From positions 126,170,001 through 126,234,000 of the forward strand of contig OX597818.1 of NCBI GenBank assembly GCA_951406725.2: 64,000 nt of DNA, in the 5' to 3' direction. The notes beneath the pieces were generated by a model. The model made no database searches. It was not told the origin of the DNA and saw only the letters and a list, made by a program, of their open reading frames with translations. This DNA comes from Octopus vulgaris. Its lineage: Eukaryota. Every line of letters starts with the position of its first letter. Position 1 is the first letter of the stretch. Below, piece after piece: positions 1 to 64,000 of this stretch. Both the position numbers and the translations under genes were made by a program.

Positions 1-590
1 GTTGGTTATAAGGCTGCCGATGACGGTGTTGGTGGTATTGATGGTGGTGAATGCGTTGTTATTTTAGTTGATGTTTATGTTTGTAGTGGTGGTTTATAGT
101 GATGGTTAATGTGATGATGGTGATGATGATGATGATGATGACGACGATGATTGCGGTGGCGATGGTGTTGGCTCATTAACAGTGGTTGTGAAGGTGATAC
201 CAGAGTTATGGTGGTGTTGGTACTGGTAGTGGTGTTGACGGTATAGAGGTACTGCGGTGATGGAGGTGGTGGCGACTGTGATTGCGAAGATGGTGGTGGT
301 GATGGTTGAGTTGGTAGGGGTGATAGTGGTGAGGATAGTGTTGTTTGTAGTGAGAGTGGTGGTGATGGCGGGGGTAGTGGTGATGGTAACTGAGATGGTT
401 GCGCGGTGCGAGTATCGGTGGTGGTAATAGTGGTGAAGGTGGTGGTGGTGGTGTTTGAGATGGTTGTGATGAGAGCAGTATTAGTGGTATTGGTGGTAGT
501 AGTGATAGTGGCGGTAGTGGTGGTGGTAGTGATGGTGATGGTCATATTGATAGTGGGTGATAAATGATAGTAATGGCTTAGGATGTAGTG
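1..590. repeat. Degenerate (GGT/GAT/TAG)n low-complexity tract
   Basis: Continuous ggt/gat/agt triplet variants; source of the spurious Thr/His/Pro ORF 75..815. Confidence 0.9.
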
Positions 591-684
591 ACGGGTGTCT
601 GCAATGAATGTATTGCAAGGAGAGAGAATAGATTCAGTCTGTGAAGTGGGTGTCACGGACGGATTATGTGTATGTTTGCCTCTC

Positions 685-716
685 TGTGCGCGCGCGCGCG
701 TGTGGTGTGTGTGTAT

Positions 717-765
<49 letters not shown>

Positions 766-1460
766 TGTGTGTGTGTGCGTGCGTGAATGTGTGCACCTGT
801 ATTGAAATAGTGCATAAATCATGGTAACTAGTCCATAGTTTGAAAAGGTATGTACATTTTGCGACTGTGTTTGTGTGTTTGTGATTGTGTGTGTATGTGT
901 GTGTATGTGTGTATTGTGTGTGTATGTGAACGTGTGTTTTCTCCATGTGTATGCATGTGTGCGTGTATGTGTGCGCGTGTGTGCGTGTGTGCCTGTGCGT
1001 CCACGCATGTGTGCCTGTGTGCCGCTGTGTTTGTGTGCCTCTGTGTCTGTGTGTCAGTGCATAATTGTGTTTGTGCAGGCTTTAGAAGTTGATACTGTTT
1101 AAAACCTGAAGAGTCGTGTGAGTGCATATGTGTTTGTTTATGGTGTGTGTGTGTGTGAGTAGTTGTGTGTCCGTGTTCGTGTATGAGTATGCCTGTATGT
1201 GTGTGTGTGTTTGTTTGTTTGTTTGTGTATGTGTGGTGGGGTGTCTAATTGAGTTCGTGCAAGCTTCAAAAGGTAATACAGTTTGATCAAATGGTGTCAT
1301 GTGAGTGCCTATGTATTTGATAATGTGTCTTCATTGTGAGTATCTCCTCTCTCTCTCTCTCTCTCTCTCTCTGTGAGTTTGTGTGTGTAAGTTTGTGTGT
1401 GTGTGTGTGTGTATGTGTGTATTTGTGTGTGTGCGCGCGCATGTTTGTGCGTATTTGTAT
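685..1460. repeat. Compound (TG)n/(CT)n microsatellite field
   Basis: Pure and degenerate TG runs; (CT)n near 1347-1372. Confidence 0.9.
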
Positions 1461-1547
1461 TTGAAAATGATCATGTGTCAGAGTGTGGCTAAGGGTCTGC
1501 AATACTGTTTCTTTCACTGTCTATCCCTACATACATACGTACATATT

Positions 1548-1960
1548 CTCTTTCTCTTTTCTCTTTTACTTGTTTCAGTCATTTGACTGGGGCCATGCTG
1601 GAGCACCGCCTTTTAGTCGAGCAAATCGACCCCAGGACTTATTCTTTGTAAGCCCAGTACTTATCCTATCGGTCTCTTTTGCCGAACCGCTAAGTAACGG
1701 GGACGTAAACACACCAGCATCAGTTGTCAAGCGATGTTGGGGAGACAAACACAGACACACAAACACACACACATATATATATACATATATATATATACGA
1801 CGGGCTTCTTTCAGTTTCCGTCTACCAAATCCACTCACAAGGCTTTGGTCGGCCCGAGGCTATAGTAGAAGACACTTATCCAAGGTGCCACGCAGTGGGA
1901 CTGAACCCGGAACTGTGTGGTTGGTAAGTAAGCTACTTACCACACAGCCACTCCTGCGCC
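1548..1960 (-). mobile_element. tRNA-derived SINE family A, full length
   Basis: Minus strand: GGCGCAGGAGTGGCTGTGTGGTAAG (A-box-like), GGTTCAGTCCC (B-box-like), CORE-like CACCTTGGATAAGTGTCTT, internal (TA)n(TG)n, AAAAGAG tail; about 14 copies in window. Confidence 0.85.
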
Positions 1961-2592
1961 TATGTACACATATAAAGAAACACGTAAATACGCGCGCGCC
2001 GTACACACACATACACATATAATATAAACACAAACATATTACTATGTGTATATTTATATATATATGTAAACATACAATTTTTTAAGTATATTATCTTTAG
2101 TAGTAATTTGAATTTTTCCTATAATTACTGGTTTCTCAAAGAAACAAACCTCTTTTGATCTAAGAGAAAACTGCAGTGTAGTTGCATGTCGAACTGTAAT
2201 AAAGTCTTGCACATTTAAACAGTGCCGCTTATTGACTGAATTCATAATGTATGTGTTAGTTTTCCTCTTTATACTCGAAAATCCTTGCTATCTGAAATTA
2301 CCATCTACGCAGTAACATACCCAATATACCAATAAATATTTATCAATGTGGATTTTTTTTTAAATCTGAGAAGTGAAGATATATATATATATATTAGTTT
2401 GAAAATATAGTCACGAAACACGTGTAGTCTGTTTACTAATTATATACTATTTATCTATTTCGTACTTCATTTAGTTCTAGGTAAATGTTTTATCGTACCT
2501 TTAATTTTTTTCTATATGGTATGATTTAATTATATCATTGTTGAATTGCTACATGGTGGTTCTTCTCTAATTTATATTACATACATATATAC

Positions 2593-2681
<89 letters not shown>

Positions 2682-2800
2682 TGCATGCATGTATGTATGT
2701 ATGTATGTATATATGTAAGTATGTATGTATGTATGTATGTATGTATGTGTGTATATATGTATATATGTATGTATGTGCAGATTTGCGTGTTTTATGTATG

Positions 2801-3013
2801 TATTCTCTTGCATATAGTTGCATAAATAAACATGCCCATATATGTTTAAATGATAAACTTCTTGAAAGTTTTACAGATTTTTACAGTTCCAGTGATAGAT
2901 TGGATCTGTAGTCTTCGAATTAGCTTCCTTCTTTCTGGTTTTGAGAAGCCTAATGTCTCAAGATTGGTATTTAGGCAGTGTGTTACATATCCCAGGGCCA
3001 CAATAATTACAGG
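2801..3013 (-). mobile_element. 3' fragment of R4/Dong-type LINE within (TATG)n
   Basis: Aligns by eye to 43802-43999; both flanks are TATG repeats. Confidence 0.75.
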
Positions 3014-3174
3014 TATGTATGTATGTATGTATGTATGTATGTATGTATGTATGTATGTATTATGTATGTATATATGTATGTATGTATGTATGTGTGTGTG
3101 TATGTATGTATGTATGTATGTATGTATGTATATATGTATGTATGCATAAATATGAACTTCTATGTAATCGATGA

Positions 3175-3300
3175 GTATTCAGTTTATTTGAGCACACTAG
3201 AGCAACTTGAAATGACGTCTTTTAGTAAATTAATCACCACCCGGTCCAGGTGCCGAACCCACGACCTCAGGAACGTGAGCCCTAACCGTTAGGCCGCACA
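3175..3300 (-). mobile_element. Degenerate tRNA-head SINE fragment (family D-like)
   Basis: Minus strand GGCCTAACGGTTAGGG...GGTTCGGCACC followed by a degraded CORE-like stretch. Confidence 0.4.
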
Positions 3301-3347
<47 letters not shown>

Positions 3348-3915
3348 GCACACACACACACACACACACAAATATATACACATACACACATATACACACA
3401 TACACTACACGCACACGCACATATATCCACATAAACACTTATTGCCCTGAATCAAACAAAAGGGCTTTGTCACTTTGCTGCTTATCGCCCCTTTTTATGC
3501 GATCAGAATCGAGGATCACATAGGATTACTTATGGCGGTGAACAACATTTTGGTGTTATTCTTGTTTGGTAAATGACTCGGTTTGAAATCTTGTGCTGAT
3601 ATGGAAACAATGATATTGTGGAAGGTTCATTCTAGCTATTTAAATCTCTTATATAAACATGTGTTATATTAATTTTATCTATATTTCTTAATAATACTGT
3701 TTACTATGAGGTGCCAAAAAGTTTCATCGTACTTCTGTGAGCTGGTCATTGGCACAATTGCACTTCATTGCAAATATTTAGTTGGATTTCCTCCACAGAA
3801 TGCGATATGTAGCTGCAACTGCTTACGTTTTGAGTACAAATCCCGCTGAATTAGATTTGGTTTTTTGTTCCAGGATCGATAAAAATAAAAGAACACTTGA
3901 GTAGGTAAATCGATA

Positions 3916-4006
3916 TATAACAAACCCTCGACTATCGCGGGTGTTACGTTCCAAAACCCTCGGTGATAGGTGAAAATCCGTGAAGTAGAAACAGCACTGT
4001 ATATTC

Positions 4007-4066
<60 letters not shown>

Positions 4067-4074
4067 CATTATTA

Positions 4075-4120
<46 letters not shown>

Positions 4121-4127
4121 CATCATC

Positions 4128-4174
<47 letters not shown>

Positions 4175-4212
4175 TATCATTATTATCATTATTATTATTA
4201 TTATTATTATCA

Positions 4213-4267
<55 letters not shown>

Positions 4268-4335
4268 CATCATCATCATCATTATTATTATTATTATCAT
4301 TATTATCATTATTATTATTATCATCATCATCATCA

Positions 4336-4367
<32 letters not shown>

Positions 4368-4477
4368 TGTATATATTTATTTTATTATAAATGCAAAACA
4401 GCAGCACAGAGGAATCGACGTAAGCTTAAATAATAAACCGCGATAGGTGAACCGCGATATGGTGAGGGAGTGCTGTA
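3916..4477. mobile_element. Tigger/pogo-like MITE containing a ~360-bp (ATT/ATC)n expansion
   Basis: Imperfect terminal inverted repeats AAACCCTCGACTATCGCGG and CCGCGATATGGTGAGGGAGTGCTGTA; subterminal GATAGGTGAA at both ends; microsatellite 4008-4367. Confidence 0.65.
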
Positions 4478-4757
4478 GTCGACTCTACCACTCAGTCAAA
4501 ATTGTGGTCGTGTATCTGTGTCGTAAATAATTATGTAAACATTACTACTTGTTTCATTGAGTCTCATTCAAGCGTTCGAATTTTGAGCCACTCCGTGAAA
4601 CAACAAGGAGCAACAGGAAACCCCACCAATGTTTTCTTCAATTTGGTAACATAAACATATAGACACACACATACGCAGATATGCACAGGCGCACACATAC
4701 TCAGACATACACATGCTCAGACACACACAAGTATTCTTGCTCTTGCATTGATAGCGA

Positions 4758-4795
<38 letters not shown>

Positions 4796-5355
4796 AATGA
4801 ATGTATGCATGTATCTAAATTTGTGGTGATTATAAATTTTGAGATCTGAGGTCAAGTAGGTTTAATAAGATATTCAGAGTTCATTAAGGGTATGTTTTCT
4901 GGGTGGATAGAGATTGAGAATTAATTTGCGCTCTTTACGGTCGTCAATTCGTTTTGAGAAAATTTCCATGTTTGATCCCTTAACATATCCACATATCCTG
5001 CCTTAACTGAGGCACACCCTACACAGCAACTTCCATTCCTATAAACACCAACACATTTATTCCAGCCTACACACTAACACCATGATCATACCCATACCCA
5101 TACACATTTACAAGAAGATATGCACACGTGTACCCAAATATAAGCAATGACAAAAATAAATATGAATAAAATCTTCGCAAAAATATACTTTGTATACTAG
5201 ACACAGCCACATACTCATACACATTTAAATATCTTTCTCTCAGTGGATGTCTACGTGCGTTTGCGTGTATGTATGCTTTGATGTATCTAAGAATATTTAT
5301 GTATCTAAGAATATACGTATGATCGCATACACACACATACACACACACATATATA

Positions 5356-5586
5356 GGCGGTGAGCTGGCAGAAACGTTAGCACGCCGGGCGAAATGCGTA
5401 GCCGTATTTCGTCTGCTGCTACGTTCTGAGTTCAAATTCCGCCGAGGACGACTTTGCCTTTCATCCTTTCGGGGTCGATTAAATAAATACCAGTTACGCA
5501 CTGGGGTCGATATAATCGACTTAATCCGTTTGTCTGTCCTTGTTTGTCCCCTTTGTGTTTAGCCCCTTGTGGGTAGTAAAGAAATA
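5356..5586 (+). mobile_element. tRNA-derived SINE family B (tail type 1)
   Basis: GGCGGTGAGCTGGCAGAA head, GAGTTCAAATTCC B box, conserved GCCTTTCATCCTTTCGGGGTCGAT central domain, tail ending TTTAGCCCCTTGTGGGTAGTAAAGAAATA. Confidence 0.85.
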
Positions 5587-5606
5587 TATATATATACATA
5601 TATATG

Positions 5607-5932
5607 ATTATAATAAAGGGTTTTTTTGCCACAAGTTGCTTAAACCACATACCGAAAATATTAGAAATAGCAGTCAAAGGGCTACTATTACTATTACTAC
5701 AAAAATAAGTCTCCACAAACAACAGTATTTGTGACTCATATATGGTAAAAGAAGAAAGGAAAACAACGATACCACACAGTCTTTTCTTCTTTTACCATAT
5801 ATGAGTTACAAATACTGTTGTTTGTGGAGACTTATTTTCGTAGTAATAGTAATAGTAGCCCTTTGACTGCTATTTCTAATATTTTCGGTATGTGGTTTAA
5901 GCAACTTGTTGCAAAAAACCTTTTATTATAAT
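5607..5932. repeat. Fold-back inverted repeat, ~150-bp arms, 25-bp spacer
   Basis: 5607-5757 is the reverse complement of 5783-5932 with few mismatches. Confidence 0.9.
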
Positions 5933-6190
5933 TATATAATTTTTTACCTATATGGTCCTTTCCATACCGAAATACTACTAGGTGAAATTTATTGATTTTA
6001 TTAAATTAATTATATTTCACTCTTTAAGCAGTCCATAGAATATACAAAAGACAACTTTCGGGAACAGTAGTGGTTTATTGGCGGAGATGATTGTTAATTT
6101 TCCCCGCATCGTATTATGATAAGCTGAAAAAAGTTTATTTTATAGCTCTCTGTTACGAACTGGGGTTGTTTTATATGCGAATAAACACCC

Positions 6191-6487
6191 AAAAATTAGG
6201 GAATGGAGTAGATAAAATCCAGCCTAGACGTTTTAGAGCTAGCGGAAACTCGGAAATAGTAATTATCCAAACGAGGAGTAGACCGCAAACTACACTTCAG
6301 GTTAAGAATATCTTGATTATACGAAGTTTCCATTGTTATTGGGAGATCCCGTGTTAACTCGCAGGGGATTCGATCGAACACCCAGCGAATTAACACGGGA
6401 CCTCCTCGAGAGTAGTAATTGCACCGCTTGCTTTGAAATATATGTAGCCTGGGTCGTTGTTTCTACTCTATTCCTTAATTTTAGTGT
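6191..6487. repeat. Diverged inverted repeat enclosing a ~65-bp hairpin
   Basis: AAAATTAGGGAATGGAGTAGA vs TCTACTCTATTCCTTAATTTT; internal GGAGATCCCGTGTTAACTCGC / GCGAATTAACACGGGACCTCC at 6342-6405. Confidence 0.7.
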
Positions 6488-6489
6488 GT

Positions 6490-6539
<50 letters not shown>

Positions 6540-6552
6540 ACATACATACATG

Positions 6553-6630
<78 letters not shown>

Positions 6631-6636
6631 TATATA

Positions 6637-6725
6637 AAGTTAATCCAAACAAGAAAACAAAAAAGACAACAACGCAAGGATGTGGAACAAAAAAAGTATT
6701 ATTGGACACTCAGGAAAGAAGGAAG

Positions 6726-6730
<5 letters not shown>
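6637..6730 (-). mobile_element. Tail-only copy of the hammerhead-bearing short element, in (TA)n
   Basis: Highly similar to 53467-53560 (AGTTAATCCAAACAAGAAAACA...GGATGTGGAACAAAAA...CTCAGGAAAGAAGG). Confidence 0.75.
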
Positions 6731-6767
<37 letters not shown>

Positions 6768-7362
6768 TGAAGTTGTTTTCATCTCAATCGATGTAATTCT
6801 TTAGTTCCGGATAATGGCGTACTATTAGTAATTAATTCTCTTAATCATATATACTCTAAGACTACATTCTTCAGTTTGTTCATGCGTTTTAAAGGTGTGG
6901 CATTGTAGGGATTTTGTGACAGGTAAGCAATAATTATTTGGCTCAATTTACTCCTCATGTGTACCATCAAAATCCTTCTTCATGAAGAGCTGTGAGCTGT
7001 ATCTGCTCCTAACGGAACGAACGAGCAAGTGCTTTCCATAAGGCGATAATAACCTCGTAACAATAATAAAGATTTTTTCAGATACAACCTAAAGGGAAAT
7101 TCCCGTGGATTAGACGTAAGGACTATTAACACAACGAAGCAGGGTGTATGTTTATTAAACGTATCCATATGGACTTTTTACAAAATATCGACATACATGC
7201 AAACTCAGACTTTTTTTTATTTAAGACACACTTCCACTGAATGTACGCATGTATTTATGTATGCATGAAATACACACACACACAGAGCGAGAGAGAGAGA
7301 GAGAGAGAGAGAGAAGGATACATACATATGTCTAACTATATCATTATCTATCTATCTGTCTG

Positions 7363-7447
<85 letters not shown>

Positions 7448-8090
7448 TAGAATTCTGTAAATAGATATATACCTACATGAGCATGTGTGTATGTGTGTAT
7501 GTGTGTGTGATATATATATATATATATGTGTGTGTGTGTATATATGCGTGCGCGTGTGCTAATATGCCAATAACCAAACATGTGTTTATAAACTATGTAA
7601 TTAAAGGTATATCACAGCTTAATATATATGAGTGTATCGGAATACGGACCGGATGTACTGCAGATGTTAGCCATATTGTGTTCTGTTTCACATCCACTTA
7701 GTCCCACTAACATACATACATACATACATCCGTCGAATACCTGCATGAATAGGATGATAACGGGAATGAATTTCTTTTATATAACCTCCTCTGATGCATA
7801 TATAGACACATACAAATGGACGCTCAAACTCACACCCAAACACACGCGCGCGCACATTCGCTTACTTAGCAAATAGAAAATCTTAATTGCAAAATCTAAG
7901 AAAGAAAAGTGTAATCGACATCTGTTGAAACGGAAACAGTCTATCTTATGTATGTATGTATGTATGTATGTATGTATGTATGTATGTATGTATGTATGTA
8001 TGCATGTATGTATGTACGCATATATGCATGCATGTATGCAAGTATATGCATGCGTTTATGGTTGTATATATATATATACATACATATATA

Positions 8091-8124
<34 letters not shown>

Positions 8125-8157
8125 TGTATGTATATGCATGCATATATATGTAAATGC

Positions 8158-8214
<57 letters not shown>

Positions 8215-8449
8215 TGTGTGAAGGCGCATGGCTCAGTGTGTGTGTGTGTATGTGTATATATATATTTATATATGCGCAAAACAATATATAAATATAGCAA
8301 TATATAAGTATATTCCCACATATATAAATACATTTTTGCGAATGTACATATATGCATCAATAAAAATATACCGACGTATATACATGCTTAAACTCGCTGA
8401 TCAACATATGCGCTCGTAACATAAATACACAACCTTATAAAGTATAAGA

Positions 8450-8508
<59 letters not shown>

Positions 8509-8627
8509 AGTAAATAATTTCTATAAAGGTTTTTAAAAAAACCACAATTATTTACTGGTAGAATTCGTTATGTAAATATAGCCGATTACCGGCAGGAACT
8601 TCTGTAAAGTTCAGTATATATATATTG

Positions 8628-8773
<146 letters not shown>

Positions 8774-8870
8774 CAGACAGACACACATGCTCATCCGCAG
8801 GCATAGATTGGCATAGACATACAGATACATATATACATGCATTCATATAGGGATATTAGAGCATTTACCT

Positions 8871-9273
<403 letters not shown>

Positions 9274-9700
9274 GTTACTTAAGAAATCTGAAGCAACATA
9301 TTCCACTGCACATATCCAGATGGCCACCTATGCTTCTGGTTCCTTGTTAAATATGCACATATATAACACCCTCTTGAAAAACAAAAAAATCATCTTTTTG
9401 CATGATTGAGTTACACGAATGCATTTATTGTCCATCAGTATCATATAAATACAAATAACCTCGCTAGAAAAATCCAATAACCATTTATAATAACATAGTT
9501 AACTCATTCCCATCCTTACCAAACTACGCAGTTTGAAATTCCTTAATAGAAATCTAATAACTTAACAAACATTCAACTTTGGTCTGATCTGTACTGTGTG
9601 ACCAACAGATTTATCTACATTTTTGTGGAGAAATCTAAAACAAATAAAAGGCAACTTTTTATACAAAGAATAATATTGTAACTTGAATGTCACACACCTA

Positions 9701-10951
9701 CGAGAGTCGGCTGTAGATTTCATAAGCTGACTAAGTTTGTCTCATGTAACGTGACCAAATGATGTTTATTTTTAGGCATAGTCCCCCTTGCATCGTTGCT
9801 TGCATAGTCCATCTCCCATCGGTGCTGCACTACTTGGATCTTGTTGGTAAAAAAAATTTCTTCCTGTTGATCAAAAACCGCCAACAGCAGATATGACATC
9901 ATCATCACTGTAAGATTGGTTCCAACCAAGTTTTTTTGTTTTTCATATTGGGGAAGATATGATAGTCAGATAAGGCCAAATCAGGAGAATAGGGAGGGTG
10001 ATCAACCACTTCAAAGCCAAAGTCAGTAAGGCAGCCATTGAAAGCATGGACTTGTGTGCTGGAGTATTGACTTGATGAAACAAGACCCCTTTTGTCAATT
10101 TCCCAGGTCGTTTGGTCTTGATAGCCATTCGCAACTGCCTCAGCAAGTGATGGGCGATCCTTTTGAAGATAGTCAATAAACATAATGTTTTTTGCATCTC
10201 AAAAGAATGAGACCATCACCTTCACTGCAGATGAAGCATGCTTGGCATTCTTTGGAGCAAGTGTAGAGGGGTGTTTCCACTGCATGGATTGTCTCGTTAT
10301 CTCAAAGTGATGACGCGAATACTCACCCTGGCTTAGGAAACGTTCAAGTAAAGCAGCTGGTTCAGCCTCAAGCAATGTCAGATTTTCTTGAGATGTGGTC
10401 AGCCTGGTGCGCCTTTGATGAAGTGAGATGTGGCGCACAACGAGCAAAAACCTTCGTCATGTCAATTTCATCATGCAGAATATTTTCAATTCCTTTTATT
10501 AGCATTGGCTATTTGATCTATAGTCAGTCATCTGTCATCCATCACCATGTGGGGAACACAGTCAATGTTTTCCTCGGTGGTGGGAGTTGCAGGACGTCCT
10601 GACCTTCAAGACTCTCCCTTCCCATGCTAAATTCAGTTGCCTGCAACTGTACTGTTGATAAAGCAATGAGCGTCATCACTTAATGTAGCAACTATGCCAG
10701 AATGAATGTCGTTGGGAGATAAACCTTCTTTCTACTTGTCCTTGATACCACCACAATGCCAAGTCTCTTGTCCGTTTCAAGAGGGGTCGCAACAAGTTAC
10801 TTTTGAAGTCTTCATTGAACAGTCAGATGTCAGTTTGTCTGGAAAGAAAACATGCAGTTATTAAGAAGAGTTGAAAATAGTGCAAGCAAGATTTCGCAGA
10901 TCTAGCACCAATCCTTCATAGGCAGCCTATCAACTTTTAAGCCCACCCTTG
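9701..10951 (-). mobile_element. Degenerate full-length mariner transposon (transposase pseudogene)
   Basis: TA-flanked imperfect TIRs (CGAGAGTCGGCTG.. / ..AAGCCCACCCTTG), 1.25 kb; frameshifted peptides DHPPYSPDLALSDYHIFPNMK, QSMQWKHPS..KVMVSFF, VFARCAPHL (degenerate WVPHL). Confidence 0.9.
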
Positions 10952-11374
10952 TAAATTTGACACATCTGTTTATAAAATTTAATTTCCCACATGACTGAAC
11001 CCTAAACTATAAAAAGATTCCTAAATCAAACCCAAATAAATCATTTCACCATAACCTATCAACCAAAAATCTACAAGCATACTTTCTTCCTATCCTCCTT
11101 TATCCACCTTACTACACAACCACTTCTTTGATCTACTTACGTCACATGTAATTATCATTTTATATAGCTCCGTCTACCTATTTCATTATGCCGGCTACCG
11201 TCTAATGATATTGACTAGCTAGATTGACTTTCATACTGGCAAGAAGGGAAAAATATCCCTCAGTGATTCATCCAATAATGCAGTATCCCTTGATGAAATG
11301 AATCAAGGATAATGATCAACCGGATGCCCACGGATAATACGGACTATGCTCTATTAATCCGAAGGATACTGACT

Positions 11375-11412
11375 CTGATGAAAAAATCATGTGATTTGTG
11401 GAAACGTGCGTA
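11375..11412 (+). ncRNA. Hammerhead-ribozyme-like core (degenerate)
   Basis: CTGATGA, stem AAATCA/TGATTT, GAAAC GTGC GT A; stem I not convincing. Confidence 0.4.
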
Positions 11413-11460
11413 GCAATGTATGAAATATTTACAAATTCCATCATAGAACTATTGTTATTA

Positions 11461-11519
11461 TACTCTTTTATTCTTTTACTTGTTTCATTCATTTGACTGC
11501 GACCATGCTAGAGCACCGT
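11461..11519 (-). mobile_element. SINE family A tail fragment
   Basis: CTTTTACTTGTTTCATTCATTTGACTGCGACCATGCTAGAGCACCG. Confidence 0.7.
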
Positions 11520-11633
11520 CTGTATATATATGGGGCAGCTGGTGATGGAAGTATGTTGGATTGTTGGAATGGCTGTTTTTGTATATGTAGAATAGTGTTA
11601 TAATACATCCTTTTGATATATATACATACACAC

Positions 11634-11671
<38 letters not shown>

Positions 11672-11718
11672 GTTGTCGAGCGGTTACTGTTTACATCTCG
11701 TTCAGAGATATATTATTG

Positions 11719-11768
<50 letters not shown>

Positions 11769-11819
11769 AAGAGTATGTACCCTGCCCCCACATATATATG
11801 CAAGTATAATACGGTTTTG

Positions 11820-11927
<108 letters not shown>

Positions 11928-12275
11928 CACACACACACTTACATATATGTGTGTGTGTCGGTGTTTGTCTTGTTGTAACTTTTTTTTTATACATGCAATA
12001 TGTTTTTTTCAGCATCCTCGGAAATAACCTGCAGGAAGGAAACGACGTAGATGTTTGCGTATCTCCGTCTCAATCACAAAGCAAAAAGCATTACAAAACA
12101 AAATAAGGAAAGGAAAATATTTAAAAGCAAAAGAAAAGAAGAGAAACACAATTAAGTGTTAGCAGTAACTATAATTACTTCGGTTTATCACAGATTATAT
12201 AAGATTTCTTATCTAACGGAGTGAGAGAGAAAGTGAAAAGGAGAGAGAATGAAAGAGAGTGAGAGAAAGAAAGAA

Positions 12276-12321
<46 letters not shown>

Positions 12322-12445
12322 CGTCTGGGCGAATGTATGCGTAGGTGCATACAATCTAAATAACGGCCATCTTTAACAGATATTGGCGGATTAAATGTCG
12401 CATTTTCCTGTCCGGAGCTTATGATAGACTTACATGAAAATATAT

Positions 12446-12660
12446 CCGAGCAGGCAGGATCGTTAAAGCGTCGTCGGTAAAATTGCTTGGCGGCATTCGT
12501 TAATCGACTCTTTACGTTCTGAATTCAAATCGCGCCGAGGTCAATTTAGTCTTTCATCCTTTCAAGGTCGATGAAATAAAGTATCAGTAAAATACTCAAG
12601 TGAGTTGTATCGTCTACTGCCCACCTCCTTCGAAATTGTTGGCCTTGTGCCAAAATTTCA
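12446..12660 (+). mobile_element. SINE family B, diverged (tail type 2)
   Basis: GAATTCAAATCGCGCCGAGGTC, CTTTCATCCTTTCAAGGTCGAT, tail GGCCTTGTGCCAAAATTT. Confidence 0.7.
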
Positions 12661-12844
12661 ATGCATCGTTAATGTTGAATTCGTATTCAGATCTAGCACT
12701 GTTGTGAGTGGTTGTTTACTTGTTTGTTTGTTTGCTTCTTTCTTTCTTTCTTTATCCTTTCCTTTCGTTTTTCTTTCTTTTTTTTTCACTTTTTTTTAGA
12801 TAAATTAATTTCTTTTAAAAATGTGGTAAATCATTCTTTGATGG

Positions 12845-12927
<83 letters not shown>

Positions 12928-13076
12928 ACTTTTTCCCCCTTTATTTTCATATGGGTATTCATTATGTTTGCCTGATGAAGTTTTGTCAAAATGTGAAGAA
13001 AAGAGCTAATAAGGTTAGGACTTTATAAACATTTATTTAGTTGAATTATACACAAGTACTTCCGTGCAATTAGTAT

Positions 13077-13233
13077 AGGAGTGGCTATGTCGTAAGAAGC
13101 TTGCTCCGTAACTACATGGTTCCCTATTCAGTCCCACTGCATGGCAACTTGGGCAAGTGTCTTATACTATAGCCTGGGATCGATCAAAGCCTTGTGAATG
13201 GATTTGGTAGACGGAAACTGAAAGAAGCCCGTC

Positions 13234-13268
<35 letters not shown>

Positions 13269-13484
13269 TGTCTGCCTGTGTTTGTCCCCCCTCGATTGCT
13301 TGGCAACTGATGTTGGTGTGTTTATGTCCCCGTAACTTCGCGGTTCGGCAAAACAGACCGATAGAATAAGTACTAGGCTTACAAAGAATAAGTCCTGGGG
13401 TCGATTTGTTTGACTAAAAGTGGTGCTCCAGTATGGCTGCAGTCAAATGACTGAAACAAATAATAGAATAAAAGAATGAAAGAA
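13077..13484 (+). mobile_element. SINE family A
   Basis: Head, CORE-like segment, internal (TA)n and tail collinear with other copies. Confidence 0.85.
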
Positions 13485-13660
13485 TATATATACTTCGCTT
13501 TTCTATCTTTGTATTTAGTTTGCAAGATTCTTTATGTGAAGTCGTGTGTTGAAACAAATTTTCTTGTTTCTAGGGAGTCATTATGCCAATACAATCAACA
13601 CTGGTTCAATTTCACTCCTTTATTATTAGTCATTTTGTTAAACAGTCAGCTAATTGATTA

Positions 13661-14070
13661 CTCTCTTTACTCTTTTATTTGTTTCAGTCATTTGACTGCG
13701 GCCATGCTGGAGCACCGCCTTTAATCGAGAAACTCGACCCCGGGACTTATTCTTTTGTAAGCCCAGTACTTATTCTATCGGTCTCTTTTGCCGAACTGCT
13801 AAGTAACGGGGACAAAAACACACCAGCATCGGTTATCAAGCAATGCTAGGGGGACAAACACAGATACACAAACACACACACACATACATATATATGCACA
13901 TATATACGACGGGCTTCTTTTCAGTTTCCATCTACCAAATCCACTCACAAGGCTTTGGTCGGCCCGAGGCTATAGTAGAAGACACTTGCCCAAGATGTCA
14001 CGCAGTGGGACTGAACCCGGAACCATGTGGTTGGTTAGCAAGCTACTTACCACACAGCCACTCCTGCGCC
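13661..14070 (-). mobile_element. SINE family A, full length
   Basis: Near-identical to 1548-1960. Confidence 0.85.
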
Positions 14071-14563
14071 GATTGTTTAATTTCTGTTTTGATTTTGTTT
14101 GTCAAAGCTGTGTCATTGTTGCATGCAACATTTTCAATGACTATTGACTTAGTCTGTTATAAAGACCCCGTTTGTCTGCTTGTGATCTTGTTGCGTGCGT
14201 GTGCGTACGTACCAGCGGGCACATGTGCTTGTCTATGTATGCATGTATATATGTATGCATGTATTCTGCATATTCATGTGTTTGTGTATATTGGTGCGCT
14301 TGTGTGTTTCTGTTTGTATGTATATAGGTATGCATGTGTGTGTTTTTGTGTGTGTATTTGTGTGTGTACCTCTGCTTCTTTGTGCATGCGTGTTTGAGTG
14401 TGCCTATGCGTATGTTTGTGTGAGCATGTACGTGCACCTATTGTGCATGCATGTGTGCCTGTATGTGTCTTTGTGTGTGGGCGTGTGTATATATGGTCAT
14501 GTGTTTCTGTCTCATGTGTGTGTGTAAGTCTGTGTGTGTGCTTCTCTGTCCGTACTACCTACG

Positions 14564-14624
<61 letters not shown>

Positions 14625-14625
<1 letters not shown>

Positions 14626-14812
14626 CTTTTTTTTTTCATTTCTCTTTTTTTTTGTTCTTTTTTTCCCTTTTACGATCCCTTTTGATCGAAAACCTACGCC
14701 ACCTTTTTTTTGTTTCTTTTGTTTTTTGGGTTTTTTTTCATCCCCCAAAAGAAAAGCTCTACCTTGTAACTTGTCCCATCTGTGTGCAGCCCTGTGTGGC
14801 CAATAAAGAAAC
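14625..14812 (+). mobile_element. T-rich 3' end of a probable L1/Tx1-type LINE inside (TATC)n
   Basis: Unique insert between TATC arrays ending TGTGCAGCCCTGTGTGGCCAATAAAGAAAC. Confidence 0.5.
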
Positions 14813-14887
<75 letters not shown>

Positions 14888-15049
14888 CTTACTTGTCTTT
14901 TTATCTACCTATTAGTTTGCCTATCTTCCCACCTATCTACCTACCTTCATAATTAAGTAACTAACAATCTATATAACCTAACCATCTAAAATCTGCCTAC
15001 CGACTTACCGACCGACCGACAGACCGACCTACCTGCCTCCCTACCTACG

Positions 15050-15100
15050 AATAACTTAATAAAGAAATAACTTAATAAAGAAATAACTTAATAAAGAAAT
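15050..15100. repeat. 16-bp tandem repeat, ~3 units
   Basis: (AATAACTTAATAAAGA)x3. Confidence 0.85.
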
Positions 15101-15272
15101 ACCTACCTACGAATGTGGCTATGTTTTGCAGATATTAGACAATATTAGACAATATCTGCAAAGTATTTTTATATGATAATTATAGTGTAAAAATTTTCAC
15201 AAATATTCTCAAAGTATCTCAAAGATAAAATTTGTATTCACTTATTTTAATGAAAATAATAGGATAGACGCG

Positions 15273-15343
<71 letters not shown>

Positions 15344-15460
15344 GAGCTATTGCAATGAATGAGAATTAGCTCTGTGGTTAAAGTGTGCGCTTGAATGTTC
15401 GATACCAAATGAAATTTTAAAACCTCATATTAATAAGAATATATTAAAACTAAAATTTAT

Positions 15461-15851
15461 GGAGTGGCGGTGTGGTAAGTAGCTTGCTAACCAACCACAT
15501 GGTTCCGGGTTCAGTCCCACTGCGTGGCATCTTGGGCAAGTGTCTTCTACTATAGCCCCGGGCCGACCAATGCCTTGTGAGTGGATTTGGTAGACGGAAA
15601 CTGAAAGAAGCCTGTCGTATATATGTATATATATATGTGTGTGTGTGCGTTTGTGTTTGTCCCCCTAGCATTGCTTGACAACCGATGCTGGTGTGTTTAC
15701 GTCCCCGTCACTTAGCGGTTCGGCAAAAGAGCCCGATAGAATAAGTACTGGGCTTACAAAGAATAAGTCCCGGGGTCAATTTGCTCGACTAAAGGCGGTG
15801 CTCCAACATGGCCGCAGTCAAATGACTGAAACAAGTAAAAGAGTAAAAGAG
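15461..15851 (+). mobile_element. SINE family A
   Basis: GGAGTGGCGGTGTGGTAAG head to GTAAAAGAG tail. Confidence 0.85.
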
Positions 15852-16084
15852 ATATCCTAGACATTTTAGAATATAATAAATGCTTCCATCTCATAGAACG
15901 CCAATTGATTAAAAAGCAGCTTTCGTCATTAAAGTAGAGATACGTTTCGGACGCCGAACTGGGAGAATTGTTAAAGCAACAGAAACAAATGCCTTTGAGG
16001 TAAATGTTACAACTCTTTACGTTCTAATTCTGCGGACATTAACATTGCAATTCAATTTATGGGGGTGGGGAAAATTAAGTAAAG

Positions 16085-16503
16085 TACCTATTTCTTTATA
16101 ACCCACAAGGGGCTAAACACGGAGGAGACAAACAAGGACAGACATAGGTATTAAGTCGATTACATCGACCCCAGTGCGTAACTGGTACTTAATTTATCGA
16201 CCCCGGAAGGATGAAAGGCAAAGTCGACCTCGGCGGAATTTGAACTCACCACGTAACGACAGACGAAATACCTATTTCTTTATTACCCACAAGGGGCTAA
16301 ACACAGAGGGGACAAACAAGGACAGACATAGGTATTAAGTCGATTACATCGACCCCAGTGCGTAACTGGTACTTAATTTATCGACCCCGGAAGGATGAAA
16401 GGCAAAGTCGACCTCGGCGGAATTTGAACTCACAACGTAACGACAGACGAAAGACCGCTATGCATTTCGCCCGGTGTACTAACGTTTCTGCCAGCTCGCC
16501 GCC
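16085..16503 (-). mobile_element. SINE family B tandem dimer with 15-bp TSD-like flanks
   Basis: ~186-bp body+tail unit twice; flanks ATTAAGTAAAGTACC (16074) and ATTAAGTAAGGTACC (16506). Confidence 0.85.
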
Positions 16504-16673
16504 TTATTAAGTAAGGTACCAGTCAAGTACTGGGACACTTAAATGATACTATTTACTTGATTAGCCAACCCCGTCGAAATTGTTGATCTTGAGCCTAAGT
16601 CAGAACTCATTTGGTATATACGTAAGTATATATACACTTACAATTCTGTATGTATCAATGTATATTCATATAT

Positions 16674-16872
16674 TGGTTTCAAATTTTGGCACAAGGCCAG
16701 CAGTTTTAGAGGAGTAAGTCGATTTCATCGACCCAGTGTTTAACTGGTAATTATTTTATCGACCCCAAAAGATAAAGCCGACCTCAGCAGAATATGAACT
16801 CCGAACGTAAGGACGGTCGAAATACTGCCAAGCATTTTACTCGATGTGTTAACAATTCTGCCAGCTCGCCCT
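16674..16872 (-). mobile_element. SINE family B (tail type 2)
   Basis: TTTTGGCACAAGGCCAGC...ATCGACCC...CTGCCAGCTCGCC. Confidence 0.75.
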
Positions 16873-17000
16873 CTTAATGTATATTCATTTATCAAGTCTA
16901 TTCATTATACCTTTCAATTTATTTCTTCTTTCGCTTCAGTGTCACCTGAGCTCTTCCAGCTGCAGTCCTATTTTTACTTTTGCTCTTCGGTTTAACAAAG

Positions 17001-17037
<37 letters not shown>

Positions 17038-17040
<3 letters not shown>

Positions 17041-17123
17041 AATCCAAACGGGAAAACAAAAAAACAACAACAATGGAACAATTACAGTATTATTATTAAT
17101 AGGCGCTCAGGAAATGGAAGCAG

Positions 17124-17127
<4 letters not shown>
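17038..17127 (-). mobile_element. Tail-only copy of the hammerhead-bearing short element, in (TA)n
   Basis: TAATCCAAACGGGAAAACAAAA...GGCGCTCAGGAAA resembles 53467-53550. Confidence 0.6.
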
Positions 17128-17161
<34 letters not shown>

Positions 17162-17184
17162 CATAAACATACATGCATACATAC

Positions 17185-17401
17185 AGAAACGTTAGCACGC
17201 CGGGCGAAATGCGTGGCCGTATATCGTCTGCCGTTACGTTCTGAGTTCAAATTCCGCCGAGGTCGACTTTGCCTTTCATCCTTTCGGGGTCGATAAATTA
17301 AGTACCAGTTGCGCACTGGGGTCGATGTAATCGACTTAATCCGTTTGTCTGTCCTTGTTTGTCCTGTCTGTGTTTAGCCCCTTGTGGGTAGTAAAGAAAT
17401 A
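17185..17401 (+). mobile_element. SINE family B (tail type 1)
   Basis: Near-identical to 5369-5586. Confidence 0.85.
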
Positions 17402-18007
17402 TATATATATATGTTAGTGTATATATGTATATATATGTCTGTATGTATGTATGTATGTATGTATGTATGTATGTATGTATGTTTGTATGTATGTATATAT
17501 ATATGTATGTTTGCAGCAATAGTAGCATTCTATAATAAAGTATTATTTCTCCTTTTTCAAATTCTCAATTTCTTTGTACTTCAACCAACCCAAACAACTA
17601 CACACACACACACACACACACTGAGATATACTCATCCACCTATTCACTTATATACAATCATTGACATTAACCTCCATTACATATTCATACATACTCTTAT
17701 AACCCCACCCCCACGCACAAATTCCCTTATACCTATATTCAAATAGCCACACCTGTTCAGGATTCATCTCTTCCTCCTTTCCTATGCCCTTCCCACTATT
17801 TTAGTTTTCACATATACCATATAGTCATATTACCTCCAGCCTTTATTCCCACCATCCGGCAATCATTCATCGTCTACCCAAAATTGTACCAAAACTTGAA
17901 CTCTGACCTTAGATTCAACAATTAATAGTTATTGATAACTGGTTAATAGAAAAATATATTTCTAATAGAAACAATTTGCTATTTTACCAGTTAACTATTT
18001 GGTCACT

Positions 18008-18134
18008 GGCCCAGTGGTTAAGGCAGCGGACTCGCGGTCGTAGGACCGCTGTTTCGATTCCCAGACCGGGCGTTGCGAGTGTTGATTGAGCGAAAATAAC
18101 TAAACCTCCACGAGGCTCCGGCAGAGGGTGGTGG
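18008..18134 (+). mobile_element. SINE family C, 5' part
   Basis: TGGCCCAGTGGTTAAGGCAGCGGACTCGCGGTCG...TTTCGATTCCCAGACC matches 63113-63240. Confidence 0.8.
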
Positions 18135-18256
18135 ACTTATTTTTTAATGCCTAGTATTTATTCTATCAGTCTCTTTTTGCCGAGCCGCAAAATTATGGAG
18201 ATATAAAAACAACCAAAACCGGTTGTCAAGCGGTGATGGGGTAACAAATGCAAACA

Positions 18257-18296
<40 letters not shown>

Positions 18297-18465
18297 TACA
18301 TACGACGGGCTTCTTTCGGGTTCCGTCTACCAAATCCACTCATAAGACTTTAGTCGGTCTGAGGCTATAGTAGAAGATACTTGCACAAGGTGCTACGCAG
18401 TAGAACGGAAACCCAAACCATGTCGTTTGGAAGCAAGCTTCTTAGCACACAGCCGCGCCTGCGCC
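18133..18465 (-). mobile_element. SINE family A, diverged, tail missing
   Basis: Collinear with 1636-1960. Confidence 0.75.
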
Positions 18466-18486
18466 CTTCTCTCTCTCTCTCCCCCT

Positions 18487-18544
<58 letters not shown>

Positions 18545-18568
18545 ATATTAAATTAGAGACAAAACCAC

Positions 18569-18874
18569 TTTGTAAGCCCAGTACTTATTCTATCGGTCTC
18601 TTTTGCCGAACCGCTAAGTAACGGGGACGTAAACACACCAGCATCGGTTGTCAAGCAATGCTAGGCGGACAAACACAGACACACAAACATATACACACAC
18701 ACTTATATATATATACATATATACGACAGGCCTTTCAGTTTCCGTCTACCAAATCCACTCACAAGGCTTTGGTCGGCCCGGGGCTATAGCAAATGACACT
18801 TGCCCAAGATATCACGCAGTGGGACTGAACCCGGAACCATGTGGTTGGTAAGCAAGCTACTTACCACACAGCCA
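18569..18874 (-). mobile_element. SINE family A fragment enclosed by a 23-bp inverted repeat
   Basis: Matches 1645-1950; flanks TATTATATTAAATTAGAGACAAA (18541) / TTTGTCTCTAATTTAATATAATA (18879). Confidence 0.8.
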
Positions 18875-19051
18875 TCTCTTTGTCTCTAATTTAATATAAT
18901 ATAATATAATATAATATAATATAATTTAATATAATATAATATAATATAATATAATATTTTACTATAAAATTGGATTCAATCCTAAATCTGATTTTTCCCT
19001 GTAAGTTTGGATTTATTCCCTAATATTTATATATATATATATATATATAAT

Positions 19052-20078
19052 ACACAGCTTTATTTTGAGATTGCTAGTGTTAACAATACTCACAAATAAA
19101 ATAAAATACAGACTGGAGTTGTAGTGCTCCAAGTGAGCTATATTCCACTTCTTAACTTCAACGAAGCAATGCAAGCGGAAACTAGAGGAATATAATTAAG
19201 ATCCTCACTCGAAAATAAAATACATACATATATTCGTATATTCTTCCACATTTACAAAACGGATATATAAATTCCAAATATATAAATTAAAAAATATAAA
19301 AATATAAATATATACATACTAAGAGACCTGCATGGGGTGGATGCAGATGTCTTTAAAGCGAAACTGGATCTCTTCTTGTCAGGTATCCCAGATGAACCAA
19401 CTTCACGGCAGGAGGTGCAGATGAGGGCAGCTACATCGAACTCTCTCATGCACCAAATGGCAGTTGCTAAAAAGCATTCGTGAAGTAAAACCATGTAGCA
19501 ACACCAAATGGCGGTACCCCAGCATGGCCACAGCTCGTGAGCTGAAACTAGAATCAATCAATCAATCAATCAATATATAAATATATATAAATAGATAAAA
19601 ATTGGTGTTATACATAAAATTGGTGTTATACATGTAATTGTATAATAGTATTTCTGTATTTGTTTTTGTATATTATGCTTAAATATATCCCGAAGAAGGG
19701 AGTGTCAGTTTTAGCAATAAGAAATATATCATATTACTTGGCACGTCTCTGAAACGGCCCGTAAATGGAACTTTAAATTTTTGTATTATTTTTCAGGAGA
19801 TTTTAATACGTACTTTTAATTTTTTTATCATCCAAAATTTTTAATTACACCAATGTTTTATCATTTTTAAATATAAATTCACGGTTTTTTATGTATAACA
19901 CCAATTTTTATTTATCTATATATTCATATTTTTATATTTATATATTTAGAATTTATATATCCGTTTTGTAAATGTGGAAGAATATATGAATATATGTATG
20001 TATTTGATTTTCGAGTATGGATCTTAATTATGTTTCTCATGTTTCCGCTTGCATTGCCTCCGTTGAAATTTAGCAGTG

Positions 20079-20085
<7 letters not shown>
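19052..20085 (+). mobile_element. Asymmetric fold-back element (PLE-like) with a hammerhead-like motif in the spacer
   Basis: 19145-19619 (excluding a LINE insert) is a diverged reverse complement of 19887-20080; CCGAAGA-long stem-GAAACGGCCCGTA at 19690-19763; (TA)n on both flanks. Confidence 0.65.
19321..19574 (+). mobile_element. 3' end of a CR1/L2-group LINE with (AATC)n tail
   Basis: Translates RDLHGVDADVFKAKLDLFLSGIPDEPTSRQEVQMRAATSNSLMHQ...stop, then a short 3' UTR and (AATC)n. Confidence 0.75.
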
Positions 20086-20120
<35 letters not shown>

Positions 20121-20399
20121 CTTGAACAGAAGGACGACAAAGGAACGGAAAATGTTTTGGCTAAATATATGAACATGCTTTTAGTTCGTTATTTATCGTC
20201 CAAAAATCATTACAATTTCATGCCTTTAACTATAATGTTGTTCATTTTGGTGGTGCTGGCCGGAACAATGGACAGTGAGGACGGAACAAACGTAGAGGAC
20301 AGGTGTTTGGTACGATTATTGATATACAAACAAAATAAAGTTTGTACGCCTAAGACTGTGTAGAAGTAACGCAACGAGAAATGAGGACTTACAGGATTC

Positions 20400-20479
<80 letters not shown>

Positions 20480-20482
<3 letters not shown>

Positions 20483-20711
20483 GCTGGACACGTCGCCCGG
20501 CTCACCGATAATCGGTGGTCCCGCGCAGTTGTCGAGTGGTATCCACGCGAGCGGAAACGACCACTCGGAAGGCCTCCACGACGGTGGAGTTACAATTTCA
20601 GGAGGACGATTGGGATCACGCGGATGAGAAAAGCACGATCCAGAGAGGAGTGGACAGCGTGCTGTGACCAGCGGTGTCAAATGGCGCTCGACGGACTGGT
20701 CAGTCAAGGTG
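20480..20711 (+). mobile_element. 3' end of an RTE-clade LINE in (TA)n
   Basis: WAGHVARLTDNRWSRAVVEWYPRERKRPLGRPPRRW, the characteristic RTE ORF2 C-terminus. Confidence 0.85.
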
Positions 20712-20744
<33 letters not shown>

Positions 20745-21609
20745 TACACTTATCTATATATACACTCACACACACATTATATAGGTATGTATAAGTTCAC
20801 TTCCGTGTAGAGTGGTTCAGTATTTTCTCTGACATATAACCATATTATCACTGTTACTGATATTATTGCAATTCTGGGTGTTTATGTGACCTCCACAAGG
20901 AAGTGTAGTGCAGATAAAAACACTACTTTCAATGAACAGCGGAAGTCACGTAGATGTAATCGGATTCCACTTAGAGGTATCATTCAAGCCTATAAACATT
21001 GTGTGTATGTATGTGTGATTATATAAGCACCTTTCCGGCGCTCAAAATTACTTTGTTCGTATAGTGACATTAATAAACCCCATAAAGTATCTCTCATAAA
21101 AGAAATCCTAACAGTCAATTTACTACAGCCTTATGAAGTCCTTCGTGGCAGATCCAGTAATGAGGTATTTAGGTTTAACCTCAACTAAATGACTTTTTTA
21201 GGTGCTGTTTAAGAGGAGCTCAACAAACCGTAAAGATAATTTATGAGTCCTGAGTTCTTCCTCCGTTCTCTAAAACCCTGCAAAATGTCGGCCAGTTAAA
21301 AATAACGATTCTAAGCAGTCGCTAGACCTACAAAAATAGTAACGAAATAAAATCTCACTTGAATTATAACCCTAGATTTGCTCAATAATGCCTTACCTGA
21401 GGCTAATGATGATGATGATGATGATCATCATCATCATCATCGACAGAAACAACAGCAACAATATAAACAAAAACGCTCCAAAAAGTCATGAATGCTGTTC
21501 TTCCTCCTCTAAGTTATATTTCTGCCGGCCCCGAGAAAGCAACATTCGAATCCAAAGCTACAGTTTTCGGTGAAGCTAATAACTGTTTGTAACTTAGATG
21601 AGAGACGGT

Positions 21610-22680
21610 TTTTCGATTAAATCGACTCCGGTACTTAATTGGTAACTTGAAAGCATGAAAGTGAAAGTTGATCTCTCCAATATTTGCACTCAGAACTTAA
21701 TAGAAACGTAACTAAATAACGCTTTCTACTATACGCACAAGAGAAGTGGGTGAGGGTTTGGGTAGGGGCAGTCGATTACATCGAGCAAAGTACTCAAATG
21801 GAACTTATTTCGTCGACCTTGAAAGGATGAAAGACTAAGTCAGCCTTGGCGGAATTTGAATTTAGTGCATAAAGTCGGACGAAGTATCGCTAAGCATTTT
21901 AGTTCGGCGCCTTAACGATTCTCCCAGCTCATCGTCTTGAAACGAAGCTAAAATTATGATTTAAGATTTTGTCACAAGGCCAGCAATGGCAGGGAAGTGG
22001 GCTAGTCGATTATATCTATGCCAGTGTTCAACGAGTACACATTTCGTCAGCCCCGAGGGGATGAAAGACAAAGTCGACCTTGGCGGGATTTGAACACAGA
22101 ACTGAAAGACATTTTGTCCGGCGCGGTACCAATTTTGCCAGCTCGCCGCCTTAAAGAACACCGCCTTAATTTTGGGGTAGAGGTTCAGTCGATTACATCG
22201 TCCTTAGTACTCAACTGGTACATAATTTATCGACCCCCGAAAGGATGAAAGGCAAAGTCGAACTCGGCGGAATTTGAACTAAGAGTGTAAAGACAGACGA
22301 ATAGCCGCTAAGTAATTTTTCCTCCGTGCTAACGATTCTGCCAGTTCACCACCTTACACTATCTAAATAATGACAGTTTTTTTTTTTACTAAATTCTTCA
22401 TAATTTTCAAAATTATGTGTATTTCAACAGAAATATGAGATAACAAATGTAGGGGTGTTAGAATACTTTTAATCAATTTTGAATGAAATTAAAATAATTC
22501 TTTCTACATAAGGCCTCAAGGCCTGAAATTATGGGGAGAGTAATAGTCGATTACATCGATCCCAGTACTCAAATAGTACTTATTTTATCGACTCCGAAAG
22601 GATGAAAGGCAAATTCGATCTCGGCGGAGTTTGAACTCAGAACGTAAAGACGGGCGAAACGCTGCAAAGCATTTTCTCTG
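21610..22680 (-). mobile_element. Cluster of ~5 co-oriented diverged SINE family B copies
   Basis: GATGAAAG(G/A)CAAAGTCGA..GGCGGAATTTGAA variants near 21655, 21826, 22060, 22244, 22600. Confidence 0.8.
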
Positions 22681-22777
22681 GACAACGAAGCTAAAATAAT
22701 GCAAATAATGTTATCCCAGAGTTCTACCGATCTACAGAGCTTGGGATAGCTTATGAAGACGATGGTGGTTGTGGTGA

Positions 22778-22950
22778 AACTCCGTCGTTCGACGACGAGG
22801 TTTCAGTTGCTCCATCAACTGAATTACCAGCTCCTTGAATACATGCGTAAGTAGCTGAGTATTCCGCAGACCTGTGTACCCTTAATGTAATTCTCATGCA
22901 GAATTAGCCAGCATAACACGTGTGACAAGGTCGTTCTTTTGAATCACAGA
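22778..22950 (-). mobile_element. SINE family C, degenerate 3' part
   Basis: ACTCCGTCGTTCGACGACGAGGTTTCAGTTG...GTGTACCCTTAATGTA...GTGACAAGG is the reverse complement of the family C tail. Confidence 0.6.
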
Positions 22951-23507
22951 TAGAATCCACCTAATGGGCTTCTATACAGATTTTTGCCTAACCCATTTCA
23001 TTTGTAGAGAGAGTACTAAAAAGATATTTCTTCAATGGATTCGAGCCAGAGACTTCGGCCATGGTGAAGCTAATAACAAGCAGGAAAAAACAAAACAGAC
23101 ATACATACGCAAAAGGAATACATGCATTGGTGCCAGCTCATTTGCTTATATTCCTTATTAATTTTTGGCCTTGTGCCAATGTAAGAATCTGGAATTATTA
23201 GCACCATCGCGTCACCTTAGATTAATTTTTTTTCTTTTCACTCATGCCACATTCCTGAAATAAGGCAAAATAGCAGCCCTTCATCTTTTCTCACACACAG
23301 ACACTGCTTTCCACCGTCTTGCTACTTTTATAATTATAAGCATTATAACGCTACTAACGATATAGATTTTCAATTTGACCGTTCGTGCTACATTCCTACC
23401 TTGAATTCCCATCAGGCACTTTATGCTTTTCTCGTCTTCGTATTTATCTTGACCTCATCCAGCATTCAATTTGGCACTGGTATGTCGTAAGTTTATTGAG
23501 TGAAGCG

Positions 23508-23524
23508 TGTATATATACATATTC

Positions 23525-23556
<32 letters not shown>

Positions 23557-23875
23557 GCATACACACATATATATAGATAGATATGTAAATACATATATAT
23601 ATATATATAAATATATATAGATATATATATATATATGTACATACATATATATATATGTAGATATATATTTATATACATATATATATATTCACATATATAT
23701 ACATATATATAATGTATTTATATATATATATATATGCGAATATATATATATACATGCGTGTAGTTATATGTGTGTGCGTGTGTATACATATGTATTTATG
23801 TTTATATATATCTAGATTTATATGTACGTACATAGATACACACACACACATATATATGCATACATATATATATAC

Positions 23876-23933
<58 letters not shown>

Positions 23934-23961
23934 GCGTATGTTGATATATATAAATGTATGC

Positions 23962-24012
<51 letters not shown>

Positions 24013-24087
24013 TATATATATGTATGCATATATATGTATATATATATATATGTGTATATATATAAATATATGTATATATATATATGT

Positions 24088-24149
<62 letters not shown>

Positions 24150-24164
24150 TTATATATATACATG

Positions 24165-24200
<36 letters not shown>

Positions 24201-24212
24201 CGTGTGTGTGTT
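23508..24212. repeat. Long compound (TA)/(CA)/(TG) microsatellite
   Basis: Seen directly. Confidence 0.95.
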
Positions 24213-24754
24213 GTAGTGAAAATAGTACACACCTTCCCACTCTAGCCAGCCACAATAAAGTCAGACAATCAGTAGTTGTAGGAAGTCAGGAGTAGTAGAG
24301 TCGTTGTACAAGTTCTCAGCTGGAGTCAGCGTCAGTTACGTGATATATACGAGTTCGAGTTACCATCAAGGAAGACATTACAAAGTCGTTGTCTTGCGGA
24401 GCCATCAGCGATAGTAGGATTGACGATTCAATGATAATAAGACACAAAACACTGCCACAACATAATAGGGGTGACAAGAACATTACAGTGCCGACAACAA
24501 CAAACAGGTGAACGAGGACCCACATTGCAACAATATATATACACTCTTCATAATATGAGTGTGTGTTGTTTAACCTCGTGTCAGTTTTGGTCACACAGAT
24601 TTCTGATTAAAACCATTCTTGCCACGACTATCACTTCTTTCCATACAATATCATCCAAGTTCTAAAGACAGCAGTGTGTGATTTGAGAGATATTCGTCTT
24701 CTGTTTCAAGCAAGTCCAGCGACTGCTGAGAGGTGACCAGTGTTGTTTTACCAC

Positions 24755-25145
24755 TCTTCTTCTTCTTCTTCTTCTTCTTCTTCTTCTTCTTCTTCTTCTT
24801 CTTCTTCTTCTTCTCCTCCTCCTCCTACCCCTTCTTCTTCTTCTCCTCCTCCTCCTACCCCTTCTTCTTCTTCTCCTCCTCCTCCTACCCCTTCTTCTTC
24901 TTCTTCTTCTTCTTCTTCTTCTCCTCCTCCTCCTCCTCCTCCTACCCCTTCTTCTTCTTCTTCTTCTTCTTCTTCTCCTTCTTTTTCTCCTCTTCCTTCT
25001 CCTACCCCTTCTTCTTCTTCTTCTTCTCCTCCTTCTCCTATCCCTACTTCTTCTACTTCTTCTTCTTTTTCTTCTCCTCTTCCTCCTCTTCCAACCTCTT
25101 CTTCTTCTTCTCCTCCTCCTCCTTCCTCTTTTCTCTCTCTCTCTG
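24755..25145. repeat. (TCT)n/(CCT)n polypyrimidine block with 27-bp higher-order units
   Basis: Repeated TCTTCTTCTTCTCCTCCTCCTCCTACCCC. Confidence 0.9.
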
Positions 25146-25181
<36 letters not shown>

Positions 25182-25478
25182 TCACACACATAAACGTTAT
25201 TTGTGTTACACTTCATTTCAACTACTTTCTACAGTCTATTATTTATGTCGGTAATATTTCGACATAAACTACCCTATTCTTAGCTTGAAAATTATTATAT
25301 CGCCTCAGATGCTCTGCGGACTTTGTTCTGTCAATATGACTCCTGCTTAGTCATTTTACCGTTGTACGAAGAATGTTAAGAAGAGGAAGATGATTAAAAG
25401 GAAGACTAACAACAAGATGAAGATAACGAAGAAGGCGGTGGAGGAAGAGAAAAAGAAAAGGGTAAATAACATAAGAAC

Positions 25479-25479
<1 letters not shown>

Positions 25480-25510
<31 letters not shown>

Positions 25511-25857
25511 ATAGTAGTAGTAGTAGTAGTAAAGAAGAAAAAGAAGACGATGAAGAGGAAGAAGGAGAAGTAGAAGAAGAAGAAGAAGAAGAAGAAGAAG
25601 AAGAAGAAGAAGAAGAAGAAGAAGGAGAAGGAGAAGAAGAAGAAGAAGAAGAAGAAGGAGAAGAAGAAGAAGAAGAAAAGGAGGAAGAAGAAGAAGAAGA
25701 AGAAGAAGAAGGAAAAGAAGAAGAAGAAGAAGAAGAAGAAGAAGAAGAAGAAGAAGATGAAGGGGTAGGAGAAGAAGAAGAAGAAGAAGAAAAAGAAGAA
25801 GAAGAAGAAGAAGAAGAAGAAGGAGAAGGAAAAGAAGAAGAAAAAGGAAAAGAAGAA

Positions 25858-25922
<65 letters not shown>

Positions 25923-26010
25923 AGAAGAAGAAAAAAGAAGAAGAAGAAGAAGAAGAAGAAGAAGAAGAAGAAGAAGAAGGAGAAGAAGAAGAAGAAGTAG
26001 TAGTAGTGGT
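25480..26010. repeat. (AGT)n plus ~460-bp (GAA)n polypurine block
   Basis: Seen directly. Confidence 0.95.
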
Positions 26011-26250
26011 CGTAGTAATAGCTGCAAGCCATGTTGATATTATCCGAACTGTAAGGTATTTCGCAGATTCTGTTTAAACATTCTGATCAGTCACTGAAAT
26101 AGAGCCACGGCAATATATTAAGTACAAAGCAAAAGTTATGAGGACAGTTTGTTTCACCATTTACTGTCAACGTTGAAAGGAAGCTGACAAAGCTCGCCTT
26201 CTTCCCGCTGCTCTACTAAATCATGACGGACCCATATATATATATACATA

Positions 26251-26340
<90 letters not shown>

Positions 26341-26341
<1 letters not shown>

Positions 26342-26550
26342 TAGAAAAATTGAGGTAATCAGATCAGATGGTTCATATTTGTAGATATTTATTTATATAT
26401 TACATTTTTTACATATATATCATATCATTCGGATTAGCGCTTGCTCCCATTCTAGTGGGTTTTCAAATCAAATCAGTTGTGGGTAGTTTGAACCTTTTTA
26501 TAGTTTCGTAGTAGTAGGTGAGGAGGAAGTGAGACAGAGAGAAAATATGT

Positions 26551-26606
<56 letters not shown>

Positions 26607-26810
26607 ATTTATATCTGAGAGTGAAGAAGTGTTATTTCCGTTGGTCTGCTGGACCCCCTGTGGTTTTATAAGAACTTTGGCTGTCCATTTCAATGTCACT
26701 GAGTGTGTGTTGTGCATAGGTTGGCCTGGCAAATGTCATTTGGGGTCACACTTTCTATGATCATTCTGTGGAGGTGTGTGTGTGTGTGTGTCTCTGTGTG
26801 TGTGTGTGTG

Positions 26811-26854
<44 letters not shown>

Positions 26855-27979
26855 TCTGTGTGTTTGGAGAAGGGGAGAGAGACACAAAAAGAGAAAAGGA
26901 AAATAAAAATAATAATAATAAAAATAAAAATTAAAAAATTAAAAAAATAAAATAAAAACAAAAAATAAAAAATAAAATAAAAAAATATAAAGAATAAATA
27001 AAAATATAAAGAATAAAAAATAAAAAAATAAAAATAAAAATAAAAATAAGGGAGGAAGTGGAGAAGAAAAAATATTTTTGTGTGTTGATATTTATACCAA
27101 CACATATATATACACACACACAGACTTATACATAAAATATTTGAAAAAACCTTTTTATCGGTTCAAAATGAACAACCAAATTATACCATCTTGAAAGTTG
27201 TATGTCATAGGAAAGTTAAAATTAAAGTGACAATTAAAGGGTAAAGATGGAAGTGAATTATAAAGATAATAATATAATATGATGTATATAACAGGCAATA
27301 CACACATCTACACACACACAGATTTTTCCTTCAATGTATGTTGAGTAAAGTTTCAGCCATTTAATTTGGGGGAGAACTTAGCTATGAAATGTTTTTCCAT
27401 ATTCCTCCTGAAGGGGGTGTCATTCTTCGGACACTTGAAAAACATTTCATAGCTAAGTTCTCCCCCAAATTAAATGGCTGAAACTTTACTCAACATACAT
27501 TGAAGGAAAAATCTGTGTGTGTGTAGATGTGTGTATTGCCTGTTATATACATCATATTATATTATTATCTTTATAATTCACTTCCATCTTTACCCTTTAA
27601 TTGTCACTTTAATTTTAACTTTCCTATGACATACAACTTTCAAGATGGTATAATTTGGTTGTTCATTTTGAACCGATAAAAAGGTTTTTTCAAATATTTT
27701 ATGTATAAGTCTGTGTGTGTGTATATATATGTGTTGGTATAAATATCAACACACAAAAATATTTTTTCTTCTCCACTTCCTCCCTTATTTTTATTTTTAT
27801 TTTTATTTTTTTATTTTTTATTCTTTATATTTTTATTTATTCTTTATATTTTTTTATTTTATTTTTTATTTTTTGTTTTTATTTTATTTTTTTAATTTTT
27901 TAATTTTTTATTTTTATTATTATTATTTTTATTTTCCCTTTTCTCTTTTTGTGTCTCTCTCCTTCTCCAAACACACAGA

Positions 27980-28017
<38 letters not shown>

Positions 28018-28225
28018 AAAACACACACAGACACACAGAGACACACACACACACACACCTCCACAGAATGATCATAGAAAGTGTGACCCCAAATGACATT
28101 TGCCAGGCCAACCTATGCACAACACACACTCAGTGACATTGAAATGGACAGCCAAAGTTCTTATAAAACCACAGGGGGTCCAGCAGACCAACGGAAATAA
28201 CACTTCTTCACTCTCAGATATAAAT

Positions 28226-28281
<56 letters not shown>

Positions 28282-28526
28282 ACATATTTTCTCTCTGTCT
28301 CACTTCCTCCTCACCTACTACTACGAAACTATAAAAAGGTTCAAACTACCCACAACTGATTTGATTTGAAAACCCACTAGAATGGGAGCAAGCGCTAATC
28401 CGAATGATATGATATATATGTAAAAAATGTAATATATAAATAAATATCTACAAATATGAACCATCTGATCTGATTACCTCAATTTTTCTAATATATAATA
28501 CCTGTACATCATCTCCAAACCTTCCG
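26341..28526. mobile_element. 2.2-kb palindrome: 5'-truncated Penelope-like element with inverted duplication
   Basis: Arms 26341-27397 and 27437-28493 are near-identical reverse complements around a 39-bp spacer; (TA)n flanks; ~28-nt extra tail on the right arm only. Confidence 0.75.
27353..27442 (-). pseudogene. C-terminal remnant of a PLE GIY-YIG endonuclease ORF
   Basis: Reads FFKCPKNDTPFRRNMEKHFIAKFSPKLNG-stop through spacer and left arm, fitting the R..xE..FI....P.LN terminal motif of GIY-YIG domains; EKHFIAKFSPKLNG-stop repeated on + at 27437-27481. Confidence 0.65.
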
Positions 28527-28527
28527 A

Positions 28528-28569
<42 letters not shown>

Positions 28570-28630
28570 CACACACACACAAACACGTGTACTTACATAC
28601 ATACACACACATATATACTTACATACATAT

Positions 28631-28786
28631 GGAGTGGATGTGTGGTAAGTAGCTTGCTTACCAACCACATGGTTCCGGGTTCAGTCCCACTGCGTGGCAC
28701 CTTGGACAAGTGTCTTCTGCTATAGCCTCGGGCCGACCAAAGCCTTGTGAGTGAATTTGGTAGACGGAAACTGAAAGAAGCCCGTC

Positions 28787-28851
<65 letters not shown>

Positions 28852-29080
28852 TGTGTGTGTTTGTGTGTCTGTATTTGTCCCCCTAGCATTGCTTGGCAAC
28901 CGATGCTGGTGTGTTCATGTCCCCGTTACTTAGCGGTTCGGCAAAAGAGACCGATAGAATAAGTACTTGGCTTACAAAAGAATAATTCCCGGGGTCGAGT
29001 TGCTCGATTAAAGGCGGTACTCCAGCATGGCCGCAGTCAAATAACTGAAAGAAGTAAAAGAGTAAAAGAGTAAAAGAGTA
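28631..29080 (+). mobile_element. SINE family A
   Basis: Head to (GTAAAAGA)n tail with expanded internal (TA)n. Confidence 0.85.
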
Positions 29081-29194
29081 TATATATATACACACACACT
29101 CACACAAACACGTGTACTTACATACGTACACATACTCACACACACACATATATACTTACATACATATATACATACATACACACACATATATATG

Positions 29195-29258
29195 TGGCAC
29201 TCCGTCGGTTACGACGACGAGGATTCCAGTTGATCGGATCAACGGAACAGCCTGCTCG
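29195..29258 (-). mobile_element. SINE family C 3' tail
   Basis: GTGGCACTCCGTCGGTTACGACGACGAGG..GTTGATCGGATCAACGGAACAGCCTGCTCG. Confidence 0.8.
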
Positions 29259-29260
29259 TA

Positions 29261-29605
29261 GTTCGTCTGCCGTTACGTTCTGAGTTCAAATTCCGTCGTG
29301 GTCGACTTTGCCTTTCATCCTTTCGGGGTCGATTAAATAAGTACCAGTTACGCACTGGGGTCGATATAATCGACTTAATCCGTTTGTCTGTCCTTATTTG
29401 TCCTCTCTGTGTGTAGCCCCTTGTGGGTAGTAAAGAAATAGGTATTTCGTCGGTCTTTATGTTCTGAGTTCAAATTCCGCCGAGGTTGACTTTGCCTTTC
29501 ATCCTTTCGGGGTCGGTAAATTAAGTACCAGTTAAGTACCTGTTGCCGATCAAGTAGACTGACCCCTCCCCCCAAATTTCGGGCCTTGTGCCTAGAGTAG
29601 AAAAG
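29261..29605 (+). mobile_element. SINE family B composite (body+tail 1, then body+tail 2)
   Basis: Two B-box/central domains joined at AAAGAAATAGGTATTTCGTC. Confidence 0.8.
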
Positions 29606-29619
29606 GTTAATAAAAGACA

Positions 29620-29860
29620 GCGGCAGCAGGAACAGCAGCAGCACATCATCCCCTCCACCACTACCACCACCACTACCACCACCACCACCACCACCACCAT
29701 CACCACCACATCACCACCACCACCACCACCACCATCCACAGTAAGTGACAACAACATGATAGCGACAACATCGACGTCAACGATGACAACAACGACGACG
29801 GTGACGGCGCTGACGATGCCGACAACCACCACCACCACAACCACCACTACCACCACCATC
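29620..29860. repeat. (CAC)n/(GAC)n low-complexity tract
   Basis: Seen directly. Confidence 0.85.
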
Positions 29861-30559
29861 GCTACTTTCTTTGCATGTTGAATGTTTTATGCATTTTCTC
29901 CCCGTTCCGATATGCATCCGCGCATTCGCATACACATACGTTCATTACTCCATCCACCGCCCACTCATTCTCTCTCTCTCTCTCACTCTCTCCAACTCCA
30001 TTCGCACTATCTTTGAACTTTCTATCCTTTTCGTGATCTCTTGGGTGCTTTTGTATCTCTCTCATATATATAAATGGTCTCAGAAGTGATTTTGTCTCCA
30101 AACTTCAGCTAATTATTTCATAAATGAAATAAATAACTAGCTACCTTTCACAGAATTAGATTTTGCCATCTAAGCCTCTTCCCTACACTACCATCTCAAA
30201 AATCGATATTCCTACATCAACCAATGGAAACGTTCTAGATCTTTTTACTACAACTACTAATTCGATGCCATTCTTTCGTTAGACCAAATCTTGCTCTACC
30301 CAATTTTCTTTTATTCGTCTTATTCTTTTTTTTTTTTTACTTTTTAAACACATAAACTCACATAAACATCGATCAAACGCGCACGCGCATACACACACTT
30401 ATGCATGCGTGCGCACACTCACACACACATAGACACACGCTCACATTTTCTCCTAATATTTAACATTCTAAAATATCAATAACTCACTTCTATCAACTTC
30501 ACCCCAGTATCAGAACTGGGTTTGAACAAAATTTCAGACTGTTTTTTTTTAATTTTCTC

Positions 30560-31480
30560 ATTTTGAGTAAAATTCAAAAGCACTATTTAGCTATTTGAAC
30601 ATCATTTATTCAACCGCATACGTCCTATTTTGTTCCACTATCCTTCGATATCTTTAAGGTTGTTTGACGATTCCATCCTCTCAGAACTTGGCACCTTTCT
30701 AGGTGATGAACTGTGAAATAGTGTCAGTGGTTTTACAGTCTTTTAAAGAACTGAAGTTATTTCGATTGTAGAGATTGAAATAAATGGCAGTCCGAAGGTG
30801 CCTGGTTAGCTGAGTACAGTGGGCGTGGTTGAACATCTCAGTTAAGCCACACCAATTTCTGCCACATCTGCAACGAAACATGAGGTTTAGAGTTATCCTG
30901 AATGAGGATGGCACCTTGCGGTTGACTATTTCGTGAAAAGGCGGCGAGCTGGCAGAAACGTTAGCGCGCCGGGCGAAATGCTTAGCGGTATCTCGTCTGT
31001 GGTTACGTTCTGAATTCAAATTCCGCCGAGGTCGACTTTGCCTTTCATCCTTTCGGGGTCGATAAATAAAGTACCAGTTTCGCACTGGGGTCGATGTATT
31101 CGACTTAATCCCTTTGTCTGTCGTTGTTTGTCCCCTCTATGTTTAGCCCCTTGTGGGCAGCAAAGAAATATATTTCGTGAAAATTGTTTCTTATTAATTG
31201 CTTTCTGTAATCACTCGAACTGGAAACAATAAATGTATGAATTCAATGTTTAAGGAGTTCGTCGTCATATACAACTCCATTCCAATCCAACAGGAAAGAG
31301 AGTATCACCTTTTTGAATACTCATTGATTTTGGAAAAATTAAAGGTGTTTCATTTCGTTTTGTCCAGGATAATTTTCACTCCACTTTGTTGTAAACAATC
31401 CACATTTCGTCACATGTAACCGTCGTTTTCAAAGATGGGTCGTTTTTGCAGCGTTTGCTTGTTTTCCTCCGGAAATAAAT
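30560..31480 (-). mobile_element. Old mariner transposase remnant interrupted by a SINE
   Basis: Minus-strand peptides PSLKTTVTCDEMWIVYN, DWNGVVYDDELL, ILIQDNSKPHVS..QKL, LYSANQAPSDCHLFQSLQ match mariner catalytic motifs (TGDEKW, HDNARPH, YSPDLAPSD); ends approximate. Confidence 0.8.
30940..31170 (+). mobile_element. SINE family B, full length, 13-bp TSD
   Basis: TSD TATTTCGTGAAAA at 30927-30939 and 31171-31183. Confidence 0.9.
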
Positions 31481-31609
31481 GAGCAGCAAACGAGGAAAAT
31501 GTATCTCATTTTTTTACATTTTCACTATTAACTTAAAAACAGTAGATATATACTATTCACTCAGACGTGTTGAAATGTCACCTTTCAGAAAATATAGCAC
31601 ACTCGTCTG

Positions 31610-31719
31610 TCACTTAAGAAACGAAGTTGCTCAAGAATGCAACATAAAGTCCGGTCGGAGAATCGAACTCACAACCACATAATTGTGAGCCCGATACTCT
31701 CTGAGCCATGCACCTTCAC

Positions 31720-31720
<1 letters not shown>
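31610..31720 (-). mobile_element. tRNA-like SINE head fragment
   Basis: Minus strand GCATGGCTCAG...GAGTTCGATTCTCCGACCGG...TTCTTGAGCAA. Confidence 0.55.
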
Positions 31721-31791
<71 letters not shown>

Positions 31792-32231
31792 GAACATTAG
31801 TCACTGTGTCGATATAAATATGTGTATACACAACCACATATTTATATACATATATAAACACATACACAAACACACACGTCAATACAGTGACCAATCAGTT
31901 GCATAGCAACAGGCAAACAAATTTCCACTCACGCAACCTCTAATATGTAGCGGACATCCATCATTTCATCACCAAATTTACTAATGATGTAAATATTAAT
32001 TAATGCATTTATTCATAAATTAATAAATGTATTTTATATCACACAATTTGCGCACATTAGAGTCGTTGTTTACGGCTTTCCAAGGGGCTATTCACCGATT
32101 CTCTAAATTTATGTAAAAAGGGCGTGTCACCGGTTTTCGGTTTCTCACACATGATTCTATCTCTCACCACCAAATATATGCAATGATATGGGCATAGTTA
32201 ATTAGATAAATAGATATATAGATAGACAGAC

Positions 32232-32289
<58 letters not shown>

Positions 32290-32528
32290 ACAGGTAGATA
32301 TATAGAAAGATAGGAAATAGATAAATATGTATATACATACGTACGTACGTATGCACACACACGCACGCACGCACGCATATATATATATACGCGCACGCAC
32401 ACACGTATCGGTTGAATGAACGATGGATGATCAATTACGCACATATTCTCATAAATACGTATATGCATATAAATATGGATATAGATATATGTATGCTTGT
32501 TATTACGTAGATATATTATACATATATC

Positions 32529-32587
<59 letters not shown>

Positions 32588-32637
32588 CATACATACATAC
32601 ATACATATATGCATCTCTCTCCCCCTTTCTCTCTCTA

Positions 32638-32677
<40 letters not shown>

Positions 32678-32679
<2 letters not shown>

Positions 32680-32893
32680 CTCTTTTACTCCTTTACTCTT
32701 TTACTTGTTTCAGTCATTTGACTGCGGCCATGCTGGGGCACCGCCTTTAGTCGAACAAATCGACCCCGGGACTTATTCTTTGTAAGCCCAGTACTTATTC
32801 TATCAGTCACTTTTGCCGAACCGCTAGATGACGGGGACGTAAACACACCAGCATCGGTTGTCAAGCAATGCTAGGGGGACAAACACAGACACA

Positions 32894-32963
<70 letters not shown>

Positions 32964-33134
32964 CATATATACGACAGGCTTCTTTCAGTTTCCGTCTACC
33001 AAATCCACTCACAAGGCATTGGTCGGCCCGCGGGTATAGCAGAAGACACTTGCCCAAGATGCCACGCAGTGGGACTGAACCCGGAGCCATGTGGTTGTTT
33101 AGCAAGCTACTTACCACACAGCCACTCCTGCGCC
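32678..33134 (-). mobile_element. SINE family A, full length
   Basis: Near-identical to 1548-1960 and 13661-14070. Confidence 0.85.
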
Positions 33135-33154
33135 TATATATATATTTATCCTGC

Positions 33155-33217
<63 letters not shown>

Positions 33218-34282
33218 AATTAAGAAACAAATGTACATATAGATTAAATAACTAATGAATAATACAGCGTACGCATAAACATGTATTAGTCATGCACACA
33301 TCCATAAATATATGTTTGGTGACATACATAAATTACAAGGATTTTAAATATATCTTATTGTTACCGATTAGCCCTGACTGAGTAGAGCTGAGTAGAACTG
33401 AGTTCGAAGCTATTCGAGCCATTCCATATCTACATTATATATATACCTCCTTTCTTAAGAAAATTGGATGTAATTTTAGATATATTTAGCTGCTATTTCC
33501 AGCCATTATATCGACCATATAAATATAGCTTCGTTTAATATGTACATAAGGATAGGGTACAAGTTCCGAAAATATAGACTGCTGGGGTATGTAATATTAA
33601 TCAAGTACCATTAGTGGGTCTGGCTCTGTTTTCTTTGTGAAACAAGTATGTTATCCTATATACTCGTATATTAGTCGCATTCATGTATGAGAGGCACTCC
33701 AATTTAAAGTTTAGTCTTTTTTCCCTTATATCCAAACATTCCGCGTGTATAAGCTTCACTCCAGCTTTTCCAATTAAAATCAAGTATAAAATAGTATGAC
33801 TTTATACACGAGTAAATAGGATATGTCGAATACAGTTTTACGTTGGAAATCTTAGATTGGTGAACAATGTATGAAGATAGGGCACCTGGTTATGTTGCGC
33901 CCTAGAAGCTAATTCTTGTATAATTTGATTAGTAATCATCGTAACAAAGGTGAGGCATATCCAGGTCATATCCAAGACCGTCTTAGCAGCATTACAGTTC
34001 CCACCGGAAAAATCAATATTCTGGGCCCTATACTGTTTACTGCAAACCAAAACTGACATAGAAAAAAATCGAGTTTTTAAAACCGTGAGGACCTCGGGCA
34101 ACTGCCTAGTGTGCCAATGCTTTAAGACAACACTAGACACATTGTTGGCCATTAATGTATATATGAATCCTAAACTACCTTGCTACGTTAAACATTAGGT
34201 AAGTTACCAAATGTCTATCAAGGGAGAGAGAGAGAAAGAGACAGAGGGGAGAAGTGCAGAAGAAGAAACAGGGAAAGAAAGA

Positions 34283-34326
<44 letters not shown>

Positions 34327-34901
34327 AGGAGTAAGATGGATTTGCAAGGGTTAAGTATTGAGATTGGTAACAATATTTTTTGCAAAGTGATTCGTACAGA
34401 GTTCGAGTTACATCAATGGAAGGAATTGAAAAAAATTTTCGTTGCGAATTGGTGTTAATAAAGATTATTATCACTATGTATGTATGTATGTATCCCTCCA
34501 AAATCTGTCTATATAAATACACACATATGCACACACACACATATGCACACACACACACACACACATATATATATACATATATGAACACATAAATATGTAT
34601 AAAACAAAGAGAAGGAGAGAGGAAGAAAAGAGGGTGTGACATACGTGTATAGATAAATATTTATGTGATGTAAAAATAGTATGACATAGATACATACATA
34701 TATACATGAATACATAGCGATATATCCCTAATACCATTTTCAAAATACACACATCTGTCCGGTTAAGTAAATAATCAAAATTTCTGTACGCCAAAGCCAC
34801 GGACAACATACATACATACATACATACATACATACATACATACATGTACTTTACACATATGTAAGCATTTATACATACAACTATATATATGTATATTGTA
34901 T

Positions 34902-35007
<106 letters not shown>

Positions 35008-35053
35008 TACATATATACGGATATATATATATTTATATCTATATATCTATTTT

Positions 35054-35121
<68 letters not shown>

Positions 35122-35375
35122 AATTAAACACACTGGTAGAATGACACGTGTCAGTGCGTGTACTGCACGTATATACATACATATACATACATGACTGTAT
35201 TAGTCACAGATTATTTACACTAGTAAACCAACACTTAATTAGAAATACAATATACTGGCAAATATAAATGAAATCTAAACTACACACACACACACGCGCA
35301 TACATACACGCACACACTCACGTAACTATATATTTATATTTACCTATATATATATATATACATACATATATATAA

Positions 35376-35458
<83 letters not shown>

Positions 35459-35687
35459 CGTGTTCTGTATGCTATGACAGTGGAGATGGGTGAAAAGTGG
35501 CACATACTTTAAATAAATTACTTTATTGAGATGTTTTTTTATGTAAAGGTTTGTGTCATAACTTGATAGTTTTATGACCGCATTTTACGATGTATATATA
35601 TATATTCCCTTCTCTTTCAATGCATCTTATATTTCTTTAAATATACATACATACTAAATACATACGTAATACATACTAAATATATAC

Positions 35688-35718
<31 letters not shown>

Positions 35719-35745
35719 CATACATACATACATACATACATACAT

Positions 35746-35855
35746 GCAAACATACCCTGTTGTTGATGTTTAAAGTCCAATGAAGGACCCTTGGATCTAG
35801 GTTAGAAAACGGCTTTTGCTCCATTGGCAAAAAAATCTTGAAATAAAACTGAATA
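35746..35855 (+). mobile_element. 3'-terminal UTR of the (TACA)n-associated R4/Dong-type LINE
   Basis: Reverse complement of 43683-43786; preceded by (TACA)n and followed by TACATAC. Confidence 0.7.
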
Positions 35856-36033
35856 ATTACATACGTACACACACACACACAGTTATATATATATATACAC
35901 ACACATATATATGTACATATATATAAATATAAATGTATATATAAATATATAAATACATATATGTGCATATGTGTCTATATGTGTATATGTATATATATAT
36001 ATATAAATGCGTATATATATACATATATAAATA

Positions 36034-36084
<51 letters not shown>

Positions 36085-36118
36085 ATATATATGTGTATAT
36101 ATATACATATATAAATAC

Positions 36119-36212
<94 letters not shown>

Positions 36213-36223
36213 ATATGTATATA

Positions 36224-36788
36224 TTGGGTTGTCCGGAAAGTTCGTGCCGATTTATAGCAGCTTAACTTTCGACTTATTTTAGAACATGGTTGAGTTCATA
36301 AAATAGGATTTGACTACATCCCCGTTTATAGCACAGTTTAAGCTATCTTTTCGTGGAAGAAGATTTATGCTCCTATAACCTGTGTTAATTCTGTAACCCT
36401 TTAAAATAGAAGATAAGTAAGTTCATTTTCGGCACTTGATGCTTTGGGAACCAGACAAAAATTGGTGCTGCTCGACTGGGATGTGTTTCCCCACCCTCCA
36501 TATTCACCACATATTGCTCCTTCGGACTTCCACTTATTCAGGTCTCTTTAGAATAGTCTTAATGGTAAAATTTCAACTCCTTGGATGACGTAAAAAGATA
36601 CCTTAATGAATTCTTTGCCATGAAACCTCCTCAATTCCGGGAAGAGGGTATTTTCAAATTTAAGGAAAGATGGAGACGCATCGTGCAACAAAATGGTTTA
36701 TATTTGGTTGATTAAAAATGTAATGGCAAGTATTTATTGACCTTTTTCTTTCCTTTAAAAATTGGCGCGAACTTTCAGGTCAACCCAA
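36224..36788 (+). mobile_element. Internally deleted mariner element
   Basis: TA-flanked TIRs TTGGGTTGTCCGGAAAGTTCGTGCCGATT / AATTGGCGCGAACTTTCAGGTCAACCCAA; peptide TRQKLVLLDWDVFPHPPYSPHIAPSDFHLFRSL. Confidence 0.9.
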
Positions 36789-36828
<40 letters not shown>

Positions 36829-36983
36829 GAATGCATGAATAAAGAGTAATCGTATACCTATCTATCTATGAATGAACAGAGTCTCTTTAATGGTGCTGAA
36901 ATTAAAGGATCATCCCATATTCTACAACTTGGTATGGTCTTCACCGAATTAAATTCTAAAGCTTTATTTCATCTGAAGAAAAC

Positions 36984-37080
<97 letters not shown>

Positions 37081-37580
37081 GCCCCCTCCTCTCCTCTTCC
37101 CCCTCTTCTCCCCCTCTTCTTCCCCTTCCCTTCTCCTCCCCCTGTTCTCCCCCTCCCCCTCTTCTCCTCACTACACCACACGACTTTACACATCACATCA
37201 TATATGATGTGCCATACTAATACATACACCAACTAATACATACTAATACATACACCAACCCCATACATACGCACGTCCAGACCTATCCTACGCACTAATA
37301 CTCTCTCATACACACACACACACACACACACACACCCTTATACATACTAATACATACTAATACATACACCAACCCTATACATACACACGTCCAGACCTCT
37401 CCTACGCACTAATAGCTGGTCATTCAACCCTATTATCAACCCTATTATCTCCCCTTATTTCGCTCTCGCGTCTCATGTTTGATCTTTGACCTCTGGCCGA
37501 AATCAGATCGCCATGTTGATTCGTTAGTTACTGCACGCATTTTTTTCTCTCCTTCTTTCTGTGTTTTTTTCTCTCTGTGT

Positions 37581-37620
37581 ATCTTTCTGTTGAAGAGCGT
37601 AGGCTCGAAACGTTAAAGAT
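37581..37620 (+). ncRNA. Minimal type-I hammerhead motif (A6U core variant) in a short PLE-like element ending ~37718
   Basis: ATCTTT-CTGTTGA-A-GAGC GTAG GCTC-GAAA-CG-TT-AAAGAT: 6-bp stem I, 4-bp stem II, palindromic ACGT stem III. Confidence 0.65.
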
Positions 37621-37925
37621 TTGTTTTATTTATATTTCCTGAGCGCCATACTAATACAATTGTTTGTTTGTTTTCCACCTGCCTTCGTCTTTTGTCTATT
37701 TTCATAAAGCTTCCCATTATATATATATATATATATATATATACTTTGGGTATGGTAGATGAGTTCATCAAAAATTTAGATTCAGATGAATATGGAACTT
37801 AAGTTGAAGTACCAGAATTTAGTACGGTATTATCCATTCCATACAATGTAAGGTGATTAAAATCAAAATAAACAACGAGGATATCCAGTTATTTATACAT
37901 ACACACACACACATACACACACACA

Positions 37926-37983
<58 letters not shown>

Positions 37984-38088
37984 AATCCCCACCCCAAAAC
38001 GAAGAGCAAACACAGGGTAAAAACCAACAACGCTCGGACGTGGTACGTGTAAAGAATTATCAGATGCTCAGGGAAGGAAAGAAAGGTG

Positions 38089-38123
38089 GTTTTACGTTTC
38101 GAGCAAAGCTCTTCGTCAGAAAC
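38089..38123 (-). ncRNA. Minimal type-I hammerhead motif, canonical core, in element ~37981-38190
   Basis: GTTT-CTGACGA-A-GAGC TTT GCTC-GAAA-CG-TA-AAAC. Confidence 0.75.
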
Positions 38124-39061
38124 AGAAGACGGAGGAAAGTGCAAGAGAAAAGGAAGACGGAGGAAATAAATCGTCAATGATCCACATGTGGTTAAACATC
38201 TATACATGTATAGATACACATTTCTTATTATACATTGTGAATATATGTGTGTGTATATCTGTTTGTTTAGGTGCGTGTACGTATGTGAGTGTATGTTTGT
38301 GAGTTGGTGATACATATTCATATTTACGAATCACATTTGCACAGATTCCACTTGGGTCGTTTCTTAAATATTTTTGTATATGTTACTTTCATCACCATGG
38401 TTATTTAAAGAGGCACTAAAATTTAGTATCAAATACGAAAATGCACATAAATCGATAAAGAAATACACAATCGAAAACCAAAATCAATAAACAAATGAAA
38501 TGATCGATAGAGCAATCAACAATCTTAGTTACACAGTGGAACGCTCTTTTCCACAAAAGAAGCAGACGACAACGTTATTTTTTAAATCGTGGTTTGATGA
38601 AAAGCAGACGATAGTAAAGTTGGATGTGTTAATAGATGAAACGAAAAATCTAATTGTGCTTCCTCGTGTGTTGGTTAAATAATAACTTTATCATATTGCC
38701 TTAATGGATTCGGGTGAAATATGAAATGGGAAAAGTCAATCAATAATGAAGCTTGTATTTCATCAATTCGTTTAGTAATGGCTGTTTTGAAACAATAAAT
38801 ATGCAATGAAATGTATTTTACAACGGACTAAAATTAAAAAAAGGGTAAATAAACAATTGAATTATGCGGCCGTATATAGCAACAATGAGCAATAATAACA
38901 ACAACAATACTGATAAATCACAACCACAGCGAAAAATAAAAATAGCGATATAGATTAAAATCGAAAATTATATTTTGTCTTATACAAAGTCATGTATAGG
39001 GATATCATTAATAATGAAATAAAATGAAGCGAATTGATAATAATTATGACAATGGTGGTAG

Positions 39062-39114
<53 letters not shown>

Positions 39115-39672
39115 GCAAGAACGACAGCAATAATAATACGAAAAATAAAATTTTAACGATTGCAATCATAATAAACTAATCATAATGAAAGTTAATGAAA
39201 GTATCAAGTTAATCAATGTATATATACGAATGTAAGAAACGTTGCATATTTTGTCTCGCTACAATAACTGTTCTGAAAATCTGTCTTTTCGCTCTTTCTC
39301 CCTATTCTGTGTCACGTTTATTTTAGATTATTAGCATAAGTGCAGACAATCAAACACTCAAATACACATACTCTTTCTCTCTCTCTCTCCCTCTCTCTCT
39401 TTCACAATACAAAAGCCCTCCACACACACACAAATAACAAAAGCGTACATCTATGCATTAAAGAATATTCCTTTCTCTCATCTCACGTTGTTTCTGCTTT
39501 TCATTCTTTCACAGAAATTTCTCTGCAAATGTCACATACTTTTTACTCTTTGATGTGTTATATTTCTGTAATATGCAGATGTGTATGCGCACGCGCGTGT
39601 GTGTATGTATGCATGTTTGCGTGCGTGCATTTGTATGTGTATATATATCGTTATACATTATGCATAAAATGT

Positions 39673-39978
39673 GCAAGGTTGTGAGCTCGAATCTCGGACC
39701 GAGCTGCGTGTTGTGTTCTTCAGCAAGGCACTTTATTTCACGTTGCTCCAGTTCCCTCAGCTGTAGAAATGAGTTGCGACGTCACTGGTGCCAAGCTGTA
39801 TCGACCTTTGTCTTTCCCTTGGATAACACTGGTGGCGTGGAGAGGGGAGGCTGGTATGCATGGGCGACTGCTAGCCTTCCATAAACAACCTTACCCGGAC
39901 TTGTGTCTAGGAGGGTAACTTTCTAGGTGCAATCCCATGGTCATTCATGACCGAAGGGGGTCTTTACCCCCTTTACGT
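39673..39978 (+). mobile_element. CORE-type SINE (family D)
   Basis: GAGCTCGAATCTC B-box-like, then CORE-like GTGTTCTTCAGCAAGGCACTTTATTTCAC..CTCAGCTGTAGAAATGAG; ends CTTTACCCCCTTTAC. Confidence 0.65.
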
Positions 39979-40160
39979 ATATATGTGAGTGAGCGCGCGC
40001 GAGTGTATGTGTCGAGAGTTAGATAGATAAATACATGCACACACACACATATACGTATGGATGCGATTAAAAGCGTATATCTATATATATATGTAAATGT
40101 TGTATGAGTGTGTATGTATGTGTGTATGTGTATGCACACACATACACACAGACATATATA

Positions 40161-40309
40161 TATTTCTTTACTACCCACAAGGGGTTAAACACAGAGGGGA
40201 CAAACAAAGACAGACAAACGGATTAAGTCCATTACATCGACCCCAGTGCGTAACTGGTACTTAATTTATCGACCCCTAAAGGATGAAAGGCAAAGTCGAC
40301 CTCGGCGGA
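40161..40309 (-). mobile_element. SINE family B, 5'-truncated (tail type 1)
   Basis: Reverse complement of 5437-5586. Confidence 0.85.
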
Positions 40310-40311
40310 GG

Positions 40312-40365
<54 letters not shown>

Positions 40366-40380
40366 TATATATATATATAA

Positions 40381-40616
40381 AATTATTTAATTTTTATGCT
40401 TTCCTATGACTTAATTTCGAAACGTACGTCCGTAGGTGACTTAATATAGAATGATTGTCGTCATTTCTTTCTCTTTTACCTGCGTTGTTTGCCTTTTAAG
40501 TGCTGTAGTTTTACTGAGATCTCTCTTTTAAGTAGAAAGAATAGCTATAACTCTTTGACTGCTATTTCTAAATTCGGTATGTGGTGAGGCAAATCGTTGC
40601 TAAACCCTTAATTACT

Positions 40617-40618
<2 letters not shown>
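40381..40618 (+). mobile_element. Short (TA)n-embedded element related to the 5607-5932 fold-back arm
   Basis: CTTTGACTGCTATTTCTAA..TTCGGTATGTGGT shared with 5861-5896; CCTATG..GAAAC GTAC GTC CGTAGG at 40403-40436. Confidence 0.55.
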
Positions 40619-40698
<80 letters not shown>

Positions 40699-40996
40699 AC
40701 ATACATATAGGTATGTTTGAGTGTTTCAATATTCATCTATTTTAAGCATTCTTCAGTTGTCATTTTGATTTGCAAATACTTCATGCTTTCTTCCGACTAT
40801 CTCCCCCGATCGTCATGCATTCAATGCATTCACTTAAACACCTACCCTCAATTTATCTCTTCCATTGAACTTTAGATACCTTAATTCAAACGTATCTTGG
40901 CTTGCCTTTCCTTACTGCACGCAACAAACATTGCCCACTGCACAGCCTCGCAACAAATATATTCTGTTTGTAAATAAGTAAGCAAATAAATAAATA

Positions 40997-41128
40997 GGTG
41001 CACGGGTGGCTATGTGATTAAGTTCGCATTGCACCTACGATATTTTGGGTTCAGTCCCATTGTGCGGCACTTCGGGCATGTGTCTTCTACTGTAGCTCCC
41101 GGCTGACCAATGCCTTGTGAGTGAATTT
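40997..41128 (+). mobile_element. SINE family A head fragment
   Basis: GTGGCTATGTG..GGTTCAGTCCCA..GTGTCTTCTACT..GCCTTGTGAGTGAATTT. Confidence 0.7.
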
Positions 41129-41130
41129 CG

Positions 41131-41278
41131 AATATTTACATTATTTACATTCGACGGATATTTGTCCTCATCTTGTTTGTTGTTAACACAACGTTTCGGT
41201 TGATATACCCTCCAGCCTTCTTTAGGTGTCTTGGGAAAGTTTCGAACCTGGGTTCTCATTCCTAAGGGTATTTTTCGA

Positions 41279-41340
<62 letters not shown>

Positions 41341-41480
41341 TTGTTGTTCGGGTCAATGCTTGGAATCGAACTCGGAATCTTGGGGGTTAAGAGCGGTTAT
41401 CCGTAGTGTTAAGAGTGGTTATCCGTCTAATGTAAATAATGTAAATAACGTACATAATTCCTCATCCCTAAAATATAGAA
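41131..41480 (-). mobile_element. Element with Pol III B box, hammerhead-like motif and inverted tail duplication
   Basis: Minus strand GAGTTCGATTCC (41362-41373), (AAT)n linker, GACAC-CTAAAGA-A-GGCTG..CAACC-GAAA-CG-TT-GTGTT (41185-41230); tail 41133-41160 repeated inverted at 41420-41447. Confidence 0.65.
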
Positions 41481-42161
41481 TTGCATTATCTTGCAGCTGC
41501 GAAATTTCGATGGTATAACTGTTTTATGCTTAGAATGACTTTGTAGAATAGGTGTGAGAGGCTGGATCTCACCTGTTTGAATATAAAATATTCGAGCCTG
41601 ATATGATCGAATTAAATGTTAAAGAGTTAACTGAGCAAAAGTCAAAATATTAATTCAATATTGATTAATATAATTCGATTAATGCGATCGAATCTCATAA
41701 TGATCAATAAATTAATACTTGGAATTATTTGCAGCATTATTTGTCATTTCAATAAAATTTTCAAATATCTCCCCTTCATGTTCTATTAATTTTTATGATC
41801 AATTTAATTAAAATTCTGCGAAATTAACGAAACTAATTAATTAATTTCAATCGGTTACTAATTATTCCCATCCCTGGCGCCACCACCACTAACAAGTTAA
41901 AACGCTCTTTACAGCTTATGTGATATAATTCATCAACATCCACCATTCGATATTAAGAGTAAGCGTAAAACTGTCGTTATGTCATTGTTACCGATGCTGC
42001 TACGCCTTTAGTTCCAAATTCTCCAGTAATGTAATTTTCAAAACTGTTTCAATAAGGCTATCATACAATGCTTCGTTCAAAATGCACCGCTATAATAATG
42101 TAATGTGAGTGTGTGTGTGTATGTATGCATGTATGTATGAATGTATGTATGTATGTCGTTT

Positions 42162-42264
42162 TTCAGTTTATTTCAAGATTGCTAGCCAATAGAGAAAGAG
42201 CCGGTTTCTAACATAGACCTAAGGCTCTTTCATTAGAATTTCAACATCAACAAAGTATTTTTGC
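42162..42264 (-). mobile_element. 3'-terminal UTR of the (TACA)n-associated R4/Dong-type LINE
   Basis: Matches 43683-43786; TATG repeats on both sides. Confidence 0.7.
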
Positions 42265-42389
42265 ATGTATGTATGTATGTATGTATGTATGTTTGTATAC
42301 ATGTATGCATGTGTGTGTGTGTGTGTGTGTTTGTGTATGTGTCTATATTTCCATGATTCTCAAATTTCCAATATTACATACATAGCATG

Positions 42390-42462
42390 TCCGTCTTTAC
42401 GTTCTGTGTTCAAATTCCGCTGGGGTCGACTTTGCCTTTTACTCTTTCGAGGTTGGTAAAAT
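42390..42462 (+). mobile_element. SINE family B fragment
   Basis: GTTCAAATTCCGCTGGGGTCGACTTTGCCTTT. Confidence 0.65.
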
Positions 42463-42617
42463 AAGCAACACACATCTGTATTCATGCATGCATGTATGTG
42501 TGTACGTGAGCGTGTATACTTGTATGTACACATAACAGACATATGAATATATGAATATGTATAAATGTATACATATATATATACACACATATGTTTGTGT
42601 GTGTGTGTGTGTGAGTG

Positions 42618-42956
42618 CAATGGACCAGTGGTTAGGGTAGCAGACTCGTGGTTTCAATACCCAGACAGGGCGAAAACAACTAAAGCTCCACGAGGCTCCG
42701 GCAGGTGGTGGTGGCGAACCCTGCTTTACTCTTTTACCTCAACTTTCTCGCATTCTTTCTTCCTGTTTCTGTTGTACCTGTATTTCAAAGGGCCAGCCTT
42801 ATCACACTCTGTGTCACGCTGAATCTCCCCGAGAACTACGTTAAGGGTACATGTAACCGTGGAGTACTCAGCCACTTGCACGTTGATTTCACGAGCTGGC
42901 TGTTCCGTTGATCACATCAACTGGAACTCTGCTCGTCGTAACCGACGGAGTGCCAC
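42618..42956 (+). mobile_element. SINE family C with internal deletions
   Basis: Collinear with 63110-63480. Confidence 0.8.
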
Positions 42957-43313
42957 GAATGTGTCCGAGTATGTCAATGTGTTCAAGACACCTATGTGTG
43001 CGCGAGTGTCACACAAAACATGGTAGCAAAAAATATGGAGGATATACAAAAGAAGTTTAAAATAATTTGCTAATGTCAACAAACTTAGCATTTCATAGAG
43101 TAAAACAGAACAAATATATATTATGTGCTTTCTTTGAGGTTTCCAAAATATAACAGCTGAATATCATTTTAATGAAAACAAACGGAGAGAAGGAGACACA
43201 GTTTTCTTTTACTTGTTTTAGGTATTTGGATAGTGTTTAAAGCGAGAGACTGCTTTTCTTTTTTCTGTTCCCTGTTGGATATATGTATATATTTTGTTAC
43301 GTATGTATGTATG

Positions 43314-43345
<32 letters not shown>

Positions 43346-43553
43346 TGTATGTATGTATGTATGTATGTATGTATGTATGTATGTATGTATGTATGTATGT
43401 ATGTATGTATGTATGTATGTATGTATGTATGTATGTATGTATGTATGTATGTATGTATACATGTATGTATGTATGAATGTATTTATGTGTGTATGTATGT
43501 ATGTACGTATCTGCGTATGTATGTATTTATATATGTACGTGTGTATATATGTA

Positions 43554-43592
<39 letters not shown>

Positions 43593-43682
43593 GAATGTAT
43601 GTGCGAATGTTTGTATGACTGTATGTATGTATGAATGTATTCTTAAATGTATGCATGTATGTATGAATGTATGTATTTCAAT

Positions 43683-44660
43683 ATTCAGTTTATTTCAAGA
43701 TTTCTTGCCAATAGAGAAAGAACCAGTTTCTAACCTAGATCCGAGGTTCCTTCATTGGAATTTCAACATCAACAGGGTATTTTTGTATGTATGTATGTAT
43801 GTATTCTCTTGGATATAGACATACTCATATATATTTAATAAGCTTCTGGAAAGTTTTACAGATTTTTATACTTCCAGTGACGGATTGGATCTGTAGTCTT
43901 CGAATTACCTTTCTCCTTTCTGGTTATGAGAAGTCTAATTTCTCAAGTTTGGTATTTAGGCAGTGTGTTACATACGCTAGGGCCCCAATGATTACAGGTT
44001 GTAATTTGGGTAGAGTAACTGCAGATTTCTTAATAGTTCAGCATAGTTGTTATCTTTTTCACTGATCTTCAGCTTTATGCTAACATCCGCTGGGCAGCTA
44101 ATTTCCACAACTGTGCACAGTTTCACTTCTCTATCCCAAATCATTATATCAGGTCAGTTGTGCTTATATTTTATTGAGGTCTTCACTGCTACTTTGTACC
44201 AGTATTCATTTTCATTATGAGTGCCTATGGCTTCTACCATATTATGGGTTCTTATTTCTTTGTCTTCGGAGTTATCCTTCCGACAGATTTCTTTATAGAG
44301 TATCCTAGTTACAACATGTCTCATTCGTAAATAATACCGTGATGACATTTTCAGACAACTGCTTATGATGTGGGTAATATCTTCAGTGTGAACTACACAA
44401 AGCCTGCATCGGTTGTCACATTTTATGGCTTTTCCTGCATCTCCATCCATTTTATGCATCAGGTACTTGGTTGATATTTCCCATGTCTGGATTGCAAACT
44501 CATACCCTTCAAAGTGGGAGGTAGTAATCCGGCTATTGGTCCATGAAAAACTGCATTGATGATCGATGTTACTATCATCACGGAGCTTTCTATCCGTGCA
44601 TAGTCTTCTGCTCATATAGGTTCGTCCTTTCATCTGATGATCCGTTACGGTAGAGTCGTA
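43683..44660 (-). mobile_element. 5'-truncated R4/Dong-type LINE (restriction-like endonuclease) within (TACA)n
   Basis: CRLCVVHTEDITHIISSC zinc finger, RH motif, PDIMIWDREVKLCTVVEISCP endonuclease motif; stops and frameshifts; TACA/TATG repeats at both ends. Confidence 0.85.
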
Positions 44661-44841
44661 CATACATACGTACGTACGTGCATATATACATACATGTATG
44701 CATATGGACATACGTATATGCATGTATATACACATACATACACGCAGACAAATATTTATACATGAAGACGCGTGCGTTTGTATATATGAATGTATGTATG
44801 TATGTATGTATGTATACATACATACGTATATATATATATAG

Positions 44842-44889
<48 letters not shown>

Positions 44890-44890
<1 letters not shown>

Positions 44891-44927
44891 CTTTCTGTTG
44901 AAGAGCGTAGGCTCGAAACGTTAAAGA
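44890..44927 (+). ncRNA. Minimal hammerhead motif (A6U variant), second copy, element 44889-45026 in (TA)n
   Basis: TCTTT-CTGTTGA-A-GAGC GTAG GCTC-GAAA-CG-TT-AAAGA; downstream ~100 bp nearly identical to 37620-37718. Confidence 0.65.
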
Positions 44928-45024
44928 CTTGTTTTATTTATATTTCCTGAGCGCCATACTAATACAATTGTTCGTTTGTTTTCCACCTGCCTTCGTCTTT
45001 TGTTTATTTTCATAAAGCTTCCCG

Positions 45025-45063
<39 letters not shown>

Positions 45064-45284
45064 CATATATAAATATGTGTGTGTGTTTGTGTGCATATAT
45101 ATATATATATGTATATATATACATACATAAATTGTACACAAATTTATATATGAAGAATTATATTCACATTTCCTCTCATAGATATATTTACACAAATTCA
45201 TGTGTTTGTGTGTGCGTGTTTGTGTGTGTGTCTATGTTTATAGAACTGCTCACATGCAGTCGGCACACACACACACAAATATAG

Positions 45285-45326
<42 letters not shown>

Positions 45327-46213
45327 TAATAATTACATAGATACATAAAATGGGAGCGATGATATATAACCTTATATATGCGTGCATTTGTGTACATGAA
45401 TTTGTATATACGAGTATAGATGAGTAATAAATTGGGATGTATTATTGTCGAATAGAAAATGCATTCCAATGAGGGAGCCAGACACTCGATCCCACCCCTT
45501 ACATTTCGTACTCTCAAATTTGCAAATGTAATCGAATAGATGAAAACTTTTGGGATTGAACTTGTTATGTAATCGTATATTCTTGTCATTGTGTTTTTTC
45601 TTGTTTCTGCATTTAGGGCGCATTCAGTTGTGGAAAGTTTTCGAACACTTATGCGCTAATTCAAAGCATTGGTAGCTCACTTGATCGATCACCAGAATAA
45701 TAATCGTCGACACCGACAGTGATCCATTTCCTTATTTTCTTATATATTTTTATGTATATATGTGTGTTGTATACATACATGCATACATACATACGTACAT
45801 ACGTACGTACATATGTATGTATGCATGTTTGTATGTTTGTATGTATGTATGTATGTATGTATGTATGTATGTATGTATGTATGTATGTATGTATGTGCGT
45901 ACGTGTGTGTATATACATATACACACGCACAATTCATGCGTAAAAACGCATGCGCCAGCTCGTGTATGTTTACATTTACATATAAGCAAATATAGAGCAT
46001 TCACACATTCATACACACAACTAGTCATACATGCACACAATACAATACCCGCATAATCATTTGAATCATTTCAATGTTGAAATTTCACCCCTAACACTAA
46101 CATATTCCTTATTCAACGCATACGGTATTTCTGCAAATCACCCTACCCCTTAACATTCCCCATAAATAAACAACAAACAACAAATACACACACACACACA
46201 TACACACACACGC

Positions 46214-46332
<119 letters not shown>

Positions 46333-46910
46333 AATAGATGTATTTACTGCTGTTATAAAATCCCCAATAATTTTCAACAATAAGATGTTTTGTGTCGTCT
46401 GCTTAGAGATGCGTAATGGCGTTTTAACGACTTCGGCGGGAAAAACAAATAAGAGGAGACTATAGTTGAATACAGAATACGAACTTGGAATAATTCTATT
46501 TGAGTATTATTGATTGAAATGCATAGAATTTATTGCCATTCTTATTATATATCGAATTTCTATTCAATTTTTTTAGCCAAAAATTGTATTCACTGTATAT
46601 CTACTTGTTTTTTTTCTCTCCTTTTTTCTCTTGTATACCGTATTGAACTGTGTATGTGCAGTAAAGCCATGACACAATAACATTTTCTTTTTGTTTAGGC
46701 ATCTATTTATTTGACTACTTCTCTGTATCTATGAATGTATGTGTATTTTAAATATGTATATATTAATATTTATTTCTTCCCAGATTTATGTATGTATGTA
46801 CGTATGTATATCTATATAGATGTATATTAGCATATATAAGTATATGTATATCTATGTGTGCATATATATATGTATATATAAGTGCATATATTTATATATA
46901 TATATATTTT

Positions 46911-47260
<350 letters not shown>

Positions 47261-47384
47261 AATATACATCTAATAAGAACACAATACGGTTCGCAAATCG
47301 ATCAAGGCTGTTCATAATATTTTTCAATCTACGGAGAAATAGTTCCATTTGCCCTAATTATATCTGCTATGTAGGTCACACATA

Positions 47385-47612
47385 TACGGGGTGGTGGTGG
47401 TGCTGAAACGTTTTTGGCTTCAGGTAAAAGAAAATACAGGAGGACCAGGTAATTATGATTTTATTCAACATATTCTCCTCTCAGATTCACACACTTATTG
47501 CAGTAATCCTTCACTTTTTCTAAGTCCTGTAAAAGAATTCGGAATTATGGGTCTACCAACCAGGCCTTTCGTGACACCATTAAAGCTAGAGACTATACAC
47601 CACTCTCTCGTA
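47385..47612. mobile_element. Degenerate mariner-type MITE
   Basis: TACG..GGTGCTGAAACGTTTTTGGCTT and AAAGCTAGAGACTATACACCACTCTCTCGTA form eroded TA-bounded TIRs. Confidence 0.5.
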
Positions 47613-47909
47613 TTATATCATACGTTGATACTATTTGAACTGAGATCCCCGTTTACAGGCTACTGATATTAAGTACAGAGTTAAATACTTATGATAGGCA
47701 AATTATTGGCTCTATTTCTCTCTAGTTACTGGATTTGTTGTGTTTATAAACAAATTGGCTGATTATTTTTCTGAGATTGGTCTAATTGATGTAGACAACC
47801 CAATTAGGCTCGAAAATTGATCAAGGCTATTCATTAGATTTTCAGTCCACGGAGAAATGATTAAATTTGCCCTGTTTACATATCTACTACATAGAGTGTA
47901 TATAAGAAT

Positions 47910-48362
47910 TGAGTTCAAATTTTGGGGCAAGGCCAGCAATTTCGGGGAAGGGTGTAAGTTGATTAGACCGACCCCAGTGCTCAACTGGTACTTATTTTAT
48001 CGATGTCCGAAAGAATGAAAGGCAAAGTTAACCTCGGCAAATTTAGAACTCAGAACGTAAACAAGGACGAAATGTCACTAAGCATTTCGCCCGGCGCGAT
48101 AACGATTCTGCCGGCTCGCCGCTTTACTAGTGCAAATAAATATTAGTAATCCTTTTTACTATAGGCACAACACCTGAAATACGGGGGAGGGGACTAGTCG
48201 ATTACATCGACCCCAGTGTTTCACTGATACTTAATTTATCAACCCTGAAAGGATGAACGGCAAAGTCGACAACGGTGGAATTTGAAATGAGAACATAGGG
48301 ACGGATGAGGTGCCGCTAAGCATTTTACCCGGCGTGCTGACGATTCTGACCGCCCGCCACCT
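47910..48362 (-). mobile_element. Two adjacent SINE family B copies (tail type 2)
   Basis: Copies at ~47910-48123 and ~48152-48362. Confidence 0.8.
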
Positions 48363-48989
48363 TAAATATAAATATTAATAAGAAATATTAAATAAATAGC
48401 CCTTTTCTTTTTAAAACTTAAAACAAACCTGCCGCACAATAAAATGGATGGGTTAGAAAGCAAATTTTGGGAACAAATTTTTTCTTATTTTATGTTTTTG
48501 TGTTATTAATTTTACAGGGGCAGCGAAGAATAAAATCCTTAGGGTGTTATATAGGATTCCTCGTAGATTTTTTTTCCTGACATTTTGCGCTCCGAATCCA
48601 AATCCGCCCAAAGTTGCACTTTGCTATTCCTCGTTCCTAGGTCAATAAAAAAGTACCAATCTCGTCCTTTATATTGGCAAGATATGAAAATTACATAAAA
48701 ATCAAGAATTAATTCTTGATTTTTATGTTATTTTCATCTGTCTTGCCCGCCTATGTTCTGGTGTTCGCTGAATTTTCTCTGGAGAAAATTCTTTCTTTGT
48801 AGTTAGATCGTATGTGATCTTCTTCTAGCATATGGGTATCCACCTAATGGTTTTTTAGCCCTAAATATACACATGTATTGAAATTCTTTCTGATTTTACA
48901 GATTTTTCTATATGCTAGGCTACTGGTTTTAAATTGATATTAATTAAATTAGTATTCAATTTATCTCCCTCGTTATTTAAATATATATA

Positions 48990-49052
<63 letters not shown>

Positions 49053-49139
49053 GTATGTATGTATGTATGCATGTATGTATGTATGTATTATATATATATA
49101 TATATATATCGCGCGTGTGTGTGCGTGTGTGTCTGAGTC

Positions 49140-49322
49140 TTCATGTCGACACCGCTTGACAACAGGTGTTTGTTTACCTCTCCGTGGCTTATCGGTGCAG
49201 CGAAAGAGCTCGACAGACTAAGTACCCGTCTTAACGGTGATCTTTTCGTTCCTCTAATATTCATCAAGTTCGTGCTACAGCATGGCCGTATTCTAATGCC
49301 TGAAACAAGCATAAAGATGAAA
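49140..49322 (+). mobile_element. SINE family A 3' half, degenerate
   Basis: CACCGCTTGACAAC..GGTGTTTG..TAAGTACC..CAGCATGGCCG..CTGAAACAAG. Confidence 0.6.
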
Positions 49323-49712
49323 ATTAACGTCCTATACCCTTTACCTACCGGTGTTTCACCGGAAATGTCCCTACATTTTTTTTGAATTTTTCATTGTCGA
49401 TGCACTATTAGTCTTCGACTCATAAATTCTCATAAAACAATCTTTTTTCGCACCTTCATTTCTTTCTCTCTAGTTTTTACTATTATTTTCACATTGAAGC
49501 TATAACTAAGTTTTGCTGACAAGATGAAATAATAAATCGTATTGGTATTGTTAAAAACAAATATTATTATAAGGGATGTTTAACACGCTTTTTTCCCCTT
49601 TCGTCGCCATTGTTATAGTTTATGTTTATAAAGGTGGACTCCATTCACTTGCATTTTAAGAACACTGTGATGGCTGGTTATCATCTTACTATGTCACGAG
49701 CTACTTGAAAAA

Positions 49713-49759
<47 letters not shown>

Positions 49760-50759
49760 TTATTATTTAAGGAACTAATTTAGGGTGGACGTGTGGCTTT
49801 TCGGTTAGTTTATTGAAATACGCCATTGGAAACCCTCTGAACATCTTAAGAAAGTCAGTAAGTCCTCTTGTATGTATATATGTGTGTATGTATGTTTGCA
49901 GTGCAAGTATGTACGTATTTATGTGTGTGTGTGTATACACATACATATATAAACGCGTGCGCGCACACGCACACACACGCACACGCACACGCACACACAT
50001 AGACACACTCGCATTTATTCTAAAAATATGTCTCATGCAAATATACATATGTGTGTGTGTGTGTGTGAGAGAGTGTGTGTGTACGTATGTCTCTTCTGTA
50101 TTTAATTATTTGAATTCTCCCTCTGAAGAAGGAGCTAGTTTCTACGTTGATACGAAACTCCATCTTTGAAATGTAAATAACAAAAATAGTGTCACATTTT
50201 AAACTTGAGGAAAGCCTTGCATATTTTGGCTGTTCCACTTATAAGTTGTATTTGTAATGTACAAGTTAGTTGGTTGATTTCTTTTTCTGAAAAGTATAGC
50301 TTATCAGACTGACAGTTAGGCATTTACTCACAAAACAATTGCACCCATTATTATTGTTATAAATGTGAATTTGTAGTCCGGATATAGAAGCTGGAGGTTT
50401 CGAAGCAGTTGTCCATAGTTATCCTATTTCTCTTTGACTTGCAAAAAGATATTCACATCAGCAAGGTAGCTGACGCCTCGCTGCAGATCGGTATGGCTTG
50501 AATCATAGTTGACAGGCGAAAATGGTTAATTCCTATGGATTGATATGATCACTTTGTGAGCTATGTGAGATATGATCTCTGTGAACCGCCATACATCTCA
50601 AGATTTTGCACACGCTACACACATCGAAATACCACGTCTTGAAGGAACAACGTTGCATACAGTTAATCTTTCGCAGGACGTCAGATAGTTGACATATCCA
50701 GCACACGTTTCATTCCTTCCACACTATATGATCTCATTGCATCTAAATACATACATACA

Positions 50760-50945
50760 TGTAACAACACAAGTGTTTTTCTCGCATTATTCTTTCTCTT
50801 TTCTCTGGATTTTTTCCTCTTTCCCCGTTCTGACAAAGAACAATACTCGAAGCGTCACACTCAGTCTTTTTATCATCTTAAACTTTCTCTGAGCGTCAAT
50901 ATAGTACATATAGACTTTTTGTGGTTTTACTGTTTTTATTTTTCA
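50760..50945 (+). mobile_element. Eroded copy of the hammerhead-bearing short element
   Basis: GTT-CTGACAA-A-GAAC AAT ACTC-GAAG-CG-TC at 50827-50856, pyrimidine-rich leader and downstream CTGAGCGTC as in other copies. Confidence 0.5.
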
Positions 50946-50949
50946 TTTG

Positions 50950-50988
<39 letters not shown>

Positions 50989-51301
50989 TTATGCATGTGT
51001 GCATGTATGTATATATGTATTTACTTATGTATGAATGTATGTATGTATGTATGTATGTATGTATGTATGTATGTATGTATGTATGCACGAGGGCACATGT
51101 GTGTGAGTTTACATTGTGAACAATGACCATATTAGTTCGAGAACTACAGATGTCCTTCAGTATTTTTTCTTTCCATTAAAAGTGTTTTTAAACAATATAT
51201 TACTTGCTATTATTATTAGTTGTATTAAAATATCTCATGAGTATATGCATGTGTGAATGTATGTGTATGTGTGTGTATATGTATGTATGTATGTATGTAT
51301 G

Positions 51302-51335
<34 letters not shown>

Positions 51336-51349
51336 TGTATGTATGTATG

Positions 51350-51403
<54 letters not shown>

Positions 51404-51750
51404 AATATGAGAGAGAATCCACCAAGTGTACGCTCTTACGCTAAAGGTAGATCCGCAAGGGTCTCAACCACTAAGAATTGTTCTCAAGAAAAATTTAGCA
51501 CACTATGACGTAAGTGAGCAGGACAAATGAAAAATAACAAAAATATAGATTAACCCCATACAATTGTTTTACTGTTAATAAATTATGAAATTTTACTTAC
51601 ACAATTAATCTACAGATCCTCAGTGAGATTCGTCATAAAATATAATTTGTCGAACTGCACGGCAGATATTAACACGAGGTCAAAAATACGAGCAGTTCGG
51701 CCTATTCTATTCGCAATTATTTTCAAATGCCCTCGTTCTAGCGCGCCTTG

Positions 51751-51792
<42 letters not shown>

Positions 51793-52383
51793 TGCAATAT
51801 ATTCCCATCACATCTGGGAAACATAGCTTTCATTCTCTATCAGTCTTTCCCTCTCTTTATCTTTCTTTCACTTTGTATGTCCATGTGACTCTCATAGCCA
51901 CCGTGACTCATTCTCTCTCGACACACATGTATCTGTTTAACATTTTCATCACTGGTCCTCTGCTGTGTCTTGTATTTGAACATACGTCTCTTTTTGGGAG
52001 ACTGTTTATTTCAAGAAACGGCTTTTCTTTCTTACTTTCTTCCTGTCATTTTATTTTAAATAAACCAAACTACGTAGTAATATATAATTAATTTTTTTCA
52101 TGGCTGGTTTTATTTGGTGAAGCAAAAAGTGTAATAAGTAAAGGTAGGAAAATGACAAAACCTAAGACAACAATCCTCTGATATTTTGCAATATTTCCAT
52201 CTTGACTGTGCGTATGTGCGCGGCGTGTGTGTGTGTGTATGCAATTCTTTTGGGGAAAGTTAAGACTAGGAACAGATAGAGCAATAAATAACGGTGTTTA
52301 GCTTTATCTGCTTCGAGTTTCACCCTTCTAAAACAGAATTACTTCACGCTGTGTCGAAGATTCTAAAATCCTATATCAACAAC

Positions 52384-52423
<40 letters not shown>

Positions 52424-52460
52424 TACTTACATTACACACACACACAAACACACATATATA

Positions 52461-52506
<46 letters not shown>

Positions 52507-52539
52507 CATACATGCATATATATAAAGATAAATAAATAA

Positions 52540-52622
<83 letters not shown>

Positions 52623-52638
52623 AGTTCGTGTATCGATA

Positions 52639-52871
52639 GGCGGCGAGCTGGCAGAAGCGTCAGCGCGCTGGGCGAAATGTTTAGCGGTATTTCGTCTGTC
52701 GTTACGTTCTGAGTTCAAATTCCGCCGAGGTCGACTTTGCCTTTCAACCTTTCGGGGTCGATAAATTAAGTACCAGTTACGCACTGGGGTTGATGTAATC
52801 AACTTAATCCCTTTGTCTGTCCTTGTTTGTCTCCTCTATGTTTAGCCCCTTGTGGGCAGTAAAAAGAAATA
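52639..52871 (+). mobile_element. SINE family B, full length (tail type 1)
   Basis: Collinear with 30940-31170; imperfect TSD TCAGTTCG(T/G)GTAT. Confidence 0.85.
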
Positions 52872-53410
52872 TCAGTTCGGGTATTGCTTAGTGCAAAACT
52901 GGTGACATGGAGTGAGAAAGGATTCATCAAACTTCAGCTCTGGTTTGAATACATTGAACAGAGGGAACTTCGGTAAATACACCCAAGATGACAAGTTGTA
53001 GCATGAAACCGGGTGACAGATTAAGACAAGTACACAAGGAGACCATGGCGTGAGCTGAAAACACACACACACAGGCAGGCAAGCACACACACACATATAC
53101 GCACACGCGCACACACATGCACATGCACACACACACAGAACGAATGCTGCAAGGCATCCCCTCCGATGATCTAAATTTCCTGTGAATCTGTCATCCATAC
53201 TCTGTTACTAATATGCACTGACCAGGAATCTCCACTAGTACGAATAGTTTTCTTCTTAAAAGATAAACCACCTTCGTATATACAATTGGTAGCTGGATAA
53301 ATCCATCAATCCATCCATCCATCTCTATCTATCTATCTATCTATCTTGCTAGATATCTTATTTTTGTTAAAATTCCATTAACATGTGTATGTATGTGTAC
53401 AAATATACAT

Positions 53411-53471
<61 letters not shown>

Positions 53472-53565
53472 ATCCAAACAAGAAAACACAAAAAAACACA
53501 ACAACGCGAGGATGTGGAACAAAAATAGTATTATTGGACGCTCAGGAAAGAAGGGAAGAAGGAGG

Positions 53566-53600
53566 GTTTAACGTTTCGAGCGGAGCTCTTCGTCGGAAAC
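53566..53600 (-). ncRNA. Minimal hammerhead motif (U4C variant), element 53467-53658
   Basis: GTTT-CCGACGA-A-GAGC TCC GCTC-GAAA-CG-TT-AAAC. Confidence 0.65.
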
Positions 53601-53663
53601 ATAGGAGAAGGAAAGATCCCTAGAAGGGAAGACAGAGGATAAAAAATCGCCAACGGTACACAC

Positions 53664-53755
<92 letters not shown>

Positions 53756-53929
53756 GCTCAGAGGGGTAATTAGGCGGATAAACAAATTAGATACATCAAA
53801 TAAATTAAACATATTAGATATATTAGTTTTGGTGTAAAATACAAAAAATGTATAAATGTATACATGAAAAACGAGACAAAGCAAAAGATGGAAACTTTGC
53901 GACGATGACTGTTTAAGTATAAATATATA

Positions 53930-56175
53930 GGCGTTGGAGTAGCTGGTTGGTAAGAAGCTTGCTTCAAAGAAGCCTACTTAAAATTAGCTGTGAGAATTGC
54001 TGTTTTAGGGGAGTGTTTGGCCTCCCAAGATTGAACAACTTGTATACTAGTTTTTGTGGAAGTTGTGTTCCAGTTGTGGCGTTCTGGGTTCGACCTTGAC
54101 CGGGAGTACCTAGTGGCCGGAAGATTTTTTTGCTGTGTTTTTGAACTATTGACTTTCTTTCTTCTAAACTTTTTTTGACTTTCTTTTTTCGTGGATTGAT
54201 TTCTTTTTCTTCCTTCCATTTTATTGTGACTTTCTTTTGATTTCTTTTTTTTTCTTCTTTCTTTTAAAGTTTTATTTTGAACTATTTTTGAACTGTTATT
54301 ACAAAAATAAAAAAAAAAACATGGCTATGAAAAAAGACAATATTTTGGATTGGGAAATTATACCACCCAAACAGTGGTTGAAAGACCTTGAAGAGAGGAC
54401 GGTGGTGTTGAGGACTTACTCCAAGTCGCTCGGCACCATCGCCCTATTTGAAAAGACTGTAACTGAAAAGCAGTTGGCAGAGTGTCTGTCAACTATTAAA
54501 TTCATTTCCAGTGGGGTCAAATAGGCAACGGTGTGGTTGCTATTTGAGACCCCTGAAGAGGACATAGAAATTTTGTTTTTTCTCACCTATTGTGGGAAGA
54601 GGTTGACAAGAGCTTCGGTCTGCGGGTTACCACCCGGGATAACACCCGAGTGGATAGAGGAGACTATCTGCCGGGGTCTGGGTGGCAGCGGAGTCAAGCT
54701 CTTAATGTTAAAGTTTTTCCTGCGGCTGATTAGCTTGGGTCAAATGCTGTTTTGATCCTGTGAACCCAATCAGCCAATCTGGTTTTTCCAGATTTTTTGA
54801 AAATGGCCGGGTGCAGGTACCCAGTGATTCTTGAGGATCGCCTCTCTCCAAGATGTCCTTGGTGTCTGGAGCCTGGCAATAGGAAGAAAAACTGTCCCCA
54901 GAAATGATGTAAGGTCCTGGAGCAGTTGTTTGAGACCTCTGTAGAAGAGGGAACGAAGGCGGCCGAGGAGGCGGAGGGCTCCTCAAATAAGGGCCGCAAG
55001 AGGAAGAAGGTAAGTAACAATGTGTGCTCCCCGAAGGATCCTCGGGAAGAGGGAGGGGAGGCGAATCTCTCGGTCACGGAGGAGACGCACCCTCTCTCAG
55101 GTGAGAAGAAAAAAGAGGAAGAAGAAGAGAAACGGGACATTGCCGGCAGTCGGTGACATAGTACCGGAATGTCCTGGAACCTCGCCGGTGGGGTTTGTGC
55201 CACTGGCAGAGGAAGAGATACTGTTGGTGGGAATTGTGCCGCCGACAGTAGAAGTGACTACTTCGTCCTCGGAGGAAGACTAATTATTGGTCTTTTTCTA
55301 CAGAAGCGGAGAGGTAGAGAAAGTTTTGGAAAAGCACCATAAAGGAGTACCTTTAACTTGCACAAGGGATCCCGAATAGCCTCCGCAGATAGCTGTGGTT
55401 GTCATAACGTTACCCGAGTTGCGTACGCTGCAGGTACTCAACGAGCAATATCGCTTGTGGTCGGGCGATGCCAACACGGCACCCGACTGAGGCGTGGGTG
55501 ATGGCAGAGGATGGGGTCACAAGCGATGTTCGGGAGGAATATCGATAAGAAGTTGAAAAGTCTCGGTGTTATTGAAAGTTCCCAGTTTGAAAAAGAAAAA
55601 GGTAAGAGGCTTACTGCCTCATATTGTTATTGAATTGTGAACAATGTAAGAGGTTTGTTGCCTCATGAATAATATAAGAGCTCAATGTCCTCGGGGGAAA
55701 AAAAAACCATCGGTAGGCGTCGCTTTTTCCACCATTAATCATCATTTTCATTTTCGTTTCATATGACATTATGTCTGTGTCCAGCCCGCAGCCCTCCTAC
55801 CTCTATGTAAGGCCTTTATGGCCAATATAATGAAATAAAGAAGCTTGCTTCCCAACCACAAGGTTCCAGGTTCAGTCCCATTGTGTGGTACCTTTGGCAA
55901 TGTCTTCTACTATACCATCGCGCCGAGCAAAGCCTCGTGAGTGGATTTGGTAGACGGAAACTGAAAGAAGCCTGTCGTATATATATATATATGTATGTAA
56001 GTATTTGTGTGACTGTGTTTGTCCCACCACCATCGCTTGACATCGATGTTGGTGTGTTTACTTCCCCGTAACTTAGCGGTCTGGCAAAAGAACCAATAGA
56101 ATAAGTACTAGGCTTACAAAGAATAAGTCCTGGGGTCGATTTGGCCGCAGTCTAATGATTGAAACAATTAAAATA
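53930..56175 (+). mobile_element. SINE family A split by a 1.87-kb insertion
   Basis: Head 53930-53965 resumes at 55852 (CCAACCACAAGGTTCCAGGTTCAGTCCCA...). Confidence 0.85.
53966..55837 (+). mobile_element. ORF1-only L1/Tx1-like retroelement (HAL1-like), degenerate
   Basis: 14-bp TSD AAGAAGCTTGCTTC (53952-53965, 55838-55851); T-rich 5' UTR, ATG 54321, disrupted ORF with CPWCLEPGNRKKNC knuckle (54854-54895); terminal AATAAA; no RT or endonuclease motifs seen. Confidence 0.65.
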
Positions 56176-56276
56176 AAACAAAAATAGATTAAAGAAAAAA
56201 AACAAGATTTTTATTAATAGGTTTAACTTAGAGAGTACAAACGACAAAGAAAATTAAAGGGGTGGAAGAAAGATGT

Positions 56277-56400
<124 letters not shown>

Positions 56401-56446
56401 ACAGAGACAGACAGACACATACATAAATACATACACACACACATAT

Positions 56447-56491
<45 letters not shown>

Positions 56492-57035
56492 ATTCGTTAT
56501 TTTCTAATAGTAAAAAAAAAATTACAATCAAACATACAAGCGCTAATTTAAAGCAGTATGTGTATATGTGTGAACAGGTTTCCTTTAAAGATATTAATGT
56601 CTTTAATTTCTTATTTTCCTTTTTTAACCTTTTGCCAAAATATTTATATTGATGTAATGGAAACTATTTGTTGAAAAAAAGAAAAAAAAAAAAAGAAAAA
56701 AGCTTGGAATAAGCATAAAGAATAAAGTGATAAAATAAAGAAAAAAACCAGAAGCATTTCGATAAAAAGATATTATCGAAATAGGATCCTTTCTCACTTT
56801 TCTTTTCGACAAAATGAACTAAAACCTGGTATAATTCTCTCACAAGTTAAAGATTTGGAAAAGAAAAAGGATACGTGTTACTGATTGAATTTAAAATAGA
56901 ATATAAGAATATAAGATATGAAGAAAAAGCATAAAACGTACAGCCATAGACAAGAACATATATATATATATATATATATATACAAATTTCTGTATAAACA
57001 AACACACATAGACGTTTTCTCATACCCACATATTA

Positions 57036-57075
<40 letters not shown>

Positions 57076-57456
57076 ATCATACTTAAATTCACGCACACAC
57101 GCAAGCACACACAAGCGTGTGCACAAACACACACACACACACACACAAATACACACAGAGAGAATATTAGGCATTTAAACTTGTTTTGGCATGTAACAAG
57201 AAGTAAGTTTAAACTTTCAGTCAGGTTTTGAAGAGCATACTTATATTTTGTTTTATATACTTTTATCATTTTTTTTTTATTTTATGGCAAAATAAACTAA
57301 CAAAATGAAAAGCAAAATAGCTTAACATTTTTTAATAATTATATACCTTTTTGCAAATGGATCGAGAAAATATACATTATACTTATACACACAAACAGAC
57401 ACACTTATATGCATAGCTACACACATGCATAAATACATACATAATACATAGATACA

Positions 57457-57487
<31 letters not shown>

Positions 57488-57495
57488 GAAGGTGT

Positions 57496-57688
57496 CTATG
57501 TATGTATGTATGTATGTATGTATGTATGAACGTATGTATGTATGTATTTATGTATGTATGTATGAACGTGTGTATGTATGTATGTATGTATGTATGTATG
57601 TATGAACGTATGTATGTATGTATGTATGTATGTATGAACGTATGTATGTATGTATGTATGTATGTATGAACGTATGTATGTATGTATG

Positions 57689-57717
<29 letters not shown>
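57496..57717. repeat. (TATG)n with recurrent AACG interruptions
   Basis: Seen directly. Confidence 0.9.
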
Positions 57718-57719
<2 letters not shown>

Positions 57720-57925
57720 TAAATGGATCTCTTTCGGTTTCCACGATTAGAACTCCGTTTGTTCAATCAACTCTCTTCCCACTCTTTCTGTACACACACG
57801 CACACACACAATACACATACATGCACAAACACATACGCACACATATACACATGTATATGGGTGTTTGTGAGTGCAGGTATATATGTGTATAAATAAATGT
57901 GTATATATATATCTATATAAGTTTA

Positions 57926-57970
<45 letters not shown>

Positions 57971-58159
57971 GTATCTATGTGTATATATATATATATATAT
58001 ACACTGTGACTTACACATATAACAATCTACATGAATATATGTGAGCATGTGCATAGAAATATATACTAATACATGCAACACACGCACACATACATAAACG
58101 CAACATACACATATACATATACATATTGTATATATAGAGGTTTACATTTATGCATATGT

Positions 58160-58229
<70 letters not shown>

Positions 58230-58654
58230 TTATATACACAAACAGTATAAGTACATGTGTATATATATACATATATATATATATATGCTCACACACATAC
58301 ATACATATATATATATATATACACATACACACATATATTTTACTGAAACGCGCCCGCGCGCGCCCACACACTCACACAAATGAACACGAAGGTGTCTGCA
58401 AAATTCATTAGTGGTAACCCCAGTGGAAATAAACAATAAATGAAATTAAATTAAAGGAAACGATCTCCGAACATCTCCAAGTACTCCCTCTCTATCTCCG
58501 CTTCACATCCCACCAAATCATTCACTTCCACCTTCCCTCTAACCCCATTCCACTCCCATCTTTATTGGCAACTTAATCGCTGGCATTTCCTATAATACTA
58601 GAAAATATCACAAGAATGTACCTCCACCGTCCACTGAATACGGAGAGAAGATAT

Positions 58655-58785
58655 ACTTTTCTTCTCTAGGTACAAGGCACGAAATATTTGGGGAGGGGAC
58701 CAGTCGATTAGATCGATCCCAGTACGCAACTGGTACTTAATCTCTCGACCCCGAAAGGATGAAACGCAAAGTCGACCTCGGCGGA
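58655..58785 (-). mobile_element. SINE family B, 5'-truncated, 15-bp TSD
   Basis: TSD ACGGAGAGAAGATAT at 58640-58654 and 58786-58800. Confidence 0.85.
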
Positions 58786-58845
58786 ACGGAGAGAAGATAT
58801 TGAAAAGGGAATGATTAAAAAAATTTGAGAGAAATTGTAATAATA

Positions 58846-58935
<90 letters not shown>

Positions 58936-58936
<1 letters not shown>

Positions 58937-59485
58937 GAGTGAGAGAGCAGTGCATGCCATCAAAGTGATACTGGGATAAAATATACGAAGCCCAGTATAC
59001 CCATCATGACTACCCGTCTGATAAGGGTACACTAGGCACATGCATCACAACCATATGTGCGTGACATGGTGATCTCATATCAAGATAAACAGCACATGCC
59101 CTTGCAGGTGGGGCCCAGTTAGAATCTTCTTCTAGTCGAGTAAGCCATCCCGCTCAAAAGGTCCCTGAATAAGGGTTATTTAGGGATGTTGAACGAAACA
59201 TTCATGTTTCCAGGGGTGAATTATTCAAACCCCAAAGAATCCCTCTCAACACATGGCTATGATGCTCCCCCACTACTTCTGCACATGATCAGAGATGCAC
59301 ATATCATCAGCCACCAAGGGACATGCTCAACTGGTTAAAGTCAAACAACTGACAAGCAAATCTGTGGTATTGAGCAGAATATTTGTTGTAGCCCATCTTT
59401 TATACCAAGACAAAACAATGTACGTGATAACACTTCCAATCAGTTAAGATCATAAGCCACGAGAGCCACTGCCTGCTACTGCATC
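58936..59485. mobile_element. Unclassified ~550-bp probable interspersed element between (TTA)n and (TCA)n
   Basis: Complex, higher-GC block with sharp microsatellite boundaries beside the Dong-type cluster; single copy here. Confidence 0.35.
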
Positions 59486-59511
59486 ATCATCATCATCATC
59501 AACATCATCAC

Positions 59512-59565
<54 letters not shown>

Positions 59566-59569
59566 TATT

Positions 59570-60262
59570 AGTCTTTAACGCTTGATTTTGTGCTGTTACT
59601 AACAAACTTTCTCTCTCCCTTTTCTGCCTTCCTTTCTGTAACCATAGCCATGTCACACTACAACTATTTGCTACAACTATTTTAGGGAATCTACCATGCA
59701 AGGCCTTCTCCTGCCAGTCAGATAACTTTTGTCCTTTTTTCTGGTTCATAATTTCATAGGAGTCTATACCTACTCTAGCTAGCTCCACGCAGTTTCCTAC
59801 TGTTATTAGCCCTATCCACCTTTTCTAGGTAAGTATAATCTTGCTACTCCTGTTCTTTGGTGGAGTTCTCCATTCATATTGAATTCTTTCTTACTTCTTC
59901 TGTGTAGCTTTCCTAATTCAGTTTTTATCCAATCTACAAAAGCTGCTGAGTATCTAAGTAATGATACTGCCCAAGTATTTACAGCCTTCACCAAATTCGG
60001 ACCATTTAGCTTTGATTTCATTAGATTCCTCACACTTCTGATGTACTCCTTCTCAATTTTCGTTTTCACTTCTATAGATAGTACTCTGTCAGTTTCTAGT
60101 ACTCCCAGATACTTATAAATTTCTCCTTTGAATGATTTTAATATCTAGCCATCTGGTAATTCGATGTCATCACTGATGGCTACCTGTCCCCTTTTCATGA
60201 CTAATATTGCACACTTATCTACACTTATCTATGCCAAATTCGTATATCTTTGCTGAAGAGCC
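59570..60262 (-). mobile_element. R4/Dong-type LINE fragment (RT C-terminal region)
   Basis: FGIDKC, YKYLGV, LNGPNLVKAVNTWAVSLLRYSA, RLYLPRKGG, WQEKALHG, ESLLVTAQNQALKT. Confidence 0.85.
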
Positions 60263-60301
60263 TTATCATTATTATTATTGTTGTTATTGTTGTTGTTGTT
60301 G

Positions 60302-61583
<1,282 letters not shown>

Positions 61584-61587
<4 letters not shown>

Positions 61588-62604
61588 TAGTTTTATTTTT
61601 ATAGCGTGCTTTCACTTCACTACCGAACGCAGCTCTGTGTGCCTTGGGTATGTGCTGTGATTTGTTGTGATGCTCTGATGGTTATTGTATGGAAAGTGTT
61701 CTGCATAGGATGTGTGCAGTGCCTAGTAGTGCAATTTTCTGTATGTTATATGTGTTTGTAAGTCCTGGTGTTTTTGTTATGTATTTGTCTGAATATTTTT
61801 TTATCATGCCTAATACCTACTATGATAGGAATTGTTTCTGTTTTCAGGTTCCACATTCTAGTTACCTCTATTTCCAGGTCTTTGTATTTTGAGAGTTTCT
61901 CCATTTCTTTTAGAGACACGTTGTCATCTGCCGGTATTGATACATCAATTAGAAAGCATTTTTTTTCTTCATGATCTCTGACAACTATATCTGGTCTGTT
62001 GGCCTTAATTTCTCTATCTGTGTGTATCGGCATATCCCAGAATATGGTTGCTTTCTCGTTTTCTGTGACCTTTTCTGGTGTGTGCCTATACCATCTTTTT
62101 TCTGTTGTTATTCCATAATGTTGGCATAGCTTCCAATGTATGTAGGTTCCAACTCTGTCATGTCTGTGAATATATTCCTTCTTAGCCAGGACTGGGCAGC
62201 TAGAGATAATATGATTTATTGTTTCTTGTCCATCTCCACATATTCTGCAGTTACTTGTAATATTTCTTTTCATTACATGTTTTTGGTAATTTCTGGTGGG
62301 GAGGCTTTGGTCTTGTGCTGCAATTAAAAATCCCTCTGTTTCTGCTTTGAGTCCTGAGCTTCTCAACCATTGCTGGGATTTTTCTTTGTCTATTTCTTTT
62401 GCGTTTAGTTTAGTGCAGTATTTAACATGAAGGGGTTTTTCTCGCCATCGTTTTATCATGGCTCGTTGCTGTTCTATTTTTAGTTTGGATTTCATTTGTT
62501 TTATAGCTTTTGTTGTTTCTTCATCATCTTCTTCTTCTTCTTTGTGTTTATTAGGTGGTATGATTTCTTGTTTGTATTTGTCAGCTTCCTTAAATACTGA
62601 GAAC
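61584..62604 (-). mobile_element. 5'-truncated R4/Dong-type LINE, best preserved, in (TAA)n
   Basis: ORF 61746-62495: ETEGFLIAAQDQ, CRICGDGQETINHIISSC, RHDRV, NRPDIVV..LIDVSIP, KLSKY; (TTA)n both sides. Confidence 0.92.
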
Positions 62605-62672
62605 TTATTATTATTATTATTATTATAATACTTATTATTATTATTATTATTATTATATTATTATTATAATAC

Positions 62673-62733
<61 letters not shown>

Positions 62734-63101
62734 CATTATTATTATTGTAGTAGTAGTTATAGTGTTTAGCCCATGTCAGTGCTAATCGAGAAGACCTATA
62801 ATGAAAGACATTCTAATCGTAACCGTCCTGTCAAGTGTGTCCCTTTCTAAGGCAGTATGGCGTGATTTGATGGACGTTTGGCTACTATTACTAGCTGGTT
62901 GAGTAACCACACAGAACATTCTTCGTTGGAAGGGATTTAGTCGACTTAAGTGGTACCAGTTCTTGAGAAGGACTAACGTTATCAACCTTGGGAAAATGAA
63001 CAGAAAAGTGGGTCTCGTTGAACAGTACAAATATTGATTCATATAACTGCAGAGAAATGTGATTCGTGAAGTAGGTTATGGTTAGTTGTTGTATGTGACT
63101 G

Positions 63102-63488
63102 TGGAGGCGCAATGGCCCAGTGGTTAGGGCAGCGGACTCGCGGTCGTAGGATCGCGGTTTCGATTCCCAGACCGAGCGTTGTGAGTGTTTATTGAGCGAA
63201 AACACCTAAAAGCTCCACGAGGCTCCAGCAGGGGATGGTGGTGATCCCTGCTGTACTCTTTCACCACAACTTTCTCTCACTCTTACTTCCTGTTTCTGTT
63301 GTACATGTATTTCAAAGGGCCGGCCTTGTCACTCTCTGTGTCATGCTGAATATCCCCGAGAACTACGTTATGGGTACACGTGTCTGTGGAGTGCTCAGCC
63401 ACTTACACGTTAATTTCACGAGCAGGCTGTTCCGTTGATCGGATCAACCGGAGCCCTCGTCGTCGGAACCGACGGAGTGCTTCCATCA
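63102..63488 (+). mobile_element. tRNA-derived SINE family C, full length, 12-bp TSD
   Basis: TGGCCCAGTGG A box, GTTTCGATTCC B box; TSD TGTATGTGACTG at 63090-63101 and 63489-63500. Confidence 0.88.
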
Positions 63489-64000
63489 TGTATGTGACTG
63501 GTATGTGTTTTATCTACTTCAGAAATATAAGATGAAAAGTCTATTCTAGTGGGGTCAACTTTTTTTAACATAAAGGACGTAACTAATAATCACGTGGCTT
63601 TTCGCTGTTACGATTTGTTCTGCACAGCTCTTTGAGGTATAATATTTACTTGCAGCATAGACAGAAAGCCTCAAAATTTTAGGGTGTGGTGGAATATAGT
63701 TCACTATATCGACCTTATTAGGTTTCGAATTCAGGATGTTAGTAAGAAAGACAACAGGCAACCAAATACCGCAATTCATATTGGTCGTTCTTTTACAGAT
63801 TTTACCACGATACTGCAATAGCGTAAATATTGAAGTACAAAATTATACAGCTAGAGTCGGCTGTTTTCTCAGCAGCTGCTTTCCTTTAAGCTTTTATTTG
63901 GGACTAATTAGCAATTTTTCTTTAAGTTTTTAATTAGGAAAATAATCTATAAAAATATCAATAAGAGCAGCATTCTTTCCTCTTTGATATGAAAACAATC

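What the first reader, a model, noticed from the sequence alone, without database searches (positions are those of the whole stretch)
26341..28526. 2.2-kb near-perfect palindrome hinged on a GIY-YIG C-terminus
Seen: ~1.06-kb arms that differ only by a few substitutions and homopolymer/microsatellite indels, a 39-bp spacer and (TA)n flanks. The spacer read on the minus strand is in frame with the arm and gives FFKCPKNDTPFRRNMEKHFIAKFSPKLNG-stop. The two copies meet at a GAAAAA microhomology, and only the right arm has a ~28-nt extra end. Known: R..E..FI....P.LN ends PLE GIY-YIG domains, and PLEs form inverted truncated duplications. Inference: a young PLE insertion with a ~1-kb microsatellite-filled 3' region, able to form a cruciform or a 1-kb dsRNA.
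Basis: partly seen in the sequence, partly recalled or inferred. Interest (0 to 1): 0.72.

Follow-up and report, generated by a model that had tools for sequence, protein, structure and literature searches.

The report
Head-to-head Penelope retrotransposon insertion
This mirror-image stretch of DNA is two cut-short tail ends of a young, multi-copy jumping gene joined head to head inside a TA repeat, a known insertion shape that this family makes routinely, likely because its enzyme starts one DNA copy from each strand of the target at two fixed start points on its RNA.

Summary
The palindrome is real in the assembly: arms 26335-27397 and 27437-28497, 39-nt spacer, 3 substitutions and 4 small indels. 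It is two 5'-truncated copies of a young Neptune-type Penelope-like element (PLE; 289 exact 3'-end matches in this genome; RT + GIY-YIG in full copies). The left copy ends tail-less; the right carries a 30-nt tail. The shape is routine: 30 of 32 two-arm inverted loci on C1-C12 pair one tailed with one tail-less end, and arms share rare alleles (15 of 15 informative loci). Likely mechanism: both strands of a (TA)n target prime reverse transcription at two RNA sites, and the two cDNAs join by 0-5 nt microhomology. Two first-reader details fail: the microhomology is 1 nt, not GAAAAA, and 'FF' is a junction artefact (the element reads FY). No read spanning the junction was available; dsRNA and cruciform are untested. 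Inverted truncated copies, tails and two start sites are published. The parent has an ORF1 overlapping RT at a conserved U UUU UUA site (likely -1 frameshift) and a degenerate hammerhead. The scan noted the two-end rule and the frameshift before on other DNA.

The parts
26234..26341 (.). Left (TA)n tract, target microsatellite; its last 7 nt overlap the element's tail-less end
26335..27437 (-). Left copy: 5'-truncated PLE, positions 3791-4949 of the natural full-length copy L037; ends at the tail-less site
27353..27436 (-). Last 27 codons of the GIY-YIG domain (KCPK...SPKLNG) plus stop codon 27353-27355
27398..27436 (-). 39-nt spacer: element sequence present only in the left copy, which reaches 40 nt further 5' than the right copy
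27437..27437 (.). Head-to-head junction; one shared base, no inserted bases
   Evidence: junction 24-mer unique in the genome
27437..28527 (+). Right copy: 5'-truncated PLE, element positions 3831-4979; last 14 codons, stop 27479-27481, 3' UTR and tail
27482..28497 (+). The element's own 3' UTR / pLTR with (TG)n, T-rich and (CA)n tracts; mirrored at 26335-27352
   Evidence: same tracts in full-length copy L037
28330..28338 (+). TATA-like box (mirror 26494-26502), 34-36 nt upstream of the family's 5'-end hotspot at window 28364-28366; likely promoter (inferred)
   Evidence: 15 of 130 arms start at element 4816-4818
28358..28405 (+). Degenerate minimal type-I hammerhead-like motif (U3-A8 core, CCCA/UGGG stem II, GCAA in place of GAAA, palindromic GCGC, UA); mirror 26427-26474 on the minus strand
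   Evidence: U3-A8 variant described in PMC4209133; no Rfam hammerhead hit
28498..28527 (+). 30-nt tail, on the right copy only; in tandem copies it runs straight into the element's 5' body
28528..28569 (.). Right (TA)n tract, target microsatellite

Best explanation
The palindrome is two 5'-truncated copies of a young Neptune-type Penelope-like retrotransposon joined head to head in a (TA)n tract, likely made in one insertion event in which both target strands primed reverse transcription of RNA from one source element. Shown: the identity of the arms, the family's two fixed 3' ends (element 4949 and 4979), their pairing in inverted loci, shared alleles between arms, short junction microhomologies and (TA)n targets. 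Inferred: (1) the GIY-YIG domain nicks both strands of (TA)n; (2) one 3'-OH primes at the tail-less site and the other 30 nt further 3', each probably helped by pairing to a UA-rich tract of the RNA (AAUAUAUA ends the tail-less site; UACAUAUAU follows the tail); (3) both cDNAs stopped after about 1.1 kb, 40 nt apart; (4) their 3' ends were joined through 1 nt of homology and filled in, so the extra 39 nt of the longer cDNA became the spacer. The palindrome is a by-product; no function is indicated.
For: Arm matches 40 other places at 100% in the first search; 289 exact 3'-end matches; 94 tailed and 166 tail-less ends by exact pattern. Full-length copies carry RVT_1 and GIY-YIG above Pfam cut-offs. 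On C1-C12, 156 listed ends form 120 loci; 33 have divergent arms and none of 35 multi-end loci is convergent; 30 of 32 two-arm inverted loci are tailed + tail-less (0.46 expected if independent, binomial p 1.5e-8). At substitution sites, both arms carry the minor allele in 15 of 15 informative inverted loci, including this one. Junction microhomology in 32 clean of 40 tailed/tail-less junctions averages 1.94 nt against 0.68 +/- 0.18 for shifted breakpoints, reached by 0 of 20,000 draws. The tail-less arm is the longer by more than 10 nt in 10 of 40 loci, including this one, which one fold-back cannot give because the tail is not in that arm. Nearly all 3' ends run into (TA)n; 2 of 55 terminal tailed ends keep the C of the RNA's TACATATAT tract, and contigs of 3 of 4 runs end at that tract's last base. 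In vitro, an anole PLE cuts and extends both strands and starts at two sites that delimit the tail (PMC11167929).
Against: No read or contig from this individual was available; none of 4 public runs showed a bridge over the junction, so an assembly error is not formally excluded. Shared alleles could also come from gene conversion between arms after insertion. A C-run indel at element 4377 is discordant between arms in 4 loci and was set aside as homopolymer noise. In 18 of 40 loci the tailed arm is the longer, which a single fold-back followed by annealing at the TA tract would also explain. 14 of 40 junctions are near-symmetric (3.7 expected; 7 of 33 against 1.7 outside the 5' hotspot), several at self-complementary spots, which two fully independent cDNAs do not predict and which needs coupling of the two syntheses. 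Frangieh et al. report initiation without homology to the cut DNA and no difference of start site between strands, so neither the one-of-each pairing nor the UA-tract pairing follows directly from that paper. No target-site duplication can be read in (TA)n. The junction sets were hand-listed and are enriched for young, long copies.
Confidence: 0.8

Rival explanations
1. One cDNA folded back on itself and copied its own strand, giving the mirror arm with a 39-nt loop.
For: Arms are nearly identical and share alleles; near-symmetric junctions are in excess, some at small palindromes of the element; PMC3846280 reads junction palindromes as self-priming.
Against: Here the loop belongs to the tail-less arm, so that arm would be the template, yet the copied arm carries 30 nt that the template lacks. 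There is 1 nt of pairing at the turn. 10 of 40 loci have this polarity.
Confidence: 0.07
2. Assembly or read artefact: a fold-back chimeric read, or a misjoin of two copies from different loci.
For: No independent contig was seen to bridge the junction in 4 runs; 4 of 6 tested arm differences are rare alleles of the left arm and 1 of the right, as consensus errors would be.
Against: The mirror stops exactly at the element's biological end, and one side alone has the tail. The flanks differ. The arms overlap by 1 nt, too little for a misjoin. The same architecture recurs at 40 or more loci with different junctions.
Confidence: 0.04
3. Self-priming on an antisense transcript of the element, as proposed for head-to-head pLTRs in Adineta.
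For: Proposed in PMC3846280 for the same geometry.
Against: It predicts a palindrome at the junction and does not predict two fixed, different outer ends on (TA)n; this junction has 1 nt of homology.
Confidence: 0.04
4. A single insertion later duplicated in inverted form by DNA repair, or two separate insertions homogenised by gene conversion.
For: Palindromes are unstable, and conversion can equalise arms (established knowledge).
Against: Repair would copy flank or the same end; two insertions would leave (TA)n between the heads (seen in only 2 of 44 junctions, L070 and L075) and would pair end types at random.
Confidence: 0.05

Closest known systems
EN+ Penelope-like elements with an inverted 5'-truncated copy and a 30-40 bp tail on one end (Craig et al. 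2021, PMC8557442; Adineta Pen2a, PMC3846280)
   Same: Head-to-head truncated copy, tail at one end only, partial tandems, (TA)n targets, RT with C-terminal GIY-YIG, CCHH and linker CxxC motifs.
   Different: Here both arms are 1.06 kb with only 39 nt between them. The family lets the pairing of ends and the shared source of arms be counted, which the passages read do not do. The parent has a separate ORF1.
Poseidon from Anolis carolinensis (PAc) in vitro (Frangieh et al. 2024, PMC11167929)
   Same: Two reverse-transcription start sites that delimit the tail; both target strands cut and extended; AT-rich targets.
   Different: PAc is single-ORF Penelope/Poseidon with the tail inside the ORF start, initiates without homology to the target and shows no strand difference. 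This family has both start sites on TA-like tracts and pairs one of each.
Neptune clade (Neptune1_Nv, Neptune-1_Ac, DrerioNep1 in Fig. S2 of PMC8557442; killifish Neptune in PMC12602865)
   Same: C-x4-CxxC linker followed by a long insert of about 30 residues before the GIY strand, as in the Neptune rows and unlike the short Nematis rows; (TA)n preference; the killifish element also has an upstream ORF.
   Different: The C-terminus (E..FI....P.LN) looks more like the Nematis and Poseidon rows than the Neptune GLN ending. No tree with named references was built. The killifish ORF1 is 420 nt and reported as non-overlapping.
L1 twin priming (recalled, not from a call)
   Same: Both target strands prime; two cDNAs are joined by short microhomology, giving an inversion.
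   Different: In L1 the second primer anneals internally upstream, so the arms are different parts of the RNA; here both start at the 3' end, so the arms are the same sequence and form a palindrome.

Membership tests
EN+ Penelope-like elements | RT domain followed by C-terminal GIY-YIG endonuclease | tested here: met
   RVT_1 40.2 bits (cut-off 29.6) and GIY-YIG 26.3 (22.6) in L036
EN+ Penelope-like elements | CCHH motif with two cysteines between GIY and YIG | tested here: met
   VIYCITCPTCKENYVG followed by two conserved His in alignment A1; definition in PMC8557442
EN+ Penelope-like elements | pLTRs from partial tandems or inverted truncated copies | tested here: met
   Tandems L037, L047, L051; 44 inverted junctions
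EN+ Penelope-like elements | Optional 30-40 nt tail at one end | tested here: met
   30 nt; 58 of 130 arms end at 4979 and 62 at 4949
EN+ Penelope-like elements | Single ORF (as described in PMC8557442 and PMC6431247) | tested here: not met
   Separate 535-aa ORF1 overlapping the RT frame by -1 in L037; slip site intact in 11 of 12 copies that cover it. Fig. 1 of PMC8557442, not seen, may mark ORF1 as optional for some EN+ clade
EN+ Penelope-like elements | Canonical minimal hammerhead in the pLTR | tested here: not met
   No Rfam hammerhead hit; a degenerate motif with U3-A8 and C at position 13 is present; canonical cores found in 9 of 21 relatives scanned
EN+ Penelope-like elements | Target-site duplication of variable length | not testable with these tools
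   Both flanks are (TA)n and no empty allele was available
Neptune clade | CX2-5CxxC finger in the RT-EN linker | tested here: met
   ECGDGRCGTC, conserved in A1; shared with Nematis and Naiad
Neptune clade | Long spacing between CxxC and GIY, unlike Nematis | tested here: met
   Visual comparison with Fig. S2 of PMC8557442
Neptune clade | (TA)n insertion preference | tested here: met
   3' flanks of 130 arms; the tail-less search pattern itself required TA, the tailed one did not
Neptune clade | RT phylogeny groups with named Neptune elements | not tested
Naiad clade | GIY-YIG N-terminal to RT | tested here: not met
   GIY-YIG is C-terminal
Programmed -1 ribosomal frameshift | In-frame X XXY YYZ heptamer in the ORF overlap, conserved in relatives | tested here: met
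   T TTT TTA in this family and in 4 of the 7 closest relatives with upstream DNA; 2 more keep the FL/FF overlap without a regex heptamer; 1 has no ORF1
Programmed -1 ribosomal frameshift | Stimulatory hairpin or pseudoknot 3' of the heptamer | tested here: not met
   Only weak folds, -4 to -9 kcal/mol; pseudoknots were not modelled
Programmed -1 ribosomal frameshift | Fusion protein or measured slippage | not testable with these tools
   Needs a reporter assay, ribosome profiling or proteomics

The most novel reading that the evidence does not exclude
The family's copies record a fixed asymmetry in PLE integration: one RNP nicks both strands of (TA)n and primes one strand at each of two UA-rich RNA sites by base pairing, from RNA of one source element and with coupled synthesis. 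The inverted pLTR, the tail and microsatellite targeting would then be one mechanism, carried out by an RT-endonuclease that is made as a -1 frameshift fusion with a separate ORF1.
Probability: 0.45. Interest if true: 0.6.

Novelty: new member of a known kind. Interest (0 to 1): 0.33.

Why it matters
The locus itself is one of dozens of by-products and is ordinary. The family is of modest use. It is young, has copies with both ORFs open, and gives countable rules (one tailed plus one tail-less end, arms from one source, 0-5 nt joins, start sites on TA-like tracts) for a step that PMC8557442 names as open: how PLEs form inverted repeats and why they prefer microsatellites. It also keeps seeding long near-perfect palindromes in this genome, which may matter for stability and for assembly. 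If the ORF1 frameshift is real, the single-ORF description of endonuclease-bearing PLEs is incomplete for this lineage.

Tried and rejected
GAAAAA microhomology: rejected, 1 nt exact. 29-aa peptide: rejected in favour of 27 aa. Rfam: only hairpin-driven miRNA and snoRNA matches below gathering scores in the window; no hammerhead there or in 3 long copies. Junction in public runs: best share 0.86 of words; 4 runs laid, no bridge among the pieces shown and no joint listed; contigs show presence only and may be of other individuals, so this is no evidence of absence. No RNA holder listed; the 4 runs are only guessed to be RNA, so expression is not claimed. An intron fusing ORF1 to RT: one ungapped contig in each of those 4 runs crosses the overlap and no joint lies there; a spliced form is not excluded. 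Arms from two different source elements: not supported; of 6 arm differences tested against family copies, 5 are rare or absent on one side and 1 was uninformative. Hammerhead cleavage as the cause of the 5' hotspot: 0 of 130 arms start at the predicted cut (4850) against 15 at 4816-4818; tail-less arms starting at 4850 sit at the 100-nt length filter. ORF1 identity: no Pfam family; Atlas best score 0.78, a lead only; 2 homologues found among proteins of 294-937 aa. Host gene: 20 of 304 window ORFs scanned gave only sub-threshold zf-RVT, transposase and acidic low-complexity hits; this does not exclude an intronic position. (TCT)n/(AAG)n arrays upstream: unrelated microsatellites, not part of the element. 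Literature searches: Penelope + Neptune + ribosomal frameshift 0 papers; Penelope-like + slippery + frameshift 0; Terminon + Athena + programmed + frameshift 0; five-term search 1 paper, PMC8557442; Penelope + twin priming + inverted 2 papers, listing only, not read. No structure prediction, complex prediction or tree was run. Small-RNA and A-to-I editing could not be tested.

Full report
1. Observation. Aligning the left arm with the reverse complement of the right gives arms at 26335-27397 and 27437-28497 with 3 substitutions and 4 indels of 1-2 nt, a 39-nt spacer and (TA)n on both sides. The right arm continues for 30 nt that the left lacks (28498-28527). The minus strand through the spacer is open and ends ...SPKLNG-stop. 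The junction 24-mer is unique in the 2.8-Gb assembly.

2. What the arms are. A 341-nt piece gave 810 candidates; the 40 scored all matched at 100%, the window's own place among them. A 32-mer from the 3' end matches 289 times. [quoted passage not shown] By the definitions and Fig. S2 of PMC8557442 this is an EN+ Penelope-like element of Neptune type by motif; no tree was built. Using natural copy L037 as ruler (4,979 nt), the left copy covers 3791-4949 and the right 3831-4979. The microsatellite-rich kilobase is the element's own 3' UTR. The spacer is the 39 nt by which the left copy outruns the right.

3. Census. The family has two fixed 3' ends: of 130 arms, 62 end at 4949 and 58 at 4979; exact patterns find 166 and 94 genome-wide. 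On C1-C12, where both lists were complete, 156 ends form 120 loci: 85 single, 32 two-arm inverted, 1 three-arm and 2 direct tandems. None of the 35 multi-end loci is tail to tail, and 30 of the 32 pair one tailed with one tail-less end (0.46 expected, p 1.5e-8). I fetched all 22 tailed singles and 9 of 63 tail-less singles; 7 tailed singles proved to have an inverted partner missed by the exact pattern, so at least 40 of 120 loci are inverted. Of 44 hand-listed inverted junctions, 40 are tailed + tail-less, 3 tail-less twice and 1 tailed twice; this set overlaps the census and is enriched for long young copies. In 32 cleanly aligned of the 40, microhomology is 0-5 nt, mean 1.94 against 0.68 for shifted breakpoints (0 of 20,000 draws); 8 junctions were dropped as poorly anchored or ambiguous. 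Both arms carry the minor allele in 15 of 15 informative inverted loci, this one included; a C-run indel discordant in 4 loci was treated as homopolymer noise. The tail-less arm is longer in 10 of 40, the tailed in 18, and 14 lie within 45 nt of each other, more than permutation gives.

4. Mechanism. Shown in vitro for another PLE: both target strands are cut and extended, and reverse transcription starts at two internal sites that bound the tail (PMC11167929). Inferred here: each strand of the nicked (TA)n primes one cDNA, one at 4949 and one at 4979, from RNA of one source element; both stop early; the ends are joined by short homology. Both start sites sit on TA-like tracts, AATATATA at 4942-4949 and TACATATAT after 4979; 2 of 55 terminal tailed ends keep the C and contigs in 3 of 4 runs stop at the end of that tract, which fits pairing with the target. 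This differs from the anole result of initiation without homology. A single fold-back fails at this locus because the would-be copy carries a tail that its template lacks. An artefact is unlikely for the same reason and because the flanks differ, but no spanning read was seen. The excess of near-symmetric junctions is not explained by two independent cDNAs and suggests coupled synthesis or some fold-backs.

5. (a) 15 of 130 arms start at 4816-4818, 34-36 nt after a TATAAAAAG box: likely a transcription start, with short solo copies as run-off products (inferred). (b) Each arm holds a hammerhead-shaped motif with the U3-A8 core described in PMC4209133 but C for A13; no arm starts at its predicted cut; 9 of 21 relatives scanned have canonical cores. 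My scan admitted the C variant after I had seen it, so the motif call is post hoc. (c) Full-length copies have a 535-aa ORF1 overlapping the RT frame at T TTT TTA GGG. The site is intact in 11 of 12 covering copies, ORF1 is open up to it in 9 and the RT frame in 7, and 32 places match it exactly. I examined 35 of the 96 related loci fetched: among the 7 closest with upstream DNA, 6 have an ORF1 in the matching frame and 4 the same heptamer; among 28 more distant ones, 11 have such an ORF, 5 have T TTA AAC and 1 T TTT TTA, while many are single-ORF types. ORF1 is homologous between this family and L111 and L115 (E 9e-15 and 8e-19). No strong stimulatory hairpin was found. A -1 frameshift is likely but unmeasured. 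That the heptamers are those of retroviral and coronaviral sites is recalled, not from a call.

6. Known and new. Inverted 5'-truncated copies, one-sided tails and microsatellite bias are described (PMC8557442, PMC3846280). Two start sites are shown (PMC11167929). EN+ PLEs are described as single-ORF and two-ORF forms as lacking EN (PMC8557442 abstract; PMC6431247), yet the Fig. 1 legend of PMC8557442 mentions an ORF1 with a frameshift without naming the clade, and a killifish Neptune has an upstream ORF (PMC12602865). My searches found no paper on a slippery site in EN+ PLEs, but most subscription papers are not searched. Earlier notes of this scan, looked up after my analysis, report the frameshift and two-site palindromes on other DNA; they are unreviewed and are not counted as support.

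7. Papers seen. PMC8557442: passages, whole Introduction, supplement search hits and parts 54-55 of 59; figures not seen, and Fig. 1 bears on the ORF1 claim. PMC11167929: parts 1-2 of 4 (main text); supplements not seen. PMC3846280, PMC4209133, PMC12602865, PMC6431247, PMC6515669 and bioRxiv 10.64898/2026.07.22.740005: passages only. L1 twin priming and the Terminon paper: recalled.

8. Verdict. Real in the assembly and correctly identified in outline; a new member of a known kind. The locus is ordinary. The family offers countable support for two-strand, two-site priming and a likely frameshift. Interest 0.33.

Noticed in passing
L037:2781-4388 and 4298-6625 (G000 C2): Parent element has a 535-aa ORF1 without Pfam match overlapping the RT-GIY-YIG frame at T TTT TTA GGG; ORF1 and heptamer are conserved in relatives at 43-47% RT identity.
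   Followed up: yes
window 28358-28405 and 26427-26474: Degenerate hammerhead-like motif with U3-A8 core and C at position 13, kept almost unchanged across copies.
   Followed up: partly
L072, small palindrome of about 290 nt beside the main insertion (G000 C8 near 99305400): A sister family with a diverged pLTR but nearly the same tail region forms its own tailed + tail-less palindrome, starts 2 nt before a CUGAUGA core and also lacks the GAAA strand; it inserted into the (TA)n left by the first element or the reverse.
   Followed up: partly
element 4816-4818 (window 28364-28366): 5'-end hotspot 34-36 nt below a TATA-like box; gives solo 134-164 nt copies and tiny palindromes.
   Followed up: partly
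L042, L048, L062, L008: Some inverted loci have extra pieces at the junction or small internal rearrangements, which suggests more than two template jumps.
   Followed up: no
L102 (G000 C1 68504456 and 68507474): Two short tail-less copies 3 kb apart in the same orientation with the same flanking text; probably a local duplication after insertion.
   Followed up: no
window 28556-28630 and 29079-29167: A CA/TA-rich stretch of about 75 nt is repeated on both sides of a SINE-like repeat (about 28630-29070; 9-11 similar pieces in the window).
   Followed up: partly
window 24755-25134 and 25532-25997: Long (TCT)n and (AAG)n arrays face each other 400 nt apart just upstream; no similarity to the element.
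   Followed up: partly
window 61749-62657 (-), 59453-60735 (-), 9723-10456 (-): Fragments resembling other transposons: sub-threshold zf-RVT and Transposase_1 hits; the 59-60 kb pieces look LINE-like by eye only.
   Followed up: partly
L191-L206; P0003, P0008, P0060, P0091: Relatives of this animal retrotransposon sit in bacterial MAGs and symbiont assemblies, probably host contamination.
   Followed up: no
L140, L146, L152, L153: Distant EN+ relatives have 500-720 aa ORF1s (190 aa visible in L152) ending at or near an in-frame T TTA AAC, three with the stop right after it.
   Followed up: partly
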